Origin: an uncultured Gammaproteobacteria bacterium
GTDB lineage: Bacteria; Patescibacteriota; Microgenomatia; UBA8517
NCBI GenBank assembly: GCA_964524515.1
Contig: CAZGEA010000001.1
Span: 169,522 to 233,521 of the forward strand
Reading direction: 5' to 3'
DNA: 64,000 nucleotides
Part shown: piece after piece, positions 1 to 64,000 of the stretch
Layout: the number at the start of each line of letters is the position of its first letter
Position numbering within the stretch: position 1 is the stretch's first letter
Notes under the pieces: model-generated
The model's input: the letters and a program-made list of their open reading frames with translations, nothing else
Database searches by the model: none
What the model was told of the DNA's origin: nothing
Position numbers and translations under genes: made by a program

Positions 1-85
1 TCTAAATTTATATGTAAATGTAGGTGATAGAACTACTTACGAAGTAAAATTACCTCTCGAAGAATTAAAAGAAGGATTATTTTAG
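1..85 (+). CDS. 3' end of an upstream CDS, partial at window edge (translates ...VGDRTTYEVKLPLEELKEGLF then TAG at 83-85); hypothetical
   Basis: Open frame from position 2 to the stop at 83-85. There is no identifiable family. Confidence 0.2.
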   Translation, partial: LNLYVNVGDRTTYEVKLPLEELKEGLF

Positions 86-118
86 TCATTCTTGCTATAA
101 TATGCATGCTTGAAAAAT

Positions 119-191
119 CGGGGTGTGGCTCAGTTGGTAGAGCGCTCGCTTTGGGAGCGAGAGGCCGTGAGTTCGAATCTCGCCACCCCGA
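119..191 (+). tRNA. tRNA-Pro (anticodon TGG)
   Basis: Cloverleaf: acceptor cggggtg/caccccg, anticodon stem ctcgc/gcgag, loop tttggga (TGG), T-loop ttcgaat. A TATAAT box lies at about 97-102. CCA is not encoded. Confidence 0.85.
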
Positions 192-223
192 CAAAATATC
201 TTAGCCTCCATTTACCCTTTTTG

Positions 224-267
224 TGCTATAATTAGCTTCAAATTTGTGTTATTATTAGCTTCAAATT
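224..267 (+). promoter_or_regulatory. Extended -10 promoter (TGcTATAAT, 224-232) followed by two 14-bp direct repeats ATTAGCTTCAAATT (231-244 and 254-267); candidate operator
   Basis: Read directly from sequence. The repeats sit 23 bp centre to centre and overlap the predicted transcription start, upstream of the CPBP protease gene. Confidence 0.4.
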
Positions 268-295
268 CGCACAATCACAAAACGGAGAGTTCAAA

Positions 296-1093
296 TTGAG
301 CATCAAAGATCAGATTTCTAAATTAAATGGTCCAGTTGAAAAAGTAATCGATGCAATGGGCATACCACTCGGAAAAGCTCAGGAATTATTTGCAAAAACA
401 ATTTTTAAAATTTCACCACTCCAAAAAACTAATGGAGAAGAATTACCACAAATTCAGTTCGACTGGAAAACATTTCGAAAAACTTTTCGTATCAAGCACT
501 TTTTCATTGCGCTAATTAGTCTCTCATTGGTAATTTTTTCAGTTTTTAAATTATGGGATATCTCACCTACAATCATGAGTATCAGTGTATTAAGAACAAT
601 CTATCTTATTATCAACTATTTAGTAAACCTGTTCACGAAAGATAACAGTGAACAAATATCATCAATAATTGCAACCGGCTTAATCCTATCTTTAGTTTTA
701 TTTAGAAAACAAGTAAAAACTGTAATAGGAGAAGGACCTGATCAAGTCGCAGCAGGACTTCCACAATATGCGTTAAGAGAAGAAATAATATTTCGTGCAT
801 ACAGTCACAACTGGAATCTAATTGAAAAAATACGAGCAAATCTTTCGTTCGGACTAATACACCTTACAATGTTAATTGTCCCAATTTCGGTTGCCTTAGC
901 ACTAGCAATTGGTGGAAGCGCATTTATGCTTGTATATTTGAACAACTATAAAAAAACCAAATCAACTGAAATGGCAATCATTGAAGCAGCTACAGTCCAC
1001 ACAACTTACAATATAATTGCTTTTTCACTCGCAATTGGTAGCATTATATGGAGTTTAATTGGCAAACCAATATTGTCTCTCCTTACACATTAA
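296..1093 (+). CDS. CPBP-family intramembrane metalloprotease (CAAX protease / Abi-like)
   Basis: TTG start with GGAGAG Shine-Dalgarno 7 nt upstream. Multi-TM protein with motifs EEIIFR (EExxxR), FGLIHL (FxxxH) and HTTYN (HxxxN). Confidence 0.7.
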   Translation: MSIKDQISKLNGPVEKVIDAMGIPLGKAQELFAKTIFKISPLQKTNGEELPQIQFDWKTFRKTFRIKHFFIALISLSLVIFSVFKLWDISPTIMSISVLRTIYLIINYLVNLFTKDNSEQISSIIATGLILSLVLFRKQVKTVIGEGPDQVAAGLPQYALREEIIFRAYSHNWNLIEKIRANLSFGLIHLTMLIVPISVALALAIGGSAFMLVYLNNYKKTKSTEMAIIEAATVHTTYNIIAFSLAIGSIIWSLIGKPILSLLTH

Positions 1094-1107
1094 GTAAAAT
1101 CACAAAA

Positions 1108-1142
1108 CCTCTTTAACAAAAAATTAAAGGGGTTTTTTATTT
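1108..1142 (+). terminator. Rho-independent terminator after the CPBP gene
   Basis: Stem cctcttt / aaagggg followed by ttttttattt. Confidence 0.5.
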
Positions 1143-1174
1143 CCAAATGTTAAATGATATAATATACCTTCAAC

Positions 1175-1309
<135 letters not shown>

Positions 1310-1370
1310 ACAAAAAACCTCCTTGTTTTTTTTAGTAAACAAAGAGGCTTCAATCTCTATCTAACTAAAT

Positions 1371-1715
1371 TTATAAACTAAAGACACAAAACGAAACTTT
1401 GGGTAATATACCTACTAATGAACTAGCCATAATACTCCCATCATTTATAGCAAAAATACTAATATTCATCTTATCATTAGGATCCAAAACTGGAATCTTA
1501 TATACAATGTCTCCTGCTAGTCCAATGAAATTAAATGAAATATCAATTCTGTTTGGGTAAAACACAACAGATTTTACAATAGCATAGGCAGGCCCGATTA
1601 AACCTCCATCTATTATGTGTCCTTGTACATAAACCCTATTTCCTTTTAGGAAATTATTCAAAAGTGCTGCAGCATCACGAACATTTGATTCATCAACCGA
1701 ATATATGGAAGTCAT
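1371..1715 (-). CDS. hypothetical protein (114 aa)
   Basis: Clean ORF with a weak AAAGG Shine-Dalgarno. No recognisable motif. Confidence 0.4.
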   Translation of the reverse strand: MTSIYSVDESNVRDAAALLNNFLKGNRVYVQGHIIDGGLIGPAYAIVKSVVFYPNRIDISFNFIGLAGDIVYKIPVLDPNDKMNISIFAINDGSIMASSLVGILPKVSFCVFSL

Positions 1716-1798
1716 GGCTAAAACCTTTCATTCAAATGTAGATTTCATTGGTATATTATCATATTTCAATACTTGCTTTTTAATCTCTCTTCTTTACA

Positions 1799-2140
1799 AT
1801 GAGTTTTATGGCAAGAATGAATCCAGACGATGTTCAGAAAGAAGTTACCAAGCAAAACGATGATGTCTATGGAGACGATTCAGTAGTTGGAGGTACAGGC
1901 GGAGGTGCTGATCCAATGATTATTGACGATGTATACAAAAAGGTAACTGGAAACGAACTTGCTGACGACGAGGGTATTGATATGGCAGAAGAAGTCAGAA
2001 AAGACGAAGACTCAATTCTAAAAGATAAACCAGATAGTGAAGACGATGAAATGGAAGACAAATCTCCAATTGATGATGAATTCAGTGGAATGCATGTAGT
2101 TGGCGAAAACGAAGAGACAGAAGCCGAAGAACAAGAATAA
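1799..2140 (+). CDS. highly acidic hypothetical protein (113 aa, about 40 Asp/Glu)
   Basis: ORF with a TTGCTT-15nt-TACAAT promoter-like element at 1774-1800. The true start may be an internal ATG at 1808 or 1817. The composition is extremely acidic and low in complexity. Confidence 0.4.
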   Translation: MSFMARMNPDDVQKEVTKQNDDVYGDDSVVGGTGGGADPMIIDDVYKKVTGNELADDEGIDMAEEVRKDEDSILKDKPDSEDDEMEDKSPIDDEFSGMHVVGENEETEAEEQE

Positions 2141-2254
2141 TTTCCCCAAAAAGCCTCAATAAGATATAATAATGTTTACAATCACGATCATATCGGGATT
2201 AAGTTGTACTTGGTGGTAAGTAAGCATAGCTTGGCTTCCACCATCAGAACACAT

Positions 2255-2332
2255 GGTGGTAGTAGCTCAGTTGGTTAGAGCGCTGCTCTGTGAAAGCAGA
2301 GGTCGCCGGTTCGAGACCGGTCTACCACCCCA
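2255..2332 (+). tRNA. tRNA-His (anticodon GTG) with encoded G-1 and encoded CCA
   Basis: G-1 followed by acceptor gtggtag/ctaccac, D-stem gctc/gagc, anticodon stem ctgct/agcag with loop ctgtgaa, T-loop ttcgaga, discriminator C then CCA (2330-2332). Confidence 0.9.
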
Positions 2333-2884
2333 AATGATATTTTGAGATTGAGAAACCTCACTTTGAGCCGTATTATTAACGTTTTCGTTAGGTTCGAGCC
2401 GTTCTAATGTATTAATTTCTGTAACTGCCTGCTGAATTTTGAAAAATGGTGTTCGTGCCTCAATTGTAAGTTTTTTATCCTTTAAAAGTAGGTGCGAGCC
2501 AATTGCTCTTAAAATTATTTTACGTTCTTCAATATCCCCATCTGAAAATCTGTCTTGTGCTGTTGCAGCAAAGTCGAATGTTTTAGCGGCCAACTCTGCC
2601 CATTCATCAATATATTTATCTACTTTTGATAATAGCTCTTGCGCCCTAGCTTTTTCGACCAACAGTGATTCTTTTTTCTCTGCAAATTCCTCGTCTGAAA
2701 TTAAAATACCACCTTTATTTGCCTCGGATATTTTTAGTTCAAGTAAATTATCAATTTTTCTTACAATATCTTCATAGGATTTTTTCAATGCCAAATAACG
2801 AGTCTCTCGCGTCTCTTTTTGCTTCTCATTTACAACATTAAGCCATTTAATTGCCCAATCCACAAATTCATAGTCAAGTTTCAT
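2267..2884 (-). CDS. hypothetical coiled-coil protein whose reading frame continues antisense through tRNA-His; possibly a 3'-truncated gene remnant
   Basis: First ATG is at 2884 with an in-frame stop 15 codons upstream. The last ~20 codons are the reverse complement of the tRNA, so the native C-terminus is doubtful. The opposite-strand ORF 2439..2777 is low-complexity and rejected. Confidence 0.3.
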   Translation of the reverse strand: MKLDYEFVDWAIKWLNVVNEKQKETRETRYLALKKSYEDIVRKIDNLLELKISEANKGGILISDEEFAEKKESLLVEKARAQELLSKVDKYIDEWAELAAKTFDFAATAQDRFSDGDIEERKIILRAIGSHLLLKDKKLTIEARTPFFKIQQAVTEINTLERLEPNENVNNTAQSEVSQSQNIIWGGRPVSNRRPLLSQSSALTN

Positions 2885-2986
2885 CGTGCCTAAAATATCA
2901 AAAACCTGCTTCTCAAGTTCTTTTGCTTATTATTCTTCTGATTTGTGATATTTTTGGAATAAAGATTCACAAAAAACAAAGATAAG

Positions 2987-3388
2987 TTACTGATTGCCGG
3001 CGGTCATTTCAAGGTATCGTTTGTACTTTGGGTCTCCTTCCAATCTTTTTATTTCTGCATTAAGCTCTGTATCGGTCATTTGTGAGTAGGCATCCTCAAA
3101 AGCTATTTTATCTGCTTTATATTTTCCAAGTAACTTATAGGCTTTATCTAGCGCTGCGTCCCTAGCCCGCCAGTTTTTGCTTTTTAAGAGCGCTTGATGA
3201 GTTTTGAGCAGGTTCTCTTCTGACAAGTAGTCTTTCATCAGCTCCTGCCATCCTCTACTTTGAGTGAGCTGTTGTGGGTTTTTATAAGAGCCGGCTTTAT
3301 ATCCGGATTCTTTCATAGCCGTGGATACCGACTTTCCAGTATTTTCCAGTAATTTGTGGACGACAAGTTTTTGCTTGAGAGTGGACAT
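2987..3388 (-). CDS. phage terminase small-subunit-like HTH DNA-binding protein (Terminase_2-like)
   Basis: Starts at ATG 3388 (MSTLKQ); the longer ORF-track start at 3541 adds an unlikely hydrophobic extension. Contains the TerS-type HTH signature MKESGYKAGSYKNPQQLTQSRGWQELM, comparable to AGYS...A..S.LL. No large terminase gene is nearby. Confidence 0.45.
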   Translation of the reverse strand: MSTLKQKLVVHKLLENTGKSVSTAMKESGYKAGSYKNPQQLTQSRGWQELMKDYLSEENLLKTHQALLKSKNWRARDAALDKAYKLLGKYKADKIAFEDAYSQMTDTELNAEIKRLEGDPKYKRYLEMTAGNQ

Positions 3389-3406
3389 CTGTATATGTAG
3401 TATAAT

Positions 3407-4093
3407 ATGCCAATGCTCTCTATTGAGAGCATTTTTGTTATTTATATGGACAGAAATGAAGAAATAATTGGCTACTATTCTAATCAGCCTACATGGCAGC
3501 TTGTAAAGTTTAGTGCTTACAAGAGGCAATTTACTCATCAATTAGCAATTCACTATTTGGAACACGAAATTTTTGAGTCAGTGGACAGAGAGATGCAGCA
3601 TATCCTAAGTGGACAAAATGCAGGATTTTATGCTGGCCTTAGATTTTTGTTTGCGGAAGTTACAGCGCTATCCCATTTATATTGGGGGGTAAAATCATTT
3701 ATCCCTCGTAAGGAGAGTGCATATGTTGCCAGATTTATGAGAAAGTTCGGAGTGTTACCTCCTGAGCATGGTGTCCATTATGAAACATTCAGGCATGGAC
3801 TGATGCACTCTCATCATCCAAAGTGGATAAAAAAAGGAAATCGAATTATAGGTTGGTATATTAGTAATACAGCAAAAGCAAACAGCTTCGGAATCTTCAT
3901 TCCCGAGTTCACCGAGCAAGTTAAAAATACCATTAGTGCTTTTATTGCCGAGTTGAGGGTAGAAGAAATAGCAGGTAAAAATACCCGACTCAAAAAATTT
4001 ATTGAAGGATATACCCACACCGCCAAAGTATTGAAGCGTAGGGACTTAGGCAAATACTCAAGAACGGATTTTTCAAAAGTACCTATTACCTAA
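3407..4093 (+). CDS. hypothetical protein with a HEPN-like R-x4-H motif (FRHGLMHSHH); first gene of a four-gene cassette
   Basis: The ORF ends 1 nt before the next gene. An alternative start at ATG 3446 (MDRNEE) is more compatible with the -10-like tagtataat at 3397-3405. Histidine-rich. Family not recognised. Confidence 0.4.
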   Translation: MPMLSIESIFVIYMDRNEEIIGYYSNQPTWQLVKFSAYKRQFTHQLAIHYLEHEIFESVDREMQHILSGQNAGFYAGLRFLFAEVTALSHLYWGVKSFIPRKESAYVARFMRKFGVLPPEHGVHYETFRHGLMHSHHPKWIKKGNRIIGWYISNTAKANSFGIFIPEFTEQVKNTISAFIAELRVEEIAGKNTRLKKFIEGYTHTAKVLKRRDLGKYSRTDFSKVPIT

Positions 4094-4094
4094 G

Positions 4095-5051
4095 ATGAAG
4101 ACAAAGAATCTATTTTCAGGCAGGAAAAAGTTTGTAACCATTCCAGTTGCCGCACTTCTCGGCCTGTTTTTCCTTCCTGTAACTATTGGCATTTTACTTA
4201 TTTACTTTTCAAATAAGAAAATTAGGTTAAAACCTTTGCGTTATTCTATTGTCGGCATACTCTCCTTAATTACCCTATTTTTTGGAACTGCCTATGTAGC
4301 AGCTTTTGTATCCCCAAGCACCCCTAAACAGGAAACGAAAGAGCCGGAAGCGGTAATTTCGACAAGTCCTACGCCAATTCTTGCTATGCAAAATCAAGGC
4401 TTGGTAAAAGTAACGCGGGTGATTGATGGAGACACGATTGAAATTGAAGGTGGACAAAGGGTAAGGCTAATTGGCATAGATACTCCGGAGACAGTTGACC
4501 CAAACCGCCCTGCCGGATGCTATGGCACCGATGCCAGTAGTTTTACAAAAGCTCAACTTGAAGGCAAAGAAATAAAACTAGAAAAAGATATTTCAGAAAC
4601 AGACCAATATGGAAGATTATTGCGTTATGTATGGCTTGGAGACACTTTATTTAATGAAACCCTTGTCAAAGAAGGCTATGCTCAAGTCTCAACTTACCCG
4701 CCGGATGTAAAAAACAGCGAAAGATTTTTAGCTGCTCAAAAAGAAGCAAGAGACAATAATCGAGGTTTGTGGTCTACATGCCAAAACACCCCTGCTCCCA
4801 GTACATCTGTCTCAACTCCGAAGCCAGTTACAGCTACCCCAAAACCCAATGTGGCAACTCAACAAACCCAAACTTCCGGCTCGTGTAAGTATTCTTGCAA
4901 TTCACCGGATAGAGATTGCTCTGATTTTTCAACCCATGCAGAAGCACAAGCGTTTTTCAACTGTTGTGGATTCTCTGCCGGCAATGACCCTATGAGACTT
5001 GATAAGGCCACTGGAACAGGAAATGGAATTGCCTGCGAGAGTTTACCTTAG
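4095..5051 (+). CDS. membrane-anchored thermonuclease (SNase/micrococcal nuclease family) with C-terminal Excalibur calcium-binding domain
   Basis: Two N-terminal TM helices. SNase motifs VIDGDTIEIE, RLIGIDTPE and YGRLLRYVW. A Thr/Pro-rich linker leads into an Excalibur-like C-terminus (CSDFSTHAEAQAFF...DKATGTGNGIACE). Confidence 0.85.
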   Translation: MKTKNLFSGRKKFVTIPVAALLGLFFLPVTIGILLIYFSNKKIRLKPLRYSIVGILSLITLFFGTAYVAAFVSPSTPKQETKEPEAVISTSPTPILAMQNQGLVKVTRVIDGDTIEIEGGQRVRLIGIDTPETVDPNRPAGCYGTDASSFTKAQLEGKEIKLEKDISETDQYGRLLRYVWLGDTLFNETLVKEGYAQVSTYPPDVKNSERFLAAQKEARDNNRGLWSTCQNTPAPSTSVSTPKPVTATPKPNVATQQTQTSGSCKYSCNSPDRDCSDFSTHAEAQAFFNCCGFSAGNDPMRLDKATGTGNGIACESLP

Positions 5052-5059
5052 AATTAATT

Positions 5060-6979
5060 ATGGAAAATAAAATCTCAAAAGCGACCAGACAGCTAATTTT
5101 TGACTTTTTAAAAGCTGAGAAAATAAAGTGGTTCGGTAGTTCAGATGATATATCATTTTTGGAAAAAATATTTGATTTGGAAAATTTACCGTCGACTGAT
5201 GGTAGATACAGCAATGTAAAGGGAGATATTTTTCAACACAGACAGAATAATGCGGATTGGGAAGACGATTGGATTTTCACAGACAGCCGGTTCAACCTCC
5301 TGAATTGTGAAGATAGCATATATTGTAAATTTATAGAGGAGATTTTAAATCCACTAATAAGAGCAGAAAACGAAATAGACTCTATAATCTCCTTTGCAAA
5401 TGACGCACTCAAAAGAGATAAATATCTAATCGTAAAAAAGGAAAAAATTGGAGGAAAGCAGTTTTATCAAATTCTTCCACTTAAATGGGTTGAATCAATA
5501 AAAGATATTGAGTTCCGAGTCGTTCGAGGGAATACTCCACCCGCTTACTATATCAATGAACCTTCTAGATTGATATTAAAGTGGGACAACTGGAACGATT
5601 ACGGATATGAAACACTTTTTTACTTGGATTATGTCGATGAGAATAAGAAGGTGCATTCTATTGGTGCAGTCAAAATTGCATTTATTGCCGATAAACCTAA
5701 GGCCGATGAAAAACCACTTTCTACACGTAATGTTTTAGAAGCAGTGTTTTCAGAACTCCCTAGCAATTTTTTTTCACTAGGACAATCACCTGACTACTAT
5801 CAAAATTTATTGAGTTTGGGAAAACCTATTTATACCACCGTTCTTGAAAAACTCCGAGACGTAGTTTTTAACGAAGAAGTCTTAAAAAGTTTCCGGGAAA
5901 CTGAACCGTTTAAAGTCTCTTTGATAAGAGGTTCGGAAGCTGAAAAGGCTTTTGGTGAATCAGGAGAACTATTCAAACTAGAATATAGAAAGTTTGAAGA
6001 TACTTTAAACTTCACGTTTACTACAAGGGTCAAAAACGCTGATAACGAACATGCTGTAACGTTTGACTTTCGAAAAGGAGCGCTACCGCATAGAATACAT
6101 GTCCTGATTGGCAAGAACGGAACTGGAAAAACCATGTTTTTGAATAACCTATCTAACGCTTTGAGCGGAATCTCAGGAGAAAAGCTTAAAAGCGAGTTCG
6201 GTACTTTTGATACAAAGCCAAGTTTTAGGAAAATAATTACTTTCTCATATAGCGCTTTTGATACTTTTAACACTTCAACTCAAAACTCACTAGGATACAA
6301 ATATTGCGGCATTAGGAAAGATGACAATGAACTGTTTTCAAGGAAAGAACTAAAAAGCAAGTTTGTTAACTCTATCAGGCAGCTAAAATCAAAAGGTAGA
6401 GTTCATGATTGGAATCAAGGCATGTTAAAACTTCTGAATATACCTGAAATCGTAAATGAAGATTTTGACGAAGGGGTATGGAGCGATAGATATGACCTCC
6501 TTAGCTCTGGGCAGACAATTATTTGTACACTGCTCGCTGAAACATTGGCATTTATAGAAAAAGAATCTTTGATACTTATAGATGAGCCAGAATTACACTT
6601 ACACCCCAACAGCTTAATAGGCTTTATTAACACACTTTATTTTATTTTGAATAGCTATGATTCCTATGCAGTTTTAGCTACTCATTCTCCAATTGTCGTA
6701 AAGGAGATACCCTCAAAATATATTAATGTTTTCCGTCGTTCTGATAATAGCCCATATATTCAAACATTAAATTTTGAAACTTTTGGAGAGAATTATTCAG
6801 TCATTGCACAGGAAATTTTTGGTCTTATCGAATCTGACCACATATATAAAAAGGTTTTAGAAGAATTGTATAAGGAAACGCTTTCGATTGATGAAGTAAA
6901 AAAGTTATTTAATGGCAACCTTAGTGCAAATGCTGAAATATATCTGAATGTATTAAAAAATAACCATGAAAAAGATTAA
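5060..6979 (+). CDS. ABC/AAA_21-type ATPase (Septu PtuA-like) with an unassigned ~350-aa N-terminal domain
   Basis: Walker A GKNGTGKT at about aa 351, signature-like LSSGQ, Walker B/D-loop LILIDEPELHLHP and H-loop LATHSP. Residues 1-340 match nothing I recognise. The start lies 8 nt after the nuclease stop. Confidence 0.85.
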   Translation: MENKISKATRQLIFDFLKAEKIKWFGSSDDISFLEKIFDLENLPSTDGRYSNVKGDIFQHRQNNADWEDDWIFTDSRFNLLNCEDSIYCKFIEEILNPLIRAENEIDSIISFANDALKRDKYLIVKKEKIGGKQFYQILPLKWVESIKDIEFRVVRGNTPPAYYINEPSRLILKWDNWNDYGYETLFYLDYVDENKKVHSIGAVKIAFIADKPKADEKPLSTRNVLEAVFSELPSNFFSLGQSPDYYQNLLSLGKPIYTTVLEKLRDVVFNEEVLKSFRETEPFKVSLIRGSEAEKAFGESGELFKLEYRKFEDTLNFTFTTRVKNADNEHAVTFDFRKGALPHRIHVLIGKNGTGKTMFLNNLSNALSGISGEKLKSEFGTFDTKPSFRKIITFSYSAFDTFNTSTQNSLGYKYCGIRKDDNELFSRKELKSKFVNSIRQLKSKGRVHDWNQGMLKLLNIPEIVNEDFDEGVWSDRYDLLSSGQTIICTLLAETLAFIEKESLILIDEPELHLHPNSLIGFINTLYFILNSYDSYAVLATHSPIVVKEIPSKYINVFRRSDNSPYIQTLNFETFGENYSVIAQEIFGLIESDHIYKKVLEELYKETLSIDEVKKLFNGNLSANAEIYLNVLKNNHEKD

Positions 6980-7793
6980 TCCATATCGATGTGATAATTT
7001 TGCAGAATATAATAGCGTAGTTGCGAAGAAGTCGAATCAATCTGAAAAAATATTGCTATCTAATGTCAGCTCTAAAGTAGACAATAGATACAAAGAATAT
7101 GAAGATAATACAAGTTCACTAGAAATGATTGGCCTAATTAGTTGGGAAAAGGAAAACGCTAAGGCCTTACGAAATCTAGTTAACAGCCGCACTTATTTCT
7201 CAACGCTTAAAAGGAAGATACGACAGCTTAGCAAAAATGGCAAATGTATGTATTGCGATTTTAGTGAACATGACCCCTTAGACCACTACTTGCCCAAGAA
7301 CCCCTATCCTGAATTTTCAATTTTTAGCCTGAACTTGATACCGTCTTGCAGTAGATGTAATCGATTAAAGCACGATGAAATATTCATTAATGGAAAAAGG
7401 GTGTATCTTAATCCCTACTTTGATGCGATTGACGAAAAGCAATATGTAGTTTGTGACATTTATTTCAAAGGAAGCAATCTTCCCACACCTGAGTTTAGTA
7501 TAGAATCTTATAAAGGCGATACTCTTGCAGAAATATTTTTGACTCATTTTGAGAAGCTTAGTTTGAAAGAAAGATATGAAAATGAGGCTAACGAACTTAT
7601 AACTAATTGGGTTTCGAGAGCTGCACAGATTAAAAACATATCTGGCGATTTTAATACAAATATGAAAAACCTTATTAGAGTTGACCTTAATGCAGATAAG
7701 ACGAGATTCGGGATTAATAATTGGAGATATGCAGTAGAGAAAGCAATGATAGAAAGTGATAAATTTATAGAATATTGTAAAAATGCAGTATAG
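6966..7793 (+). CDS. HNH endonuclease (Septu PtuB-like)
   Basis: HNH core CMYCDFSEHDPLDHYLPKN...SCSRCNRLKHD (two CxxC pairs, DH, N). The start overlaps the ATPase stop by 14 nt, which indicates translational coupling. Confidence 0.8.
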   Translation: MKKINPYRCDNFAEYNSVVAKKSNQSEKILLSNVSSKVDNRYKEYEDNTSSLEMIGLISWEKENAKALRNLVNSRTYFSTLKRKIRQLSKNGKCMYCDFSEHDPLDHYLPKNPYPEFSIFSLNLIPSCSRCNRLKHDEIFINGKRVYLNPYFDAIDEKQYVVCDIYFKGSNLPTPEFSIESYKGDTLAEIFLTHFEKLSLKERYENEANELITNWVSRAAQIKNISGDFNTNMKNLIRVDLNADKTRFGINNWRYAVEKAMIESDKFIEYCKNAV

Positions 7794-7877
7794 TTATGTT
7801 AATTAAATATAAAAAATGGCACACGGAATCTTCAAAGACTTAACTTCACACCTATACTAGAATTTAAACTTTCCCCT

Positions 7878-7908
7878 CGCAGAATAAGAGCTTTCAGCAG
7901 CTCTCGTT
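7878..7908 (+). terminator. candidate intrinsic terminator downstream of the HNH gene
   Basis: Stem agagct / agctct with loop ttcagc, followed by the T-rich tail cgttctttactttcc. Confidence 0.35.
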
Positions 7909-8040
7909 CTTTACTTTCCGAATTGGTATAATAAGTGCGAATGTCGGATACCAGCCGACCCACAGTCCTTCTCATTTAAACCTTCTATTTTCAGATATAA
8001 ACTAACGCTCACTTTTTTTGTTGCTTGAGTAATAATTTCG

Positions 8041-8610
8041 TTGCTTGTATACATACTAAGTATGAAAAGAATATTAAATTCAGTACTGATGAAGAAACTA
8101 ATTCCAGCTTTCGTGATTTTTTGCGTAGGAATATATGCAGGAATTTCAATTGCACGTTTTAGACCACTTCTTTTTAATTTAAATGCAATCCCCGAAGACC
8201 AAATGGAGATAATTATTCTTTCAGAAAAATTAGGAAAATTAATAAGCTTACCCACAGACGAAAAACCTATCATTGAAACAATAACAGATCTATCGCTTTT
8301 GAAGGATAAACCTTTTTTTGCCAAAGCTGAAGTTGGAGATAAAGTTTTAATTTATGAAAAATCTGCAATGGCAATACTTTATCGTCCTGCAAAAAATATA
8401 ATCATAAATACTGTATCACCAAATTATACCGAAGCAATTTTATCCATTAATTTACCCTCGCCAACGCCAACTCTAATCCCCACTCCAGTTCCGACTGCCG
8501 AACCAACTCTCGTTCCAACACCAGAACCCACCATTGAACCCACACTAATAGCCTCCCCTTCAGCTACTCTAACCACAACAGCCAGCCCTAAGCCTTCAGT
8601 AAAACCATAA
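8041..8610 (+). CDS. membrane-anchored hypothetical protein with C-terminal Pro/Thr-rich repeat linker
   Basis: N-terminal TM helix and a C-terminal PTPTLIPTPVPTAEPTLVPTPEPT repeat. The start is probably the internal ATG at 8062 (MKRIL). Overlapping minus ORFs 7911..8324 and 8424..8666 are rejected. Confidence 0.45.
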   Translation: MLVYILSMKRILNSVLMKKLIPAFVIFCVGIYAGISIARFRPLLFNLNAIPEDQMEIIILSEKLGKLISLPTDEKPIIETITDLSLLKDKPFFAKAEVGDKVLIYEKSAMAILYRPAKNIIINTVSPNYTEAILSINLPSPTPTLIPTPVPTAEPTLVPTPEPTIEPTLIASPSATLTTTASPKPSVKP

Positions 8611-8675
8611 AGTTGTTCAAATTCGAGATCTTGTTTAATGGATGCTACAATACTAATTAGGTTCAAATTAACATT

Positions 8676-9224
8676 ATGAAGTCAACTGAAAAACAGCCAT
8701 CCCCAATCACATTTGAAGCCAAACTAATCAAAATTGACTCATCAAATATTGTCAGGCTTCCCCAAGCTGCAAGTGACAAACTCCCCTCTCGTGGTATGAC
8801 AATGGTTGAAGGAACAATCAATGGTTCACCATTTGTCTCTCCATTAGAGCCTGATGGTAAAAAAAGTCATTGGTTCAAATTAGAAAAATCAAATGGAATA
8901 AAAATTGGTGAAACTTTAACTATTAAAATAAATCCAATCAAAGATTGGCCAGAGCCAATAGTTCCAAATGATATTAAAAAAGGTTTATCAAATTCTAAAG
9001 TTGCACAAAATCTATGGAATGATATTACACCAATGGCCAGATGGGATTGGATAAGATGGATAAATTCAACCAAAAACCCAGTTACCCGCAATCACAGAAT
9101 TGATGTAATGTGTTCAAAACTCAACAAAGGAAACAGAAGACCTTGTTGCTTTAATCGAACAGAATGCACTGATCCACTTCTATCAAACAAAGGTATTCTC
9201 CTCGAGAATATATCCCATAGTTGA
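8676..9224 (+). CDS. DUF1905 plus YdeI/OmpD-associated (bacteriocin-protection) family protein
   Basis: N-terminal DUF1905-like segment (MVEGTINGSPFVSPLEPDGKKSHWF) and C-terminal YdeI-like segment (ARWDWIRWINSTKNPVTRNHRI). Confidence 0.55.
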   Translation: MKSTEKQPSPITFEAKLIKIDSSNIVRLPQAASDKLPSRGMTMVEGTINGSPFVSPLEPDGKKSHWFKLEKSNGIKIGETLTIKINPIKDWPEPIVPNDIKKGLSNSKVAQNLWNDITPMARWDWIRWINSTKNPVTRNHRIDVMCSKLNKGNRRPCCFNRTECTDPLLSNKGILLENISHS

Positions 9225-9288
9225 TTTATTTAATTAATTTATTGTATAATTGACACCTAGTTATTTTATAAACTAGAAAGGGTTCAAA

Positions 9289-9543
9289 ATGGACACGTTC
9301 ATTGAAAAAGTTTCTCGCAACAAAATTCTTCGCCCAATATTCAAATTTTTCTTATGGGATATTGTCTACCATTGTGAAGTATGTGGGAAAAGGATGGATA
9401 AACTAACCTTGAATGATTTTGCACCAGTCGAGCGAGCAGAAGTAGTAAGGGAAAATGCACAATGGATGCTCAATCGCGCATTTAAATGTCGAAACGAAAG
9501 CTGCCCCGAAAGCAAAAAAGAAGGCGGTCACATGATCGGCTAA
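9289..9543 (+). CDS. small zinc-ribbon protein (CxxC...C...C), hypothetical
   Basis: ORF with an AAAGGG Shine-Dalgarno. Cysteines form CEVCGK ... CRNESC. Confidence 0.35.
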   Translation: MDTFIEKVSRNKILRPIFKFFLWDIVYHCEVCGKRMDKLTLNDFAPVERAEVVRENAQWMLNRAFKCRNESCPESKKEGGHMIG

Positions 9544-9572
9544 CAACAAATTTTTATGTAACACAATCAAAT

Positions 9573-9610
9573 GGCTCTGCCTAATAAAAAAAGCAGAGCC
9601 TTTTTCTTTT
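9573..9610 (+). terminator. Rho-independent terminator
   Basis: Perfect 8-bp stem ggctctgc / gcagagcc followed by tttttctttt. Confidence 0.6.
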
Positions 9611-9630
9611 AAACCTGTATAATTAAACGA

Positions 9631-10023
9631 ATGAATAAAGACATTCAAGCTTACAACAATATTCAAACTGGCGAAAATAAATCTATCTGCCAGTCACTAG
9701 GCAAAATTATTAATGAAAATCTTCCAAATTCAGAAAATAAAATCTGGCATGGCCATCCAGTTTGGTTTTTAGAAGGAAACCCAATCGTAGGATATGCAAA
9801 ATTAAAAGATTGCATTCAATTATTATTTTGGAGCGGTCAATCATTTGATGAGCCAAATTTAGTTAGTGAAGGCACTTTTAAGGCTGCACAGTTCCGATAT
9901 ACATCCATTGATCAAATAAACGAAAAAGATTTAATTCGTTGGCTTGAAAAATCACAAAAAATTCAATGGGACTATAAAAATATAGTCAAACGCCGTGGAA
10001 AATTAGAGAAAATTATAAAATAA
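9631..10023 (+). CDS. DUF1801 (YdhG-like) domain protein; probably leaderless
   Basis: TGTATAAT -10 box ends about 8 nt before the ATG. DUF1801-like sequence. Confidence 0.5.
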   Translation: MNKDIQAYNNIQTGENKSICQSLGKIINENLPNSENKIWHGHPVWFLEGNPIVGYAKLKDCIQLLFWSGQSFDEPNLVSEGTFKAAQFRYTSIDQINEKDLIRWLEKSQKIQWDYKNIVKRRGKLEKIIK

Positions 10024-10078
10024 ATTGATATAGAAATTCTAAATTTTATATTGTATAATCCTTATTCACTGTCTAAAA

Positions 10079-11227
10079 ATGTTAAATAACAACGATATGA
10101 CACCAGAAAGATCAAAAGATATTACAAATTTAAATGACCCACAAGTTTTAGTTTCTGACGTTCTAAAAATGCGTGAACTAAATCCAGCCAATAGAATGGC
10201 CAAGTTCTTCCCTACAGATTATTTTTTAAGCCAAACACCAGCAGTTCAAGCAGAAATCTCAAAAATTGTAATTGCAGGACTTGCAAACAACGATAGCGAA
10301 ATTGGAGCTTATGCTATGGCAACAACTGACTACGACACTTTTAGTCCAGTTTTAGATCCAATTATCCAAGATTATCATGCAGTTACCCCAGAATTTAAAT
10401 TTCAAGGAAATTGGGACATAAACGGATTAGATTTAGATTTAAAAAAGGTTGATCTTCAATTATCAGATGTTTCAATGAGAGTACGTGTTGCAAGAAATGT
10501 TTCAGGTTGGCCAATGACTGGAAGCATGTCACAAGATGATAGAGTTAATTTTGAAAATTACATGGTCGAAACAGTATTTGAAAAAATGATCTCAAATCCA
10601 AAGTATGGTGGAAGATACGTATCCCTCACTCCTGGATCAAAATATCAAATTTCAGATGATGAATATAACCAATTGGTCGCAGAACACAAAATGTACAAAG
10701 ACATGAGTGCTGATCCTCATCTTGCTGCAGCAGGAATCAGTGGTGATTGGCCATATGGAAGAGGAATGTATGTTTCAGCAGATGGTGGATCAATTGTATG
10801 GGTTAACGAAGAAGATCATTTAAGAATCATGAATATGAAAAAAGGTTCCGATCTATCAACTATTTTCAACGGACTCAGAGAAGAATTGGATTTAATCGAA
10901 TCACTTGGTGTTCCATTTGCAAGATCTGAAAAATATGGCTATGTCACAAGCTGTCCATCAAATTTAGGTACAGGAATGCGCGCAAGCTTACATTTGGCTC
11001 TTCCAAACTTAACTGAAAACGGTAAAAACACCGATAAATTAAAAAATATTTTAAAGGAAAACAAACTAAACGTATCAGTTCGCGGAATAGGTGGAGAACA
11101 CACAGCAGCTGGTGAAGGTGGAATAGTTGATATCTCACCAAGAGGTAGAATGATTCCAGAAAATCAAGTCATAACTCAGCTTTACGACGCAGCAGCAAAA
11201 CTCTTAAGTCTAGAAAAAAGCGCTTAA
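10079..11227 (+). CDS. phosphagen kinase, eukaryote-type arginine kinase family (ATP:guanidino phosphotransferase)
   Basis: Active-site CPSNLGTGMRAS, NEEDHLRIM, WPYGRGMY and C-terminal RGIGGEHT...GGIVDIS. The N-terminal small domain (GAYAMATTDYDTFSPVLDPIIQDYH) matches arthropod arginine kinase, not McsB-type bacterial kinases. Confidence 0.85.
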   Translation: MLNNNDMTPERSKDITNLNDPQVLVSDVLKMRELNPANRMAKFFPTDYFLSQTPAVQAEISKIVIAGLANNDSEIGAYAMATTDYDTFSPVLDPIIQDYHAVTPEFKFQGNWDINGLDLDLKKVDLQLSDVSMRVRVARNVSGWPMTGSMSQDDRVNFENYMVETVFEKMISNPKYGGRYVSLTPGSKYQISDDEYNQLVAEHKMYKDMSADPHLAAAGISGDWPYGRGMYVSADGGSIVWVNEEDHLRIMNMKKGSDLSTIFNGLREELDLIESLGVPFARSEKYGYVTSCPSNLGTGMRASLHLALPNLTENGKNTDKLKNILKENKLNVSVRGIGGEHTAAGEGGIVDISPRGRMIPENQVITQLYDAAAKLLSLEKSA

Positions 11228-11294
11228 TAAACTATCTTCAAAATTAAAGCCCTAACAAGTGTTTTATTTTATTACACCAGTCAGGGCCAAAAAA

Positions 11295-11675
11295 TTACCT
11301 ATCAAAAACTCCGCTTAAATCAGTAGTCCAGCCTTTCTTTTTTACAGAATCTAGTAATTTTCCAGACTTTGTATCCCACACACCAATCCAAGTATATGAT
11401 GATGCACTTCCATAATGATAAGCAGCAGCAAATTTTGTTGAGTCAGAACTAAATCCTGCAGCCTTAACATCATTTGGTGTTGAAAATTCAGCATTTGTTT
11501 TAAACGATTGTCTAGTTGTGATATCAATTACTAAATAATGAACATCGATTTGACCTCCAGTTTTTATTGCAATGAAATGCAAATTTGGGGATACTTTTGT
11601 AAATACCGCCAAAAGAACAACAATCGCGAGAATTAGAAAAAATCCCAACTGTAGAATCTTAGCAACTACACGCAT
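11295..11675 (-). CDS. membrane-anchored hypothetical protein with one beta-propeller-like blade (WDTKSGKL)
   Basis: N-terminal TM helix. No family assignable. Confidence 0.3.
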   Translation of the reverse strand: MRVVAKILQLGFFLILAIVVLLAVFTKVSPNLHFIAIKTGGQIDVHYLVIDITTRQSFKTNAEFSTPNDVKAAGFSSDSTKFAAAYHYGSASSYTWIGVWDTKSGKLLDSVKKKGWTTDLSGVFDR

Positions 11676-11734
11676 GACTCACCTCTTTAATGTACTATCG
11701 GAAAATAATTATCGAGGCTATTTTAACACAATTA

Positions 11735-13144
11735 CTACAAATTCCCTAAATCAACTTCTCGCACATCCTTTATCTTTTCATAAAAATCAGACAAATGTGA
11801 AACAAAAATAATTGCTCCTTCATATTCATTAATCGCCTTTGTAATGATCGGAATATGTCTAAAATTAATATGATTTGTTGGCTCATCAAGAATCAATAAT
11901 CCTGGTTTTTGCAAATAAAGTCTAGCATAGCACAAGAGTCCTTTTTGTCCCTCAGATAATGCTTCCACTTTTGTATTTAAAATATCAGATGTCAATAAAA
12001 ATTTTGCACCAGTTTCATATACTTCTTGATTATTTAAATTGGGAGATACTGATAATAATGATTCAAATGCAGTCTGTCCAAAATCAAGCTCTGAAAAATC
12101 CTGACTATAATATCCAACTTTTACTTTTGGATTAATGTCAGCACTTTCATTTGCAATAATCGATCGAAGTAATGTACTTTTCCCAATACCATTAGGTCCT
12201 TTTATGTGAAGCCTCATTCCTTTAACTAATTCTGTTTCAATTGGTTTTTTAATCTTTATCACATACCCCACATATTCTTGATTTGAAATTTTAAACTCAG
12301 GCAATGTTCTATCTTCACGTCTCACTTCAACAGTTTCTTCACGATCACGATCAATATCTTCTCTAATTCTACGAGCCAATTGATTCATAGCAACGCTTTT
12401 ACCTCCAAGTTTATTAATTTTTTCAAATCTATCTTTAATACTCTTTTCAATTCGTGCATTCTTTTGTCGATCACGCTCCAATTTGGCTGCAATTTCCTCC
12501 AAAACATCGAAATAATTTCCAACAAATTGTTCAACTTTTTTAGTATGAATATCCAAATTTAATACTCCATCAGTAAAACAATTTAAAAAATCTGCATCAT
12601 GGGAAATTACGATACAAGTTTTTGGATATGTTATCAAAAACGAAGTCAATTCTCCCACTCCTTCTTTATCCAAATTATTAGTAGGTTCATCCAAAAGCAA
12701 AACGTCAGGATTTGTAATGAGTGCATATGAAAGTAATAATCGAGCTTTCTGTCCGCCTGATAATTCTTTAACTTTTCGAGTTATGGGAACATTTAACTTT
12801 ACTTGGTCCATTACTTTTTTAATATCACCTTCAATGCCATATTCTTTGTCAGGCAATGCAGTTTTAAAATATTCCAAAAGTGTAAACTCTAGCTTTTCCT
12901 GAGATACCATCTGTTGAGCAATACCAATAGTCGTTCCAATCTCAAGATTAATTTTACCGCGTTGTGGTTTTAACTCTCCAAGCAATAATTTAAAAATTGT
13001 TGATTTACCTGCTCCGTTTTGGCCCATTATAGTAATAATCGAATTTCGATTAACACTAAAATTCGCCTCATCCAAAATCACTTTTGAATCAGAATAAGAA
13101 AAAGAAACATCATCAAATCGTATAATTACATTATTTTGTGGCAT
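11735..13144 (-). CDS. ABC-F family ATPase (two tandem ABC ATPase domains, no membrane domain)
   Basis: Two Walker A motifs (GQNGAGKST, GPNGIGKST), two signatures (LSGGQ, LSEGQ), two Walker B motifs (LLLDEPTN, LILDEPTN) and a charged linker. Confidence 0.8.
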   Translation of the reverse strand: MPQNNVIIRFDDVSFSYSDSKVILDEANFSVNRNSIITIMGQNGAGKSTIFKLLLGELKPQRGKINLEIGTTIGIAQQMVSQEKLEFTLLEYFKTALPDKEYGIEGDIKKVMDQVKLNVPITRKVKELSGGQKARLLLSYALITNPDVLLLDEPTNNLDKEGVGELTSFLITYPKTCIVISHDADFLNCFTDGVLNLDIHTKKVEQFVGNYFDVLEEIAAKLERDRQKNARIEKSIKDRFEKINKLGGKSVAMNQLARRIREDIDRDREETVEVRREDRTLPEFKISNQEYVGYVIKIKKPIETELVKGMRLHIKGPNGIGKSTLLRSIIANESADINPKVKVGYYSQDFSELDFGQTAFESLLSVSPNLNNQEVYETGAKFLLTSDILNTKVEALSEGQKGLLCYARLYLQKPGLLILDEPTNHINFRHIPIITKAINEYEGAIIFVSHLSDFYEKIKDVREVDLGNL

Positions 13145-13151
13145 CGAATTG

Positions 13152-14675
13152 TTATTTTAACAGGTCATAATAAAATATTCCCAACATGTTTGAAGTCTTT
13201 GCAGATTTTATATTAAATGATTTATTAACTAATCTATCTAATATTTTCTGATCATAAATTGAGACACTACTTACTACTTTTTGGTTTTCCATTTCAATTT
13301 CTGGAAATTTTCTAGTATTTACAAATTCAGTTGCACTAATTGATGCAAAAACAAAAGCAACTGAAAAAATATTTGTTAATTGCCATGAAGCAAATTTTAT
13401 TGCCAAATTTACATTTTTGTATTCGTCTTTGTATTTACTACTGTTAATTAAAACCACTAGTCTTCGATAGAAAAACACAATCAAAGCCAAAGTTCGAGTT
13501 ATCAAATTAAACATTCCATAAAATGGAAAAATGAAAACAACCCAAACGGCTTCTTTTCTGCCCATAATTAGCCAAGTAACCAACTCACAAATAAAATATA
13601 TTACATAAGTCACCGCTAAATATTCAGGATTTCTAATAAGTAGAACTAATCCTCCAACTCTAATTGGATCAAGAAGCGTAAGTAAAAATGTATTGTAAAA
13701 TGCTTCATATCTCAATCTCCATGGGATATCTCGCATTGTAAAAACTAACTTTAAATAATTTAGAAAATTTGCATAAAATCCAGGGTTCCAACCCAATACT
13801 CTTTGGGTAAATAGTACTTTGATATTTGATGGAACTTCAGTTTTAACTGTAGAATCTACAATCACAACTCCCTTTTTCATCTCAGTTAAATGTATTAAAA
13901 GTGTTCTTTGTAAATCCTCACCTGAAAATTCACCTGAATGTATTTTAGTCTGTCTAATTAGTTCATCTGTATAAAATAACCCAATTGCACCAGAAACATT
14001 TTGAACAGTTCCTGTACTATTGTGAAACATACGTCCTATGTCCATGCTTTTTCTGTACTCATGTGTTTGAAGTTCCGTTAAGTAATTTTCCTTAATTGGA
14101 AGTACTCTAAATGCAGCCGCCTCATAACCTTCATCTAATATATTAGTAGGAACAATTGCGTTCCCCAAAATAACATCATCATCCATTATTAATGTATATG
14201 GCACTTTTACAAGTTCAAGTGCTCTATTTATTGCCTCAACTTTACCAACTCCCTCTTTAATGTCTAAAACACGTACTCCATATGATTTTGCAACTTCAAC
14301 AGTATTGTCAGTTGAACCATTCGAAGAAACAATTATTGATTTTGCAGGAAACTTTTTAAGAAGTGATTTAAGTGTTTTTCCTAAAAAATCTCCTCCATTG
14401 TGACATGGAATAACTACGTTTACTTTTGACAAATCCTCAACAGACTTAATTAACCTCTTTGGAGTCAATGATTCAATTATTGTTTTAATACTATCAATAA
14501 AAAATACTGGAATAATAATTGTTAAAATATTGTTAGCACTTGAATCAGATACTGAGTTTTCAATAACTACTAAAATATACAAAACAAACAAATATAGGTT
14601 AAACCACATAAGTGATTTATCTGTAAATATTTTATTCATTCTATTACGAATTAGTGAAAGATATGAAAAATTCAT
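13152..14675 (-). CDS. membrane family-2 glycosyltransferase (cellulose/chitin-synthase-like GT-A with flanking TM segments)
   Basis: N-terminal TM helices, GT-A core (VVIPCHNGG...NGSTDNT...MDDD) and a C-terminal multi-TM region. Confidence 0.7.
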   Translation of the reverse strand: MNFSYLSLIRNRMNKIFTDKSLMWFNLYLFVLYILVVIENSVSDSSANNILTIIIPVFFIDSIKTIIESLTPKRLIKSVEDLSKVNVVIPCHNGGDFLGKTLKSLLKKFPAKSIIVSSNGSTDNTVEVAKSYGVRVLDIKEGVGKVEAINRALELVKVPYTLIMDDDVILGNAIVPTNILDEGYEAAAFRVLPIKENYLTELQTHEYRKSMDIGRMFHNSTGTVQNVSGAIGLFYTDELIRQTKIHSGEFSGEDLQRTLLIHLTEMKKGVVIVDSTVKTEVPSNIKVLFTQRVLGWNPGFYANFLNYLKLVFTMRDIPWRLRYEAFYNTFLLTLLDPIRVGGLVLLIRNPEYLAVTYVIYFICELVTWLIMGRKEAVWVVFIFPFYGMFNLITRTLALIVFFYRRLVVLINSSKYKDEYKNVNLAIKFASWQLTNIFSVAFVFASISATEFVNTRKFPEIEMENQKVVSSVSIYDQKILDRLVNKSFNIKSAKTSNMLGIFYYDLLK

Positions 14676-14700
14676 GAAGCAGCTATTATCTCAAAATATA

Positions 14701-14775
14701 TGCAAATTTGCAAACTATAAGATAAACAATCTCAAAGTAATTTGAGACCAATTGACAAATGCAACTCAGTTGCAT
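14701..14775. promoter_or_regulatory. Two perfect palindromes sharing TGCAA/TTGCA half-sites: TGCAAATTTGCA (14701-14712) and ATGCAACTCAGTTGCAT (14759-14775); candidate Zur/Fur-family operators
   Basis: The second palindrome sits between a perfect TTGACA -35 box (14752-14757) and the start of the Fur-family gene at 14786. Confidence 0.45.
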
Positions 14776-14785
14776 ACACTAAACA

Positions 14786-15205
14786 ATGAATATAATTCTG
14801 CAAAATTATTTAGATAAAATTAAATCAAAGGGGCATATAATCACACAAACAAGAAAATCTATCTTAGAGATTTTCTCCAATCACCCATCCCCTCAATCAG
14901 CATCAGACATACTAAATTCGCTTAAAAAAAATAACATATCAGTCGATAAAACAACAATTTATCGAGAATTAGAATTCTTACTAAATCAAAACCTAATTAA
15001 TGAAGTTCACTTTGATGACGGCAAAACAAGATATGAAGCAACTGACGAAAAACACCATCATCACTTAATATGTAATAGTTGTGGCAATATAAAAGATATT
15101 GATATTGAGGAATCAAATTTTTTATCAAATATTGAAAGCAAATCAAGATTTCGTGTTATAAAACACAAAATAGAATTTTTCGGATTATGTATAAACTGCC
15201 AGTAA
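14786..15205 (+). CDS. zur: Fur-family transcriptional regulator, probably Zur
   Basis: N-terminal HTH, HHHH and two CxxC pairs (CNSCG, CINCQ). Located directly upstream of a metal ABC transporter. Confidence 0.7.
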   Translation: MNIILQNYLDKIKSKGHIITQTRKSILEIFSNHPSPQSASDILNSLKKNNISVDKTTIYRELEFLLNQNLINEVHFDDGKTRYEATDEKHHHHLICNSCGNIKDIDIEESNFLSNIESKSRFRVIKHKIEFFGLCINCQ

Positions 15206-16107
15206 AAATTAAATTATCTCCAATTCCACTATTAGTTATATTTAGTATTTTTATTTTTTCTGTATTTATTTTTTTAATAACATTTACAAAAAATCAGAAT
15301 AACTCAAATAAAATTACAATAACAACATCATTCTATCCTCTTTGGGAATTTACAAATAACATTTCTGGTACAAATATTAATGTAATAAACATCACTCCAC
15401 CTGGTATTGAACCACACGACTTTGAACCAACAACAAAAGATATTGAAGATATTTTCAATTCCAAGATATTTATATACAATGGCGCAGGAATTGATAAATG
15501 GACTGACAAAATTTTAGATAAACTAAACGATCGGGGCATTGTCGTAATTAATATGACAGAAAATTTAGGAATAGGGCAAAATTCTGATCCACATTTCTGG
15601 CTCAATCCACTTCTTGCTTCAAATGCAGTTGATATTATTCAAAATGAAATCATAAAAATAGACAGTAAAAATTCAAATATTTACACAGAAAATTCTAATA
15701 AATATAAATCCCAGTTAACAAAATTACTTTCAGATTTTGACAAAAATCTCGCGTCTTGCAATAAAAAAATGATTATTACTGCACATGATGCTTTTGAATA
15801 TCTTGCAAAAAGATATAATCTAAAAGTTATATCAATTTCAGGAATAGAGCCGAATATTGACCCTTCAACTAAACAAATCGCAAATATAATTACTACTGCA
15901 AAAAATAACAAAATAAAGTATGTATTTTTTGAATCTCTTTTGTCACCAAAAATTTCTCAATCAATCGCAAACGAAATCGGTGGTGAAACATTAATGTTTG
16001 ATCCGATCGAAGGAATTTCACAAAATGATATTCAAAATGGCTCAAATTACATATCAATTCAATACAACAACTTGGACAGTTTAAAAAAAGCGCTAGAATG
16101 TAATTAG
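15187..16107 (+). CDS. znuA: metal ABC transporter substrate-binding protein (ZnuA/TroA-like)
   Basis: N-terminal TM/signal sequence and cluster-9 SBP-like sequence (HDAFEYLAKRYNL, DPHFWL). The start may be an internal ATG. Confidence 0.65.
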   Translation: MYKLPVKIKLSPIPLLVIFSIFIFSVFIFLITFTKNQNNSNKITITTSFYPLWEFTNNISGTNINVINITPPGIEPHDFEPTTKDIEDIFNSKIFIYNGAGIDKWTDKILDKLNDRGIVVINMTENLGIGQNSDPHFWLNPLLASNAVDIIQNEIIKIDSKNSNIYTENSNKYKSQLTKLLSDFDKNLASCNKKMIITAHDAFEYLAKRYNLKVISISGIEPNIDPSTKQIANIITTAKNNKIKYVFFESLLSPKISQSIANEIGGETLMFDPIEGISQNDIQNGSNYISIQYNNLDSLKKALECN

Positions 16108-16108
16108 T

Positions 16109-16864
16109 ATGAACGAAAATTTAAAAACAATAATTGAAACAAAAAATTTAAACTTCTCTTATTCTCACCACAACGTAATCGAAAACGTAAATTTCAAAAT
16201 AAATGAAGGTGACTATTTAGGTTTAATTGGACCAAACGGATCAGGTAAATCCACTTTAATTAAATTAATTCTTGGCCTTCTAAAACCAAATTCAGGTTCA
16301 ATAGAACTTTTTGGAATGCCACCAAGTCCAAATACAAAAAAATACATTAGCTACATTGCCCAAAAAAGAGTTGAGAAGGATAACGATTTACCAATTAATG
16401 TATACGAAGTAGCACTTACTGGGAGAGTCGCACAAAAAGGATTATTAAGAGGTTTCGGAAAGGATGATTTTCAAGCAGTCAATTCTGCTCTTTCTCAAGT
16501 AGAAATGTCTAAATTTAAAAATTATAAAATGTCAGATTTATCAGGTGGAATGAAGCAAAGAGTTTTGATAGCTCGTGCTATCGCATCAGAATCAAAATTA
16601 TTAATTTTAGATGAACCAACAGTTGGCATTGATACAAAATCTCAAGATGAATTTTATAGTTTACTTTCTGATCTAAATAAAAACAAAAGAATTACAATAT
16701 TAATTGTCTCCCATGATATTGATGTAATAGCAAATGAAGTAAATGTTTTATCATGTATCAATAAAACAATGATTTATCACGGTGCTCCTAAAAAATTTAT
16801 AAAGGGTGAATATGTTGATAAATTATTAGGGAAAAATAGAAAATTTATAATCCATGATCACTAA
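16109..16864 (+). CDS. znuC: metal ABC transporter ATP-binding protein
   Basis: Walker A GPNGSGKST, signature LSGGMKQR and Walker B LILDEPT. Confidence 0.8.
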   Translation: MNENLKTIIETKNLNFSYSHHNVIENVNFKINEGDYLGLIGPNGSGKSTLIKLILGLLKPNSGSIELFGMPPSPNTKKYISYIAQKRVEKDNDLPINVYEVALTGRVAQKGLLRGFGKDDFQAVNSALSQVEMSKFKNYKMSDLSGGMKQRVLIARAIASESKLLILDEPTVGIDTKSQDEFYSLLSDLNKNKRITILIVSHDIDVIANEVNVLSCINKTMIYHGAPKKFIKGEYVDKLLGKNRKFIIHDH

Positions 16865-17669
16865 CATAATTGAATTTTTATCATTTAGTTTTATCCTTAA
16901 AGGAATTCTTGCCGGTTTAATAATTGGCATAATAGCCCCATATATCGGATCGTTTATAGTCCCTAAAAGATATGCACTAATTTCCGACACACTTTCTCAT
17001 GTAGCCTTACTTGGTGTTTCAATGGGAGTATTACTTGGCATTATGCCCACAATCTCAGCAATTGTTGTTACTGTTGTTTTAAGTATTTTAATAGAAAAAT
17101 TAAGATCTTCCGAAAAAATACAAGGCGATACATTACTTGCTGTTTTTCTAAACGCAAGTTTGTCATTAGCACTTATTTTTATAAGTATTTCAAAAAATAC
17201 TTCAATAAACATTCAATCATATTTGTTTGGAAGTATTACAACTGTCACGAATTTAGAATTAACAACAATATTTATAGTAGGGTCAATCGTCTTTTTTATT
17301 TTACTAATACTAACAAAAGAATTAATTTTTATTACATATGATGAAGAGAATGCAATCGCACAAGGAATTCCAGTTAATATAATTAATTCAGTTCTAATTG
17401 CATCAACCGCTACAATTATCGCTCTTTCAATCCAAATAATCGGTGCATTACTAATTGGAGCATTAATTGTTCTTCCTACAATCGCTTCCTCACTTATTTC
17501 AAGAAATACACTAGAATTCAGAATTTATGCTATATTATTTGGTCTAGTAGCAGTAGTATCAGGAATACTAATTTCATATTCATTCAATCTCCCTACTGGA
17601 TCAGTTATAGCACTAATTTGTACCATGGAATTAATTTTAACTAGTTTGTTTAAAAAAATAATTAAATAA
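16854..17669 (+). CDS. znuB: metal ABC transporter permease
   Basis: Polytopic membrane protein overlapping znuC by 11 nt. ABC-3 family-like. Confidence 0.75.
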   Translation: MITNIIEFLSFSFILKGILAGLIIGIIAPYIGSFIVPKRYALISDTLSHVALLGVSMGVLLGIMPTISAIVVTVVLSILIEKLRSSEKIQGDTLLAVFLNASLSLALIFISISKNTSINIQSYLFGSITTVTNLELTTIFIVGSIVFFILLILTKELIFITYDEENAIAQGIPVNIINSVLIASTATIIALSIQIIGALLIGALIVLPTIASSLISRNTLEFRIYAILFGLVAVVSGILISYSFNLPTGSVIALICTMELILTSLFKKIIK

Positions 17670-18784
17670 TGTTTCAGTCATTTGAAGAAAAAACCTACAA
17701 ATCATTAATTAAACCAATCCTATTTAATTTTGATCCAGAAACTGTTCACGAATTAATGCTTTCATTTGGAGAAATTAGCCCAAATATTCCAATATTTAAT
17801 AATTATTTAAAATCAGTACATTCTAAGAAATTTAAGAATTTAAATCAAAAAATAAAAAATATAAATTTTGATTTGCCAATTGGTTTATCAGCGGGTTTTG
17901 ATTATGAAGCAAAGTTAACGCAAGCACTTCCCCTATTAGGTTTCGGTTTTGGAACAATCGGGACAATAACTAACAATGCATATATTGGAAATCAAAAGCC
18001 AAGACTTGCAAGACTTCCAAAATCTAAATCACTTTTAGTAAACAAAGGATTTAAAAATAACGGGATAGATAGAATTTTATTAAAACTTAAAAATCACAAT
18101 TTCAGTATTCCAATTGGCATTAGCATAGGTAGAACTAATACACCACTATTCAAAAACTTAACCGAAGCAATTCAAGACATAAAAACATCGTTTAAAAAAA
18201 TAGAGAATAGTAATATAAATTTTTCATATTACGAATTAAACATTAGTTGTCCAAATTTAAATGGAAATATTGATTTTTATAGACCTCAAAATCTTAAAAA
18301 ATTACTAACAGAAATTGATAATATAAAATTAAAAAAACCACTTTTTATAAAAATGCCAATTAACAATTCAGATAATGATCAATTAAAAATGCTAAAAATA
18401 ATTTCTCAAAGTAAAGCGATAGGTGTTATATATGGAAACTTACAAAAAGATAGAACAAACAATTCATTTGATAAAAGTGAAATTAAAAATGCAACCAAAG
18501 GTAATTTTAGTGGATTACCAACACAAAAAAGATCAAATGAATTAATATCCATGTGTTATAAAAAATTTGGCAAAAGATTTATTATTGTTGGATGTGGCGG
18601 TGTCTTTACAGCAACGGATGCCTATGAAAAAATTAAAAATGGTGCAACTATAATTCAAATGATTACAGGTTTAATCTACAATGGCCCACAAGTTGTTGCT
18701 CAAATTAATAAAGAATTAAGTTTTTTAATTAAAAAAGATGGTTATAAATCAATCAGTGAAGCAATTGGTAAAAATATTAACTAA
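17669..18784 (+). CDS. pyrD: dihydroorotate dehydrogenase, class 2-like
   Basis: LSAGFD, GFGFGTIGT, PRLARL, VNKGFKNNG, ELNISCPN and GCGGV motifs. Confidence 0.8.
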   Translation: MFQSFEEKTYKSLIKPILFNFDPETVHELMLSFGEISPNIPIFNNYLKSVHSKKFKNLNQKIKNINFDLPIGLSAGFDYEAKLTQALPLLGFGFGTIGTITNNAYIGNQKPRLARLPKSKSLLVNKGFKNNGIDRILLKLKNHNFSIPIGISIGRTNTPLFKNLTEAIQDIKTSFKKIENSNINFSYYELNISCPNLNGNIDFYRPQNLKKLLTEIDNIKLKKPLFIKMPINNSDNDQLKMLKIISQSKAIGVIYGNLQKDRTNNSFDKSEIKNATKGNFSGLPTQKRSNELISMCYKKFGKRFIIVGCGGVFTATDAYEKIKNGATIIQMITGLIYNGPQVVAQINKELSFLIKKDGYKSISEAIGKNIN

Positions 18785-19139
18785 TATATTTTTTAACCTT
18801 TTCAACCACCTGCTCTGGTGTAAACATTGCTTTAGCCAAATACTCTTTTACTCCAAGATTTTCCATTTGACGTGCTTTAATCTGTTGAGCTAGATTAGTT
18901 AAAACAACAATTGGTATAGTACTGGTTGACGCATTATCATGAAGTTTTTGAACCAAAATATCTCCTGTAATTTTAGGCAACATCATATCTAACAAGATAA
19001 CATCAGGATTTTGTTCAACCGCAAATTTAAGGCCATCTTCACCGTTATACGCAGTAATCACTTCAAAACCAGAAAATGAAAACTTTGCCTCATACATTTT
19101 AGAGAGAGCAAGATCATCTTCAATTATTAATACCTTCAC
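18777..19139 (-). CDS. stand-alone response-regulator receiver domain protein (CheY-like)
   Basis: MKVLIIEDD ... DVILLDMMLP ... PIVVLT ... K. No output domain. Confidence 0.7.
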   Translation of the reverse strand: MKVLIIEDDLALSKMYEAKFSFSGFEVITAYNGEDGLKFAVEQNPDVILLDMMLPKITGDILVQKLHDNASTSTIPIVVLTNLAQQIKARQMENLGVKEYLAKAMFTPEQVVEKVKKYIS

Positions 19140-19193
19140 AAAATAACTCTACACCCGCTGTCTTAATAATTCAAACGATGATATTATTGGTAA

Positions 19194-20474
19194 ATGGAAA
19201 AACAATATTTATTAGAAGAAATAAATGGTGCAAAAGTATTTTTATATCCTATCAAAGAAGTAAAAACAGTATTAATAAAAGTATTAATAAAAGCTGGTTC
19301 TTGGTACGAAGATAACCAATGGGGAAAACTACATTTACTTGAACATTTAATCCATCACGGATCAAAAAATTTTCCTTCAAGAAAAGAATTAGAAATATAC
19401 AAAGAAAATTTTGGTTTAAGTCAAAACGCATGGACTGGTGGCGAATCAATGGGAATATGGGTAGAAGCCCCAGATGAATGCGTAAACGAAGGAATATTTT
19501 TGGCTAATGAACTGTTGTTTAATAGCAATCTTAATCCAGAAAGAATTGAAAAAGAAATAAAAGTTATATCACAAGAATTTAATGGAAAATGGAGCAATCC
19601 ATACAATAGATTTGATAAAAATATGAACAAAATGATATATGGAGACTCAATCTACATTAGAGATGGTATGGGTGACCCTAAAAATTTAAAAGGAGTCGAC
19701 AGTGAAACACTTCAAAAATTATATAAAAAATTCTTTCAACCACAAAACATGATTATTTCAATTGTTGGAAATTTCAACACAGGAAAAATAAAAGAATCAT
19801 TATCAAAAATGTTAAATGACGTTAAAAATATTAGTGCAGAAAAAACAATCGAACCAAAACCAGAAATAATTAAACAAACTCAAAATTATCTATGGCACAA
19901 AGAAGAAATTGATCAAGTCAATATAAATTTATTATTCAGAACAAAAGGAAAAAACGAACTATCAATTGATGATCGAGTTAAATACAGAGTTGGATCATAT
20001 ATATTAGGTAATTCATCTAGATCACTTTTATATAAAAAATTACGCGAAGAAAATGCACTAGTTTACTCAGTAAATTCATCTACAATGCTACTTCCAACGA
20101 TAGGAATGATTGGTGTTAACGCTGCAACATCGCTTGAAAATGCTTTAAATGCCTCCAAGATAATGTTTTCAGTAACTCAAAGTCTTTCAAAATTAACTAT
20201 AAGTGATGAAGACTTTCAAAGGGCGATTAAATTCGTTAAATATAAAACAACAACTTCTTACGATTCAGTTGAAGGAATAGCGTCCGATTCTTCAAATTTT
20301 ATTTTTTCAAATGGCTATTATCTTGATCTAGACGACTACGCAAAAATAATTGAAAAAACAAAATTAAAAGATATTCAAAACGTTTATGAAGAAATAATAA
20401 ACAAAAACAATCTACAAATTGGAATTTTATCAAAAGTTGATCCTAAAATAAATATTGAAGAAATTAGTTCTTAA
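19194..20474 (+). CDS. M16-family zinc peptidase (insulinase-like)
   Basis: Inverted zinc motif HLLEH at the N-terminus. Length is M16-like. Confidence 0.7.
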   Translation: MEKQYLLEEINGAKVFLYPIKEVKTVLIKVLIKAGSWYEDNQWGKLHLLEHLIHHGSKNFPSRKELEIYKENFGLSQNAWTGGESMGIWVEAPDECVNEGIFLANELLFNSNLNPERIEKEIKVISQEFNGKWSNPYNRFDKNMNKMIYGDSIYIRDGMGDPKNLKGVDSETLQKLYKKFFQPQNMIISIVGNFNTGKIKESLSKMLNDVKNISAEKTIEPKPEIIKQTQNYLWHKEEIDQVNINLLFRTKGKNELSIDDRVKYRVGSYILGNSSRSLLYKKLREENALVYSVNSSTMLLPTIGMIGVNAATSLENALNASKIMFSVTQSLSKLTISDEDFQRAIKFVKYKTTTSYDSVEGIASDSSNFIFSNGYYLDLDDYAKIIEKTKLKDIQNVYEEIINKNNLQIGILSKVDPKINIEEISS

Positions 20475-20970
20475 TTTTATTTTCTCCGAAATCAATTATT
20501 TCAAAATTTTTCCCATTAATTATACAAACAGTTTCAGGATTTGGATAATCATATAACTTTGATTCATCAAAACTATTCTCCAATAGCAAATGTTTTAAAG
20601 CAGCAATTACAGCACCATGTGTAATAATAATCACAGCGTTATAATTTTTTTTATTAATTTCATCTAAAAAATCAACTACTCTATTTTTTAAATCATCAAC
20701 TGATTCATTGTACATTTCATTAAGTCTTGAATCATATACAAAATCCTTTCCAGATTCACGATTTATGATTTTAGTAGTTTGTCTTGCTCTTAATATTTTT
20801 GAAGAATAATTAGCCTCAGTTTTTATATTTTTAAAATAATTACCAATTTTTTTAATCTGTGGGTATGTAGACTTTGCAAGTCTTGCAACAAGTACTTTAT
20901 CTCCGTATTCTAATTTATTCTTAGTATAAAAAGTATGTCCGTGACGAACAATATAATATGTCGTGTTCAT
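20464..20970 (-). CDS. histidine phosphatase family protein (phosphoglycerate-mutase-like)
   Basis: N-terminal RHGHT catalytic motif and a downstream H in ITHGAVI. Confidence 0.65.
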   Translation of the reverse strand: MNTTYYIVRHGHTFYTKNKLEYGDKVLVARLAKSTYPQIKKIGNYFKNIKTEANYSSKILRARQTTKIINRESGKDFVYDSRLNEMYNESVDDLKNRVVDFLDEINKKNYNAVIIITHGAVIAALKHLLLENSFDESKLYDYPNPETVCIINGKNFEIIDFGENKIKN

Positions 20971-20976
20971 TAAAAA

Positions 20977-21666
20977 TTATTTCTCTTCAATCTCAATACT
21001 TAATATCTTAACTGGGTTAACTGGAGTTGAAACTTCACCACCAAATGAAGGTTTCACTTGTGCTGTTGCTATTTTATCAACTACATCAATTCCATCAGTT
21101 ACTTTACCAAAAATAACATAAGCATGAGGCAAATTGTAATCATTATGCATTATAAAAAACTGACTACCGTTTGTGTTTGCTCCTGCATTTGCCATTGCAA
21201 TTGTCCCACGAACATAACTACCTTTAAATTCTTCATCATCAAACCTATATCCTGGTCCCCCTCTACCTGTTCCCTCCGGGTCTCCTCCTTGAATCATAAA
21301 ATCTTCAATTACTCTATGAAAAATAGTGTTATCGTAAAATCCTTCACGAGCCAAAAAAACAAAATTATTTACTGTAACTGGAGTCTCACTAGCATTCAAA
21401 AGAATTGAAATTTTCCCTTCAGTTGTATTTAATACTGCAGTATATTTTTTACTTTTATCAATTAACATTTCTGGTTGTTTTGTCCAATTTTTATTCATAT
21501 TAGAGTTATAGTCTAAAGTCTTTTCTTCTGGTTTATTTGTCTCAATTGCTTTTGATTGATTTAAACTGTAAGAATCAGAATTATAACTTTTATTTAGAAA
21601 ATATACAATCAAAACAACTGAAAAAATTATTAAAGATAAAACTCCAACTAAATATTTTTTATTCAT
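20977..21666 (-). CDS. membrane-anchored cyclophilin-type peptidyl-prolyl cis-trans isomerase
   Basis: N-terminal TM helix. Cyclophilin motifs FHRVIEDFMIQGGD, GTIAMAN and GSQFFI. Confidence 0.85.
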   Translation of the reverse strand: MNKKYLVGVLSLIIFSVVLIVYFLNKSYNSDSYSLNQSKAIETNKPEEKTLDYNSNMNKNWTKQPEMLIDKSKKYTAVLNTTEGKISILLNASETPVTVNNFVFLAREGFYDNTIFHRVIEDFMIQGGDPEGTGRGGPGYRFDDEEFKGSYVRGTIAMANAGANTNGSQFFIMHNDYNLPHAYVIFGKVTDGIDVVDKIATAQVKPSFGGEVSTPVNPVKILSIEIEEK

Positions 21667-22994
21667 TACTTTCTTACAACAGTATAAGTCATTGGATGAA
21701 AAAGGAAAACTGCAGGAGCCTCTTCAAGCAAATATCTCTGAAAATCCAAGTAAATCTTTTTACGTTTCTCTTGATCAGTTTCCAATCTTCCATCTTCTAA
21801 CAATTTATCAATTCTTGGATTTGAAAAGTTTGAAATATTAGTTTCTTTTTGAGTAGAATGCCACAAAGTATATTGATCAGGATCACTTGATGCATCATAG
21901 AATGCCAAAAATGCATCATAATTTGATGGTTTAACTGATGTAACTTTCAAATCAACATCTATTCCCATAGATCTCCAATCATTGGCAATCTTCTCACCAA
22001 TTGAAAGTAATGCAGATGTCGTAAATAAATTTATTTTTGGTTTTGAATCTTTAGATTTTTTAACAAATGAAGAAACCAACTCTGTTGCTCTTTTTTTATC
22101 ATAATCATATGGCTTAACTTGAGAATTATATGCCCATGAAGATGGGAAAATTGGACTAATTGCACGATTTGATGAAATTGCAGATTTATCAATTGCATAC
22201 GATAACCCCTGTCTCAATTCTTTATTATTATAAAATAACGAATTTTCACCGGAGTTAAAAAATACAGCTGCAAATCTTCTATCCATTTTTCTTGAACTTA
22301 CATCAACTGTTTTCCAGTTATCAAACGAAGTCACATCGGTTAAACCATCAATATTGTTTATTTGACCAAGTTGAAATGCCAATTTTGCTCTATCTTCTGA
22401 TGGATAAAATATAAAATATTTAATTTTTTCACCATTTTGTATTTTAATTTCAGAAACAACCTCACCATTCACAGACAAAGAAACCACTCTCCAATCACCA
22501 TTTCCCAATAATCCTCTTTTAAAAACAGGACGAGAAAGAAGTGTAGGAAAAGGCGAAAAAGGACTTGAAAGTTTAAACTTAAGTGTATATTCATCCACTT
22601 TTTCAACAGCTACTCCATCATAAGAATAATTTATCGAACCTGAATCAATCACTGTCCCATCTTGCCATTTATTATTTTTTTCAATATGAAAAGTCCATTC
22701 TTTACCATCAATACTTGGCTCCCAATCTTTAGCCAAATCAGACTTTAACAAACCGTCATCACTAACTTTAACTAATCCACGACTAATAAGTGAAGTAACT
22801 GATAAAGGCAAATTGTCTTGAGAATATCTGCCAACCAATCCAATTTTTTCTATATTTGTTCCAACTTTCGAATTAATAAAAGGAATAACAAGAAGTGCAA
22901 TCAAAAAACTTCCAGCACTAACTAAAACTACAGTAAACGAAAAACGTTTAGTAAATGCTGACACTAGCCTTAATATGTAGCGTAAACGCTTCAT
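21666..22994 (-). CDS. ABC transporter substrate-binding protein, family 5 (peptide/nickel-like)
   Basis: N-terminal TM/signal sequence. Length and sequence resemble SBP_bac_5. Confidence 0.6.
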   Translation of the reverse strand: MKRLRYILRLVSAFTKRFSFTVVLVSAGSFLIALLVIPFINSKVGTNIEKIGLVGRYSQDNLPLSVTSLISRGLVKVSDDGLLKSDLAKDWEPSIDGKEWTFHIEKNNKWQDGTVIDSGSINYSYDGVAVEKVDEYTLKFKLSSPFSPFPTLLSRPVFKRGLLGNGDWRVVSLSVNGEVVSEIKIQNGEKIKYFIFYPSEDRAKLAFQLGQINNIDGLTDVTSFDNWKTVDVSSRKMDRRFAAVFFNSGENSLFYNNKELRQGLSYAIDKSAISSNRAISPIFPSSWAYNSQVKPYDYDKKRATELVSSFVKKSKDSKPKINLFTTSALLSIGEKIANDWRSMGIDVDLKVTSVKPSNYDAFLAFYDASSDPDQYTLWHSTQKETNISNFSNPRIDKLLEDGRLETDQEKRKKIYLDFQRYLLEEAPAVFLFHPMTYTVVRK

Positions 22995-23006
22995 TGGGGC
23001 AAATTT

Positions 23007-23255
23007 TTATAAAATAAATGATAACAAAGAAACAAAAACGAATAAAAAAGCAAAAACAAAAGTTGCTCTAAATATAACAACTTCTAATCCACGCTTTGAA
23101 AAAGACATATTCCATCCTCCCCAAACTCTCCCCAAACCATTTCCTTTAACTTGTACCAATATTAATCCCAAAAGCACAAGTCCAACAAATATTTGAATTA
23201 TAAATAAACCATTTCCCATAAAGCTATTATACATCAATGATTTGAAACTAACCAA
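23007..23255 (-). CDS. secG: preprotein translocase subunit SecG
   Basis: Two TM helices flanking LVQVKGNGLGRVWGG, which matches the SecG LLQ.GKG.GL..FGG motif. Confidence 0.55.
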   Translation of the reverse strand: MVSFKSLMYNSFMGNGLFIIQIFVGLVLLGLILVQVKGNGLGRVWGGWNMSFSKRGLEVVIFRATFVFAFLFVFVSLLSFIL

Positions 23256-23647
23256 TGAAATACACCTGCAATCACAGATATTACAAATGCAAAGGCAACA
23301 ATAGATAAAACACCAGGATATAATGAAATTTCTGGAATATCAAAAAGATTAGATGAAAAACCAACATATTTAAAAGCTCCAATTGCAAATTCAGTTGTCA
23401 TAACAAGTGTCGCTAAATATAAAACTACAAGGTTTCCAACCCATCTAAAAAAATTTAAAGTCACTAAATTAAGTGGCAAAAGTAAAACATTAACAACAGG
23501 TTTAATAACAAATGAAGAAATCGACAAAAAAGCGCCAGTTATAAACAAACTCAATAATCCTCTTTTAAATTCCATTCCACTAACCAGAACTGATGCAAAA
23601 TAAAGTGCACCTATCTGGATAAAAATGTTTCTTAATATTCTCTTCAT
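23234..23647 (-). CDS. YvlD / Phage_holin_4_2-family four-TM membrane protein
   Basis: Four predicted TM helices. The resemblance is to the PF04020-type family. Confidence 0.4.
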   Translation of the reverse strand: MKRILRNIFIQIGALYFASVLVSGMEFKRGLLSLFITGAFLSISSFVIKPVVNVLLLPLNLVTLNFFRWVGNLVVLYLATLVMTTEFAIGAFKYVGFSSNLFDIPEISLYPGVLSIVAFAFVISVIAGVFHWLVSNH

Positions 23648-24954
23648 TTACTTTTAGTATCCGCCCCTAATAAACTTTTAGCAACTAATTTATGGTGATA
23701 ACGCCTTGCAAATCTATGCGCCTCATCGCGAATTCTTTGCAAAAGATACAATGCATTTCCACGAGGCAATCTTATCTCACGAAAACCAATTGAAGTTGGA
23801 ATAACAAGTGTCTCAAATCTTTTAGCAAGGCCAATATAGGCAATTTTTCCATCTAAATATTCACTTACTGATGAAATTTGCCCTTTCCCGCCATCAATAA
23901 TAATCAAATCAGGTACTCCAAAATCATCCAATCTATTCATTCTTCTTTCAATAACTTCTCGCATTGCAGCATAATCATCTGATTTAATTGGTGATTTTAT
24001 TTTAAAATGTCTATAAAAAGTTTTATCTGGTTCTCCATTTATAAAAGTTACCATTGATGCAGTTGTTTGATTTCCAGAAATATGTGCTATATCAAAACAT
24101 TCAATTCTCTTAATTTTCAAATTCGGATAAAACGGTTCCAATATTTTTGATAATTCTTTTAATTCCTTCTCACGAATATCAATTAACAAATTTGGATTTT
24201 CAACATACTCATGTGGGTGATTACGTGGAATCATGAATGAATTTAAAAGTTCAATATCTTTTTTAATTTCATTTGCCAATTCAAAATTTTCGCTCTTTGA
24301 AAAATCCTTCATCTCTCGATCCAAATCATCGATCAATTTTCTAATCTCACCAGACATTATTTTTTTAATTTTTGAAATATTCCACAAATATCTTCTACGA
24401 AGTTTTTTCTTTATATCAATATCAGTAGTTTGAGATACAAAACTTGGACAAGGATTACACAATCCAATTTGAGAATAAATACAAGCTTTTTTTGACAATT
24501 TATGATCAGAATAAGGAAACACTCTTCTTATTTTTTTCATAATTCTACGAAGAGTTAATGATGATTTAAATGGCCCATATAAATCAGTCAATTCATCTGT
24601 ATTAATTTGAGTTTTTCTCAAATAAACAATTCTTGGGTACAACTCTTTTGTCACACCAACATACAATGGAGACTTATCATCTTTTAATTCAATATTAAAT
24701 TTAGGCATATATTTCCGAACCATTGAAGCTTCAAGCAATTCACTTTCAAAATCAGAGGAAACTTCAATATAATCAAGTGTTTGAGCAACAGATAACATTG
24801 CTTTTGTTTTTATTTCAATTGTTGAATCAAAATATGAAGAAAGTCGTGATCTTAAATTTTTTGCCTTTCCAATATAAATTGGAATTCCATCAATATCTCG
24901 ATAAATATATACACCAGAATTCTCAGGAATTTTAGACAAATTTGGTTTAATCAT
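23644..24954 (-). CDS. uvrC: excinuclease ABC subunit C, short form lacking C-terminal HhH region
   Basis: GIY-YIG (GVYIYRD...IYIGKAKNLRSRLSSY) and UvrC endonuclease motif LIIIDGGKGQ. At 436 aa it is shorter than the typical ~600. Confidence 0.85.
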   Translation of the reverse strand: MIKPNLSKIPENSGVYIYRDIDGIPIYIGKAKNLRSRLSSYFDSTIEIKTKAMLSVAQTLDYIEVSSDFESELLEASMVRKYMPKFNIELKDDKSPLYVGVTKELYPRIVYLRKTQINTDELTDLYGPFKSSLTLRRIMKKIRRVFPYSDHKLSKKACIYSQIGLCNPCPSFVSQTTDIDIKKKLRRRYLWNISKIKKIMSGEIRKLIDDLDREMKDFSKSENFELANEIKKDIELLNSFMIPRNHPHEYVENPNLLIDIREKELKELSKILEPFYPNLKIKRIECFDIAHISGNQTTASMVTFINGEPDKTFYRHFKIKSPIKSDDYAAMREVIERRMNRLDDFGVPDLIIIDGGKGQISSVSEYLDGKIAYIGLAKRFETLVIPTSIGFREIRLPRGNALYLLQRIRDEAHRFARRYHHKLVAKSLLGADTKSK

Positions 24955-26765
24955 TTATTTTTTCTTAATTTAAGATATAAAAATATAATTAATAAAACTA
25001 CTGGTACAAAACCTACAATAAATAAATGAAATAAAAGTTTATTTAGTGGAGTATTCGATACGATTCTATTATCACTATATAAAATTGAAATTGATTTTGG
25101 TAATTTCCAAAAATTATTGATTCCCACAGGAATCCTCTCTTTAATCAAAATACTTTGAAACGGCAGCAATGTAGAAATTTTTTCAGTTTTAAATTTATCT
25201 GAATCAATATCAATTTGATATTCCCAATTATAAATTGCAGTATTTGTATTATTCTTAATCTTCACCAAATAATATTCACCAAAAACTGGAAATTTAGTTT
25301 CATAACCAACTTCAACATCTACTTCATTTTTATTTTCAGGTAATTTTCCAAAAATAATTTGTATATCTTTTTGTGGAACAGTTCCAGATTTATACGATCC
25401 AGCAGGGTAAGGGTATTTTGAATCAATTCCATGTGTTACAAAGGCAAAATGTCTTAAATCAAAATTTGAAAAAAAGTCAACACCGCCAGTTGTATTTCCC
25501 CAAGTTGGATCAACAGAAATCCATAATTGTTTTTCATCATCAAAATATTCAGGCCATGCATGTAAAACATCTTCAACCAATGACAATGGTTCACGTCCCG
25601 GATTTTCAGTATACCCATATCCATTTATCTCACGAGCCGGTATTCCACTTGCCCTACTTATTGCAATAAATAAATCAGTAAATTCAGTACAAAGCGCTTT
25701 ATCAGTGGAACTTAAAATTGTTTTTGCTCCCAATCTTTTAGTTGGATTACTTATTTTTGTAAAATCGTATTTCAAACTCTTTACTACATAGTCATAAATA
25801 TCTCGTGGTGTTTTAAGTTTTGATGCAATTTCAACAATCTGTGGGTCATTTGATTCCCAATATTCTTTTGGTTCCAGATATCTTTTTCTTTGTTCACTTG
25901 TTAATAACTCTTTTTTAATAGCGCTAGGAAAAATTTGAACTGAACCATTTGTTTTTACATCAATATTCTCTTGCGGTGAAATCTCATATTCAGCAATCCA
26001 ATTTCCATCTTCATCAACATACATATTTGATGGAACGGGATCAATTTTTGAATAATACATCCGCTGGTAGGCTGTATCAGGAGGCAATGCAATTGAAGTC
26101 CTAGCCTTCTTTTTTAATGGATTATATAAATGATAATTTATTGAGAAAGTAAAAACCTGAAATTTTCCGAAAGTTGAAAAAATTCCCTGTCTTGATGCTA
26201 AATCTGAATTAAACTTATAAATATTACGATTAGAAACAGAAGAAACAGATACAGGATTTGGAGACATATAAGCTACTTCAAAATTTCCAGGAACCGACAT
26301 TGAAACATCGAAATAGTCAAAATGTGAAACATCTATTTTGGGAATTGTCACCTCCCAAATATCACCATTTTTATGAGCAAATTCATAACTTGTATAAGTT
26401 AAAATAAATTCTTGTGAATTATCCTTTCCCAAAACAGGATTATCAAAATTAACATTCACGGATGTTTTATCTTGATCTTTTGTACTACTAAATGGAATAT
26501 TAATTCCACCTCTATCTTTTACAAAAATCTCTTTCGGATCAGTACTACTTAAAAAAATAGAATAACTAGATGCATACAAATCAGTTTGAAGATTTGTTAA
26601 CTTAAATTTTAAATTAACAATTGCTTTTCCATTTTCATAAATTTCATAAGATGAAGAAAGTTCACTTCTAAAATTCTTTTGAGCAAATACATCTGGAACT
26701 TGTAAAAAAAATGAAAAAAATAAAGATAAAAAAACAAATAAAAATATTTTCTTAAACATAACCAA
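24951..26765 (-). CDS. secreted, C-terminally membrane-anchored transglutaminase-like domain protein
   Basis: Signal peptide. Transglutaminase-core-like KALCTEFTDLFIAISRASGIPAR with conserved Cys. C-terminal TM helix. Confidence 0.6.
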   Translation of the reverse strand: MVMFKKIFLFVFLSLFFSFFLQVPDVFAQKNFRSELSSSYEIYENGKAIVNLKFKLTNLQTDLYASSYSIFLSSTDPKEIFVKDRGGINIPFSSTKDQDKTSVNVNFDNPVLGKDNSQEFILTYTSYEFAHKNGDIWEVTIPKIDVSHFDYFDVSMSVPGNFEVAYMSPNPVSVSSVSNRNIYKFNSDLASRQGIFSTFGKFQVFTFSINYHLYNPLKKKARTSIALPPDTAYQRMYYSKIDPVPSNMYVDEDGNWIAEYEISPQENIDVKTNGSVQIFPSAIKKELLTSEQRKRYLEPKEYWESNDPQIVEIASKLKTPRDIYDYVVKSLKYDFTKISNPTKRLGAKTILSSTDKALCTEFTDLFIAISRASGIPAREINGYGYTENPGREPLSLVEDVLHAWPEYFDDEKQLWISVDPTWGNTTGGVDFFSNFDLRHFAFVTHGIDSKYPYPAGSYKSGTVPQKDIQIIFGKLPENKNEVDVEVGYETKFPVFGEYYLVKIKNNTNTAIYNWEYQIDIDSDKFKTEKISTLLPFQSILIKERIPVGINNFWKLPKSISILYSDNRIVSNTPLNKLLFHLFIVGFVPVVLLIIFLYLKLRKNK

Positions 26766-26767
26766 TT

Positions 26768-29704
26768 TTACCCTAAGTGGTGTAAAAGCGCCTCCCCGGT
26801 ATGAGATTTAAGGTTCTTTTTTATCTCACTTGGTGTGCCTTCTGATATTATCTTTCCTCCACCATCCCCGCCTTCTGGTCCCAAATCAATAATCCAATCA
26901 GAATTAGCAATAACATCCAAATTATGCTCAATTACAACAACAGTATTTCCTTTTGCAACCAATAATTTCAAAACCTTCATTAATTTTTCCAAATCAACAA
27001 AATGAAGACCAGTTGTAGGTTCATCCAAAATATAAAGTGTCTTTCCAGTTGCTCTCTTTGATAATTCACTTGAAAGCTTAACCCTCTGAGCTTCTCCTCC
27101 CGAAAGCGTTGTTGCAGGTTGGCCCAACTCAACATATTCCAATCCAACTTCAGCCAAAGTATCTAATTTTGTCATAATTGGCGTATAAATATGAAAAAAT
27201 TCTTGAGCTTCAGAAACTGTCATTTTAAGTACTTCTGATATATTTTTTCCTTTATAAACCACATCAAGTGTTTGAGAATTATACCGAGCACCTTTACAAA
27301 CGTCACAAGTAACCCAAATATCAGGCATAAATTGCATTTCAATCTTAACTTGACCTTGCCCTTCGCAAGATTCACATCTTCCCCCTTTTACGTTAAATGA
27401 AAATCTTCCTCTGCCAAAACCTAAATTCTTTGCTTCTTTAGTGTTTGCAAATATATCTCGAATTAAATCAAAAAGTTTTGTGTAAGTTGCAGGATTACTT
27501 CTCGGTGTTCTTCCAATTGGAGATTGATCAATCAATATTACTTTATCAATTTCTTCAATTCCTTCAATACTTTTAAATTCACCAGGAATTTCTCTATGTT
27601 CAGGATAAATCTTTGATGATGCTGCATGGTACAAAGTATCAACTATCAAAGTGCTTTTTCCACTTCCTGAAACACCAGTAATTGAAACCAATTTTCCAAG
27701 TGGAATACTTAAATCAACATTGTCTAAATTATTCTCAGTTGCTCCTTTCAATTTTAAATACTTCTGATTCACCTCTCGAAGATTATTTTTGCCAACATTT
27801 GGAATAACAATTCTATTTCCCTTCTTTAAATATTTTCCAGTCACAGAATTTTTATTATCAGCAAGCTCTTGTGCAGTTCCATGAGCCACAATCGCTCCAC
27901 CAAATTTCCCAGCCTTTGGGCCAAAATCAAATATGTAATCAGATTCACGCATAATCTCTTCATCATGTTCAACAACCAAAAGTGTATTACCCAAGTCTCG
28001 AAGCTTCTTTAAAGTTTCAATTAATCTTTTATTGTCCCGAGGATGCAAACCAATTGTTGGCTCATCCAATACATACAAAACTCCAGTTAATCCTGATCCA
28101 ATTTGAGATGCAAGTCTAATTCTTTGAGCCTCACCACCTGCAAGTGTTTCAGCACTACGCGATAATGTAAGATAAGACAAACCAACATCCAATAAAAACT
28201 TCAATCTTAATGTAATTTCTTTCAATACTAATCCAATAATCTCTTTCTCTTTCTCATTCAAAATTCCTTCATTTTGAATTTTATTTATCCAATCATATGT
28301 TTTTGAAATTGTTAAATCACAAATTTGTGCAATTGATTGATCATTAATTGTTACACTTAACGATTCAATTTTAAGCCTTGAGCCATTACACTCAGGACAA
28401 ACAGCCTCATACATATATTTTGATAATGAATTTCTACTATGCTCTGATTGTGATTCAATAAATCTCTTCTCAAGAGTGGTTTTAATTCCAGCAAAAGTCT
28501 CAACAATATATGTTTTCCTGCCAAATCTATTTGTACCTTCTACATTATATTCACGGCTTCCAGTTCCATCTAAAAGTAACTGAATATGCTCTTTTGAAAG
28601 TTTTGAAATATTTATATTTGTTGGAATACTATTAGCCTCACAAACAGTCTTAATCAATCTTGAATACCATGTATCATGTTCAAAAACTGTAGAAAATGGC
28701 AAAATTCCACCTTCTAAAATTGAAAGTTCAAGCGAAAACACAGAATCAGGATTAACTTGAAGAATTTTTCCTAATCCATTACATTTCTCACAAGCACCAT
28801 GTGGGGTATTAAACGAAAACATTCTTGGCTCAACTTCAGGAATTTGTACGTTATCAAAGGGACAAGCAAATTTTTCTGAAAACAAAAAATCCTCAAAATC
28901 TTTTGGGTTCTCTGGAAAATCAAATGATTTATCACCAACAATTGATAAAATAACTAATCCATCTGATAATTTCAAAGCCTGTTCAACTGAATCATGCAAT
29001 CGAGACATTACACTATCTTTGGAAACTTCATCTTTCAATTGTGATACATCCAGACTAAAACGATCAACAACTGCATCAATAGTGTGTTTATTTGTTTTAA
29101 TTAAAACCAAATCTTCATCAAGTGATTTAATATTTTTGTCAACTCTAACTCTTCTAAAACCTTGTGCCTTAATATTTGAAAACAGTGATGAATATTCACC
29201 CTTACGATCAGAAACTAATGGTGATAATAAATATGCTCGAGCTATTTTTGATTTTTTTGTTTCAGTCTCAAGTTGAGAAAAAATCTTACCAACAATTTGA
29301 TCAATACTTTGAGATGAAATCTCTCGGCCACAAACAGGACAATGTGGGTGCCCAACTCGAGCAAATAAAAGCCTAAAATAATCATAAATTTCAGTAACAG
29401 TTCCCACAGTCGATCTTGGGTTGTGAGTTGTAGTTTTTTGATCAATTGAAATTGCAGGAGATAATCCTTCAATACTATCCATATCAGGTTTTTGCATTAC
29501 TCCCAAAAATTGCCGTGCATATGAAGACAAACTCTCAACATATCTTCTCTGGCCTTCAGCATAAATTGTATCAAACGCCAAAGAGCTTTTTCCGCTTCCA
29601 GAAACTCCAGTAAAAACCACAAAATCCCCTTTTGGAATGTCTAAATCAACATTCTTCAAATTGTGTTGTCTCGCGCCGCGAACTTTAATATATTCTTTAG
29701 TCAT
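26768..29704 (-). CDS. uvrA: excinuclease ABC subunit A
   Basis: 978 aa with two ABC ATPase modules (GVSGSGKSSLAF and GVSGSGKSTL; LSGGE twice) and zinc-finger cysteines. Confidence 0.95.
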   Translation of the reverse strand: MTKEYIKVRGARQHNLKNVDLDIPKGDFVVFTGVSGSGKSSLAFDTIYAEGQRRYVESLSSYARQFLGVMQKPDMDSIEGLSPAISIDQKTTTHNPRSTVGTVTEIYDYFRLLFARVGHPHCPVCGREISSQSIDQIVGKIFSQLETETKKSKIARAYLLSPLVSDRKGEYSSLFSNIKAQGFRRVRVDKNIKSLDEDLVLIKTNKHTIDAVVDRFSLDVSQLKDEVSKDSVMSRLHDSVEQALKLSDGLVILSIVGDKSFDFPENPKDFEDFLFSEKFACPFDNVQIPEVEPRMFSFNTPHGACEKCNGLGKILQVNPDSVFSLELSILEGGILPFSTVFEHDTWYSRLIKTVCEANSIPTNINISKLSKEHIQLLLDGTGSREYNVEGTNRFGRKTYIVETFAGIKTTLEKRFIESQSEHSRNSLSKYMYEAVCPECNGSRLKIESLSVTINDQSIAQICDLTISKTYDWINKIQNEGILNEKEKEIIGLVLKEITLRLKFLLDVGLSYLTLSRSAETLAGGEAQRIRLASQIGSGLTGVLYVLDEPTIGLHPRDNKRLIETLKKLRDLGNTLLVVEHDEEIMRESDYIFDFGPKAGKFGGAIVAHGTAQELADNKNSVTGKYLKKGNRIVIPNVGKNNLREVNQKYLKLKGATENNLDNVDLSIPLGKLVSITGVSGSGKSTLIVDTLYHAASSKIYPEHREIPGEFKSIEGIEEIDKVILIDQSPIGRTPRSNPATYTKLFDLIRDIFANTKEAKNLGFGRGRFSFNVKGGRCESCEGQGQVKIEMQFMPDIWVTCDVCKGARYNSQTLDVVYKGKNISEVLKMTVSEAQEFFHIYTPIMTKLDTLAEVGLEYVELGQPATTLSGGEAQRVKLSSELSKRATGKTLYILDEPTTGLHFVDLEKLMKVLKLLVAKGNTVVVIEHNLDVIANSDWIIDLGPEGGDGGGKIISEGTPSEIKKNLKSHTGEALLHHLG

Positions 29705-29743
29705 AAAATCTTATCGAACGAATGCTATCAAACGTATATTATA

Positions 29744-31765
29744 TCAAGAAACAGAAGCCTCTATCTTTTTGATGGTATCTCGTATCTCCAAAGCAAGTTC
29801 AAAATCAAGTTCATCCGCTGCCTGTTTCATTTCAGATTTAAGCCTACTAATTAATTTCTTCTTTTCCATTGGAGTCAAAGCTGTTGGATCAAACTTTGAA
29901 AAATTAATATTAATGGATTCAAGTGAACGCTCTATTTGATTATCAGGAGATTCTTCGTGTTCAGCAATCTTTGCTCTAATTGGCTTAATTATCCCTTTCG
30001 GGTCGATATTATGTATTTTGTTGTATTCAATTTGATATTCACGTCGCCTATCAATTTCTGATAGTGCCCTCTCCATTGATCCAGTAATTCGATCTGCATA
30101 CAAAATAACTTTTCCTTCCAAGTGGCGAGCAGCTCTACCCATTGTTTGAATCAAAGAAACATCACTTCTCAAAAAACCTTCACGATCAGCATCCAATATT
30201 GCCACCAAACTAACTTCAGGCAAATCCAATCCCTCACGCAAAAGATTCACTCCAACCAAACAATCATACGTTCCAAGTCTCAAGTTATCCAAAATATCCG
30301 TGCGTTCCAAAGTTTTAACATCTGAATGTAAGTATGCAACTTTGAGCCCTTCTTCTTTTAAAAATTCAGAAATATCCTCTGCCGTTCGCTTAGTTAATGT
30401 AGTCACCAAAACACGTTCTCCTTTTTTGGCACGAATATGAACTTCTTTAATAACATCACGTACTTGGCCTTCAATTGGGCGAATTTCAACAGTTGGATCA
30501 GGAATTCCAGTTGGTCTTACTAATTGCTCCACAATATGCCCTTCGCTCATTGATAATTCCCAATCAGAAGGAGTAGCAGAAACAGCCACAAAATTCTTAA
30601 CTTGCCTCATAAACTCTTCAAATTTCAAAGGTCTATTATCAAGTGCTGATGGCAATCTAAATCCATAATCAATTAATGTATTTTTTCGAGAAAAATCCCC
30701 AGAATACATTCCTCTTATTTGAGGAAAAGTAATATGGCTTTCATCAACCATCAATATCCATTTATCACCATATGTAAGATTGAAATAATCAATTAAAGTA
30801 TATGGAGGGTCTCCAGGTTGTCTTCCATCAAAATATCTTGAATAATTCTCAATTCCCTTCACATAACCCAACTCTTGAACCATCTCTAAATCATAATTAA
30901 CTTTCTGTGAAATTCTATTTGCTTCCAATAATTTTCCCTCTCCTTTTAGTTTATTAACTTGAATATCCAAATCGTTTTTAATGTGTTCAAAAACGCTACT
31001 ATATTTCCTTGGATCGGTCATATAATGCTTTGCTGGGTACAAAACATATGCATCCATTGTTTTTTTAATCACATCTCCACTAATCGGATCAAAAGAAGAA
31101 ATATTTTTAATTATATTTCCTTCAAACTCAACTGATATTCCAATATCTTCATATGCCGGGTACATATCAACAATATCTCCTCGCACTCTAAATGTTCCAC
31201 GATGAAATCCAAAATCAGACCTTTCATACTGCAAACTTGTAATCGCATCAAGCATTTGCCCTCTATCATAATTTCTTCCAATTTTAAGTTCCAAAACAAA
31301 ATTCCCATATTCTTTTGGAGATCCAATGTTGTAAATACAAGAAACACTTGAAACTACAATTACATCATTTCGAGTAAGTATGTTAGTAGTTGCAGCAAGA
31401 CGAAGTTTATCAATTAATTCATTAACAGAAGAATCTTTTTCAATATAAGTATCAGTTGATGGAATATAGGCCTCAGGCTGATAATAATCATAATAAGAAA
31501 CAAAATAAGAAACTGCATTCTCTGGAAAAAAATCACGAAATTCCTGATAAAGCTGTCCGGCTAATGTTTTATTATGTGATATCAACAAAGTTGGCCATTG
31601 AAGTTTTTCAATAACATTTGCCATTGTAAAAGTTTTTCCACTCCCAGTTACCCCTAAAAGTGTTTGGTAAGAAACACCTTTTTTAAGGTTTTCTGCTATC
31701 TTTTCGATAGCCTGAGGTTGGTCCCCAGTAGGCTTGTATTTGGTTTTTAAAACAAAAGGAGTCAT
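29744..31765 (-). CDS. uvrB: excinuclease ABC subunit B
   Basis: Helicase motifs GVTGSGKT, DESH, beta-hairpin and C-terminal UVR domain. Start taken at ATG 31765 (MTPFVL..GDQP); the ORF-track start at 31801 adds 12 residues. Confidence 0.95.
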   Translation of the reverse strand: MTPFVLKTKYKPTGDQPQAIEKIAENLKKGVSYQTLLGVTGSGKTFTMANVIEKLQWPTLLISHNKTLAGQLYQEFRDFFPENAVSYFVSYYDYYQPEAYIPSTDTYIEKDSSVNELIDKLRLAATTNILTRNDVIVVSSVSCIYNIGSPKEYGNFVLELKIGRNYDRGQMLDAITSLQYERSDFGFHRGTFRVRGDIVDMYPAYEDIGISVEFEGNIIKNISSFDPISGDVIKKTMDAYVLYPAKHYMTDPRKYSSVFEHIKNDLDIQVNKLKGEGKLLEANRISQKVNYDLEMVQELGYVKGIENYSRYFDGRQPGDPPYTLIDYFNLTYGDKWILMVDESHITFPQIRGMYSGDFSRKNTLIDYGFRLPSALDNRPLKFEEFMRQVKNFVAVSATPSDWELSMSEGHIVEQLVRPTGIPDPTVEIRPIEGQVRDVIKEVHIRAKKGERVLVTTLTKRTAEDISEFLKEEGLKVAYLHSDVKTLERTDILDNLRLGTYDCLVGVNLLREGLDLPEVSLVAILDADREGFLRSDVSLIQTMGRAARHLEGKVILYADRITGSMERALSEIDRRREYQIEYNKIHNIDPKGIIKPIRAKIAEHEESPDNQIERSLESININFSKFDPTALTPMEKKKLISRLKSEMKQAADELDFELALEIRDTIKKIEASVS

Positions 31766-31810
31766 CTCTATATAATATACCCAAAATTTTACCGAAATCA
31801 ACTGCCCAAA

Positions 31811-31852
31811 TCAAAAAATAAAGGAGCATCTTTAATGTTTTAAAAATGCTCC
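31811..31852 (-). terminator. intrinsic terminator for the minus-strand small gene, upstream of the uvrB promoter
   Basis: 7-bp stem ggagcat / atgctcc. On the minus strand it is followed by tttatttttt. Confidence 0.45.
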
Positions 31853-31859
31853 AAAAAAT

Positions 31860-32060
31860 CTATCCCATCGTTACTTCAAAGACAATTCCGTTTTCAACTT
31901 TCAAATTTACACGATTTTCATCATAACTCATGTTGGCTTCAGCCGATACTTGATGACCATCTACCCATCTTTCAATCCGATATACAATTTTCTCTTCTGC
32001 TTCATCAAGTGTTTGACAAGCCCTGCGCTCTGTCAATCCAATCAAACTTTTTACATCCAT
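31860..32060 (-). CDS. small protein with weak resemblance to I78-family peptidase inhibitors
   Basis: 66 aa. The pattern C..........YRIERW..G..V......YDENRVNL.VENG.V..V resembles the I78 fold signature. Low certainty. Confidence 0.3.
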   Translation of the reverse strand: MDVKSLIGLTERRACQTLDEAEEKIVYRIERWVDGHQVSAEANMSYDENRVNLKVENGIVFEVTMG

Positions 32061-32083
32061 TGTCTTTTGCTCCTAATTCTTTG

Positions 32084-32353
32084 CTATTTAACATTACCAG
32101 TAACATCAATAATAAAACCAATAACTGCACCAATACAAGGAAGGATCCAAAAACCCCATATACTCAACAAAAGTGAACCTCCTAAAGCAAAAAAATCATC
32201 GCTTCCATATGGCCTAGCGAATAACCAAAAAATTGAACCAACAAATAATAATACTTCAAGTATTATTCCCACTATAAAACCTCTTATTGTATACATAGAA
32301 ACTCCTTTAAAAGAACAATCTGTATCGTTTTGTTGCAGCCAAATATAACACAA
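32084..32353 (-). CDS. small two-TM membrane protein, hypothetical; divergent from lexA
   Basis: 89 aa ORF, about 70 aa if started at the internal MYTIRG. Two hydrophobic helices. Confidence 0.35.
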   Translation of the reverse strand: MCYIWLQQNDTDCSFKGVSMYTIRGFIVGIILEVLLFVGSIFWLFARPYGSDDFFALGGSLLLSIWGFWILPCIGAVIGFIIDVTGNVK

Positions 32354-32433
32354 ACAAAATTTTAACTCAAATTAAGGCTAAACTAAAAATTACTCTATTG
32401 ACAACTTCGGGTATTGTTTGTAAATTGTGTCTT

Positions 32434-33060
32434 ATGGCACCAGTAATTTACAGAAGACAAAAACAAATTTTAGACTTTATTCGTCAACACATCCAAGCAT
32501 ATGGATATGCCCCAACTCTCCGCCAAATTGCTGATTCAATCGGAGTTTCATCTCTTGCAACAGTGCACGAACATCTAGAATCCCTTGAAGCTAAAAAATT
32601 AATAACCAGAAAGCCAGGACGAACAAGATCAATTCACTTACCAGACGAAGTCTATTCTTTTCAAGAAAACTATACCGAAATGGTTGTTCCAGTGTTAGGT
32701 TTCATTGCAGCAGGAACTCCAATCGAGCCATATCCTGATCCAAATGCCATGATGAATATTCCTGGAACTTTTGCATCAAAAAATAAAAGAATTTATGTTC
32801 TACAAGTTAAAGGAGAATCAATGATAGAAGATCACATAAGAGATGGAGACAATGTAATTATAGAAGAAACAGCAGTTGCCAGAAATGGTGAGATTGTTGT
32901 TGCACTTCTAGATAATGGAGTTGCCACTTTAAAAAGATTTTACAAAGAACCAAAAAGGATCAGACTTGAACCAGCAAATTCTACAATGAAACCAATTTTT
33001 GCAAAAAATGTAAAAATACAGGGAAAATTAATCGGATTAATTAGAAAATATTCAAACTAA
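32434..33060 (+). CDS. lexA: LexA repressor (S24 peptidase)
   Basis: N-terminal winged HTH (RRQKQILDFIRQH..GYAPTLRQIA), cleavage-site region, catalytic Ser in GESM and Lys in TLKRF. The ORF-track TTG at 32398 is probably too far upstream. Confidence 0.85.
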   Translation: MAPVIYRRQKQILDFIRQHIQAYGYAPTLRQIADSIGVSSLATVHEHLESLEAKKLITRKPGRTRSIHLPDEVYSFQENYTEMVVPVLGFIAAGTPIEPYPDPNAMMNIPGTFASKNKRIYVLQVKGESMIEDHIRDGDNVIIEETAVARNGEIVVALLDNGVATLKRFYKEPKRIRLEPANSTMKPIFAKNVKIQGKLIGLIRKYSN

Positions 33061-34718
33061 AAAATTCCCTCCAATAGATTTCTTCCCATCATCGATGAAG
33101 GCACACTCAAATTAAGCAACTTAAGAATTGTTGGTGCCACATCAGCCAACACTCCTGATTGAATTTGATTTTGCCTACCTGCCAAACTTTTTGAAATCAC
33201 CAAAAACGGAACTGGATTACCACTATGTTCTGTATCACGCTCGCCAGTTGTATGATTTAACATTTCCTCAGCGTTTCCATGATCAGCAGTCAAAATCAAT
33301 ATTCCATCTGTTGCCAAAACAAAGCTAGCAAGTTTATAAATACATTTATCCAAAGTCTCACAAGCTTCAATTGCTGAATTCAAATTTCCAGTGTGGCCCA
33401 CCATATCAGCGTTTGCATAATTAATTAAAACAAAAGAAAATCCCAGATCAGATCGAAGTTTTGAAAGCAATGCATCAGTCATCTCTAAAGCCGACATTTC
33501 AGGTTTTAAATCATAAGTTGCTACTTTAGGTGATGGCACAATCAATCTTTCTTCTCCAACAAACGGATTTTCCCTCAATCCATTAAAATAAAAAGTAACA
33601 AACCTTTCCTTTTCAGATTCAGAGACTCTAAGCTGTCGCAATCCAGCTTCTGAAATTACACGTCCCAAAGGCAACTCAACAACTTCAGGAGGATATGCAA
33701 CATGCGCTCCACTTTCAACAATAGATTTTTCATATTCTGTCATTGTCACAAAATACAAATTACTCAAAAGTTTCCCTCGCTCAAATGCATAATCATGAAC
33801 AGGCTGGGAATGCACATGCTTTTTTTCATACTTAACTAAATAAGGATCAAAATCTTCTTTTTGACTTCCTGTAAAATCTTTTAACAAAAAAGCTTTAGTC
33901 AATTGTCTTGGTCTATCAATCCTAAAATTAAAAAATATCACCGAATCATTTTCCTCAATTAATCCAATTGGTTTATTTTTACTATCAACAATCAAAGAAG
34001 GTTCAATAAACTCATCAGTTTTTCCATCGCTATAAGACTTATCAATTGCTGATTCAAAATCAGTAAAAAAATTCCCTTGCCCTTTTGTTAATGCAAAATA
34101 TGCTTTTGCAGTTCGCTCCCATCGGTGATCACGATCCATTGCCCAATAACGGCCCATTATTGATGCAACTTGGCCCACTCCTTCTTTTTTAATAACATCA
34201 CTTAATTCCTGGAAATAGATCTTGGCACTGGTTGGTGGTGAATCGCGTCCATCAGTAAACATATGCAGATAAACTTTTTCAGTTAAATTTTTCATTTTAA
34301 GTAAATGCAAAAGTGCAAATAAATGCTGCCTATCAGAATGTACCCCACCTGCACCCAATAATCCCATTAAATGAATTTTTGAATTATTTTTAGCAGCATG
34401 CTCAATTGCTCCAATTAAAGCTAAATTATTATAAATAGAACCATCAGCAATCGACATATTAATGCGTTCCAAGTCTTGATAAACAATTCGTCCTGCGCCC
34501 AAGTTCAAATGTCCCGTTTCAGTGTTTCCAACTTCACCACGAGGCAACCCCACAGCCTGACCAGAAGCCAACAGTTGAGTATGAGGATAAGTTGCAAAAT
34601 ATGAATTCAAATTAGGAAGTTTTGCAGAAGATATAGCATTTCCCTGTGTATTTGAAGAAATTCCCCATCCATCCAAAATCGCCAAAATTATAAATTTACT
34701 AGATGATGCTGGATTCAT
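33057..34718 (-). CDS. gpmI: 2,3-bisphosphoglycerate-independent phosphoglycerate mutase
   Basis: 553 aa with the N-terminal metal-binding region ILAILDGWG and full iPGM length. Confidence 0.9.
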   Translation of the reverse strand: MNPASSSKFIILAILDGWGISSNTQGNAISSAKLPNLNSYFATYPHTQLLASGQAVGLPRGEVGNTETGHLNLGAGRIVYQDLERINMSIADGSIYNNLALIGAIEHAAKNNSKIHLMGLLGAGGVHSDRQHLFALLHLLKMKNLTEKVYLHMFTDGRDSPPTSAKIYFQELSDVIKKEGVGQVASIMGRYWAMDRDHRWERTAKAYFALTKGQGNFFTDFESAIDKSYSDGKTDEFIEPSLIVDSKNKPIGLIEENDSVIFFNFRIDRPRQLTKAFLLKDFTGSQKEDFDPYLVKYEKKHVHSQPVHDYAFERGKLLSNLYFVTMTEYEKSIVESGAHVAYPPEVVELPLGRVISEAGLRQLRVSESEKERFVTFYFNGLRENPFVGEERLIVPSPKVATYDLKPEMSALEMTDALLSKLRSDLGFSFVLINYANADMVGHTGNLNSAIEACETLDKCIYKLASFVLATDGILILTADHGNAEEMLNHTTGERDTEHSGNPVPFLVISKSLAGRQNQIQSGVLADVAPTILKLLNLSVPSSMMGRNLLEGIF

Positions 34719-34735
34719 ACTGTTAAATCTTCCAT

Positions 34736-36007
34736 TTATTGTCTTGAAATAATCTCAAGCTCAATAGCAGAAAGACGGTTGTATTTTACCACCCTCTCAC
34801 CTCGAGATGGAGCACCAAACTTAACATATTCAGCATTAACTCCCACTGCAAAATCTGCAATAAACCAATCAGTAGTTTCCCCTGATCTATGAGATACATT
34901 TATTTTCCATTTAGCATCGCGCGCAATTTTAATTACCTCCAATGTTTCAGTAACAGTTCCAATTTGGTTTGGTTTAACCAATACTGCATTACAAGATTTT
35001 TCAGCGATAGCTTTTTTAATGCGTTCCGGGTTTGTAACTAATAAATCATCACCTACAACAAGCAATTGATCACCAAGCATTTCAGTAATTTTTTTCCATC
35101 CACTCCAAGCATCTTCAGTCAAAGGATCTTCCAAAATTGCCATGCGATACGTTTCATTTAATTCTTTATAATATTCAATAAAAGATGCTTCATCAATTGG
35201 AGCTGATTTGTCACGAATCGAATAAGTTCCATTACTATAAAAATTTGATGACGCCACGTCCAATCCCAAAAAAACATCACGTCCTAAAGTGTATGGAGTT
35301 TGTCTTATTGTATCAACCAAAATCTCAAGTGCATCAGCATTAGTAAACAAATTAGGTGCATATCCACCCTCATCTCCAACAGAATGAATTGCCCCACGTC
35401 TTTTAAGATTCTCACCTAAACTCAAATAAACTTCAGCTCCCAATTGAAGACTTTCAGCAAATGTTTTAATAGTAGCTGGAATCACAAAAAACTCTTGAAA
35501 ATCCAAGTTCCCTGCACCATGCAATCCACCATTTATCATATTAAAAACCGGTGTTGGCATTTTCCAAGTTGGAGTTAAAATTCCCATTTTATTTGCAAGA
35601 CCACGAACATATGAATAAGGTGGATTACCAGATACCAATGCTGCAGCTTTACAAACTACCAAAGAAACAGCAAGTGTACTATTTGCTCCAAGCTTGGATT
35701 TATTTGGAGTTCCATCCATACTTTTCAACTTATGATCAATCTCACTTTGCTGTGAAGCTTCCATTCCAACTACAGCAGGCCCCAAAATTGTATTTACATT
35801 ATTAACAGCTTTCAGTACTCCCTTTCCCTTAAAACGTGTTGGGTCATTATCCCGAAGTTCCAAAGCCTCATGTGTTCCAGTTGACGCTCCAGATGGAACT
35901 GATGCAATTGCAATATGTCCGGTATCCAATTGACATGCAGCCTCAACTGTTGGATTTCCACGGGAATCCAAAATCTCATTAGCCCAAAGTCTTGAAATTT
36001 TTGCCAT
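34736..36007 (-). CDS. eno: enolase
   Basis: N-terminal IxxRExLDSRGNPTVE-type sequence, the SHRSGETED-like SHRSGETTD motif and 423 aa. Confidence 0.95.
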   Translation of the reverse strand: MAKISRLWANEILDSRGNPTVEAACQLDTGHIAIASVPSGASTGTHEALELRDNDPTRFKGKGVLKAVNNVNTILGPAVVGMEASQQSEIDHKLKSMDGTPNKSKLGANSTLAVSLVVCKAAALVSGNPPYSYVRGLANKMGILTPTWKMPTPVFNMINGGLHGAGNLDFQEFFVIPATIKTFAESLQLGAEVYLSLGENLKRRGAIHSVGDEGGYAPNLFTNADALEILVDTIRQTPYTLGRDVFLGLDVASSNFYSNGTYSIRDKSAPIDEASFIEYYKELNETYRMAILEDPLTEDAWSGWKKITEMLGDQLLVVGDDLLVTNPERIKKAIAEKSCNAVLVKPNQIGTVTETLEVIKIARDAKWKINVSHRSGETTDWFIADFAVGVNAEYVKFGAPSRGERVVKYNRLSAIELEIISRQ

Positions 36008-36013
36008 TTAAAT

Positions 36014-38308
36014 TTAAATCTCCTTTTCTGCTTGGTGGACGATTCCACGAACTCTCGAAACTGCATCTGGATTAACAGATAAACTTGTTATTCCAAAACT
36101 TACCAATTTTTTAACCAAATCATCATAACTTGATGCTGCCTGTCCACAAATTGAAACAGTAACGTTTCTAGCCTGACAATGCTTAATTACTCTCTTTAAA
36201 GCCCACAGAACTGCTTTTGATCTTTCATTGTAGCTTTCAGCAACTTCAGCATTATCACGATCTGTTCCCATCAATAACATCGTCAAATCATTTGATCCAA
36301 CTGATACACCATCAATTCCAACATCCAAAAATTCATCAATCATAATTACATTAATTGGCAATTCAACCATCATCCAAAATTTAAAACTTGCCGATTCAAA
36401 AAGTCCCTCAGTAGCAACAAGTCTTCGCACACGAGCTAATTCTTGTGGTGATCTCACAAATGGAATCATCAAGTGCAAATTATCGTACTCCTCTCGAACT
36501 TTTCTCAAAGCAGTCAATTCCAAATTAAATACTTCAGGCTGCTTTATATATCTAAATGCTCCACGAAAACCCATCAAAGGATTTGGCTCTTCAGGTTCCC
36601 ATGCTTTACCACCCTGAAGTGATCTATATTCATTAGTTTTAAAATCAGTAGCTCGATAAACCACAGGTCTTGGATAAAAATTCTTTGCAAAAGTTTTCAT
36701 ATTTGATGCCAATTTACGCACAAACTCATCCTGAGTTTTATTTTTAATTGCCTCCTTAGGATGAATTCCAATGTTTGCAATCATAAATTCAGCACGCAAT
36801 AATCCAACTCCATCAACATTCATATCCGATACTTTTGAAGCTAATTCAGGCTCAGCCAAATTAACATATATTTTAGTTGCAGTTTTCAAATGTGCACTCT
36901 TCTCATCCATCGCTTTTTCACTAGCCTTATCTTCTTTTGTAACTTTAACTGCTGATCCCATAAAAATCTGTCCCTTCTTGCCATCAACAGTAATTATTTG
37001 ATCTTCTTTAAGTAAGGCTGTTGCATTTTTTGTACCAACTACACAAGGCACTCCAAGTTCACGAGAAACAATTGCAGCATGTGATGTCTGACCTCCTTCA
37101 TCAGTTACAATTCCGGCAGCTTTTTTCATAGCAGGAACATAATCAGGTGAAGTCATTTTTGCAACCAATATATCTCCATGTCCCACTTTTCCAATCTGTG
37201 CAGGAGAATGTACAATTCTCACTCTTCCAGTTCCAATTCCAGGAGATGCAGCACTTCCCATCAAAATTGGTGTCGTCAAAGTTGAAATATCTTCATTTCC
37301 TAATTTTTTTGTAGTTTTACCAACCACTCCACCATCTTTTGAACCCATTGTGGTAACTGGTCTTGTCTGTACTATATAAATTTTTCCATTATCACGTGCC
37401 CACTCAACATCTTGTGGAAAATAATAATGCTCTTGTAGTCTCTGTCCAATTTTTGCAAGTACTGTAATCTCATCGTTCGATAATTTTTGAGTATCTCTTT
37501 GCTTAACTGGCACTGCAATTTCTTCAGTTACTCCACCTTTTTTAGTTAATTGAATACTTTGATCAGAAACTTCCTTTGAAAGTATTGAAAAAGTATCTTT
37601 TTGAACTACATAATGATCAGGAACAACTGATCCTTGCACCATCATTTCTCCAAGCCCCCAAACAGCCTCAATAATAATCTGTTCTTTATCATTTGTAACT
37701 GGATTAATCGTAAACATAACACCAGATACTTCAGACTGAACCATTTTTTGAACTATTACACTAATTTTCACTTTCTCATGAGAAATTTTCTGCTGTACTC
37801 TATAAAAAATAGCACGTTCTGTAAAAAGTGAAGCCCAACATTCACGAACCTTCATCAATAATGTAGTTGCGCCTTTAACATTTAAATACGTAGCCTGTTG
37901 TCCAGCAAAACTCATTCCAGGCAAATCCTCGGCCGTTGCAGAAGATCGAACTGCAACATTTATAGTTGATAAAATTCCAGAAATTTTTCTATATGCTTTT
38001 TCAACTTCGAGTATTACTTCTTTAGGAATTGGAGCTTTAACTATTCTTTGTTGGATTAATCGTGTTGCTTTCCTTAAATTTTCAGTATCATTTACATCTG
38101 TTTCTCGAAGTATTGCATCAATTCCCTGTTTTAAATCATTCTCTTCCAAAAAAAGATCATAAGCTGAAACTGTAATTGCAAACCCTGGTGGAACTGGAAA
38201 CTTAGCCTGGGTCATCTCACCCAAATTAGCTCCTTTTCCTCCAACAGAACCTACATCACCTTTTGAAATATCCTTAAAAAATAATATTAGCGGCAGTTTG
38301 TGACTCAT
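36014..38308 (-). CDS. ppsA: phosphoenolpyruvate synthase (pyruvate, water dikinase)
   Basis: PEP-utilising enzyme domains (GGKGANLGEM, GGQTSHAAIVSRELGVPCVVG phospho-His region, C-terminal TIM barrel). Start taken at MSHKL (38308) so it does not overlap the next gene. Confidence 0.8.
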   Translation of the reverse strand: MSHKLPLILFFKDISKGDVGSVGGKGANLGEMTQAKFPVPPGFAITVSAYDLFLEENDLKQGIDAILRETDVNDTENLRKATRLIQQRIVKAPIPKEVILEVEKAYRKISGILSTINVAVRSSATAEDLPGMSFAGQQATYLNVKGATTLLMKVRECWASLFTERAIFYRVQQKISHEKVKISVIVQKMVQSEVSGVMFTINPVTNDKEQIIIEAVWGLGEMMVQGSVVPDHYVVQKDTFSILSKEVSDQSIQLTKKGGVTEEIAVPVKQRDTQKLSNDEITVLAKIGQRLQEHYYFPQDVEWARDNGKIYIVQTRPVTTMGSKDGGVVGKTTKKLGNEDISTLTTPILMGSAASPGIGTGRVRIVHSPAQIGKVGHGDILVAKMTSPDYVPAMKKAAGIVTDEGGQTSHAAIVSRELGVPCVVGTKNATALLKEDQIITVDGKKGQIFMGSAVKVTKEDKASEKAMDEKSAHLKTATKIYVNLAEPELASKVSDMNVDGVGLLRAEFMIANIGIHPKEAIKNKTQDEFVRKLASNMKTFAKNFYPRPVVYRATDFKTNEYRSLQGGKAWEPEEPNPLMGFRGAFRYIKQPEVFNLELTALRKVREEYDNLHLMIPFVRSPQELARVRRLVATEGLFESASFKFWMMVELPINVIMIDEFLDVGIDGVSVGSNDLTMLLMGTDRDNAEVAESYNERSKAVLWALKRVIKHCQARNVTVSICGQAASSYDDLVKKLVSFGITSLSVNPDAVSRVRGIVHQAEKEI

Positions 38309-38333
38309 TAATTTAAATATACAGTATTTATAG

Positions 38334-39401
38334 TTAGTGTGAAAGCTTGGACTTAAAAGTATCAACCCAAGGAATAACAGATGGATCAACATCAGACAAA
38401 TAAGCCAAATAATAACTTAAATATGATCCAAATATAATTAATTCTAAAACTTCAGCCAATCGCACACTTGAGCGTGTTGTATATGAAATATGTTTATATT
38501 CCTGCTTTCTAAAAATCTCACTCAATACTTCATATCTTCTTTTTATTTTCTGAAAATAATTAGGGGACTCGATTGTAAACAATATCGATGACAATTTAAT
38601 ATCCCGAGGAAGTGTTAGCCCTTCCAATAAATGATGATTTGATTCAGGAACTTCAAACAAATTAGAAAATGTTTTCGAACATTCATTTAATTGATTTTTA
38701 AATGTATATGAAGCACCTATTAAATGTTCACTTGCAAAAATAATAAAAAACTTTCCGTAAGTTTGTTCTGCAATTCTTTTAGCAAAATTGTGAACTGTTG
38801 AGCTTTGTGGATCAAACTCTTGAATATATTTTCTTGATTCCGCGTTAGCACTTTCCAATTGAACTTTTGGAAAATTAATAACACCACACGCATCAAGTAA
38901 TAATCCAACTGAAGCAATTGCATAACCTGTTCCCATTCTAGGTTGTCCAGACGGATTTTCTGATGGATTAAAAATATACGCTGGTATATTTTGTTCATGA
39001 AATTGAGCAAGGCGTCCCCCAGTTGTAATAATAAATATCTTTGCGTTTGCAAGCCTCGCATGTTCCATTGATGAAATCGTCTCCTCAGTGTCTCCTGAAT
39101 ATGAATAAGAAACAAATAATGTTTTTTGATTAACATAATTTGGAATTGAATAATCATTAATTATCTCAACTGGCACTCTAGTGGAGCCTGTAGTAAGTGA
39201 TTTAATCGTTCGCGCACCAAGCGCTGATCCACCCATTCCTGAAATAACAACATTTTCAATATCACTATAGTCTGGGGGAATATGAATCTCACTAAATTCG
39301 CGTACTGTTTGAGTTATTTGATTATTAAATGAAGAAATAGAGTCCAAAATTCGCCCTTTATCGTATTTTTTAATATCAGCCACATTATCAAGCGATTTCA
39401 T
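38334..39401 (-). CDS. bifunctional phosphoglucose/phosphomannose isomerase (SIS domain)
   Basis: SIS motif ISGMGGSALGA. 355 aa. Confidence 0.6.
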   Translation of the reverse strand: MKSLDNVADIKKYDKGRILDSISSFNNQITQTVREFSEIHIPPDYSDIENVVISGMGGSALGARTIKSLTTGSTRVPVEIINDYSIPNYVNQKTLFVSYSYSGDTEETISSMEHARLANAKIFIITTGGRLAQFHEQNIPAYIFNPSENPSGQPRMGTGYAIASVGLLLDACGVINFPKVQLESANAESRKYIQEFDPQSSTVHNFAKRIAEQTYGKFFIIFASEHLIGASYTFKNQLNECSKTFSNLFEVPESNHHLLEGLTLPRDIKLSSILFTIESPNYFQKIKRRYEVLSEIFRKQEYKHISYTTRSSVRLAEVLELIIFGSYLSYYLAYLSDVDPSVIPWVDTFKSKLSH

Positions 39402-39404
39402 ATT

Positions 39405-40820
39405 CTATTCAAATGCATGTATGTTTACTCCTTGAGACCAATCAATTTCACTATGTTTTTTAAGTATCTCACTTACTTTATATTTAAGGTTATCATATTG
39501 GTCCTGTGTTCTTCCTTCAAATTTAATAGTAATGTATGGCCCATTTTGACTAGCTCTAATTATTACCATTTCATCATCTGTGTCGGCTCTAAATCCATCA
39601 ATATCAGTATAATTAGCATTAGTAAAAATACTTTTTATATCTCCAGAAATCACATTTTTTATAAAATCAAACTTAATATCATCAGCAAGCCCTAATTTTA
39701 TTTCTGGGCTTGAAATATAAACTGGCAATTGATCAACAACATCTTTCAAACTTTTACCAGTTCTCTTCAAATAAGCCAATAATCTCAAAGTAGAAAATGC
39801 ACCATCATCATGACCATAAAAATTATCCATAAAGAAAAAATGTCCAGATAACTCTCCACCAAATGGAGCTCTTTGTTCTTTTACTTTAGATTTAATAAAA
39901 CTATGCCCGGTTAACCACATAACTGGTTTACCTCCATCTCTAACTATAGTGTCACTTACAACTTTCGAACAAAGTGCATTAAAAATAATTGGACTCTCAG
40001 GCAAATAATGCAAAATATCGCTAGAAAAAATTGAGACCAATAAATCATTCCATAACAATCGCCCTTGTGAATCAACCACTCCAACTCGGTCTCCATCAGA
40101 ATCATAAGTCAAACCCAAATCTGCTTTTTCCTCAAGTACACGCTTTGATAATCTCTCCAAAACACTTTTTTCAGTAGGATCAGGAGTACCAAGTGGAAAT
40201 GTTGGATCCAAATTCGTATTTTGCTCAATTACAGTGCATCCCGCAGTTCTCAATATGTCTGGCAAAAATTTTCCAGTTGTGGCACATGATGAATCAATAA
40301 CAACTCTAAGCCCACAATCGTACATTGGAATCCTTTTGAACAAATCTTTTTTATAATCTTCAAATATATCTTTTTGAATATATTTAGCTTCACGATCAAA
40401 TTTTTTAAACTCCCCACTTTCAGATATTGCCTTTAATTCTTGCATTTCAGATGTAATCAAAGTATCTGAAAATCCATTAGCTAACTTGAGTCCATTATAT
40501 TCACGCGGGTTATGAGATGCTGTAATACAAGCTCCAGCTTTTGATAAAAAATGATATTGAGAAAAATAAACAATCTGAGTAAGTGTTAATCCAATATCCC
40601 AAACATCAATTCCAGATTCCATTAACCCTTTTACGAATGCTTTCTTGTATTCTTCTGAAGTTTCTCGAATATCCTGTCCTACTGTGCATTCATTGATTTG
40701 TCTTCTGTATAAAAATGTAGCAAATGCTTTTCCCAACTGATGATAAACATCAGAATTTAATTGCTTACCCACCAAACCGCGAATGTCATAACCTCGAAAA
40801 ATTGATGGATCTATATTCAT
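39405..40820 (-). CDS. phosphohexomutase (phosphomannomutase/phosphoglucomutase family)
   Basis: Active-site TASHNP and metal-binding DSDGDR. Confidence 0.8.
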   Translation of the reverse strand: MNIDPSIFRGYDIRGLVGKQLNSDVYHQLGKAFATFLYRRQINECTVGQDIRETSEEYKKAFVKGLMESGIDVWDIGLTLTQIVYFSQYHFLSKAGACITASHNPREYNGLKLANGFSDTLITSEMQELKAISESGEFKKFDREAKYIQKDIFEDYKKDLFKRIPMYDCGLRVVIDSSCATTGKFLPDILRTAGCTVIEQNTNLDPTFPLGTPDPTEKSVLERLSKRVLEEKADLGLTYDSDGDRVGVVDSQGRLLWNDLLVSIFSSDILHYLPESPIIFNALCSKVVSDTIVRDGGKPVMWLTGHSFIKSKVKEQRAPFGGELSGHFFFMDNFYGHDDGAFSTLRLLAYLKRTGKSLKDVVDQLPVYISSPEIKLGLADDIKFDFIKNVISGDIKSIFTNANYTDIDGFRADTDDEMVIIRASQNGPYITIKFEGRTQDQYDNLKYKVSEILKKHSEIDWSQGVNIHAFE

Positions 40821-40827
40821 ATTTGCT

Positions 40828-41508
40828 TCATTCTAATGCCCTCACAATAAACAAATCAAGGAGAGTCATCATTTGCCCTCCTCCCATCTTTGAGTTTACA
40901 TCAATATCAGATATTTCCATTAAATAATTTTTAAGTTTCTCTTGATCAAATCTTGCAGCAAGCTTACGAAGTTTAGTAAGCCTCCATGCAGGTAAATTCA
41001 AATCACTATTGGGAATTGTTGACCAGTAAAGATCTCTCAAGTATTTTGCAAATACTGCAAAAACCATTTCAACAGGTTGTGTTTCAATAGTTTGATGCAT
41101 AAACTTCAAACAAACATTTGCGTTTCCCGGGTAAAAACTATCCAAAAAAATAAAGATCGTTTTAGGAATTTCAAATACTTCAATATTGCTATTTTTAGGC
41201 AAATTATTAATCAATTTAGAAGAAGCCACACCATCCTGCCAAAATAAAAGGTTACTATCCAAATTTTTAGGCAAATTAGATAAACTTTCAATATCTTGAG
41301 GTTTTAAACTATTAAAATCATATAAAAGATATAAAGTTTTAACTGAAAATAAAGAATTTGAAGTTGAAACTCTCTGAGATAAAAGTTCAGTCGATTTAGG
41401 CTTTAATTCAACCAAATCCCAATCTCTTTTTTTTAAAGTTTCAATAATTTTATTTAGCCGATTTCGTGAAGCAATACTATCCTCACCATGTACAAGTGTA
41501 ACTTTCAT
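40828..41508 (-). CDS. holA: DNA polymerase III delta subunit-like protein
   Basis: Length and N-terminal pattern are compatible with a short HolA. Weak. Confidence 0.4.
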   Translation of the reverse strand: MKVTLVHGEDSIASRNRLNKIIETLKKRDWDLVELKPKSTELLSQRVSTSNSLFSVKTLYLLYDFNSLKPQDIESLSNLPKNLDSNLLFWQDGVASSKLINNLPKNSNIEVFEIPKTIFIFLDSFYPGNANVCLKFMHQTIETQPVEMVFAVFAKYLRDLYWSTIPNSDLNLPAWRLTKLRKLAARFDQEKLKNYLMEISDIDVNSKMGGGQMMTLLDLFIVRALE

Positions 41509-41514
41509 TTTATA

Positions 41515-41910
41515 TTATGACTGATCATACGCTCGAATCAAACTTTTCAAAGTATCATGAAAATTCCCTTTTCCATGTTTATGGGGTGCCAAACTTCCAG
41601 AAAAGTTTTTAGGGATATGGGCAATCTCATGAAGCAAAATTTTATCCTGTTCCTTTTGAGGCAATTTATCAAATTTTTCAGATATAACTTCAATTACGTA
41701 TGCAGGCTCAATACCATATGCAATTTGCCAAACTTTAGAAAAACCCCAAATCCTAGCATACGCTCTAGTGTTTGCATTAATTGATCGAAGAGTTTTAATT
41801 CTTTCAAGATTTACCCACAAAATTTCAGTTCTTTCAACCAAATATTCAATTCTCTCGAGTATGTCTGGGGCAAGGGTCCATTCAATTTTTCCTTTTTTTG
41901 CTCTTGTCAT
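41515..41910 (-). CDS. predicted HExxH zinc metallopeptidase (SprT/Wss1-like small protein)
   Basis: LLHEIAH motif plus a downstream His. Its stop overlaps the ruvC start. Confidence 0.45.
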   Translation of the reverse strand: MTRAKKGKIEWTLAPDILERIEYLVERTEILWVNLERIKTLRSINANTRAYARIWGFSKVWQIAYGIEPAYVIEVISEKFDKLPQKEQDKILLHEIAHIPKNFSGSLAPHKHGKGNFHDTLKSLIRAYDQS

Positions 41911-42410
41911 ACTTTAACCACAAGATCATTCGTAAAAATATGGCACAAAGCGATAGCCAAGGCATCAGCAGCATTATCAAAATGTGTTTTTTTATGAGCC
42001 TCGCTTTTAACTTTTGCACCTAAAAATTTCCGAACATGAACTTGAACCATCTTTTTATCAGCTCTTCCATTTCCGGTCAATACTTTTTTAATTGTGCCAG
42101 GTGCATATTCAACAACGGGAATGTTCATGTGTGCAGCGGTAAGCATTATCACGCCTTGTGCCTGCCCCACTGCAATTGCAGTTTTAACATTTGAAGAAAA
42201 AAATACTTTTTCAATTACCAGTACATCAGGTTTGTAAGTTTCCAAAATTTTAATCAAATCCCGATAAATAAAAGAAAGCCTAACAGGATGAAGGTCTGTT
42301 TTTTTGGTTTCTATAAGCCCCCACTTCATAACATTGTAGATTTTATCTTCAAGTCTAAGTATTCCAAAGCCAGTGGTGGCAGTACCAGGATCAATTCCTA
42401 AAATAATCAC
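41907..42410 (-). CDS. ruvC: crossover junction endodeoxyribonuclease RuvC
   Basis: N-terminal ILGIDPGTATTG, catalytic acidic residues and 167 aa. Confidence 0.85.
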   Translation of the reverse strand: MIILGIDPGTATTGFGILRLEDKIYNVMKWGLIETKKTDLHPVRLSFIYRDLIKILETYKPDVLVIEKVFFSSNVKTAIAVGQAQGVIMLTAAHMNIPVVEYAPGTIKKVLTGNGRADKKMVQVHVRKFLGAKVKSEAHKKTHFDNAADALAIALCHIFTNDLVVKV

Positions 42411-42445
42411 AGAGTCATTCTAGTTGTATTAGTTACAAATTACCA

Positions 42446-43066
42446 TTACCTTTTTTTATAAATCAAAATATCTTGAGCTATTGAAGAATACTTAAGTGAA
42501 ACAACTTCCTCCATCGAATTCACAATTTGATCTCCTATTTCTTGTTTATTTCGATCAAACCCAATTCCATGAATTGTTATATTTAAACAGTTTAATTTCT
42601 GATCAGTAGTAAAATCCATCCCATATTTACTATATTGCTCGTATAAACTTCTATAAATTTCTTCTTCAGAAATCGATTGCTCTAAAAAAGGAGAAAAATA
42701 ATTAAGTGCTAAATAATAGATCTTGGGAGATCTGATACTATCACAAATTATATCAATCATATGAGGTTTAACCTTAGATTCGACAATAATCTTACTGGCA
42801 AATTCCAAATTTTGAGCTGTTGTTGCCGATTTTTCCTCCAAAATTATTTTTGATGAAATCTCGGGATTAAGCTCAAGTATGTAATTTTTAATAGATCGAG
42901 CTTCGGATAATTCGATCTGAGGAGCTGTAAAGCCACCACATATAATCACCATACCTAATTCTTGAGCTTGCTGAATGACTTCAATTGCTTTATCAAGATA
43001 ATCTTTATATTTGTGATTAGATTTTTCAAAAATTCCATAACCCAATATAACTACAATTTTATTCAT
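42446..43066 (-). CDS. DUF218 / YdcF-like protein
   Basis: N-terminal KIVVILGYG and overall length fit the family. Confidence 0.4.
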   Translation of the reverse strand: MNKIVVILGYGIFEKSNHKYKDYLDKAIEVIQQAQELGMVIICGGFTAPQIELSEARSIKNYILELNPEISSKIILEEKSATTAQNLEFASKIIVESKVKPHMIDIICDSIRSPKIYYLALNYFSPFLEQSISEEEIYRSLYEQYSKYGMDFTTDQKLNCLNITIHGIGFDRNKQEIGDQIVNSMEEVVSLKYSSIAQDILIYKKR

Positions 43067-43098
43067 TAATTAGTGAAGTATAACATCGAAGATTGTTT

Positions 43099-43169
43099 TT
43101 AGAACGGCAAGATTTTATGTGAGTGTTTTTACGGCTTGTCGTAATATTCCCAGCTGCTTGCCGTTCTAA
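43099..43169 (-). other. 13-bp perfect inverted repeat (TTAGAACGGCAAG ... CTTGCCGTTCTAA) enclosing a 45-nt structured loop, in the 5' leader of the DUF218 gene
   Basis: Read from sequence. It is preceded on the minus strand by a TGTTATAAT -10-like box and by two 13-bp direct repeats ATCAAGCTCTGCT at 43234-43246 and 43264-43276. Confidence 0.3.
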
Positions 43170-43264
43170 TAGTCTTTATAAATCGCTTTGATTTCTCTAA
43201 GACATGAGTATTATAACACAATTTGAGGCTAAAATCAAGCTCTGCTTATTTTTCGAAGATACTA

Positions 43265-43648
43265 TCAAGCTCTGCTAATAGATCTTGATCGAATGGAGTC
43301 AATTTCACGAGCACTTTTTTCTCTTATAAAATAAAGCTTAGCTTTTCTAGTTCCTTTAGTATAATTTTTAACAACTTCAATCTTTTCAATACTTGGAGTC
43401 ATCAATGGAAAAATCTGTTCAATTCCAATCTTTTGCTCACCAATCCGTCTTACTGTGAAGCTTTTTCCTGTATCTCGGCCTTTAATAGCAATAACAGTTC
43501 CCTCAAAAACTTGAGTTCTCATTTTCTCTCCATCTTTGATCTTAAGAGATACTTTTATAACATCTCCAATACCGAAGGTTACATTGTTATGAATTGCAGT
43601 TAAAGCCATATGAAGCTGTATTATACTAAATATCTTGAGTTTCAACAA
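43265..43648 (-). CDS. rplS: 50S ribosomal protein L19
   Basis: FGIGDVIKV...FEGTVIAIKGR...FTVRRI...RKAKLYFIRE. The TTG at 43648 lies 16 nt after the dnaE stop. An internal ATG at 43609 (MALTA) would give the typical 114 aa. Confidence 0.85.
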   Translation of the reverse strand: MLKLKIFSIIQLHMALTAIHNNVTFGIGDVIKVSLKIKDGEKMRTQVFEGTVIAIKGRDTGKSFTVRRIGEQKIGIEQIFPLMTPSIEKIEVVKNYTKGTRKAKLYFIREKSAREIDSIRSRSISRA

Positions 43649-43664
43649 GATTTAACCCAAAAGC

Positions 43665-46600
43665 CTAAGATGAGGCCAAAAGTGATGAAATCTGATGTCC
43701 CAAGTTATCATTCCATAAAATTCCAAATTTAAGTGGAATTGTTCTATTTTCTCCTTCAAAGCTCAAAACTACTTGCTGATTCCCTGGACTATTTTGCAAA
43801 AGTTGCTTTAATTCTTTAAGTTTTTCAACTGATGTTCCTTTTGGAATATTCAAAAAAACTTCTCTTTTGGTATTTATTGCGCTCTCAACAGTATCCACTG
43901 ATTCAACCAAAAAATTCTTTTCATCATCACGATTTTCAATTTTTCCCGTTAACAGAAGCGGCATCATATTTACAAACAAATGCTCAGTTGTAGCGTAAAG
44001 CTTTGGAAAAACTACACAAGAAAGCGTTCCAGTTCCATCTTCAACTTTACAAAAAGCCATTTTAGCAGCTGTCTTTTTAGTTACCACACTTCGAGTTTCA
44101 GTAACAACACACGCAATTTTAATAAGTTCCGGGTAATCATCAGTTTCCAATAAATCTCCAATTTTAATAGTGCCATAGGCAGACAAAACTCCAATGCTCT
44201 CCGATATTGGCTTTGCAGACAGTGAAAAACCAAGTAACTCACGCTCTAAATTTTCAATCTCGCTATCCGGCATCTCTGGAACATCAGAAACTATTGTATA
44301 AACTGTCTCGCTTGCCGCTTCCTGTTCATCATTGATTAATCCAAACAAATCCTGCTGTGCTGTAGCCTCTTTAGGCTTCACTCGCGATCTAATCTCATCA
44401 ATAGCTGCCAACAAAGCTGCACGATTCCCAAAACGAGTTAAAGCCCCAACTTTAATCAAACTCTCAAGAACTTTTTTATTAACTTTCCTTCCCTCAACTC
44501 TACCCAAAAAATCAGCAATTGATAAAAATACTCCAAGCTCTCGAGCTTCCAATATAGATTCAATTGCAGCTTGACCCACATTTTTAATGGCAGATAATCC
44601 AAATCGAATTGCCAATCCATCAAGTGAATCCTCGTTCTCTACAATAGTAAAATCAGTATCGCTTTCATTTATATCAGGAGTCAAAACTTTTATTCCCAAT
44701 CTCCTGCATTCATTAACTCCTTCTGATATTTTCTCAGTATCCCCTGATTCACAAGACAAAAGTGCAGTCATATACTCATGTGGATAATTAGCCTTCATGT
44801 AAGCTGTGTAATAAGCCACCATTCCATATGAAGCTGCGTGTGCCTTATTGAATCCATAGCTTTGAAACGGCTCAAATAAAAGCCATAAATTATCAGCAAA
44901 CTTTTGAGTTTGACCATTGGCCACAATTCCTTTAGTAAATTTATCTTTTTGAGCAGCCATTTCTTCAGGAATTTTTTTACCAACTGCTTTTCTAAATTTA
45001 TCCGCTTCCTCCCATGTATACCCAGCCAAATCAAGCGCACAAAACAATAGATCATCTTGATAAACAATTAATCCATAAGATGCCCCCAAAAACTTTTCCA
45101 TTCGAGAATCCAAGTAAGAAATCAAAGCTGGATTATTTTTTCGAGCAATATATTCAGGAATCACAGCCATAGGACCAGGACGATACAATGCAACCATTGC
45201 CATCAAATCTTCTATTTTATTTGGTTTAAGTTCTTTTAAATATCTTGTCATTCCAGATGATGACAATTGAAAAACACCCATGGTATCTCCATGCGAAAGC
45301 ATTTCAAAAGTTTTTGTATCATCAAGAGGAATTTGGTGTAAATCTATTTTTATATCTCTTCGTTTTTTAACAATATCAATAGCAGATCCTAAAATTGATA
45401 AATTCCTAATTCCCAAAATATCAAATTTAATCAGTCCAACATCCTCACACGCATGCATTTCATATTGGGTAACCATTTTCTCTCCATTTGGGCTATCATT
45501 TTGAATTGGAGTGAAATCAGTCAAAGTACTTGGTGCAACCACAACTCCTGCAGCATGAACCGAAAGATGTCTTGCTGACCCCTCAACCGCATGAGCTAAA
45601 TCAATAATTTTTTTAGTATCCCGATCTGCATCATATAATGCTTTAAGCTCAGGGCTTTTCTCAAGAGCAATTGGAATACTCACAGGAAATCCCTGCTTTG
45701 GTGGTGGAACTAATTTTGATATTTTGTCACCAGTTGCATATGGATACCCCAAAACACGAGCCACATCCCGAACAGCAGCCCTAGCCAACATTCTTCCAAA
45801 TGTACAAATCTGCGCCACCTTATCATGCCCATAAGTGCGAGATATGTATTCGATAACTTCTTCACGTCTGGCGTCCGATACGTCAAAATCAATATCAGGT
45901 GGAGTAGGTCTAAAAGGATTCAAAAATCTTTCAAAAGGTAAATAATAAACCAAAGGATTAACTGTTGTAATTCCAAGTAAAAATGAAACAAAACTTCCTG
46001 CAGCTGATCCTCTTGTGTTAGTTATAATTCCTTCAGTATTTGCCCAATTAACCATATCGCAAACTATCAAAAAATATGATGCATATCCTTTTTGATTAAT
46101 AATCCCCAATTCATGTTCAATTCTCTCAATTGCCTGCACGCTCTCCAATCCTCGCTCTTTCATTTTCGAATATGCCAAATCAGTTAGTCTCTGCTCTGCA
46201 GTCACACCTTCAGGCAATTCATATTTAGGAAAAAACCACTTTCCAAGAGTTGATATCACCAAATCACAAGAATCAGCAATCTTTCGGGTATTTGCAATTG
46301 CATCAGGAAAATCAGGAAAAAGTTCTTTCATCTCATCTGCACTTTTTACATAAAAAGTAGGATTATCAACAAATCTAATTCGCTTGGTGTCTGCAACTTG
46401 TTTTCCAGTTGAAACACAAACCAATACATCCTGTGCTGTTGAATCAATTTGATTAATATAATGAGCATCATTGGTAGCAACAAGGGGAATTCCAAGTTCA
46501 CGAGAAAGCTTTACAACTCCCTCATTCATAATTTTTTCAGAGTCCTTCATTTTGGTCAGCTCAGCTGCAATATCAGGATGAATTGCTTGTGGAATAAACT

Positions 46601-47144
46601 CTTCATATCTATGTCTTTGAATTTCAAGATAATAATCTTTTCCAAAAACATCCAAAAACCACTTTGCAGTATCTTTTGCTTTTTCATATTGTCCATCAAT
46701 CAAAAGTGAACCAACTTCGCCAGCCGGGCATGCGGATGTACAAATTATCCCCTTAGAATATTTTTCAAGTAAAGTACGAGTGAAACGAGGTCTATAATAA
46801 TATCCCTCTGTGTGAGCAATTGAAGTTAATTTCATGATATTTTTATATCCCTCTTCGTCTTTTGCAAGAAGCAGCAAGTGATTATTTCTAGTTTTTTCAA
46901 CTTCTCCACGAGATTTATGATCACCCAAAGTAGTGTATGCTTCCATTCCTATAATTGGTTTTATTTCATTTTTACGAGCTTCCTTGTAAAACTCAATTGC
47001 TCCATACATTACTCCGTGATCAGTAATTGCACAGCTGTCCATATCAAGCTCTTTTAATCTCTTCATTAATTTTGATGTTTTAGATAATCCATCAAGTAAT
47101 GAATATTCGCTGTGTAAATGAAGATGTATAAAATCAGATGCCAT
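43665..47144 (-). CDS. dnaE: DNA polymerase III alpha subunit
   Basis: PHP domain (HLHLHSEYSLLDG), polymerase core and OB fold. Start taken at MASDF (47144), just after the gatB stop; the ORF-track start at 47246 overlaps gatB. Confidence 0.95.
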   Translation of the reverse strand: MASDFIHLHLHSEYSLLDGLSKTSKLMKRLKELDMDSCAITDHGVMYGAIEFYKEARKNEIKPIIGMEAYTTLGDHKSRGEVEKTRNNHLLLLAKDEEGYKNIMKLTSIAHTEGYYYRPRFTRTLLEKYSKGIICTSACPAGEVGSLLIDGQYEKAKDTAKWFLDVFGKDYYLEIQRHRYEEFIPQAIHPDIAAELTKMKDSEKIMNEGVVKLSRELGIPLVATNDAHYINQIDSTAQDVLVCVSTGKQVADTKRIRFVDNPTFYVKSADEMKELFPDFPDAIANTRKIADSCDLVISTLGKWFFPKYELPEGVTAEQRLTDLAYSKMKERGLESVQAIERIEHELGIINQKGYASYFLIVCDMVNWANTEGIITNTRGSAAGSFVSFLLGITTVNPLVYYLPFERFLNPFRPTPPDIDFDVSDARREEVIEYISRTYGHDKVAQICTFGRMLARAAVRDVARVLGYPYATGDKISKLVPPPKQGFPVSIPIALEKSPELKALYDADRDTKKIIDLAHAVEGSARHLSVHAAGVVVAPSTLTDFTPIQNDSPNGEKMVTQYEMHACEDVGLIKFDILGIRNLSILGSAIDIVKKRRDIKIDLHQIPLDDTKTFEMLSHGDTMGVFQLSSSGMTRYLKELKPNKIEDLMAMVALYRPGPMAVIPEYIARKNNPALISYLDSRMEKFLGASYGLIVYQDDLLFCALDLAGYTWEEADKFRKAVGKKIPEEMAAQKDKFTKGIVANGQTQKFADNLWLLFEPFQSYGFNKAHAASYGMVAYYTAYMKANYPHEYMTALLSCESGDTEKISEGVNECRRLGIKVLTPDINESDTDFTIVENEDSLDGLAIRFGLSAIKNVGQAAIESILEARELGVFLSIADFLGRVEGRKVNKKVLESLIKVGALTRFGNRAALLAAIDEIRSRVKPKEATAQQDLFGLINDEQEAASETVYTIVSDVPEMPDSEIENLERELLGFSLSAKPISESIGVLSAYGTIKIGDLLETDDYPELIKIACVVTETRSVVTKKTAAKMAFCKVEDGTGTLSCVVFPKLYATTEHLFVNMMPLLLTGKIENRDDEKNFLVESVDTVESAINTKREVFLNIPKGTSVEKLKELKQLLQNSPGNQQVVLSFEGENRTIPLKFGILWNDNLGHQISSLLASS

Positions 47145-47160
47145 TATCTTTAGTAGTTTG

Positions 47161-48495
47161 CTATTTTTTTTGAATTTCTTCAATAAGAAATTCAGTAATC
47201 CTTTTAGGGTCTCCTTTGCCCTTAAGTATTTTCTGGGTCTGTCCAATCAAAAATCCAATAACATTTCCATTTCCATCTTTATATTTTTGAACCACTTCAG
47301 AATTTTCGCTGATAACTTGGATAACTGCATTAATTACGTCATGATCTGAAGAAAAACTAGCCTTAATACTTTGATGTAAAACTTTAACAATTTGCCCAGC
47401 TTCTAACTTTTCTTTTTCAGGATTATTTGCAATATAATTGGCTATCATTACTGGTGTTACTTGTTCGTCATTAGATAATTTGATAGATTCTTCAAACAAA
47501 TTTGATAAATTCATATCTCCAACCAACAACTCTGCAATCTGTTTTTTCAATTTAAATTCTTCCTCATATCTTTTAATCTTTTGTATAGGCAATTCTGGAA
47601 TAATATCTATCAAATAATTAATATACTTTTCCTCAAATACAAATGGTGCAATATCAGGCTCAGGAAAATATCTATAATCATGAGCATCTTCTTTTATTCT
47701 CTGAGAAACCGTTTTTCCAGTTTTTTCACTATAACCTCGAGTCTCCTGAACAACTTCTCTTCCCTCATTTAATATTTCAGATTGTCTTTCAATTTCATAA
47801 TCAATAGCTTTTTTCAAAAACCTGAACGAATTAATATTTTTAAGCTCTACTTTGTAGTTAGGTAATTCATCTGGTTTTCCTTGATCCATATCTTTTAAAG
47901 AAATATTTGCTTCCAATCTCATAGATCCTTTTTCCATATCAGCAGTTGATATTCCAAGTGTTCGAATAATCAATTGAATCTCTTTCAAGAAAATACTTAC
48001 ACTTTCTGAATCAGAAAAATCAGGCTCAGTAACCATTTCAACCAAAGGCACTCCAGATCTATTAAAATCAATTAAAGATACTTTTTTACTATCAATTTCA
48101 CTATGCACTAGCTTTGCAGTATCCTCTTCCATGTGAATTCTTCTTATTTTTATCTCTCGACCATCAATCTCATATTTACCATTTTTACAAAAAGGCAAAT
48201 CATATTGACTAGTCTGAAATGATTTTGGCAAATCAGGATATGAATAATGTTTTCTATCAAATTTAGAAAATTTAGAAATTTCACAATTCAATGTCAATCC
48301 AAATCTCAAAACCCTTTCAATAGCCTCACGGTTTACATATGGCAATGCACCAGGCAATCCAAGACAAACTGGGCAAGTGTGAGTGTTCGGCTCAACTCCA
48401 AAGTGATCAGCAGGGCATCCACAAAACATTTTAGATTTTGTAGAAAGTTCAATGTGAACTTCAAGTCCGATTATTGGTTTAAAATTTTTATTCAT
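47161..48495 (-). CDS. gatB: Asp-tRNA(Asn)/Glu-tRNA(Gln) amidotransferase subunit B
   Basis: Starts MNKNFKPIIGLEVHIEL and has a C-terminal GatB/YqeY domain. Confidence 0.9.
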   Translation of the reverse strand: MNKNFKPIIGLEVHIELSTKSKMFCGCPADHFGVEPNTHTCPVCLGLPGALPYVNREAIERVLRFGLTLNCEISKFSKFDRKHYSYPDLPKSFQTSQYDLPFCKNGKYEIDGREIKIRRIHMEEDTAKLVHSEIDSKKVSLIDFNRSGVPLVEMVTEPDFSDSESVSIFLKEIQLIIRTLGISTADMEKGSMRLEANISLKDMDQGKPDELPNYKVELKNINSFRFLKKAIDYEIERQSEILNEGREVVQETRGYSEKTGKTVSQRIKEDAHDYRYFPEPDIAPFVFEEKYINYLIDIIPELPIQKIKRYEEEFKLKKQIAELLVGDMNLSNLFEESIKLSNDEQVTPVMIANYIANNPEKEKLEAGQIVKVLHQSIKASFSSDHDVINAVIQVISENSEVVQKYKDGNGNVIGFLIGQTQKILKGKGDPKRITEFLIEEIQKK

Positions 48496-48496
48496 T

Positions 48497-49726
48497 TCAA
48501 ATTTTGATTAACTTATTAGAAAAAATATAAGCAACAATACAAAATGTTGCAATAATAGATAACAAAACATTAACACTCAAAACTTCAGATATTGTCCCAG
48601 AAAAAATAACCGGCAAGATAGTAAACATTGTTGATAAAAACCAAAAATTACCAAATACACGCCCCATCAAACCTCCAGGTGTCGCCTCCTGCATAAATGT
48701 CATTGCAGGAATAATAACCAATACAAACATACCTCCAAATAATCCAAACAATAAAAGTGAACTGAAAGTTTTAATAATCATAGGTAAATGAGGAACAATA
48801 AATGATAAAGATAAAAGTATTAATGCCATTCCAATTAATCCCATATCAATAACTTTTCTCTTTCTAATTCCCTTTGATGCAAATTTAGAAACAAACATTG
48901 TTCCAATTAATGCTCCAATTCCAGCAGGAGCCACAACCATCACACCAGCTCGAGCTGGAGGCACATTCAATACATTAGTGGCCAATACAGGCAAATTAAT
49001 CATTAATACTGCAGATATTACTTGTACACTAACCAACAAAAGAATAGGATACAAGACTGCATTGTGATTTTTAATAAATAAATATCCCTCAATTATTCTT
49101 TCAAAAAACTCTCGTATTTCAACTTCAAATTTTCCAAATTGCTTTTTAATTGATTTATTAGAAGGAAGCAAAGAAACACAAATAAATGCGCTAAACAATC
49201 CAAATGAAGATAAAATAAGTGATGGTCTAAATCCGAGTAATTCATACAATAATCCAGCAATTCCAAAACCTAATATAAACGATAATTGATTTGATAAGAA
49301 AAATATTCCATTTGCAGATGTTAAATAATTTTTTGGCACCACAGAAGGAAGTGTCGCGCTCTCAGCTGGTACATAAAACTGATTAAAAAATGAATACAAA
49401 AATACAACTGCATATGAAATGAAAAACTTATTTCCTGGGAAAAATGCATAAAACAAAATTACCATTGCTTGTGAAAAATTTGAAATCATCAAAACTTTTC
49501 TTCTATCAACCAAATCTGCAAATGCAGATGCAAATGGTCCAACAACCAAAGCTGGAATCGAATAAGTAACCCAAAGCAATGAAGTCGCAATCGAAGACCC
49601 AGTATCATCAAACAATCTCAAAAGAATTAAAAAAGATAACATATTAATAATTACTCCCGATAAAGCTTGCGAAACAAACAAATATCTATAATTTTTAATT
49701 TTTAATACTTTCAAAAATTCTTTCAT
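48497..49726 (-). CDS. MFS transporter
   Basis: Twelve predicted TM segments. It lies between gatA and gatB on the same strand. Confidence 0.7.
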   Translation of the reverse strand: MKEFLKVLKIKNYRYLFVSQALSGVIINMLSFLILLRLFDDTGSSIATSLLWVTYSIPALVVGPFASAFADLVDRRKVLMISNFSQAMVILFYAFFPGNKFFISYAVVFLYSFFNQFYVPAESATLPSVVPKNYLTSANGIFFLSNQLSFILGFGIAGLLYELLGFRPSLILSSFGLFSAFICVSLLPSNKSIKKQFGKFEVEIREFFERIIEGYLFIKNHNAVLYPILLLVSVQVISAVLMINLPVLATNVLNVPPARAGVMVVAPAGIGALIGTMFVSKFASKGIRKRKVIDMGLIGMALILLSLSFIVPHLPMIIKTFSSLLLFGLFGGMFVLVIIPAMTFMQEATPGGLMGRVFGNFWFLSTMFTILPVIFSGTISEVLSVNVLLSIIATFCIVAYIFSNKLIKI

Positions 49727-49731
49727 TTTTT

Positions 49732-51141
49732 TTAAGAAATATCAGGCTTTCGATCTGTAAAATCATTCTCACTTTGATAAAGCTCTCCCAAATCAAATAA
49801 CACATTCTCACCAAATCGCTTACTCATTAATTGAAATCCAAGTGGCAATCCATTGGTATCAAAACCAGATGGAACTGCAAGTCCTGGAATTCCAGATAAA
49901 TTAGCAGTTGCTGCATAAATATCAGTTAAATACATTTTAAGAGGATCATTTGCCTTCTCACCAATTTTAAATGCAGATGTAGGAGAAACTGGAGCAATTA
50001 ATGCATCAACTTTTTCAAACACTTCATTTACTTCATTTATAATTTTAGATCGCACTCGCATTGCTTTATCATAATACGCATCATAATAACCACTAGATAA
50101 TGCATATGTTCCAATCATTATTCTTCGTTTTGCCTCACTTCCAAATGAATTTCTGGTATTTCCAAACCTTACACCATCATATCTTCCCAAATTAGAAGAA
50201 ACTTCAGCTGGCTGAATAATATAATAAACTCCAATTGCATATTCAGTAGTTGGAAGCGAAACTTCCATAATTTTAATTCCCTTTTTCTCATAAAAAGAAA
50301 TTACATTTTCTACATTTTTACGAACTTGCGGGTCAATTCCCTCACCAAAAAATTCTTTTGGAACACCAATAACCAAATCATTTAATTTTTTAGATTTTCC
50401 AAATTCAAAATCAACAACTGTTCCATCATGTCCATCCACACCTTTAGTTATTTCAAAAACTTTCCTACTATCCTCAACTGTTCTTGTAATATGCCCCATG
50501 GTATCAAGTGAACTAGCCATGGCAACTGCACCATACCGAGAAACCGCACCATAAGTTGGCTTCAATCCAACTAATCCACAATAATTTGCAGGCAATCTTG
50601 TTGATCCACACGTATCAGTACTCGTTGCAATCATTGATAAACCTGCAGCAACCGATGCACCAGATCCACTTGAAGATCCGCCAGGAACATATTCTCTATT
50701 CCAAGGGTTTTTTGTAGGTCCAAAATCAGAATTTTCACCTGATGAGCCATGAGCCCATGCATCCATATTTAGTTTTCCAACTGTAATAGCTCCAGCATCT
50801 TTTAATTTTTTAACAACAGTTGCACTATATTGTGGAATATAACTATCCAATAATTTTGATGCTGCAGTTGTTTTAATTCCTTTTGTCAAAAACAAATCCT
50901 TATGCGAAATAACTACACCCAAAAGTGGATATTCATCAAATGCAGTTTTACCTTTCTCGCTAATTATTTGATCAACTTTTTTAGCTTCCTCAAATGCTAA
51001 ATCTTCAGTAATAGTAATAAAAGCATTGAGTTTTGGATTAAGTTCATTAATTTTTGAAATGTATTCTTGAACCAATTGAGTAGCTGTGAATTCCTTATTT
51101 AATAATTTTTCTTGAAGTTGTTTAATTGTTAAAAAGCGCAT
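49732..51141 (-). CDS. gatA: Glu-tRNA(Gln) amidotransferase subunit A
   Basis: Amidase signature GGSSGGSGASVAAG and catalytic Ser/Lys. Confidence 0.9.
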   Translation of the reverse strand: MRFLTIKQLQEKLLNKEFTATQLVQEYISKINELNPKLNAFITITEDLAFEEAKKVDQIISEKGKTAFDEYPLLGVVISHKDLFLTKGIKTTAASKLLDSYIPQYSATVVKKLKDAGAITVGKLNMDAWAHGSSGENSDFGPTKNPWNREYVPGGSSSGSGASVAAGLSMIATSTDTCGSTRLPANYCGLVGLKPTYGAVSRYGAVAMASSLDTMGHITRTVEDSRKVFEITKGVDGHDGTVVDFEFGKSKKLNDLVIGVPKEFFGEGIDPQVRKNVENVISFYEKKGIKIMEVSLPTTEYAIGVYYIIQPAEVSSNLGRYDGVRFGNTRNSFGSEAKRRIMIGTYALSSGYYDAYYDKAMRVRSKIINEVNEVFEKVDALIAPVSPTSAFKIGEKANDPLKMYLTDIYAATANLSGIPGLAVPSGFDTNGLPLGFQLMSKRFGENVLFDLGELYQSENDFTDRKPDIS

Positions 51142-51146
51142 ATTTA

Positions 51147-51458
51147 TTATTCTCCATCACGGTCTATTATTCTCTCCACAATAAAATATCTTTCATCAGT
51201 TTTAGAAGCATTCAAAAGTGCTTCACTTTGAGTTAAAATATCAAATTCAGAAATATTATCCTCACGGGATACATTAGTTAGTCCAGTAGTTTGACTAGTT
51301 GGCTCAATATTTGAAGTATCAATTTCTTTTAATTTCTCAAAATAATCAAAAACATTTGTTAATTCACTAGAAAGTTTTTCAGCTTCATTATCATCAATTA
51401 CCAAATTGGCAAGTTTTGCCAAATGAAATATATCAGTCTTTGTTAATTTTGATGACAT
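51147..51458 (-). CDS. gatC: Glu-tRNA(Gln) amidotransferase subunit C
   Basis: 103 aa acidic protein immediately upstream of gatA. Confidence 0.75.
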   Translation of the reverse strand: MSSKLTKTDIFHLAKLANLVIDDNEAEKLSSELTNVFDYFEKLKEIDTSNIEPTSQTTGLTNVSREDNISEFDILTQSEALLNASKTDERYFIVERIIDRDGE

Positions 51459-51477
51459 TCCCCATATAATAGGTTAA

Positions 51478-52416
51478 TTAAGCCATCTTCTCAAGTTCCG
51501 CTATTCTTTTTGCAATTGGTGGGTGAGTATTAAACAAACCAGAGAAGAAATCAACCGCACGTTTACCACCGCTATTATCTTTAAATGGGTTCACAATATA
51601 CAAATGAGCCGTCGCTTTATTTGCAGCCTCCAGTGGCTCCATATCTCCACTTATTTTTTTAAGTGCTCCAATTAATCCATTAGGTTGACGTGTAATTGAA
51701 ACAGCTCCACTATCTGCCATATATTCTCTTTGCCTTGAAACTGCCAATTTAATTAATTGTGCAATCAAAGGTGACAAAATTGCAAAAACCAATCCCAAAA
51801 TCACAAAAATAGCACCAATTGATTTGGATTCATCATTATCTCTTTTTCCTCCACCCCAAAATGAAGCTCTCAAAAACCAATCAGCCAATAATGCAATAAT
51901 TCCAACCATAACAGAAACAACAGACATAAGCCTTACATCATAATTTTTTATATGAGTCATTTCATGAGCCACAACTCCTTCTAATTCAGTCCGATTCAGT
52001 TTTGACAAAAGTCCAGTGGTCACACAAATCACAGAGTGTTCTGGTCCTCTTCCTGTCGCAAATGCATTTGGAGCACTATCTTCAATTACATATAATTTTG
52101 GAGTAGCAATTCCAATCGCAATACTTAAATTTTCAGCAACTGTATAAAATAAAAAATCACGCTTTCGGTCAGCTGGTCGGGCACCAGATATAGCCAGAAC
52201 CATTTTGTCGCTCCACCAATATCCAACAAACGAACTAATTCCAGATACGATCAAAGCAATTCCAACATATCCAATGCCACCCACTTCATAACCCAGATAA
52301 TATCCAAACGCATTTGAAAAAATATATACAGCCAATAAAACAAACAAAGAAAACAAGACAATAATAATTGCCGACTTTATTTTATTCGACGATTCAACTT
52401 CGTAAATATTTTTCAT
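51478..52416 (-). CDS. htpX: M48-family zinc metalloprotease HtpX
   Basis: HEMTH (HExxH) and a TM topology typical of HtpX. Confidence 0.8.
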   Translation of the reverse strand: MKNIYEVESSNKIKSAIIIVLFSLFVLLAVYIFSNAFGYYLGYEVGGIGYVGIALIVSGISSFVGYWWSDKMVLAISGARPADRKRDFLFYTVAENLSIAIGIATPKLYVIEDSAPNAFATGRGPEHSVICVTTGLLSKLNRTELEGVVAHEMTHIKNYDVRLMSVVSVMVGIIALLADWFLRASFWGGGKRDNDESKSIGAIFVILGLVFAILSPLIAQLIKLAVSRQREYMADSGAVSITRQPNGLIGALKKISGDMEPLEAANKATAHLYIVNPFKDNSGGKRAVDFFSGLFNTHPPIAKRIAELEKMA

Positions 52417-52434
52417 ATTCCAATATCTATTTTA

Positions 52435-53052
52435 TTACAATGATACTTTTGGTGTCTTTGTCTCATCTTCAGATACTTCCATATGAGATCCAGTCTCAGG
52501 AGTAATTAGTCCTGGAAGTTCATTAAATGAAAACATACTTGCGATCATATTACTAGGAAATGAAACTCTCTTTACGTTGTAATCAGCTGTTAAATCGATG
52601 ACCAATCTTCTGGCATACATTACTTTGTCAGATGTATCTCGAAGCTCACTCATCAAATCAGAAACGATTTGAGAAGCTTGCATTTGAGGATTGCTTTCAA
52701 CCGCAACACTTAGTCGAGGTAATACAGCTGAAAGTTTTTCTCCAGCTTCAGACATTTTTTGTATATCTCCAGATTTTGAAGCTTCAGTAATAGCTTTTCG
52801 TGCATCAGTCAACATTTTAAATATCTGTGTCTCATGCTTCATGTAGCCTTTAACAGAAGATTCAAGGTTTGGAATTAATTCTGCTTGTCTTTTAAGCTGA
52901 TTTCCAATTTCTTGAATTGCTGCTTTAATTCTTGCCTTACTTGAAACAAAAAAATTATATAAAGAAACAACCCATAAAATAATAAATATAAAAATAATAA
53001 GTGGTATTAATAATTGCATAAAATCACCTCCCAGCAAAAATACATTATACAA
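52435..53052 (-). CDS. lemA: LemA family protein
   Basis: N-terminal TM helix followed by a LemA-like helical domain. Confidence 0.75.
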   Translation of the reverse strand: MYNVFLLGGDFMQLLIPLIIFIFIILWVVSLYNFFVSSKARIKAAIQEIGNQLKRQAELIPNLESSVKGYMKHETQIFKMLTDARKAITEASKSGDIQKMSEAGEKLSAVLPRLSVAVESNPQMQASQIVSDLMSELRDTSDKVMYARRLVIDLTADYNVKRVSFPSNMIASMFSFNELPGLITPETGSHMEVSEDETKTPKVSL

Positions 53053-54829
53053 CTCCCATCAAGTTTTCAAAATCACCCAAACTGTAAGTGTTAATAATGT
53101 CTTCTCTTTTAGCCCAGCCACGTCTTGCCACAAATACTCCATATTTCATATTCAAAAATCCTTCCTTTTGGTGCGAATCAGTACCCAATGTTAATTTCAC
53201 CCCTGCACGAATTGCATCACGAACTAACAAATCAGGCAAATCCAATCGATGTGGATCCGCATTTATTTCCAAATAAATATTCCGATCAATACATGCTTGA
53301 AATATTTTCTGCCAATCCAAATCAATACTATTTCGTTTATCTAAAAGCCTTGCTGTCGGATGTGCAAATACTTTTACTTTAGGATTTTCAAATGCTTTCA
53401 AAATTCTCTGCGTCATTTTAAATTTATTAAGTTCAAACGATGAGTGAACTGAAACCAAAGCAAAATCTAAATAATTTAATCCCTTCTCATCAATAGGCAA
53501 ACTTCCATCCGGCTTAATATCAATTTCCAAACTATTGAATACTTTTTTTACACTACCTTTCACACTTTTCACCAAAGAAGTATTTAATTGATCAATAAAT
53601 TCTCTTTTTCTCTTAAGTATGATATTTATTTGATCTTTGGTATGTTTACTTTGGCTTGGATTGTGTTCTGAGAAAGAAATATATTCATAATTTAATTTAT
53701 TTGCCGATTCAATCATATCTTTCATAGAATCAACTCCTAAATCATGACTTGTTTCTACATCAAAATCAGAATGCATATGCAAATCCCCCTTAATATCTTT
53801 TAACTCAACCAATTTTGGCAAATCACCATTCAACGCCTTTTCAATTTCTCCAGCATCCTCACGAAGTTCAGGTGGAATAAAAGATAATCCAAGATACTTA
53901 TAAAACTTCTCTTCACTATCAAACTCGTGCATTTTTCCTGTTTTAATGTCTTTTATTCCTTTCTCACTCAAACTCAATCCTTTTTTAAGAGAATATTCTC
54001 GAAGTGCCACATTATGATGCTTTGATCCAGTAAAATGCTGCAATAAAGATCCAAATGCTTGTGGTTTTAGTGCCATACAATCAGCCTGAATATTTCCAGG
54101 CAGTAAAATTGAAGCTGAAATATCTCCCTTTTCAATCACTCGCACTGCTTTTGGAAATTCACAAAAATGCGAAAGGGTGATAACTGAATCATTTGTGGCT
54201 ACAGCTATATCAATATCCCCAATTGTAGATACTCTGCGCCTCAAACTTCCTAATCCTTCAACACTCTTTGTTTCTTTATTTTGCCTCATCCAGTCAACCA
54301 AAGATTGTGAAATATCAAATGCTTCAGACATCAAATGCCTTTTTGGAGCTTTAGTTTTATATTCTTTAAGTGATCTTAATATATCTGATTCTGATTTCTC
54401 TCCAAATCCCTCCAAATTTCGAATCTTGCCACGCTCTGCAATTTCAATCAAAGTTTCAATTGGATTTTTATCAATTTTAAATTCTTTAACTAAGGCAAAT
54501 GCAGTTTTTGGCCCAATTTTTGGAACTTTCATCAAAACAAATACAGATTTTGGAATTCCATCCATTATTTTTTCAAAATGCTCAGATTTTCCCTCTTTAA
54601 AGAGCTCACTAATTGAAGAAATCATACTTTCTCCCAGTCCTGGAATATCATCTAATTTATCCTCTTCCCACAAATCATATGCATCACTTGTAGCATGCTC
54701 AATTGCATCAGCAGCCTTCTCATATGCCACAATTCTAAAACGATTCTGTGCTTCATTTTTAAGCTTATATGAAGCAGCAACGTCTCGCAAAAGCTCAGCC
54801 AAATCTGGATTTGATAATCTTTTACTCAT
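53045..54829 (-). CDS. polX: DNA polymerase X family protein with C-terminal PHP phosphoesterase domain
   Basis: N-terminal PolX HhH/palm motifs (GLGSLRRRVSTIGDIDIAV) and a C-terminal PHP domain (HMHSDFD...). Confidence 0.8.
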   Translation of the reverse strand: MSKRLSNPDLAELLRDVAASYKLKNEAQNRFRIVAYEKAADAIEHATSDAYDLWEEDKLDDIPGLGESMISSISELFKEGKSEHFEKIMDGIPKSVFVLMKVPKIGPKTAFALVKEFKIDKNPIETLIEIAERGKIRNLEGFGEKSESDILRSLKEYKTKAPKRHLMSEAFDISQSLVDWMRQNKETKSVEGLGSLRRRVSTIGDIDIAVATNDSVITLSHFCEFPKAVRVIEKGDISASILLPGNIQADCMALKPQAFGSLLQHFTGSKHHNVALREYSLKKGLSLSEKGIKDIKTGKMHEFDSEEKFYKYLGLSFIPPELREDAGEIEKALNGDLPKLVELKDIKGDLHMHSDFDVETSHDLGVDSMKDMIESANKLNYEYISFSEHNPSQSKHTKDQINIILKRKREFIDQLNTSLVKSVKGSVKKVFNSLEIDIKPDGSLPIDEKGLNYLDFALVSVHSSFELNKFKMTQRILKAFENPKVKVFAHPTARLLDKRNSIDLDWQKIFQACIDRNIYLEINADPHRLDLPDLLVRDAIRAGVKLTLGTDSHQKEGFLNMKYGVFVARRGWAKREDIINTYSLGDFENLMGVV

Positions 54830-54893
54830 TCCTTAAATAATACAATTCCAACAACGCTTTAGCCATGGTATAATTGGTGCGTAAGTTCATTTT

Positions 54894-54965
54894 GGGGCCG
54901 TAGTTCATCGGCTAGAATATATCCCTGTCACGGATAAGAGGAGGGTTCGATTCCCTTCGGCCCCG
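54894..54965 (+). tRNA. tRNA-Asp (anticodon GTC)
   Basis: Acceptor ggggccg/cggcccc, anticodon stem tatcc/ggata with loop ctgtcac and T-loop ttcgatt. TATAAT at about 54869. Confidence 0.85.
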
Positions 54966-55006
54966 CAAATCTTCTCAAATTTTCGCACATCCACAAGGAG
55001 AAAAAC

Positions 55007-55300
55007 ATGTCCCGACGATCAAATGCTAGCCACCGTCCTATTTCTATTGATGAGTTAGATCAAATGGATTTAGGTCAAATGATGCCACATCGCATACTCA
55101 TGTCTACAGATGAAGCAAAAAAATGTCAGGATGTTGCAAATAAATTAGGAATTGATTACAAAATCATTGCATCGGAAGGTGAGTTTTACGAAACAATCAG
55201 TATCAAAAAAAATCATGTTAAAAAAGGCTATGTTTTTGTTCAGATTGGATTTCAGCAGCGCGATCTGACAAGATTTTGGGAAGAAGTAAATAAATTATAA
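55007..55300 (+). CDS. hypothetical protein (97 aa)
   Basis: Strong AAGGAG Shine-Dalgarno 8 nt upstream. No family recognised. A hairpin gtgggtgaa/ttcacccac follows at 55314-55344. Confidence 0.45.
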   Translation: MSRRSNASHRPISIDELDQMDLGQMMPHRILMSTDEAKKCQDVANKLGIDYKIIASEGEFYETISIKKNHVKKGYVFVQIGFQQRDLTRFWEEVNKL

Positions 55301-55419
55301 TAAATATAAAAATGTGGGTGAAAATTCAAAAATTGTTCACCCACAATAATTCTCCCCTTGACACTTACTCCATTTAATAATAAATTTCATTCAGTCAAAT
55401 TCTTGCTTCATGTTGCCCC

Positions 55420-56097
55420 ATGATTAATTGCGAAAACTTTTTTCTTAAGATGAATAAAAATTTACAAAAACTATTAAAAATTAACGAAAGCACCATAAGC
55501 ATGGGCTTAGGAGTTTTAGTATTAGTTGCAATTGCTGTTTTAGTATTGAATTACCTAAAAACTCAAAAAGAAATTGATACTCCAATTGAATTAAATCCAG
55601 AAATTGCACAAAAAGAACACGTAGTTGAAAAAGGTGAATCACTTTGGGTAATAGCAGAAAAAGAATTAAATGATGGTTACCAATGGAAGGCAATAGCAGA
55701 TGCTAACGAAATAACAAACCCAGGTTTAATCGAAGTTGGTCAAACATTAAAAATCCCTTCATCTTCAAATAGCGCAGAAAAAGCTCAAACAAAAAATGAT
55801 GATCTAGCCCAAGCAACTGCAATTCCTGAAGCCTTATCAACTACTGCACCAGAAATTACCGAAGCACCAGTCGCATCAGTAATACCTACTGCTACTCCAG
55901 TTGCAACACAAACACCTGATGTTGTTGATACTGCAAATCTTCCAACAGAATATACAGTTGAACATGGTGATTCACTTTGGAAAATATCTGAAAAAGTCTA
56001 TGGCACAGGCTATAAATGGAGAGAGATCGCCAAAGCAAACAAATTAACCCATCCAAGTTTAATCCACGCCGGAAACGTACTTTCCATTCCACGCTAA
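55420..56097 (+). CDS. membrane-anchored protein with two LysM peptidoglycan-binding domains
   Basis: TM helix. Two LysM repeats (HVVEKGESLWVIAEK...GQTLKIP and YTVEHGDSLWKISEK...GNVLSIP). The start may be the internal ATG at 55450. Confidence 0.8.
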   Translation: MINCENFFLKMNKNLQKLLKINESTISMGLGVLVLVAIAVLVLNYLKTQKEIDTPIELNPEIAQKEHVVEKGESLWVIAEKELNDGYQWKAIADANEITNPGLIEVGQTLKIPSSSNSAEKAQTKNDDLAQATAIPEALSTTAPEITEAPVASVIPTATPVATQTPDVVDTANLPTEYTVEHGDSLWKISEKVYGTGYKWREIAKANKLTHPSLIHAGNVLSIPR

Positions 56098-56135
56098 TTA
56101 ATTTAATCTTCTTTGATATAATACGAATGATAACG

Positions 56136-56209
56136 CGGGTATAGTTCAGTGGTAAAACGATTCCTTCCCAAGGAATAACTGCGGGTTCGATTCCCGCTAC
56201 CCGCTCCAA
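56136..56209 (+). tRNA. tRNA-Gly (anticodon CCC) with encoded CCA
   Basis: Acceptor gcgggta/tacccgc, anticodon stem attcc/ggaat with loop ttcccaa, T-loop ttcgatt, discriminator T then CCA. TATAAT upstream. ORF-track entries 55892..56209 and 56103..56357 overlap it and are rejected. Confidence 0.85.
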
Positions 56210-56839
56210 ATGATAAAACTAATTCTCTTTGATTTTGATGGAACAATAGCTGACACTCTCGGGACAATTGTAAATCTTTACAATAAATTAGCTCCAGAAA
56301 ATAACATGCCAACTGTATCCAATTCACAAGTACAAATTTTGCGAAACCAAAGTGCAAAAGAAATCATTAAGGAATTCAAAATTTCACCAATTAAAATCAT
56401 GTTAATTGGTAATTCCATTCGAAAAGAAGTAAAAGAAAACATTAAAGATATTCCGATATTTGATGGTATTGATCTTTTGTTTAATAATCTTAAAAAGAAA
56501 AATATAAAAATTGGTATATTAACTTCAAACTCAAAAGAAAATGTCGAACTTTTTTTAAAAAACAAAAAAATAAATTCAGTCGATTTTATTCATGGTGAAA
56601 AAAATATTTTTGGAAAAGCAAAAGTAATCGAAAAAGTTATAAAAAATAAACAAATCAGCAAAAATGATGTGATTTATGTGGGTGATGAAGTAAGAGATAT
56701 TGAAAGTGCACATAAAGCCAAAATCAAAATAATCTCTGTTTCGTGGGGTTTTAACTCCAAAAAAAGACTAAAAGCAGCAAATCCTGACTATTTAGTTGAT
56801 AATCCAAATGAAATTTTGAATATTGTTGATATAATCTAA
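56210..56839 (+). CDS. HAD-superfamily hydrolase (phosphoglycolate-phosphatase-like)
   Basis: Motif I LFDFDGT, motif II TSNS, and Lys and DD motifs in the C-terminal half. Confidence 0.75.
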   Translation: MIKLILFDFDGTIADTLGTIVNLYNKLAPENNMPTVSNSQVQILRNQSAKEIIKEFKISPIKIMLIGNSIRKEVKENIKDIPIFDGIDLLFNNLKKKNIKIGILTSNSKENVELFLKNKKINSVDFIHGEKNIFGKAKVIEKVIKNKQISKNDVIYVGDEVRDIESAHKAKIKIISVSWGFNSKKRLKAANPDYLVDNPNEILNIVDII

Positions 56840-56841
56840 GA

Positions 56842-57198
56842 ATGCAAAAAGAATCATTCAAAACAATCGACGAATATATAAAATTATTCCCCAATGATAT
56901 TCAAGATATCTTAAAAAAAATTAGAATAACAATTCAGAATGCTGCACCTGATGCAACGGAGGCAATAAGTTATGGAATGCCCACTTTTAAACTAAATGGT
57001 AATCTAGTGCATTTTGCAGCATGGAAAAACCATATTGGTTTCTATCCTGTCCCATCAGGCTTAGTTCAATTTGAAAAAGAACTTAAAGATTATCCAAAAT
57101 CCAAAGGAGCAGTTCAATTTCCATTTGATAAACCAATTCCATATGAACTTATCAAAAAAATAGTTGAATTTAGAGTTAAGGAAAATTTAAATAAATAG
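56842..57198 (+). CDS. DUF1801 (YdhG-like) domain protein
   Basis: Second DUF1801-like sequence in the window (compare 9631..10023). Confidence 0.55.
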   Translation: MQKESFKTIDEYIKLFPNDIQDILKKIRITIQNAAPDATEAISYGMPTFKLNGNLVHFAAWKNHIGFYPVPSGLVQFEKELKDYPKSKGAVQFPFDKPIPYELIKKIVEFRVKENLNK

Positions 57199-57201
57199 CC
57201 A

Positions 57202-57879
57202 ATGTTGGCTAAAATTATTAAAATAAAAAAAATTGCCCCGAATATTTATTCATATTTCTTAAAACCTGAAAAAAAAATAAATTTTGATCCAGGTTTTTTT
57301 ATTTATATAGAAATTCCAGAAGCAAAAAACTCCGATCCACGAGGTAGTCTTCGAGAATTCAGTATCGACTCATCCCCAACTGAAAATTTTATATCTTTTA
57401 CAACTATTATTCCCAAAAAATCATCCATTTTTAAAAAACATTTAATAAACAAAAAGGAAGGCGATTTTCTAAATTTGGAAAAACCAATGGGAGTATACAG
57501 TTGGCCTCAAAAAGGTCCACATTTATTCATTGCCGGTGGCATTGGAATTACTCCATTTAGATCACGTTTAAAATATAACTTCGACAAAAAAATAAAATCA
57601 GACATAACAGTTTTATATCTTTCAAAAAGTTTAGACCATTCAATCTACGTTAGCGAACTAGAATCTTGGCATTCAGCAAAACATATTAATTTAATAACCC
57701 ACTATTCACAAAACAATGGAAGAATAGACAAAAATATAATCAAAAAATTGACAAACAAATCAACCACACATTGGATAACAGGTTCTCCAAGCTTTGTAGA
57801 TGATTTCGAAAATTATCTTTATAATTTAAAAGTTTCCCAAGAAAGAATTAAAACAGAAAAGTTCACCGGTCTTAAATGA
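57202..57879 (+). CDS. ferredoxin-NADP reductase-like FAD/NAD(P)-binding oxidoreductase
   Basis: FAD-binding RxxS-type motif (REFSIDSS) and NAD-binding GGIGITPF. Confidence 0.55.
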   Translation: MLAKIIKIKKIAPNIYSYFLKPEKKINFDPGFFIYIEIPEAKNSDPRGSLREFSIDSSPTENFISFTTIIPKKSSIFKKHLINKKEGDFLNLEKPMGVYSWPQKGPHLFIAGGIGITPFRSRLKYNFDKKIKSDITVLYLSKSLDHSIYVSELESWHSAKHINLITHYSQNNGRIDKNIIKKLTNKSTTHWITGSPSFVDDFENYLYNLKVSQERIKTEKFTGLK

Positions 57880-57897
57880 TATAATTATTAAGTGCTT

Positions 57898-57968
57898 GCC
57901 CTTTTAGCTTAGTGGCAAAGCAGCGGTATCGTAAACCGTAGACGTCAGTTCGATTCTGACAAAGGGCT
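57898..57968 (+). tRNA. tRNA-Thr (anticodon CGT)
   Basis: Acceptor gcccttt/aaagggc, D-stem gctt/aagc, anticodon stem gcggt/accgt (one G-U pair) with loop atcgtaa, T-stem gtcag/ctgac with loop ttcgatt. TATAAT upstream. Confidence 0.8.
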
Positions 57969-57975
57969 CACAAAT

Positions 57976-58686
57976 ATGCAAACAAGATACTCAAGACTAG
58001 CAAATATAGAAATAAACAAAAATTACAGAAAAAGTGTTTACTATTTTTTCGGAACACTTACTCTTGCATTATTCGTAGTCTTTTTCGGAATTCCACTTGC
58101 ATCTAATGTCGCCTCAATTCTAGATAAAAGTAAATCCAATCAAATAACAAATACTGACAAATTCGCCCCACCTGTTCCAGAAATTAAAGCAATACCAACT
58201 CACACAAAAGATGGCTCAATTACCTTATCAGGAAACACTGAAGGTTCAGCAACAGTAAAAATAAATCTTAATGGTGAGGAAAAAGAAACAGATGCAGATG
58301 ATAATGGTTTATTTTCAATTAACGTTAATCTAAAAGATGGAGAGAATGAAATATATTTTACATCAACTGATCAATCTGGAAATTCAAGTGAAAAAACAAA
58401 AATATTTAAAATTATTAAAGATTCAACACCTCCAGAAATAGAAATAACAACTCCAAAAGATGGCGATACATTCTTTGGCAAAAAAAGTAAAACAATCACT
58501 ATCACTGGAAAAACTGAAAACAACGCCAGTTTAACAATAAACGACAGAAACGAAAAAGTTGATCAAGATGGTAATTTCAATGTTAACTTTACATTAAACG
58601 ATGGTACAAACGATATTGTTATCAAAGTAAAAGATGAAGCAGGAAATGAAACTGAAACATCCCTCACTATTACATTTACCTCATAA
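57976..58686 (+). CDS. membrane-anchored protein with bacterial Ig-like repeat domains
   Basis: N-terminal TM helix. Repeated about 80-aa beta-rich units (TLSGNTEGSATVKINLNG..., ITITGKTENNASLTINDRN...). Confidence 0.4.
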   Translation: MQTRYSRLANIEINKNYRKSVYYFFGTLTLALFVVFFGIPLASNVASILDKSKSNQITNTDKFAPPVPEIKAIPTHTKDGSITLSGNTEGSATVKINLNGEEKETDADDNGLFSINVNLKDGENEIYFTSTDQSGNSSEKTKIFKIIKDSTPPEIEITTPKDGDTFFGKKSKTITITGKTENNASLTINDRNEKVDQDGNFNVNFTLNDGTNDIVIKVKDEAGNETETSLTITFTS

Positions 58687-59832
58687 TTTAAATACTTTTT
58701 TCTTAGTAGAAACTGCAACAATAACCCCTATTAGCACAATAACCCAAGGATAAAATAAAGTATTTGTAAATAAAGAATGAACAAAAACAACTAAAAATAA
58801 TGTTTTAGTTATTACACCCATTCTGGTAACATCAATATTTTTATAAATATTATTTAAATAATAAATATATACAAAAAAACCAATAATCCCAGTCGTTGCA
58901 ATAATAAACAAGAAACTATTATCAAGACCGAAACATGAATTCCCAAGTATAAAAATATTGTCTCTCACAAAACACAAATTATTATAACCAACCCCAAAAA
59001 CAGGATATTTTTTAATTATTTCAAAAGCTTCATTGTAATTTATCGCTTTTGCCAAAACAGAATTAATTCTTAAAAGGTTCACTCCTTCACCACCAGGTTT
59101 AGGCAATGCAAAAATCAAAAATACCGCAAAAAATACAATAGCTATCAAATATTTTTTCTTAACAAATCTAAAAGCTAGGTATAAAAATCCGACTAATAAT
59201 GACAAATAACTACTTCTAGAAAATGTAGCTGCAATTCCAACTAAATAAAATAACACTAAGAAATTCCTTAATACCAATTTTTTTATATTTAAAGAAAAAA
59301 ACAAATTAATTACTAAAATTATTCCGGTATATGCTGGATCAAAAAATGGAAGGGTCAACCGAAAATAATGCTCATCCCAACCTATCATTCTTAAATATCT
59401 CAAATCAGGTAAAAATGTATATTGAATTAACCCAATTAAACCAATTACAAATCCAGAAATATATATAATTTTTACCATTCTTTCTCTTAACAATTCATTT
59501 TTACCAATATAAAAAATCAAACTTTCAACAAACACTAGATAGATAAAAAATCTCAAGAAATACAAAAGTGACTCAATATGAAACCCTAAATATAAAAATG
59601 AAAATAAATAACTAAACAGAAAAACAAAAAAAACACTTTTAAGTCGAAATGTAAATTCTTTTTGATTTAAAATAAAGAAGAATGAAACAAGTAAAACGGA
59701 TAAATCCAATAAATGAAGTCTTAAAAAACTAATTGATGTAAATATACTTAAAAGTTGCCCAAAAGTATAAACAATAAAAGTAAAGGAAACTAATGCTAAA
59801 TATATTTTATTTTTCCTGTTTTGATAAACCAT
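58681..59832 (-). CDS. O-antigen ligase / Wzy-like polymerase family membrane protein
   Basis: About ten TM helices with a central periplasmic loop typical of the Wzy_C family. Sits in a glycan cluster. Confidence 0.5.
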   Translation of the reverse strand: MVYQNRKNKIYLALVSFTFIVYTFGQLLSIFTSISFLRLHLLDLSVLLVSFFFILNQKEFTFRLKSVFFVFLFSYLFSFLYLGFHIESLLYFLRFFIYLVFVESLIFYIGKNELLRERMVKIIYISGFVIGLIGLIQYTFLPDLRYLRMIGWDEHYFRLTLPFFDPAYTGIILVINLFFSLNIKKLVLRNFLVLFYLVGIAATFSRSSYLSLLVGFLYLAFRFVKKKYLIAIVFFAVFLIFALPKPGGEGVNLLRINSVLAKAINYNEAFEIIKKYPVFGVGYNNLCFVRDNIFILGNSCFGLDNSFLFIIATTGIIGFFVYIYYLNNIYKNIDVTRMGVITKTLFLVVFVHSLFTNTLFYPWVIVLIGVIVAVSTKKKVFKL

Positions 59833-60578
59833 AATCTAGTCCAACTCAAAAATGAGTGTAATGACATCATACCAGCATATATTAATCCCTGTATTCCATT
59901 TTTATATCCACCCAAATAAAAAAACATATATAAGAACTTGAATAATGGAAAAAACAAAATTTTCAAATAAATATTATTAGTATTTTTCTTTTCTTGAGAA
60001 TGAATTTTTGAATATTTATCTATATGATCAACAAACAATTCAACTGTTTTGTGTGGAAAATGTAAAAGATTACTTTCAATCTTGCCAACATTTCCATCAA
60101 TCAACCATTTTTCGTGAACTTTACCAATCCATCTACCTGCATTTTTTCTACCCAACCTAATTAGATAAGTATTACCATTATCACCGTACTTATGAACTTC
60201 TTTTGATTTATTCTGCATATAAACCCCCTTCCAGGAATCAATTCTATGTAAAAAATAACCATCAAATAAATCATTTTTTATATTTTGACTAATTTCATTT
60301 TTAAGTGAATCTGTAACAAATTCATCAGAATCAATAAACAAAATCCATTCAAATTTAGCTTTCCCAAGTGCATAATTTCGGGCACGAGAGAAATCATTGT
60401 GTGTGTGATATTTATATAATTTAATTTTATTTTTATTTGCAACAGCAATTATATTGTCATCTGAATAATCATCAATTATTATAATTTCCTTACACCACAA
60501 TAAAGAATTAATTGCCGATTGAACATATTCGCAACTATTAAAAGTCATAATAACTGCAGTAATTTTTTCTTTCATCAT
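59796..60578 (-). CDS. family-2 glycosyltransferase
   Basis: GT-A signature at the N-terminus (VIMTFNSCEYV...IIIDDYSDDN...DSDE). Confidence 0.7.
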   Translation of the reverse strand: MMKEKITAVIMTFNSCEYVQSAINSLLWCKEIIIIDDYSDDNIIAVANKNKIKLYKYHTHNDFSRARNYALGKAKFEWILFIDSDEFVTDSLKNEISQNIKNDLFDGYFLHRIDSWKGVYMQNKSKEVHKYGDNGNTYLIRLGRKNAGRWIGKVHEKWLIDGNVGKIESNLLHFPHKTVELFVDHIDKYSKIHSQEKKNTNNIYLKILFFPLFKFLYMFFYLGGYKNGIQGLIYAGMMSLHSFLSWTRLWFIKTGKIKYI

Positions 60579-61666
60579 TTCTGTACTATTTTTAATATTG
60601 ATTTTGTTAAAATTTTATTATGATTATCCCATGAAAAATAATGTAACTTTCGCTCTTCAATTTTTGATAATTTGAAATTTGAAAACGAAGGTAATACAAA
60701 ATTATCAATTGAATCAGAAATTAACATTTCTTTTGATACTTTTCCAATATTTTCCAAATAGCCACCTTCATTTACAGCCATCACATTCGATCCAGAGGCC
60801 AAAGCTTCAAGTCCCACCATTCCAAAAGGTTCGCTACGTGATAAACAAAAAACACAAATCGATTTTTGATATATGTTTAACAACTTTTTATCAGATACTT
60901 TACTCCCTTTTCTAAATTTAATAACTTTAAAGTTATTACTAAGAAAACCATTATTAATTAATTTTTCTTTTATTTTTAAAAATCTATCCCAACCATTTAT
61001 ATAAATCTCATCCCCCAAAAACAAAAAATACTTTTTATTGACACTTTTCTCATTTTTAAAAAAATCAAAATCAACCCCTGGATAACAAACTATGGATTTT
61101 CTAGCATATTCTTTTTCAACTTTATTACCTATATATTTCGAATTTGTTAATATCAAGTCAGCTAACTTAGCATTTGATGAATCAATATTTTTTCTAATAA
61201 ACCTAGTTAATTTCTCATATAATTTCTTAACTATATTCACCTTCTCCTTAAATTCAAGCTCAGGTTCATAACAAATTCGAAGTAATTCATGACAATAATA
61301 AATACATGGGGTCTTCAGATACTTAATAATATATGGCGCTTGAGTAAAACTATCAGGATGAACAATTACCACATCATATTTTTTTTGATCAATTTTGTAT
61401 GCAATAAACCAAGAAAGAATTGGCAAGTAAACAAACACCAACAAATCATTTAATAATCTTGTCAAAAAAGAGATTCGATATTTAACTTGTGGGAAATTAA
61501 ATAAAAAATAGTTATTTACAATTTTATTAATATTTAAAAAACTATCATCTGTACTTTTATAACAGTACAAATCAACAATATTTTTTTCATTTAATCCCTT
61601 TATTTCATTATACAAAACCCTCTGAGCACCTCCCGGGGGCAAGTTATGAAAAAATGCAATTCTCAT
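60575..61666 (-). CDS. family-4 (group 1) glycosyltransferase
   Basis: C-terminal EPFGMVGLEALASGSNVMA (E..G...EA.A.G.PV-type motif). Confidence 0.65.
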   Translation of the reverse strand: MRIAFFHNLPPGGAQRVLYNEIKGLNEKNIVDLYCYKSTDDSFLNINKIVNNYFLFNFPQVKYRISFLTRLLNDLLVFVYLPILSWFIAYKIDQKKYDVVIVHPDSFTQAPYIIKYLKTPCIYYCHELLRICYEPELEFKEKVNIVKKLYEKLTRFIRKNIDSSNAKLADLILTNSKYIGNKVEKEYARKSIVCYPGVDFDFFKNEKSVNKKYFLFLGDEIYINGWDRFLKIKEKLINNGFLSNNFKVIKFRKGSKVSDKKLLNIYQKSICVFCLSRSEPFGMVGLEALASGSNVMAVNEGGYLENIGKVSKEMLISDSIDNFVLPSFSNFKLSKIEERKLHYFSWDNHNKILTKSILKIVQK

Positions 61667-62517
61667 TAATTTCTAATTCTCAAAATTGAATTGAAGTCAC
61701 TTCCCCAAAATACATTAAGTGGATATTTTTTACTCATCGGATCAAGATAAACAAAAAAATTAAACAATCTATCCTTCCATGAAACAATTGGTTTTAAAAA
61801 TGTTACATTTGTCGATTTAATCTCACCATAAAATCCATTTCTCTCAAATATATTTTTCAAAGAAAAATAGTCAGGCTCATTAACGTGCATAATTTTATGA
61901 GAATCAGTACGAAGTTGGCTCCATTTATAAATATTTCCATAATTATGATTATTCAAAAAATTAGACAAAGAAACCAAAACAGATGAAACTGGATATGTCC
62001 ACAAACGATAGGTCAAATCAATAAATGTTTTACTAGGTGATGTATGTACAAACAAAAAACCATCTTTTTTTAATTTCTTTTTTATTAATTTCAAAACAAT
62101 ATCTTGCTCTTCAGGATACAAGTGTTCCAACACTTCAGTCATATATATCGCATCAAACTTAACTGGAATTTTATCGATTTCCTTTGCATCCATCTGCAAA
62201 AATTTAACTTTTCCCAATATTTGTTTCCTTCGCGCCTTATATGCCTCATTCGCCAATTTTATTGCATCTTTAGAATAATCAATTCCATATCCATTTGCCC
62301 CCAACTCACTTGCCCACAATACTATTTCACCTCTACCACAACCAATATCTAATATATTTTGGCCACTTTTAGGCCATGGCACCTCCTTTGTTATCACATC
62401 AAGTCTTGGCTCCAATTTCTCACCATAATTATTTTTAAATTCATCAAAACCAGTACAATCATTTAGATAATAATCTTTTGTATAATATTTTGGATCAACT
62501 CTTCTAGTTTTCTTCAT
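61666..62517 (-). CDS. class I SAM-dependent methyltransferase
   Basis: Motif I LDIGCGRGE and motif post-I DYS. Also IYMTEVLEHL. Confidence 0.7.
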   Translation of the reverse strand: MKKTRRVDPKYYTKDYYLNDCTGFDEFKNNYGEKLEPRLDVITKEVPWPKSGQNILDIGCGRGEIVLWASELGANGYGIDYSKDAIKLANEAYKARRKQILGKVKFLQMDAKEIDKIPVKFDAIYMTEVLEHLYPEEQDIVLKLIKKKLKKDGFLFVHTSPSKTFIDLTYRLWTYPVSSVLVSLSNFLNNHNYGNIYKWSQLRTDSHKIMHVNEPDYFSLKNIFERNGFYGEIKSTNVTFLKPIVSWKDRLFNFFVYLDPMSKKYPLNVFWGSDFNSILRIRN

Positions 62518-63728
62518 TTAAAAACTTTGTATAAAAAATAAATTACAAATGGTACAGCCACAACTGATCCGGAAATTGCAGAGTATGCAGCTCCCATTAC
62601 ACCAAAATTTCTTATAAAATAAAAAAGAGGCAAAAACAGTCCTAAAATACTCACAAGTGTCACTACAGTTATATATTCTTGTTTTCCAACTGCCAAAAAC
62701 AAAGCAGACGATGATCCAGATATACTCCTCACAACTCCAAAAACTGATAAAACTTTTAAAACAGGAATTGCAGGAATCCAATTTTCACCTAACAGTAAAA
62801 CTGTAATTTCTCTAGCATAAAAATATAAAATTAAACCAAAAGGAATAATTACAATTGAAATAAGAATTGTCGACATTAAATAAGCCCGAAACAATCTCTT
62901 TTTATCATCAGCAAATTTGCTCATTACAGGAAATGTAACTTTAGAAACTACATCAGCAATTTCTGTAATTGGAAAAGAAGAAACAGTATAAGCCATCTGA
63001 TATATTCCCAATGATGTCGTATCAATTAATTTACCAACAGCAATATCATCAGCTCTTTGATACAAATAGTTAAAAATTCCAGCTAAAGTTAGCCATTTAC
63101 CTCGATGTATAACTTTAAAAAATCTCTTCTTCTCAATAATAAACCGTGGTGTAGGTTTTATTAAAAATGACAAAAAAAGTTCAACAAACGCACTAACTAT
63201 CATTCCATAAACAAAACTAATCGGAGATCTGGTTATTAGAGCTGCCGTAATTGAAACCGATATATCAAAAAATAAAATAATATTTCGATAAGAAAACTCT
63301 TTAAAAAACAGAAGATCTTTTTGAAATTTTACAGATGACGGATTAATAAAACCACGAACAATAGGCACTATTGCCATTAAATATAACAAATTAATACTAT
63401 TTGGAGAATTGAAAAAACTAGAAACAAATGGAGTCGCCAAAAACAAAACTAGGCCAATGATAAGACCTCGAATAATTGAAACTACCCAGGCACTATTCAA
63501 ATAGTCATCTGATTTTTTCTTTTCTTGAATCAAGAATACATTAATTCCAGTTTCAGTTAAAATTTCAAAAAATGATAATACTAATGTAGCAATTCCAAAA
63601 ACTCCAAAATCGACAGGTGTTAAAATCCTAGCTAAAATTAATCTTCTAACAAACGACAAACTTCTCGTGCTTCCACGAAGTGCCATCATCCAACCCACAC
63701 CTTTTACTGCTTCATTACGATATCCCAT
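62514..63728 (-). CDS. polysaccharide biosynthesis protein / oligosaccharide flippase (Wzx-like MOP family)
   Basis: Twelve to fourteen TM helices and an N-terminus typical of polysaccharide-biosynthesis flippases. Confidence 0.6.
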   Translation of the reverse strand: MGYRNEAVKGVGWMMALRGSTRSLSFVRRLILARILTPVDFGVFGIATLVLSFFEILTETGINVFLIQEKKKSDDYLNSAWVVSIIRGLIIGLVLFLATPFVSSFFNSPNSINLLYLMAIVPIVRGFINPSSVKFQKDLLFFKEFSYRNIILFFDISVSITAALITRSPISFVYGMIVSAFVELFLSFLIKPTPRFIIEKKRFFKVIHRGKWLTLAGIFNYLYQRADDIAVGKLIDTTSLGIYQMAYTVSSFPITEIADVVSKVTFPVMSKFADDKKRLFRAYLMSTILISIVIIPFGLILYFYAREITVLLLGENWIPAIPVLKVLSVFGVVRSISGSSSALFLAVGKQEYITVVTLVSILGLFLPLFYFIRNFGVMGAAYSAISGSVVAVPFVIYFLYKVFK

Positions 63729-63994
63729 GCTTTATCAATTATACCTCTAAAAAAGCCAATCATTACTGCAAAATCACTTAAAATCTGGATAAGTGGTGTA
63801 AAAATCAAACTTTTACCCAAATCTTCGTCTTTATTTTTATATATTGCATAAAAAATATACAAGAATAATAAAATAATAAACAAATAAAAATCAAAATATA
63901 ATAAAAATATTAATAAAAAATATCTAATATATATAGTTAATATCTTCAAAAAATGAGTATTAAATCTTTGTGTTTTATTCCACAAAATAGTCAT
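63704..63994 (-). CDS. small membrane protein, hypothetical
   Basis: 96 aa with two hydrophobic helices. It is the last gene before the window edge. Confidence 0.3.
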   Translation of the reverse strand: MTILWNKTQRFNTHFLKILTIYIRYFLLIFLLYFDFYLFIILLFLYIFYAIYKNKDEDLGKSLIFTPLIQILSDFAVMIGFFRGIIDKAWDIVMKQ

Positions 63995-64000
63995 ATAACC

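Follow-up and report, generated by a model that had tools for sequence, protein, structure and literature searches.

Septu is a two-gene unit in which the gene of an ABC ATPase (PtuA) is directly followed by that of an HNH nuclease (PtuB), and the mechanism of Septu and PtuAB has been described (PMC12819146). In stand-alone Septu PtuA, a leucine is found at the position of the glutamine present in the signature motif of retron Ec78 PtuA (PMC12819146). PDC-M01 is an unpublished PADLOC candidate; where it is called in the Bacillus cereus group, DefenseFinder calls Septu (PMC11811056). In phage lambda, ea31 and ea59 are non-essential (PMC10695390), and our literature search found no link of Ea59 to defence. 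That AbiJ-NTD3 can be fused to "a distinct group of ABC ATPases" was described in 2013, in a study which proposed that this domain is a sensor or an antitoxin, and which also defined the HEPN motif Rx4-6H, placed where helix 3 ends or the next loop starts (PMC3710099).

The locus analyzed here belongs to a 64,000-nucleotide stretch of DNA (the window) from a Patescibacteria-like host and contains four co-directional genes, g1 to g4 (Table 1). A sequence-only reading had suggested that they may form a new four-component system. Our analysis identifies g3 and g4 as an ordinary further example of the Septu-like, or Ea59-Ea31, ATPase/HNH pair. The block 2333-7910 as a whole is probably a decayed, horizontally acquired island beside tRNA-His, carrying three independent cargo modules in a Patescibacteria/CPR-like genome.

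Table 1. Features of the g1-g4 block and its surroundings (positions in the window).
Feature	Position	Strand	Basis or remark
tRNA-Gly	1175-1247		ARAGORN
tRNA-His (GTG)	2256..2332	+	ARAGORN; Rfam tRNA, 67.9 bits
Large serine recombinase remnant, pseudogene	2267..2884	-	tblastn with L097 recombinase
133-aa protein, divergent from g1	2987..3388	-	Listed ORF runs to 3541; first ATG gives 3388
Promoter-like site	3375..3433	+	TTGAGA-17-TAGTAT/TATAAT, then palindrome; scans and sequence
g1, stand-alone HEPN-like protein, 215 aa	3446..4093	+	ORF open from 3407
g2, membrane-anchored staphylococcal-type nuclease, presumably extracellular, 318 aa	4095..5051	+	PF00565, hydropathy
g3, PtuA-like ABC ATPase of Ea59 / PDC-M01A type with N-terminal AbiJ_NTD3, 639 aa	5060..6979	+	
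g4, HNH (beta-beta-alpha-Me) nuclease partner of Ea31 / PDC-M01B type, 275 aa	6966..7793	+	Overlaps g3 by 14 nt
Weak terminator-like hairpin with T-rich tail	7887..7904	+	94 nt past g4 stop

The ATPase and its HNH partner

The g3 product starts with an AbiJ_NTD3 domain (PF18860, 2e-42; residues 4-138, nt 5069-5473), followed by an Ea59-like core (residues 150-638). It is matched by the PADLOC model PDC-M01A (8e-141) and by the PtuA1 model PDLC00282 (3.4e-81, residues 170-637), and in Pfam by AAA_21 (4e-12), AAA_15 and ABC_tran. One PDC-M01A model (PDLC04240, 639 positions) covers residues 30-630, including most of the NTD3-containing N-terminal region. The N-terminal extension noticed in the earlier reading is indeed present, but it is the AbiJ-NTD3 fusion already described in PMC3710099. 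Walker A, signature, Walker B and H-loop are all intact, and none of the corresponding sequences, GKNGTGKT (351-358), LSSGQ (482-486), DE (508-509) and TH(S) (541-543), varies among 22 homologues. When the family profile was compared with the PDB, the best relatives were PtuA (1.2e-14; 2e-6 for Septu 8ee4), then AriA and OLD. The score against the NCBIfam equivalog of retron-type PtuA (53.9 bits) is far under its cutoff of 500.

The g4 product is matched by PDC-M01B (4e-55), so that the adjacent genes g3 and g4 match both models by which PADLOC recognizes PDC-M01. A match to PtuB1 (4e-11) covers residues 72-141 only, the match to Pfam HNH (E = 0.0038) is below threshold and TIGR02646 gives 19.9 bits for a cutoff of 52. 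The residues C94, C97, D106, H107, N123, C128, C131 and N132 are shared without exception by 40 homologues, in the arrangement CxxC...DH...N...CxxC-N. The single-sequence AF2 model of g4 had a pLDDT of 34 and was discarded. These matches, together with the solved PtuA structures as best relatives of g3, are in agreement with the Septu-like signature that had been recognized in the ATPase and HNH genes.

It is extremely improbable that g3 is a housekeeping repair ATPase of the SMC, RecF, RecN or SbcC type and g4 a repair nuclease. The only resemblances in this direction are weak, sub-threshold matches to SMC_N (E = 0.043) and recF (E = 0.065) which are confined to the Walker A region, whereas the defence models PDC-M01A and PtuA1 match over the full length and the best PDB relatives are those named above. 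The patchy, island-borne distribution of the family and the foreign composition of the genes, which are described below, also argue against a housekeeping role.

The pair g3/g4, which like lambda Ea59/Ea31 belongs to the Septu-like PDC-M01 family, is probably an ATPase-nuclease system complete in two genes. By analogy with the solved Septu and retron PtuAB complexes, an oligomer of the ABC ATPase would keep the HNH nuclease inactive until a phage cue, plausibly sensed by the AbiJ-NTD3 fused to the ATPase, frees the nuclease activity; the freed nuclease would then attack DNA and/or tRNA and the infection would be aborted. In other proteins, the fusion partners of AbiJ_NTD3 are Abi_C HEPN, TIR, kinase or PNP effector domains, and a single-protein scan of metagenomes with g3 returned mostly AbiJ_NTD3-only proteins rather than close ATPase relatives. 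Exchanged between effectors of the HEPN, TIR, kinase, PNP and ABC-ATPase types, this domain makes a good candidate for a phage sensor that moves from one system to another.

Recurrence of the pair and spacing of the four genes

A g4 homologue adjoins the ATPase gene in 152 of the 157 loci with a full-length g3 match (the other five are cut by contig ends). Close relatives (at least 40% identity) with context were four in number; the other 150-odd loci are 25-38% identical and belong to other phyla. The g4 homologue is directly downstream of the ATPase in all 80 genome loci and in 72 of the 77 metagenome or viral loci, the contig ends accounting for the five misses. Homologues of g1 were found in none of the 157 loci, nor in the four closest relatives. 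An SNase gene occurs near the pair in a single one of the 157 loci (L211), on the opposite strand and 1.4 kb off. The four closest Patescibacteria-type relatives (L094-L099) were read separately and only L096, which is the closest relative with upstream context, has a g2 homologue, located 2.2 kb upstream of the ATPase with two genes between. In neither of the two SNase-bearing loci is the SNase gene adjacent to the pair, and the most widespread flanking protein family is present in no more than 19 of 162 loci. The set formed by HEPN, SNase, ATPase and HNH genes does not recur in the other genomes examined; co-occurrence of the ATPase/HNH pair with the nuclease and the 228-aa gene, on which the earlier proposal had been staked, was essentially never seen.

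The spacings announced for the four genes are borne out by the ORF coordinates: a gap of 1 nt between g1 and g2, a gap of 8 nt between g2 and g3 and an overlap of 14 nt between g3 and g4. Coding sequence makes up 93% of the window; neighbouring genes on the same strand lie a median of 7 nt apart, and in 56% of cases the gap does not exceed 10 nt. The packing of g1-g4 is not above this genome background and, because the baseline is equally tight, it carries no weight as evidence of a system.

These data bear on the proposal that g1-g4 are one new multi-component defence operon, in which a Septu variant would have enlisted two further effectors, a HEPN RNase and an exported nuclease. The co-directional arrangement with its short spacings, the shared promoter-like site ahead of the genes and the shared hairpin behind them, the raised GC3 common to all four genes and the g2 homologue upstream of the ATPase in L096 would fit such an operon, and the classical fusion of AbiJ-NTD3 to HEPN makes a nearby HEPN protein suggestive. 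We nevertheless consider it very unlikely: besides the counts above and a spacing which is the genome norm, homologues of g1 and of g2 are found in contexts devoid of the pair, g1 is not a HEPN of the AbiJ type (Abi_C), and an extracellular nuclease cannot physically work with a cytoplasmic ATPase/HNH complex. There is little chance either that the HEPN-like g1 and/or the SNase g2 have been recruited, in this Patescibacteria lineage, to assist the NTD3-PtuA/HNH system, which would then be a Septu variant of three or four genes specific to the lineage. In one version of this recruitment, the HEPN protein would be a second effector controlled via AbiJ-NTD3, like the AbiJ NTD3-HEPN fusion split across genes. 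In the reading that we prefer, the three modules are probably co-transcribed only because the genome packs all its genes tightly. For the field this changes little: a supposed four-component Septu variant is removed as a false lead, and tight spacing in a genome with 93% coding density is not evidence of an operon-level system.

The signals around the genes are modest. Within the 57-nt divergent intergenic region upstream of g1, a perfect 9-bp palindrome (AATGCTCTC-TATT-GAGAGCATT, 3412-3433) may be an operator or a leader. The terminal hairpin that had been described (AGAGCT-TTCAGC-AGCTCT, followed by CGTTCTTTAC) exists with its T-rich tail, but its stem is only 6 bp long and the number of terminator-like sites in the region (four) is not above that expected from shuffled sequences (4.4). 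The announced 250-bp non-coding gap is found downstream of g4 (7794-8040/8061, about 250 nt without a plausible gene); it shows no special fold (z = -0.03) and no Rfam match. Between positions 1 and 10000, Rfam detected just three tRNAs and a sub-threshold match to Yfr10.

The neighbouring genes and the probable foreign island

For g1, the start is most likely ATG 3446 (215 aa) rather than 3407 (228 aa), because 29 homologues of 165-218 aa align from there and a -10-like TAGTATAAT abuts 3407. The protein has a four-helix up-down bundle resembling known HEPN structures, and its helix 108-119 ends at the motif R116-H/N117-G-L-M-H121, which fits Rx4-6H with a polar residue after R. R116 and H121 do not vary in 30 sequences; among 60 distant family members, conservation is 90% or more for R, H117, G and H121. 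Fold and motif both support the HEPN-like character attributed to g1 by the sequence-only reading. No match to Pfam, NCBIfam, PADLOC or PHROG was obtained for g1 or for these 60 members, so that no curated HEPN family applies, and g1 gave no match to Abi_C. Sequence comparison with the PDB, using single-family and extended profiles, returned noise only, Foldseek against the PDB returned nothing, and the family has no member in IMG/VR. This small family without a Pfam model, flagged here by its motif RHGLMHSHHPKW, occurs almost only in metagenomes of small-genome bacteria, and g1 homologues are found in three distinct contexts, all without SNase, ATPase or HNH genes. With its intact Rx4H motif, g1 is a putative metal-independent RNase or toxin, which could be an abortive-infection effector acting alone.

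The SNase domain of g2 is complete (PF00565, 8.7e-26, profile positions 1-106 of 107) and, with two N-terminal hydrophobic segments (about residues 13-37 and 49-73), it agrees with the membrane SNase that had been predicted. This domain (residues 99-231) is followed by a Thr/Pro-rich linker and by a Cys-rich, Excalibur-like tail (residues 262-318). The Excalibur domain itself, which had been announced, is not supported: PF05901 gives 15.2 bits for the isolated 57-aa tail, under its cutoff of 22, and is unreported on the whole protein. Since some homologues carry PF05901, the sequence of the tail points to a degenerate relative of Excalibur. The score against the NucI model (139.6 bits) does not reach the cutoff of 250. 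The protein also matches the PADLOC model "SNc+LTD", for which our literature search found no explanation. More than 7,400 homologues were found; most of those that bear a name are called "thermonuclease family protein [Patescibacteria]". Those of 55-62% identity adjoin Mrr_cat/DUF2726, DUF4238/Mrr/NYN or LysM/peptidase/Wzy genes, and the ATPase/HNH pair is absent from the contexts examined. As a membrane-anchored, presumably extracellular SNase of a type very abundant in Patescibacteria, g2 would most likely degrade external DNA, either to scavenge nucleotides or to protect the surface. There is a small chance, as a weaker form of the recruitment envisaged above, that its gene marks a recurrent defence-cargo slot in serine-recombinase elements of Patescibacteria; in support of this, Mrr/DUF2726 (L247/L263), DUF4238/Mrr/NYN (L250) and, in the window, Septu-like modules follow the SNase gene.

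The composition of the block differs from that of its surroundings, with GC3 values of 0.29-0.43 for all six genes within 2267-7793, against 0.20 +/- 0.03 (maximum 0.25) for the 21 other genes of the window. tRNA-His is the left border of this foreign block and a likely former integration site. The two tRNA genes are not right next to g1, as had been stated: tRNA-His is 1.1 kb and tRNA-Gly 2.2 kb upstream, with two minus-strand ORFs between. In one of these, residues 340-437 of the 537-aa serine recombinase of L097 align by tblastn to positions 2636-2908 (34% identity, 6e-11). Only the C-terminal coiled-coil part survives, in a reading frame which enters the antisense strand of tRNA-His, and the N-terminal catalytic domain is found nowhere in the window; in L097, L098 and L247, which are related islands, the Resolvase/Recombinase genes are intact. 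The 133-aa protein has the most foreign GC3 of the block (0.43). It gave no match better than E = 0.026 in Pfam, PHROG or NCBIfam, and its description as TerS-like has neither Pfam nor PHROG support.

The foreign GC3, the tRNA-His alongside and the truncated serine-recombinase remnant argue for a decayed mobile island. A search for att sites as direct or inverted repeats (2150-9300), which is not informative for serine recombinases, gave short chance-level repeats only, and the 3' end of tRNA-His was not found a second time. GenBank phages, searched by megablast with the entire block, gave no match, and the window island and the islands with g1, g2 or g3 homologues have no backbone genes in common beyond the query genes.

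Such a setting raises the question of whom the pair serves. As a selfish or phage-serving module of a former prophage or integrative element, g3/g4 would have acted in superinfection exclusion or inter-element competition and would now be inert cargo. The foreign island with its dead recombinase is compatible with this origin, as are the location of the same family, as Ea59/Ea31, beside int/attP in lambda-like phages, its presence in 80 IMG/VR viral contigs and the dispensability of ea31 and ea59 in lambda. However, both ORFs are intact with all catalytic motifs conserved, which argues against decay, and the pair is common on chromosomes and plasmids as well. Moreover, the host as well is usually protected by defence genes that a prophage carries, so that the difference lies mainly in who benefits. 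We regard the selfish module as rather unlikely and retain a defence pair carried with two unrelated modules. An intact Ea59/Ea31-type Septu-like pair with AbiJ-NTD3 is thereby documented in a small-genome, probably episymbiotic bacterium, within a decayed serine-recombinase island.

Comparison with known systems

Among HEPN toxins (HEPN/MNT 5yep and 8xdj; TTHA0636 1wwp), g1 has no sequence-level match to Pfam HEPN families or PDB chains. It differs from them in having an additional beta-hairpin at the N-terminus and a beta-insert behind the motif, and from HEPN/MNT by the lack of an adjoining MNT antitoxin gene. AbiJ (AbiJ-NTD with Abi_C HEPN) has AbiJ_NTD3 in common with g3, but in g3 this domain is followed by an ABC ATPase without HEPN domain and the effector, in trans, would be the HNH protein. 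Proteins with NTD3 and Abi_C proper occur in L108, L118 and other loci, whereas g1 is HEPN-like without Abi_C match and shows no linkage to NTD3 proteins in other loci. Like the surface-attached nucleases of the Nuc/NucI, membrane-anchored Nuc2 type, g2 has a complete SNase domain and an N-terminal anchor; unlike the staphylococcal thermonucleases, it stays below the NucI cutoff and adds the Thr/Pro linker and the degenerate, Excalibur-like Cys-rich tail.

With Septu, g3/g4 share the two-gene organization, and the solved structures closest to the g3 family are those of PtuA proteins. Ahead of the P-loop, g3 adds about 140 residues of AbiJ_NTD3 and about 190 residues of an Ea59-type region; its signature motif, LSSGQ, contains Gln, and the likeness of g4 to solved PtuB, whose C-terminal domain binds PtuA, does not extend beyond the HNH core, the only part matched by its profile in the PDB. 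The host of g3/g4 is Patescibacteria-like.

The correspondence with lambda extends to both genes. Ea59 aligns end to end with residues 150-638 of g3 (29% identity, 2e-59) and Ea31 with residues 10-267 of g4 (24% identity, 4e-14), and gene order and overlap are the same in ea59-ea31 and g3-g4. The lambda proteins match the same models, Ea59 with 8e-202 for PDC-M01A and 9e-185 for PtuA1 and Ea31 with 6e-113 for PDC-M01B. Ea59 is devoid of the AbiJ_NTD3 present in g3, and the lambda pair is phage-borne, in the b region next to int/attP, whereas that of the window lies in a dead chromosomal island. The lambda ea59-ea31 pair belongs to a candidate defence family and hence offers an easy experimental entry in E. 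coli.

Layout of the four genes and their foreign setting

The four co-directional genes, coding for a HEPN-like protein (g1), a membrane SNase (g2), an ATPase (g3) and an HNH protein (g4), were recovered on the plus strand exactly as the sequence-only reading had described them, with a 1-nt gap between g1 and g2, an 8-nt gap between g2 and g3 and a 14-nt overlap between g3 and g4. This tight spacing says little: 93% of the window is coding, and neighbouring genes on one strand lie a median of 7 nt apart, with 56% of these gaps ≤10 nt. The start of g1 is probably the ATG at 3446 (215 aa), because 29 homologues of 165-218 aa align from this position and a TATAAT-like box abuts 3407, the start of the original ORF. 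The 57-nt divergent region between a 133-aa minus-strand gene and g1 contains a perfect 9-bp palindrome, AATGCTCTC-TATT-GAGAGCATT, followed by a T-run and preceded closely by a TTGAGA-17-TAGTAT(AAT) promoter-like site; the palindrome could be an operator or a leader hairpin. Past the hairpin downstream of g4 come about 250 nt in which no convincing gene is seen; they match nothing in Rfam and do not fold unusually.

The surroundings had to be corrected on two points. The tRNA genes, previously placed right beside the cassette, are separated from it by two minus-strand ORFs, and the "TerS-like" assignment of the minus-strand neighbour is unsupported by Pfam or PHROGs. The ORF next to tRNA-His retains only the C-terminal coiled-coil part of a large serine recombinase and reads into the antisense of tRNA-His; no serine-recombinase catalytic domain is left anywhere in the window. 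GC3 is 0.29-0.43 in each of the six genes from 2267 to 7793, against 0.20 ± 0.03 (maximum 0.25) in 21 other window genes. This contrast and the recombinase remnant designate the block, bounded on the left by tRNA-His, as a foreign island. The simplest view is that an integrative element with a serine recombinase inserted beside tRNA-His and has since decayed; no att repeats were found around the block, as expected for serine recombinases.

Two other features of the window were recorded. A 382-aa ORF contains CPSNLGTGMRAS, which reads as the ATP:guanido phosphotransferase signature (arginine-kinase/McsB type). Just upstream of tRNA-Gly, a sub-threshold Rfam match to the cyanobacterial sRNA Yfr10 (32.8 bits for a gathering score of 43, E = 0.08) is probably due to chance.

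Features of the window discussed in the text (window coordinates)
Feature	Position	Strand	Remark
Yfr10-like match	1075-1148	+	sub-threshold
tRNA-Gly	1175-1247		2.2 kb from g1
tRNA-His	2256-2332		1.1 kb from g1
Serine-recombinase fragment ORF	2267-2884	-	matches only residues ~340-437 of a 537-aa homologue
Supposed TerS-like neighbour	2987-3388	-	
g1	3407-4093	+	ORF listing
Palindrome	3412-3433		
g2	4095-5051	+	ORF listing
g3	5060-6979	+	ORF listing
Antisense ORF inside g3	5830-6135	-	
g4	6966-7793	+	ORF listing
Short hairpin with T-rich tail	7887-7904		downstream of g4
382-aa ORF	10079-11227	+	

The ATPase/HNH pair and its neighbourhoods

The conserved unit is the two-gene ATPase/HNH pair, and g1 and g2 travel independently. 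The 639-aa g3 protein combines an N-terminal AbiJ_NTD3 domain (aa 4-138; PF18860, 2e-42) with a C-terminal ABC-ATPase part matched by AAA_21, AAA_15 and ABC_tran. Across 22 full-length homologues, the residues of its Walker A, signature, Walker B and H-loop motifs do not vary. The best solved relatives of the g3 family profile are PtuA proteins (retron I-A PtuA, 1e-14; Septu PtuA 8ee4, 2e-6), followed by AriA and OLD. A RecF/SMC-type ATPase was also considered and discarded, the RecF and SMC matches being negligible. In the 275-aa g4 protein, the HNH/zinc-finger core CxxC...DH...N...CxxC-N is invariant, and the likeness to solved PtuB is confined to this core.

With g1, g2 and g4 as tblastn queries, we screened loci carrying g3 homologues (80 from species-representative genomes of many phyla, 67 from metagenomes and 80 from IMG/VR). 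A g4 homologue lies directly 3' of the ATPase gene in 80/80 genome loci and likewise in 72 of the 77 remaining loci whose ATPase match is full-length; the five exceptions end at a contig border. No g1 homologue was detected in these 80 and 77 loci, and an SNase gene was seen in a single screened locus (L211, 28% identity, opposite strand). Clustering of the flanking ORFs gave no family common to more than 19 of 162 loci. The closest g3 relatives, at 40-54% identity, belong to four Patescibacteria-type contigs: in L096, a g2 homologue lies 2.2 kb upstream of the ATPase, beyond a Big_6 protein gene and another gene; in L097 and L098 the upstream genes are unrelated and the large serine recombinases are intact; L094 begins at the ATPase. 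The antisense ORF inside g3 also yields tblastn matches in L094 and L096-L098, which reflect the conservation of the sense-strand ATPase and are no evidence of a gene.

The HEPN-like and SNase genes in other contexts

The g1 protein had no match in Pfam, NCBIfam, PADLOC or PHROGs. Its AlphaFold2 model, built from 30 homologues, is confident (pLDDT 93.4) and carries the motif R116-H-G-L-M-H121, where R116 and H121 are invariant and residue 117 is H except for N in two sequences. The motif stands where a helix ends and the next loop begins, and a polar residue follows its Arg, as in the HEPN active site defined by Anantharaman et al. (PMC3710099). A Foldseek search of the PDB with this model gave no match, so the HEPN assignment goes no further than fold and motif. 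In 1.84 billion proteins, this small family counts 125 representatives at E≤1e-3, and a scan of 60 members revealed neither a Pfam HEPN family nor any family common to two of them. We predict that the protein acts on its own as a HEPN RNase toxin. One g1 homologue neighbours riboflavin genes and an AAA_18 gene (L001) and another stands alone (L007); a third, of 51% identity, lies 20 nt before the gene of a weak HEPN_Cthe2314-match protein, with an integrase next (L010, 1928-3114). In this last locus, two genes of HEPN type thus follow each other in a further mobile setting.

The 318-aa g2 protein carries two hydrophobic segments at its N terminus, followed by a complete SNase domain (8.7e-26), a Thr/Pro linker and, last, a Cys-rich tail that resembles Excalibur below the Pfam threshold (15.2 bits vs 22); it is predicted to act as a surface nuclease on external DNA. 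Its family exceeds 7,400 members, the named ones being mostly annotated as Patescibacteria thermonucleases. The closest homologues (55-59% identity) lie directly 5' of nuclease-type, defence-like genes in islands with serine or tyrosine recombinases: Mrr_cat-like and DUF2726 genes in L247/L263 (6001-9467; serine recombinase), and DUF4238, Mrr_cat and NYN genes after an integrase in L250 (6001-9187). Other close homologues occur in an HTH/S26 region (L249) and among LysM, peptidase and Wzy cell-envelope genes (L264). In the window, the Septu-like pair fills the position downstream of g2 that Mrr-type genes occupy in L247/L263 and L250. The SNase gene may mark a recurrent cargo slot, or this may be coincidence; the envelope context of L264 differs.

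The islands compared had no backbone genes in common. The sequence-only reading had suggested that the four genes may form one new multi-component variant, a suggestion to be dropped if homologues of the pair never co-occurred with g1 and g2 in other genomes. This is essentially what the neighbourhoods of g3, g1 and g2 revealed, as g4 is constant beside the ATPase, g1 is absent, SNase is rare, the g1 and g2 contexts differ and a common backbone is lacking. The linkage of g1 and g2 to the pair most likely arose by chance as the island was assembled in a very compact genome; that g1 and/or g2 were recruited in this lineage specifically is highly improbable.

Relation to Septu, PDC-M01 and lambda Ea59/Ea31

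Against the PADLOC models, g3 matched PDC-M01A (8e-141) and PtuA1 (PDLC00282, 3.4e-81), and g4 matched PDC-M01B (4e-55) and PtuB1 (4e-11). A second PDC-M01A model of 639 positions covers g3 residues 30-630, including most of the N-terminal region. By these profile matches, the pair is a member of the candidate defence family PDC-M01, whose calls coincide with DefenseFinder Septu calls (PMC11811056). The domains first proposed for each gene were largely right. The supposed novelty did not hold up, as an ATPase/HNH pair with this N-terminal domain is a known architecture.

In the structural model of Septu/PtuAB (PMC12819146), the HNH nuclease is bound by an oligomer of the ABC-ATPase; a phage cue or the nucleotide state governs the nicking of DNA and/or the cleavage of tRNA, and the infection is aborted. 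By analogy, g3 would form an oligomer holding the g4 nuclease, and a phage cue or the nucleotide state would switch its DNA nicking and/or tRNA cleavage towards abortive infection. The AbiJ_NTD3 of g3 is likely a sensor or inhibitory module. Fusion partners of AbiJ_NTD3 elsewhere are Abi_C HEPN, TIR, protein kinase, and HTH_17 with PNP_UDP_1 phosphorylase (metagenome loci L108, L118, L127, L130, L132 and others), and such diverse effector partners fit a portable sensor module.

Members of the family are frequent on plasmids too (161 records). In a tblastn search of GenBank phages, the ATPase core of g3 was homologous end to end to lambda-like Ea59 (29% identity, 2e-59) and g4 to Ea31 (24%, 4e-14), in the same gene order, the phage pair adjoining int/attP. 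These phage genes were seen in Escherichia phage HK630 (L262, JQ086376.1, 2998-5462) and in lambda records H2-H10. Ea59 itself matches PDC-M01A (8e-202) and PtuA1 (9e-185), and Ea31 matches PDC-M01B (6e-113). Both lambda-type genes belong to the b region and are dispensable in lambda (PMC10695390); our literature search found no paper tying them to defence. The new points are modest ones: a HEPN-like family that no Pfam model covers, the occurrence of a Septu-like pair in a genome of Patescibacteria type, and the connection of lambda Ea59/Ea31 to a candidate defence family.

Follow-up and report, generated by a model that had tools for sequence, protein, structure and literature searches.

Two overlapping genes in a Patescibacteria genome are interpreted here, with a probability of about 0.7, as encoding a two-subunit, ATP-regulated nuclease of the Ea59/Ea31 family, which is catalogued in PADLOC as PDC-M01 and is a sister of Septu PtuAB, and a mechanism of gating is proposed for it. 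The product is likely to be a Septu-like ATP-gated nuclease complex to which an N-terminal sensor has been added. Judged by its sequence, the locus is an ordinary member of a large and already catalogued family. Throughout, "the window" denotes the whole stretch of DNA that was analyzed, 64,000 nucleotides in length.

Organization of the Gene Pair

The initial annotation described an ATPase-HNH pair, and both open reading frames were recovered, with 14 nt in common (Table 1). The arrangement, in which the stop of the ATPase gene overlaps the start of the HNH gene, is consistent with translational coupling. Among 80 related loci, the two genes overlap in 37 and are spaced within -30 to +15 nt in 61, both counts being based on heuristic start calls. 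An HNH homologue lies directly downstream, on the same strand, in all 80 of these loci, which are drawn from many phyla. This constant adjacency, together with homologues that reach an E value of 9e-216, argues that the pair does not arise by chance. On the evidence of sequence conservation the pair is also intact, all ABC and HNH catalytic residues being present and conserved.

Table 1. Features of the ATPase-HNH gene pair (nucleotide positions within the window; residues of the encoded proteins)
Feature	Position	Strand	Details
ATPase subunit gene (Ea59/PDC-M01A family)	5060..6979	+	639 aa, ATG; open reading frame, translation, profiles, AF2 model
AbiJ_NTD3 (optional N-terminal module, putative sensor)	5069..5473	+	residues 4-138; Pfam PF18860
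MID domain (family hallmark)	5507..5995	+	~residues 150-312; no Pfam model
MID motifs			DNWNDYG 176-182, SLGQ 239-242, SEAEKA 292-297 (ATPase subunit residues)
Compact ABC-type ATPase	5996..6979	+	~residues 313-639; Pfam AAA_21, AAA_15, ABC_tran
Walker A GKNGTGKT	6110-6133	+	residues 351-358
Signature LSSGQ	6500-6514	+	residues 481-485
Walker B/D-loop LILIDEPELHLHP	6569-6607	+	residues 504-516; Walker B at 508
H-loop ATHSP	6677-6691	+	residues 540-544
C-terminal helices of ATPase subunit		+	residues 595-638
Overlap of ATPase stop with HNH start	6966..6979	+	14 nt, ATGAAAAAGATTAA
HNH nuclease subunit gene (Ea31/PDC-M01B family)	6966..7793	+	275 aa, ATG
HNH core	7245-7370	+	residues 94-135 of the 275-aa protein
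Terminator-like hairpin	7887..7904	+	consensus scan only; 94 nt 3' of HNH stop

The hairpin 3' of the HNH gene may possibly mark the end of the operon; terminator-like hairpins were as numerous in the consensus scan as expected by chance.

Two genes lie upstream on the same strand, encoding a 228-aa protein and a membrane SNase. That these act together with the ATPase-HNH pair as a four-gene operon spanning 3407-7793 is highly improbable. The gaps of 1 and 8 nt between genes and a promoter-like site found upstream of 3407 only are compatible with an operon, and the SNase matches the PADLOC model C3a212 "SNc+LTD" (3e-34). Tight gene packing is nevertheless usual in small Patescibacteria genomes, and a homologue of the SNase or of the 228-aa protein was found within 8 kb of the pair in 0 of the 80 related loci; tblastn searches for either protein near the relatives likewise returned none. 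Both genes were accordingly excluded as parts of the module. With its N-terminal hydrophobic segments, C-terminal Excalibur-like motif and match to the thermonuclease NucI (7e-41), the SNase fits a secreted housekeeping nuclease.

Family Membership and Distribution

The best-scoring models for both window proteins are those of PDC-M01, with which no architectural differences were found. PDC-M01A (PDLC04244) matched residues 169-637 of the ATPase subunit (E 8e-141), and PDC-M01B matched the 275-aa protein over its full length (E 4e-55). A further PADLOC model, PDLC04240 (639 positions), covers residues 30-630 of the ATPase subunit, nearly end to end, and PDC-M01 therefore includes the architecture that bears AbiJ_NTD3. 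The best profiles thus lead to a family whose partner is constantly an HNH protein, and not to the non-defence ABC family or non-HNH partner that the initial annotation had named as evidence against its reading. PDC-M01 is itself an unpublished candidate (PMC11811056), and the name therefore carries no mechanism. Taken alone, the locus is one further member, from a Patescibacteria (CPR) genome, of a family already present in defence-prediction databases.

The distribution of the family across phyla is patchy, with members on 88 plasmid records, on 25 phage records and in the accessory b region of phage lambda. Serine recombinases, DNA methyltransferases and a Schlafen/AlbA_2 protein occur beside close homologues. 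In the window, the open reading frame 2267-2884(-) was considered as a truncated serine recombinase of the kind found beside the homologues L081 and L083, and showed no such similarity. A sample of 133 neighbouring open reading frames, collected without a control set, consisted mostly of diverse housekeeping genes; integrases and transposases were the commonest neighbours, and matches to type I RM and TIR proteins were scattered. Neither a conserved third gene beside the pair nor, in this uncontrolled sample, a clear defence-island signal was present among the 133.

These surroundings bear on the possibility that the pair has no immune function and instead serves mobile elements as an accessory nuclease in DNA processing, recombination or competition, as Ea59/Ea31 may in lambda, and is merely carried along in this genome. 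The plasmid and phage records and the prevalence of integrases and transposases would suit such a role, as would the position of the founding member in the dispensable b region of lambda, beside int-xis, and no anti-phage phenotype for any family member was found in the literature searched. Carriage on mobile elements does not discriminate between the two readings, however, since it is also typical of defence systems. Kinship with Septu and retron PtuA, fusion to an Abi-type module and a patchy spread across phyla are typical of defence genes, and a purely accessory role is accordingly judged to be decidedly unlikely.

Domain Anatomy of the Two Subunits

The AF2 model of the 639-aa ATPase subunit has a mean pLDDT of 89 and places the start of the ABC fold at ~residue 312. 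The P-loop and the Walker B/D-loop were located at residues 351-358 and 508-516, respectively, close to the positions of ~351 and ~500 noted initially. The ATPase had been assigned to the C-terminal 40% of the protein; the C-terminal location stands, but since the fold begins at ~residue 312, the ATPase with its C-terminal helices makes up the last ~51%, or ~45% if counted from the P-loop. The description of this arrangement as an inverted domain order was incorrect wording, as the ABC motifs follow one another in the canonical order. The ATPase comes late in the polypeptide because two domains precede it, namely AbiJ_NTD3 and a MID domain of ~150 aa.

Inspection of the region N-terminal to the P-loop reveals the MID motifs D-x-W-N/D-D, SLGQ and SLxR, as in the Ea59/Ea31 family. 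An alignment of 56 sequences gave W178, D180, S239, Y247, D267, S287 and R290 as invariant, and the MID profile matched 2,429 representative clusters. By contrast, Pfam searches with MID were empty even at E 10, and a Foldseek search of BFVD gave zero matches at or below 1e-3. A domain shared by >2,400 representative clusters has neither a Pfam model nor a close solved structure.

The N-terminal domain matches PF18860 with E 2e-42 and 144.9 bits, far above the cut-off of 32.5. Among 29 homologues that bear the domain, the invariant polar residues were D47, R49, D56, H60, N64, D66 and R77, and its structural neighbours were weak and either helical-bundle or death-fold-like. The N terminus of the ATPase subunit is modular: AbiJ_NTD3 is found in a minority of members (11 of the 80 related loci), and a few others carry different N-terminal extensions that have no Pfam match. 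In a rough neighbour-joining tree, constructed without support values, members with and without AbiJ_NTD3 were interleaved, which suggests several gains or losses of the domain across the family.

The set of HNH and zinc-finger residues of the 275-aa protein (C94, C97, D106, H107, N123, C128, C131 and N132) is intact and is invariant in 46 homologues, the alignment of which gives the pattern CxxC...DH...N...CxxCN. The Pfam HNH model scored only 17.8 bits with this protein, which is under its cut-off.

Comparison with Septu and Other ATPase Systems

In E. coli Septu PtuA/PtuB (PDB 8ee4, 8ee7 and 8eea), in the PtuAB of type I-A retrons (Ec78/Eco7 and Ec83) and in the window pair alike, an ABC ATPase is paired with an HNH nuclease. 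The initial annotation, which proposed either a divergent Septu subtype or a distinct system, was correct in so far as the pair is Septu-related and yet distinct from canonical PtuAB. The arrangement is not new, being already known from PDLC04240, from lambda Ea59 (MID and ATPase) and from an AbiJ_NTD3 fusion described in 2013 (PMC3710099).

Among solved structures, PtuA of retron-Eco7 and of E. coli Septu come closest in both sequence and fold. The segment from Walker B through the H-loop to the C-terminal lobe is homologous to PtuA, including a ...G(S)EN... segment, and residues 499-606 of the ATPase subunit align to residues 387-495 of retron-Ec78 PtuA. The family profile gave E values of 1e-13 with Ec78 PtuA and 2.4e-7 with E. 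coli Septu PtuA (8ee4), and the best Foldseek matches of the ATPase model were PtuA chains, with TM-scores of 0.3-0.48. The P-loop of canonical PtuA is N-terminal, as the initial annotation stated: Walker A is at K43 and Walker B at D316 in E. coli Septu PtuA (PMC13096335), and the corresponding positions in retron-Ec78 PtuA are ~90 for the P-loop and ~390 for Walker B. The P-loop is at ~43-95 in PtuA as against 351 here, and the Walker A-B spacing is ~270-300 aa in PtuA as against ~150 aa, PtuA having an insertion that is longer by ~150 aa. PtuA contains neither MID nor AbiJ_NTD3, and the first 310 residues of the window ATPase have no counterpart in it. Solved PtuB chains are 215-266 aa in length with the HNH at ~36-80, whereas the window HNH protein is longer by up to ~60 residues. 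The HNH family profile matched solved PtuB chains with E values of 0.0085-0.23, over a shared core of ~45 residues only.

These comparisons make it unlikely that the pair is a canonical Septu that works as the solved E. coli PtuAB does, with a horseshoe-shaped PtuA hexamer and two PtuB subunits. Operationally, Septu is defined by the pairing of an ATPase with an HNH protein, and under the definition used by PADLOC, in which adjacent genes match a PtuA and a PtuB HMM, the window pair is called as Septu. According to the literature, the same Bacillus loci receive double calls of Septu and PDC-M01 from PADLOC. The PtuA1 model PDLC00282 matched residues 170-637 (3e-81), many other PADLOC PtuA models matched the C-lobe (1e-12 to 1e-25), and the PtuB1 model PDLC00340 matched the HNH core at residues 72-141 only (4e-11). 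PDLC00282, however, is in effect the Ea59 cluster itself, as lambda Ea59 matches it end to end (5e-184). Septu in the strict sense is marked by NF041760, TIGR02646 and an N-terminal P-loop with a long insertion. The NCBIfam PtuA model NF041760, with a cut-off of 500 bits, gave 53.9 over residues 504-609 only, and TIGR02646 (PtuB-type HNH), for which 52.15 bits are required, gave 19.9; the P-loop is in neither the position nor the context of that of PtuA, to which likeness is confined to the lobe from Walker B to beyond the H-loop. "Septu" calls made by profile tools thus merge two ATPase architectures, that of PtuA and that of lambda Ea59, in which MID is N-terminal.

OLD/Gabija GajA, PARIS AriA and mad3 of MADS belong to the same AAA_15/AAA_21 ABC ATPase superfamily, but their effector is Toprim or another domain rather than this HNH, and they lack MID. 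The C-lobe matches were weak (AriA, 4e-12; ATPase-Toprim_I-B, 1e-13; MAD3, 1e-8), poorer than that to PDC-M01A by 100 or more orders of magnitude. With Toprim absent and an HNH protein as partner, membership of the OLD/GajA/AriA group was rejected.

Phage Lambda Ea59 and Ea31

BLASTP aligned residues 150-638 of the ATPase subunit with lambda Ea59 (29% identity, E 4e-59) and the HNH subunit with lambda Ea31 (24% identity over 280 aa, E 4e-14). The lambda proteins match the same PADLOC models as the window pair (4e-201, 5e-184 and 6e-113), and in both cases MID and a compact ABC ATPase are followed, in the same order, by an overlapping HNH gene; the ea59/ea31 overlap is 4 nt. By contrast, Ea59 is a protein of 525 aa that lacks AbiJ_NTD3, its MID begins at ~residue 2 and its Walker A and B motifs are ~190 aa apart, as against ~150 aa in the window ATPase. 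Ea31, at 296 aa, is longer than the window HNH protein, and the lambda pair is carried by a coliphage, the window pair by a Patescibacteria chromosome.

Both lambda genes are non-essential, which was counted against a defence role. They are early lytic genes that are not known to be expressed in the lysogen, which would fit poorly with classical prophage-encoded defence. One source lists Ea31 under the name "ATP-dependent nuclease EA31" (PMC5714182), another gives ea59 as an "ATP-dependent endonuclease" (PMC10695390), and a third, citing Benchimol et al. (1982), describes the lambda endonuclease as ssDNA-dependent (PMC5241400). Within the family, ATP-dependent endonuclease activity is known for lambda only, through such secondary citations. 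The Ea59 type therefore has a phage lambda model with reported nuclease activity; ea59 and Septu were not mentioned together in the literature searched.

Proposed Mechanism

By analogy with Septu and the lambda enzyme, we infer that the two proteins form a complex that responds to a trigger, cleaves a substrate and acts in defence. The large subunit consists of the optional AbiJ_NTD3, MID and a minimal ABC ATPase with a PtuA-homologous post-H-loop region, and the zinc-finger HNH subunit, translated from the overlapping frame, is most likely bound to the ATPase. An ATPase oligomer would keep the HNH nuclease inactive until a trigger, perceived through AbiJ_NTD3 and/or MID, altered its nucleotide state or assembly. 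The released nuclease would then cut nucleic acid, and a phage or other invading element would be blocked. In Septu, the activities of both the ATPase and the HNH protein are required, infection is aborted, and DNA is nicked or tRNA-Tyr cleaved (PMC13096335; PMC12819146). The substrate may be DNA, as for the lambda enzyme and for Septu in vitro, or tRNA-Tyr, as for E. coli Septu in vivo.

Details of the Septu assembly may not transfer to the Ea59 type, the ATPase of which lacks the PtuA insertion. This insertion mediates PtuA oligomerization. A tentative alternative, considered possible but doubtful, is that the family acts in defence by a mechanism other than that of Septu. The ATPase would then assemble through MID, and in the members that bear AbiJ_NTD3, binding of a specific small ligand or nucleic-acid feature by this module, the invariant polar residues of which form a pocket, would license the HNH nuclease.

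For the Septu-like gated complex preferred here, the putative sensor has relatives in other systems. A fusion of AbiJ-NTD3 to an ABC ATPase was noted already in 2013, Abi-type N-terminal modules are common to HEPN, TIR and REase effectors, and AbiJ-type modules have been hypothesized to be sensors that restrain effectors (PMC3710099). AbiJ_NTD3 is present in 510 of 2,815 Abi_C proteins (PMC13590631). AbiJ, which combines AbiJ_NTD3 with a HEPN/Abi_C RNase, shares the N-terminal domain with the window ATPase; its effector, however, is a HEPN RNase on the same polypeptide, whereas here AbiJ_NTD3 is carried by the ATPase and the HNH nuclease is separate. If the tentative alternative of MID-based assembly and ligand sensing is true, one plug-in AbiJ_NTD3 sensor would gate HEPN RNases (AbiJ), TIR and REase effectors and ATPase-HNH pairs, and lambda would offer a ready model.

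An intact, tightly coupled ATPase-HNH gene pair

The two ORFs and their motifs lie at the positions reported in the initial annotation (see table). The ATPase and HNH ORFs overlap by 14 nt (ATGAAAAAGATTAA), and the 275-aa protein carries the motif CxxC...DH...N...CxxCN, in which C94, C97, D106, H107, N123, C128, C131, and N132 are invariant among 46 homologues. These data show that the ABC and HNH catalytic residue sets are both complete and that the two genes are intact and tightly coupled.

Features of the gene pair, its upstream region, and the 639-aa protein
Feature	Position	Strand	Remark
tRNA-Pro	119-192		single; scattered among small ORFs
tRNA-Gly	1175-1247		single; scattered among small ORFs
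tRNA-His	2256-2332		single; scattered among small ORFs
205-aa ORF	2267-2884	-	runs into tRNA-His
228-aa orphan ORF	3407-4093	+	upstream of the pair
318-aa protein with staphylococcal-nuclease (SNase) domain	4095-5051	+	ends 8 nt before ATPase gene
Large (ATPase) ORF	5060-6979	+	639 codons
HNH partner ORF	6966-7793	+	275 codons
N-terminal domain	residues 1-140		helical, β-hairpin at end; AlphaFold2 model
MID	residues ~150-310		separate α/β domain; AlphaFold2 model
ABC fold	strands ~317-351		usual N-terminal strands first; AlphaFold2 model
P-loop GKNGTGKT	residues 351-358		639-aa protein
ABC signature LSSGQ	residues 481-485		639-aa protein
Walker B/D-loop LILIDEPELHLHP	residues 504-516		639-aa protein
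H-loop ATHSP	residues 540-544		639-aa protein
C-terminal helices	residues 595-638		AlphaFold2 model

Domain organization of the large subunit

Pfam AbiJ_NTD3 (PF18860) matched residues 4-138 of the 639-aa protein (E 2e-42), and AAA_21, AAA_15, and ABC_tran matched only from ~residue 344 on. The AlphaFold2 model (input of 56 homologues, mean pLDDT of 89) places between them a domain that we term MID, which gave zero Pfam matches even at an E value of 10 and is uncharacterized. Its conserved motifs are DNWNDYG, IGxVKI, SLGQxxxYY, LNDV, and SLLRxSEAEKA, with W178, D180, S239, Y247, D267, S287, and R290 invariant.

The ABC motifs occur in canonical order with a Walker A-B spacing of just ~150 residues, so no inversion or permutation of the ATPase is involved. 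Two extra domains in front of it place this near-minimal ABC domain late in the protein, and the inversion relative to PtuA, the ATPase subunit of Septu, that had been proposed from the sequence was mistaken. The accompanying statement that canonical PtuA has its ATPase head at the N terminus was right: Walker A and Walker B are represented by K43 and D316 in E. coli Septu PtuA (PMC13096335), and in our alignment the P-loop and Walker B of retron-Ec78 PtuA fall near residues 90 and 390, respectively. By comparison with PtuA, the window ATPase lacks an extra insertion of ~150 residues between Walker A and B.

Assignment to the Ea59/Ea31 family

The best PADLOC models for the large subunit and its HNH partner were PDC-M01A (E 8e-141, residues 169-637) and PDC-M01B (E 4e-55, full length), respectively, the two components of a candidate system of the Ea59/Ea31 family. 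The architecture with AbiJ_NTD3 is already within a full-length PADLOC profile, PDLC04240 (639 positions), which covers residues 30-630. The PtuA1 model PDLC00282 also matched the large subunit (3e-81, residues 170-637), and PtuB1 matched the HNH partner at 4e-11, restricted to the core (residues 72-141); the remaining PADLOC PtuA, retron I-A, OLD, and AriA models matched the C-lobe alone (1e-25 to 1e-12). Scores against NCBIfam PtuA NF041760 (54 bits, large subunit) and TIGR02646 (19.9 bits, HNH partner) were below the respective cut-offs of 500 and 52.

A tblastn search of phage records recovered phage lambda ea59, whose 525-aa product aligned with window residues 150-638, MID included, at 29% identity (E 4e-59) and has DGWNDY at 26, a P-loop at 195, and DEPEVHLHP at 391. 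Directly downstream, with a 4-nt overlap, is ea31, annotated as “HNH endonuclease,” whose product could be aligned to the HNH partner of the window pair across 280 residues (E 4e-14). The lambda locus (NC_001416, 24509-26973) belongs to the same ATPase-HNH family as window 5060-7793. PDC-M01A and PDC-M01B matched Ea59 and Ea31 at 4e-201 and 6e-113, respectively. PDLC00282 matched Ea59 end to end (5e-184), so the PADLOC “PtuA” model that detects the window protein is in effect the Ea59 cluster. The family was known beforehand as PADLOC PDC-M01, with lambda Ea59/Ea31 as example members, and the window locus is an additional member from a CPR bacterium. The earlier choice between a divergent Septu subtype and a distinct ATPase-HNH system was broadly right, apart from the domain order attached to it.

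The lambda single-stranded-DNA-dependent endonuclease of Benchimol et al. (1982) is presumably the Ea31/Ea59 complex. A passage in PMC5241400 cites Benchimol, Lucko, and Becker (1982, J Biol Chem 257:5211) for this activity. Elsewhere, Ea31 is entered as “ATP-dependent nuclease EA31” in His-Me finger group 1 with Cas9 HNH and McrA (PMC5714182), and ea59 as a non-essential “ATP-dependent endonuclease” (PMC10695390).

Relationship to Septu and retron PtuAB

Sequence alignment to retron-Ec78/Eco7 PtuA was confined to the lobe from Walker B to beyond the H-loop (query residues 499-606, E 3.5e-6), where both proteins have a ...G(S)EN... segment. The family profile matched retron-Ec78 PtuA at 1e-13, OLD (6p74) at 9e-8, AriA at 2e-7, and E. 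coli Septu PtuA (8ee4) at 2.4e-7. Foldseek with the full model ranked PtuA chains of retron-Eco7, Ec83, and E. coli Septu at the top (E 1e-9 to 1e-6), with TM-scores of just 0.3-0.48. The HNH family profile matched Cas9-type and other HNH domains at ~1e-5 and retron PtuB (HNH subunit) no better than 0.0085-0.03. Taken together, these results identify PtuAB as the closest characterized relative, as judged by the ATPase C-lobe and HNH core; elsewhere, both window proteins differ from PtuAB.

Distribution, pairing, and a modular N terminus

Homologues among 5.8 billion proteins had two architectures: ~630-660 aa with PF18860, and ~475-500 aa without it. The shorter proteins, found in Bacillus, Peribacillus, Flavobacterium, Chryseobacterium, Alcanivorax, and others, still align from window-protein residue ~170 to the end. 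A MID-only profile gave 2,429 matches at E ≤ 1e-3 and 1,855 at E ≤ 1e-10 among 1.84 billion cluster representatives; among the matches listed that were long enough for an ATPase domain, MID was N-terminal to it, and Pfam placed the ATPase C-terminal to MID in every ATPase-length variant checked. In a few MID-family representatives (P0128, P0164, P0170, and P0160), AbiJ_NTD3 is replaced by other N-terminal extensions (~90-230 aa) or longer C termini; none of these had a Pfam match, and they could be sensor modules of another kind.

Scanning a single genome from each species yielded 80 loci from Bacteroidota, Pseudomonadota, Actinomycetota, Cyanobacteriota, Chloroflexota, Patescibacteria, and others. 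All 80 had MID and an HNH-partner homologue directly downstream on the same strand, and 11 had AbiJ_NTD3. With start codons called heuristically, the ATPase and HNH genes overlapped in 37 loci, and the spacing was -30 to +15 nt in 61. Homologues of the upstream 228-aa and SNase genes occurred at 0/80 loci, and neither was found with the pair elsewhere by tblastn. The pairing, the absence of the upstream genes, and the close spacing argue for a strictly two-gene module; pairing across phyla is shown to be obligatory and the N terminus modular. Members are also present in 88 plasmid and 25 phage records.

AbiJ-NTD1 to AbiJ-NTD5 were defined by Anantharaman et al. (2013; PMC3710099), who proposed that they recognize invader components and restrain the effector and who already recorded an AbiJ-NTD3-ABC ATPase fusion. 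In 29 NTD3-bearing homologues, D47, R49, D56, H60, N64, D66, and R77 are invariant, a pattern of conservation that suggests a pocket for binding or catalysis rather than a passive adaptor. NTD3-bearing and NTD3-less proteins were mixed in a rough neighbor-joining tree of the shared MID and ATPase region, drawn without support values, which suggests repeated gain or loss of NTD3.

Proposed function

With a probability of roughly 0.7, the pair is an Ea59/Ea31-type ATP-regulated nuclease, and most likely one that acts as a defense or conflict module; much of the remaining doubt is over whether it serves immunity in the first place. In Septu and retron I-A, an ABC ATPase oligomer binds PtuB via a C-terminal extension, defense needs both active sites, and the complex nicks supercoiled DNA in vitro, with tRNA-Tyr cleavage and abortive-infection-like arrest in E. 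coli (PMC12819146; PMC13096335). At the window locus, we infer that the ATPase subunit, probably through its C-terminal helices, would bind the HNH subunit and keep it inactive, that MID and/or AbiJ_NTD3 would sense an infection cue, and that the ATPase cycle would turn this cue into nuclease release or activation. The literature searched contained no defense phenotype for the Ea59/Ea31 family and no paper joining ea59 and Septu; together with the uncharacterized MID, this is where the residual interest of the locus lies.

Genomic surroundings

The genome is that of a Patescibacteria member: the UvrB encoded in the window shares 69-73% identity with proteins of Candidatus Woesebacteria, and UvrA, DnaE, PPDK, and iPGM are encoded nearby. 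The gaps of 1 and 8 nt between the upstream genes and the pair make co-transcription likely. The 228-aa ORF had no match in Pfam, NCBIfam, PADLOC, or PHROGs, and its exact sequence was absent from a 15-billion-protein collection; a 9-bp hairpin (3412-3433) lies within its 5′ end. The SNase protein has, as read from its sequence, hydrophobic segments near the N terminus and an Excalibur-like Cys/Asp motif at the C terminus and, given its absence from the 80 related loci, is probably a secreted housekeeping nuclease. The C terminus of the 205-aa ORF is probably spurious because it runs into tRNA-His; this ORF showed no similarity to the serine recombinases beside homologous loci.

At both of the closest NTD3-bearing homologues (L081 and L083, from Patescibacteria and a metagenome), a large serine recombinase lies ~6-7 kb upstream, with DNA methyltransferases (one with ParB_N), DUF6119, or a Schlafen/AlbA_2 protein in between, which suggests that these pairs are carried on integrative islands. 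No conserved third gene was present among 133 neighboring ORFs from 65 loci. Integrase, transposase, type I restriction-modification specificity, and TIR matches were scattered there among housekeeping genes, and the sample, which has no control set, supports no conclusion on enrichment.

Farther along the window, 10079-11227 (+) encodes an ATP:guanido phosphotransferase of the arginine/creatine-kinase type, with N-terminal and catalytic domains, in this Patescibacteria genome. Positions 12500-16000, a glycosyltransferase and ABC-F-like region with strongly negative GC skew, fall to 26-29% G+C, compared with 33-39% around the ATPase-HNH pair.

What the first reader, a model, noticed from the sequence alone, without database searches (positions are those of the whole stretch)
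5060..6110. Unassigned ~350-aa N-terminal domain fused to the ATPase
Residues 1-350 (starting MENKISKATRQLIFDFLKAEKIKWFGSSDDISFLEKIF...) carry no motif I can place. Its position ahead of a defence-type ATPase makes it a candidate sensor or effector domain. Trp/Asp-rich segments (WEDDWIFTD, KWDNWNDYGYE) are distinctive.
Basis: seen in the sequence. Interest (0 to 1): 0.55.

Follow-up and report, generated by a model that had tools for sequence, protein, structure and literature searches.

The report
AbiJ-NTD3 fused to Septu-like ATPase
The 350 "unassigned" residues are not one new domain: they are a known, swappable defence input domain (AbiJ-NTD3), a linker, and a second conserved but unnamed domain shared by this whole family of Septu-like defence ATPases, in an architecture already described in 2013.

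Summary
The ORF (5060-6979, 639 aa) and both Trp/Asp motifs are real, but the region before the P-loop is composite. Residues 4-138 match Pfam PF18860 AbiJ_NTD3 (E 2e-42). Residues 147-168 are a variable, low-confidence linker. Residues 169-316 are a separate alpha+beta domain that starts the short (~480 aa) relatives and occurs in at least 1,442 protein clusters. The ABC ATPase begins near residue 317.

The gene overlaps a conserved HNH nuclease gene (6966-7793). PADLOC scores the pair as PDC-M01A/B (8e-141, 4e-55), a Septu-like ATPase-nuclease module.

Anantharaman et al. [quoted passage not shown] A genome scan here found the same domain ahead of HEPN RNases, Ser/Thr kinases and caspases. 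That fits an input or regulatory module, not an effector, but its function has never been tested.

Verdict: a new member of a known kind, of low to moderate interest. The coiled-coil or SMC-insertion alternative is rejected.

The parts
5060..5497 (+). AbiJ_NTD3 domain (residues 1-146). It has five predicted helices, a beta-hairpin (122-140) and a short terminal helix (141-146). It contains the WEDDWIFTD motif (67-75) and the conserved polar set S45 D47 R49 D56 H60 N64 D66 W67 R77.
5498..5563 (+). Inter-domain linker (residues 147-168).
   Evidence: pLDDT below 50 for residues 153-165. Mean pairwise identity is 20%, against 35-43% in the flanking domains.
5564..6007 (+). Family-wide N-terminal alpha+beta domain of PDC-M01A/PtuA-type ATPases (residues 169-316), without a Pfam model. 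It has four predicted strands followed by helices, and contains KWDNWNDYGYE (174-184) and SLGQS (239-243). Invariant residues are W178 D180 G202 S239 Y247 D267 S287 R290.
6008..6859 (+). ABC-type ATPase core (residues ~317-600). Motifs: Walker A GKNGTGKT 351-358 (nt 6110-6133), signature LSSGQ 481-485 (nt 6500-6514), Walker B LILIDEPE 504-511 (nt 6569-6592), H-loop ATHSP 540-544 (nt 6677-6691).
   Evidence: Pfam AAA_21, AAA_15 and ABC_tran. Motif positions. Weak sequence matches to solved PtuA chains over residues 499-606.
6860..6979 (+). C-terminal tail of the ATPase (residues ~601-639) and stop codon. By analogy with PtuA this is the likely docking site for the nuclease partner (inferred).
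   Evidence: Covered by the PDC-M01A/PtuA1 profiles to residue 637. The analogy to the PtuA C-terminal domain that binds PtuB comes from PMC12673091 and PMC12065111. Not tested here.
6966..7793 (+). Partner gene, 275 aa, encoding a zinc-finger HNH nuclease (PDC-M01B, PtuB-like). It overlaps the ATPase gene by 14 nt. The HNH core is residues 94-135 (nt 7245-7370): C94, C97, D106-H107, N123, C128, C131-N132, K135.
   Evidence: PADLOC PDC-M01B E 4e-55; PtuB1 4e-11 over the HNH core; Pfam HNH E 0.0038. A homologous gene directly follows the ATPase in 4 of 4 homologous loci, with the motif residues invariant.

Best explanation
ORF 5060-6979 encodes the ATPase subunit of a two-gene, Septu-like (PADLOC PDC-M01) ATPase plus HNH-nuclease defence module.

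Anatomy (shown). The 350 residues before its P-loop are a stack of parts:
1. An AbiJ_NTD3 domain (residues 1-146).
2. A flexible linker (147-168).
3. A second alpha+beta domain (169-316) that is the N-terminal hallmark of this ATPase subfamily.
4. The first beta-strands of the ABC fold (from about residue 317).

Mechanism (inferred). The ATPase oligomerises and holds the HNH nuclease through its C-terminal tail, as PtuA holds PtuB. The N-terminal stack is the input side. NTD3 is a portable module that other proteins place directly ahead of HEPN RNases, protein kinases and caspases. Here it most likely binds an infection cue, or keeps the complex inactive until such a cue arrives. The signal would then pass through the family-wide middle domain to the ATPase and nuclease.

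The NTD3 polar set (S45 D47 R49 D56 H60 N64 D66 W67 R77) is almost invariant whatever the attached effector. The cue is therefore more likely a chemically constant ligand (a small molecule, nucleotide, metal or nucleic-acid feature) than a fast-evolving phage protein.
For: Domain composition:
- Pfam PF18860 E 2e-42 on residues 4-138.
- PADLOC PDC-M01A 8e-141 and PtuA1 3.4e-81 begin at residues 166-170.
- Short homologues (~480 aa, Bacillus, Flavobacterium and others) start with the middle domain, while 29 of 120 homologues carry NTD3 in front.
- The middle domain is found in 1,442 representatives, nearly always N-terminal.
- Each domain was modelled on its own with high confidence, and the stretch between them has low confidence and low conservation.

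Operon:
- The HNH partner overlaps by 14 nt and is conserved in 4 of 4 homologous loci with an invariant CxxC...DH...N...CxxCN..K motif.

Modularity of NTD3:
- In my scan of 80 genomic loci, BLAST clustering of the C-terminal parts gave classes of 51, 12, 8, 6, 2 and 1. Pfam scans of representatives identified Abi_C HEPN (51 loci), Ser/Thr kinase (12) and caspase (8); two classes (6 and 2 loci) stayed unassigned, and the singleton (L079, a 30-residue C-terminal part) was not scanned.
- The polar set is conserved in at least 97% of 99 domains across these contexts.

The N-terminus as the coupling site in PtuA-type ATPases:
- In Retron-Eco7 the PtuA NTD contacts the RT-msDNA sensor, and deleting it abolishes defence (PMC12673091).
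- Three other long family members (P0177, P0245, P0249) carry N-terminal add-ons unrelated to NTD3 at the same position.

The ATPase motifs are canonical, including LSSGQ.
Against: - No experiment on NTD3 exists. A 2026 review states that no mechanistic information is available for AbiJ (PMC13064643).
- Neither N-terminal domain is hypervariable (35-36% mean identity against 43% for the ATPase), and both are acidic (net charge -5 each). There is no direct sign of nucleic-acid binding or of an arms race with phage proteins.
- Assembly with the HNH partner and the oligomeric state were not modelled.
- Similarity to solved PtuA and PtuB is weak. PtuA chains match at E 3.5e-6 to 0.1 and PtuB chains at E 0.05-0.3, in both cases over the conserved core only. 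The mechanistic transfer from Septu is therefore by analogy.
- PDC-M01 itself is an unpublished candidate system (PMC11811056).
Confidence: 0.6

Rival explanations
1. The middle domain (169-316), and possibly NTD3, is structural rather than sensory. It would provide oligomerisation or partner-docking surfaces, replacing the coiled-coil dimerisation insert of classical PtuA. This family has only about 120 residues between Walker A and the signature motif.
For: - The middle domain is present in essentially all family members and evolves at about the rate of the ATPase, as a core structural part would.
- The Walker A to signature spacing is short (351 to 481). Retron PtuA has a coiled-coil domain inserted in the ATPase that mediates PtuA-PtuA contacts (PMC12673091).
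Against: - The invariant residues are mostly polar (W178 D180 K205 S239 Q242 Y247 D267 S287 R290), which looks more like a binding or active site than a hydrophobic interface.
- No multimer model was run.
- This reading does not explain why NTD3 is shared with monomeric-looking HEPN, kinase and caspase proteins.
Confidence: 0.25
2. AbiJ_NTD3 is a death-fold-like (CARD/PYD-like) homotypic assembly module. It would nucleate higher-order complexes of whatever enzyme it is fused to.
For: - The fusion partners found here (caspase, Ser/Thr kinase, NTPase) mirror CARD-caspase, CARD-kinase and CARD-NLR architectures.
Against: - No death-fold Pfam model is hit by any of 19 NTD3 sequences, even at E up to 10.
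- The nearly invariant polar motif, two long loops and a beta-hairpin are not death-fold features.
Confidence: 0.08
3. NTD3 is itself a small metal-dependent enzyme, for example one that makes or destroys a signal or modifies a target, and not a passive sensor.
For: An Asp/His/Asn/Asp/Arg constellation is conserved in at least 97% of 99 domains regardless of the fused effector. D56 and H60 lie one helical turn apart on predicted helix 53-63, and N64, D66 and W67 follow directly.
Against: - No similarity to any enzyme family in Pfam or the PDB.
- The domain is almost always paired with an obvious enzymatic effector, which fits a regulatory role better.
Confidence: 0.07
4. One reading: one novel ~350-aa sensor or effector domain. 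The reader's own alternative was a coiled-coil or SMC-like insertion of the ATPase.
For: None beyond its position ahead of the P-loop.
Against: - There are two independently occurring domains with a variable linker between them.
- The first is a curated Pfam family.
- The region is N-terminal to the ATPase fold, not inserted in it.
- Neither model is a coiled coil. The longest predicted helix covers residues 292-316.
Confidence: 0.02

Closest known systems
AbiJ-NTD3 + ABC-ATPase architecture of Anantharaman, Makarova, Burroughs, Koonin & Aravind 2013 (PMC3710099; example gi:319955098)
   Same: The same Pfam domain (PF18860) at the N-terminus of an ABC-type ATPase. The paper lists this fusion explicitly and proposes that the AbiJ N-terminal domains accompany interchangeable defence effectors.
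   Different: The paper does not describe the second (middle) domain or the HNH partner. I could not check that gi:319955098 belongs to the same ATPase subfamily.
PADLOC candidate system PDC-M01 (A = ATPase, B = HNH-like)
   Same: Both genes score best against PDC-M01 models (A 8e-141, B 4e-55), and they are adjacent and co-oriented. One PDC-M01A model (PDLC04240, 639 positions) covers the long form including NTD3.
   Different: PDC-M01 is an unpublished, untested candidate. In Bacillus cereus genomes the same loci are often also called Septu (PMC11811056).
Septu PtuA/PtuB (E. coli, PDB 8EE4/8EE7/8EEA) and Retron-Eco7/Ec78 PtuAB
   Same: An ABC ATPase plus an HNH nuclease encoded side by side. 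A PADLOC PtuA1 model matches residues 170-637 at 3.4e-81. In the retron form, the N-terminal part of PtuA is where the sensing component docks (PMC12673091).
   Different: - Solved PtuAs have at most ~75 residues before the P-loop; the window protein has 350.
- Neither N-terminal domain matches any solved PtuA.
- The NCBIfam PtuA equivalog scores 53.9 against a cut-off of 500.
- The signature motif here is canonical LSSGQ, whereas stand-alone Septu PtuA has Leu in place of that Gln and lacks ATPase activity (PMC12819146).
- No retron is present.
AbiJ (NTD3 + Abi_C HEPN RNase)
   Same: The same N-terminal domain with the same invariant polar residues. An example is L001:3998-4903, with PF18860 at 4e-57 and Abi_C at 2e-27.
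   Different: In AbiJ the effector is a fused HEPN RNase within a single ~300-aa protein. Here the domain sits on an ATPase whose nuclease effector is a separate gene.

Membership tests
AbiJ_NTD3 (Pfam PF18860) | Score above Pfam's gathering threshold | tested here: met
   144.9 bits against a cut-off of 32.5, E 2e-42, residues 4-138 on profile positions 1-135 of 167.
AbiJ_NTD3 (Pfam PF18860) | About 140-aa alpha+beta domain at the extreme N-terminus, ahead of a defence-type enzymatic domain (2013 definition) | tested here: met
   The AF2 model has five helices, a hairpin and a short terminal helix over residues 1-146. The domain is N-terminal to an ABC ATPase. Definition in PMC3710099.
AbiJ_NTD3 (Pfam PF18860) | Family-wide conserved residues present | tested here: met
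   S45 D47 R49 D56 H60 N64 D66 W67 R77 F91 P98 are present in the window protein and conserved in at least 97% of 99 domains.
PADLOC PDC-M01 | Adjacent, co-oriented genes matching the PDC-M01A and PDC-M01B models | tested here: met
   A scores 8e-141 (residues 169-637) and B scores 4e-55 (1-271); the genes overlap by 14 nt.
PADLOC PDC-M01 | Demonstrated anti-phage activity | not testable with these tools
   Described as an unpublished candidate system (PMC11811056).
Septu (PtuA/PtuB) | ABC ATPase with intact Walker A, Walker B, signature and H-loop | tested here: met
   GKNGTGKT 351-358, LSSGQ 481-485, LILIDEPE 504-511, ATHSP 540-544.
Septu (PtuA/PtuB) | HNH (beta-beta-alpha-Me) nuclease encoded next to the ATPase | tested here: met
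   C94 C97 D106 H107 N123 C128 C131 N132 K135 are invariant in 5 orthologous partners. Pfam HNH is weak (E 0.0038, below cut-off).
Septu (PtuA/PtuB) | Match to curated PtuA/PtuB models | tested here: inconclusive
   PADLOC PtuA1 PDLC00282 3.4e-81 and PtuB1 4.2e-11 on the HNH core only. NCBIfam PtuA NF041760 scores 53.9 against a cut-off of 500, and TIGR02646 scores 19.9 against 52.15. Solved PtuA chains match at E 3.5e-6 to 0.1 and solved PtuB chains at E 0.05-0.3.
Septu (PtuA/PtuB) | PtuA oligomer (trimer of dimers) clamping PtuB between C-terminal domains | not tested
   No multimer prediction was available.
SMC/Rad50-type coiled-coil insertion | Long antiparallel coiled coil inserted between the Walker A and signature motifs | tested here: not met
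   The region lies before Walker A. Both parts are predicted as compact alpha+beta domains. SMC_N matches only residues 342-379. The Walker A to signature distance is about 120 residues.
Death-fold (CARD/PYD/DED) | Six-helix Greek-key bundle with a significant structural or profile match | tested here: inconclusive

The most novel reading that the evidence does not exclude
AbiJ_NTD3 is a bacterial death-fold-like homotypic assembly domain. On that reading, NTD3-caspase, NTD3-kinase and NTD3-ATPase proteins would be prokaryotic counterparts of CARD-caspase, CARD-kinase and CARD-NLR signalling proteins, and this Septu-like complex would be switched on by NTD3-driven polymerisation. A separate and likelier point is that the middle domain (169-316) may be a fold with no solved representative that defines a very large Septu subfamily.
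Probability: 0.08. Interest if true: 0.7.

Novelty: new member of a known kind. Interest (0 to 1): 0.27.

Why it matters
As it stands this is mainly an annotation correction. The gene pair should be read as a Septu-like (PDC-M01) ATPase/HNH defence module whose ATPase carries a known AbiJ_NTD3 input domain.

Two things remain of some value:
- NTD3 sits in front of at least five different effector types with an almost unchanged polar site. It is therefore a good handle for finding what signal a whole set of abortive-infection proteins responds to, and nobody has tested it.
- The middle domain is widespread (at least 1,442 clusters at 50% identity), is modelled with confidence, and has neither a Pfam entry nor a fold match in the PDB. 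It deserves a family definition and a structure.

Tried and rejected
- Word-indexed protein searches with NTD3 alone and with an NTD3 profile returned only 4 and 10 short proteins. They were too few to survey fusions, though they did confirm the NTD3 + Abi_C architecture (P0271, P0273).
A 7-sequence alignment worked, but its search pattern DWEDDW[VI] samples only one sub-clade, so the 51/12/8/6/2/1 proportions are not unbiased.
- The source genome was not identified:
  - the exact ATPase is not on record in the contig index;
  - cluster look-ups give only 'NCBI, contig 425,521 bp' without a name;
  - no 100% match turned up among the species-representative genomes.
  The closest named relative (40% identity) is from a Patescibacteria MAG, so that origin is only a guess.
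- The afdb50 fold library was unavailable, so structural relatives among predicted structures could not be searched.
- A search for an att-like direct repeat of the upstream tRNA-His found nothing.
- The upstream membrane SNase (4095-5051) was rejected as a system component. It is absent from all four homologous loci.
- An NJ tree of the shared region puts NTD3-bearing proteins at one end of the leaf order, in six all-NTD3 clades (17, 7, 2, 1, 1, 1 members) with short forms interspersed. It is too rough to count gains and losses.
- Li et al. 2024 (PMC12318543) is not held. Septu mechanism statements therefore come from papers that summarise it.

Full report
**Observation.** The window has an intact ORF at 5060..6979(+), 639 aa, beginning MENKISKATRQLIFDF. 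WEDDWIFTD lies at residues 67-75 and KWDNWNDYGYE at 174-184. The Walker A motif GKNGTGKT starts at residue 351 (nt 6110), so the flagged interval is exactly the part of the protein before the P-loop. The sequence features are therefore real. The statement that no motif can be placed there is not correct.

**First part: a known domain.** Residues 4-138 match Pfam PF18860, AbiJ N-terminal domain 3, at E 2e-42 (144.9 bits, cut-off 32.5). The domain was defined by Anantharaman et al. 2013 (PMC3710099) as a ~140-aa alpha+beta N-terminal domain of AbiJ-family HEPN proteins. [quoted passage not shown] The architecture seen here is thus already in the literature.

**Second part: a separate, family-wide domain.**
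- PADLOC's PDC-M01A (8e-141) and one PtuA1 model (3.4e-81) align from residue 166-170 to the C-terminus.
- Among the 120 best homologues, 91 are ~470-515 aa proteins that start with this segment (Bacillus, Peribacillus, Flavobacterium, Alcanivorax and others). The other 29 are ~630-670 aa and add PF18860 in front.
- A full phmmer scan with residues 160-320 against 1.84 billion cluster representatives found 1,442 proteins at E up to 1e-3. Nearly all have the match at positions ~20-150 of ~480-540 aa proteins. In eight of the 150 listed it sits at ~142-313, behind an N-terminal extension.
- Ten hits chosen for unusual length or domain position were scanned against Pfam. All carry ABC-type ATPase or P-loop signatures (ABC_tran, AAA_15, AAA_21) after the domain.
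- The model of residues 160-320 is confident (pLDDT 89.3). It has four strands (170-175, 186-192, 198-208, 237-241) followed by helices, ending in a long helix at 292-316.
- Invariant residues are W178, D180, G202, S239, Y247, D267, S287 and R290.

The linker between the two domains is the least conserved stretch: 20% mean identity, against 35% for NTD3, 36% for the middle domain and 43% for the ATPase. The '350-aa domain' is therefore NTD3, a linker, a middle domain and the first ABC strands. It is neither a coiled coil nor an SMC-type insertion.

**Context.** The ATPase has canonical Walker A, signature (LSSGQ), Walker B and H-loop motifs. Its last 14 nt overlap a 275-aa gene (6966-7793) that scores 4e-55 against PDC-M01B and 4e-11 against PtuB1 over its HNH core.

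A homologous gene follows the ATPase within a few nucleotides in all four homologous loci examined. Three of those carry long forms and one a Bacillus cereus short form. C94, C97, D106-H107, N123, C128, C131-N132 and K135 are invariant. Neighbours in those loci include Schlafen-like genes and DUF6119, which are typical of defence islands. The upstream membrane SNase of the window is not conserved with the pair, so it is not part of the system.

PDC-M01 is an unpublished PADLOC candidate that is often co-called as Septu in Bacillus cereus genomes (PMC11811056). Similarity to structurally solved PtuA and PtuB is limited to the conserved cores, and the NCBIfam PtuA equivalog is far below its cut-off. 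I therefore call the pair Septu-like rather than Septu.

**Does NTD3 occur with other effectors?** A pattern-plus-tblastn scan of one genome per species returned 80 loci from Psychrobacter, Flavobacteriia, Streptomyces, Pseudomonas, Sphingomonadales and others. The parts C-terminal to NTD3 fall into six BLAST classes of 51, 12, 8, 6, 2 and 1 loci. Representatives of these classes are Abi_C HEPN (classical AbiJ), Ser/Thr protein kinase and Peptidase_C14 caspase, with two classes unassigned; the singleton was not scanned. PADLOC calls the first three AbiJ, PD-T4-6/Stk2-like kinases and caspase.

Across these loci plus the ATPase fusions (99 domains), S45, D47, R49, D56, H60, N64, D66, W67, R77, F91 and P98 are conserved in at least 97%. 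The sample is biased by the search pattern DWEDDW[VI]. Most of the listed residues lie outside that pattern.

**Mechanism.** The parts list above is shown. The following is inferred.
- By analogy with Septu and Retron-Eco7, the ATPase oligomerises and clamps the HNH nuclease through its C-terminal helices, and nucleotide state controls nuclease activity (PMC12065111, PMC12819146, PMC12673091).
- In Retron-Eco7 the short PtuA N-terminal domain contacts the RT-msDNA sensor and is required for defence. This makes the N-terminus the natural input site of this ATPase type.
- Three other long family members (P0177, P0245, P0249) carry N-terminal add-ons unrelated to NTD3 at the same position (hhalign probability below 1%).
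- NTD3 is a portable module placed directly ahead of five or more kinds of effector. It is most simply read as the input or autoinhibitory domain, as the 2013 paper proposed.
- Its polar site is the same whatever the effector. I therefore favour a chemically constant ligand over a variable phage protein.

None of this has been tested. A 2026 review says no mechanistic information exists for AbiJ (PMC13064643). Both N-terminal domains are acidic and not hypervariable.

**Rivals.**
- The middle domain may be a structural or oligomerisation element that replaces the coiled-coil insert of classical PtuA. This does not exclude an input role.
- A catalytic role for NTD3 cannot be excluded, but it has no support beyond the residue types.

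**Verdict.** The finding is a real feature that was misdescribed. It is a further member of a described architecture (AbiJ-NTD3 on an ABC ATPase) inside a Septu-like PDC-M01 module. PADLOC already has a 639-position model of the long form. The residual novelty is the unnamed middle domain without a solved fold, and the untested function of NTD3.

Noticed in passing
window 2256-5051: tRNA-His (2256-2332, +) is followed by a recombinase-like fragment ORF (2267-2884, -), a small ORF (2987-3541, -) with no Pfam hit that reads like a helix-turn-helix or terminase small subunit by eye, an unknown ORF (3407-4093, +) and a membrane-anchored SNase. GC content rises to 0.39-0.42 at 3-5 kb. This may be a tRNA-adjacent island carrying the defence pair. 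No att-like direct repeat was found.
   Followed up: partly
window 4095-5051 (+): A 318-aa protein with N-terminal transmembrane helices, a staphylococcal-nuclease domain (Pfam SNase 8.7e-26; NCBIfam NucI-like 7e-41; PADLOC 'C3a212 SNc+LTD' 3e-34) and a Cys-rich C-terminus. It ends 8 nt before the ATPase gene but is absent from all four homologous loci.
   Followed up: partly
window 10079-11227 (+): A 382-aa protein with both ATP:guanido phosphotransferase domains (PF02807 N-terminal and PF00217 catalytic). This is an arginine-kinase-like enzyme, uncommon in bacteria.
   Followed up: no
L054:3698-5146 and seven similar loci (L038, L052, L057, L060, L061, L062, L069): AbiJ_NTD3 fused to a Peptidase_C14 caspase domain (2.9e-42) in Bacteroidota genomes. 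This fusion partner is not in the 2013 list of NTD3 architectures.
   Followed up: partly
L072:3122-3976, L077:4001-4855 (6 loci of this type); L071:3947-4828, L078 (2 loci): NTD3 is followed by ~145-aa and ~136-172-aa C-terminal regions with no Pfam or PADLOC match. These may be further, unassigned effector domains.
   Followed up: partly
P0177 residues 1-140, P0245 1-160, P0249 1-145: Members of the same ATPase family carry other N-terminal add-ons ahead of the middle domain. They have no Pfam hit and no similarity to NTD3 (hhalign probability below 1%). Each is a single representative, so gene-calling errors are not excluded.
   Followed up: partly
L083 (Bacillus cereus GCA_015845455.1), L084, L081: The ATPase/HNH pairs of homologues sit next to Schlafen-like genes (SLFN-g3_helicase, SLFN_AlbA_2) and DUF6119, which fits a defence-island location.
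   Followed up: no
window 12000-64000: GC skew is persistently negative and the cumulative skew falls steadily to the end of the window. GC content is lower (0.24-0.38) than in the first 12 kb.
   Followed up: no
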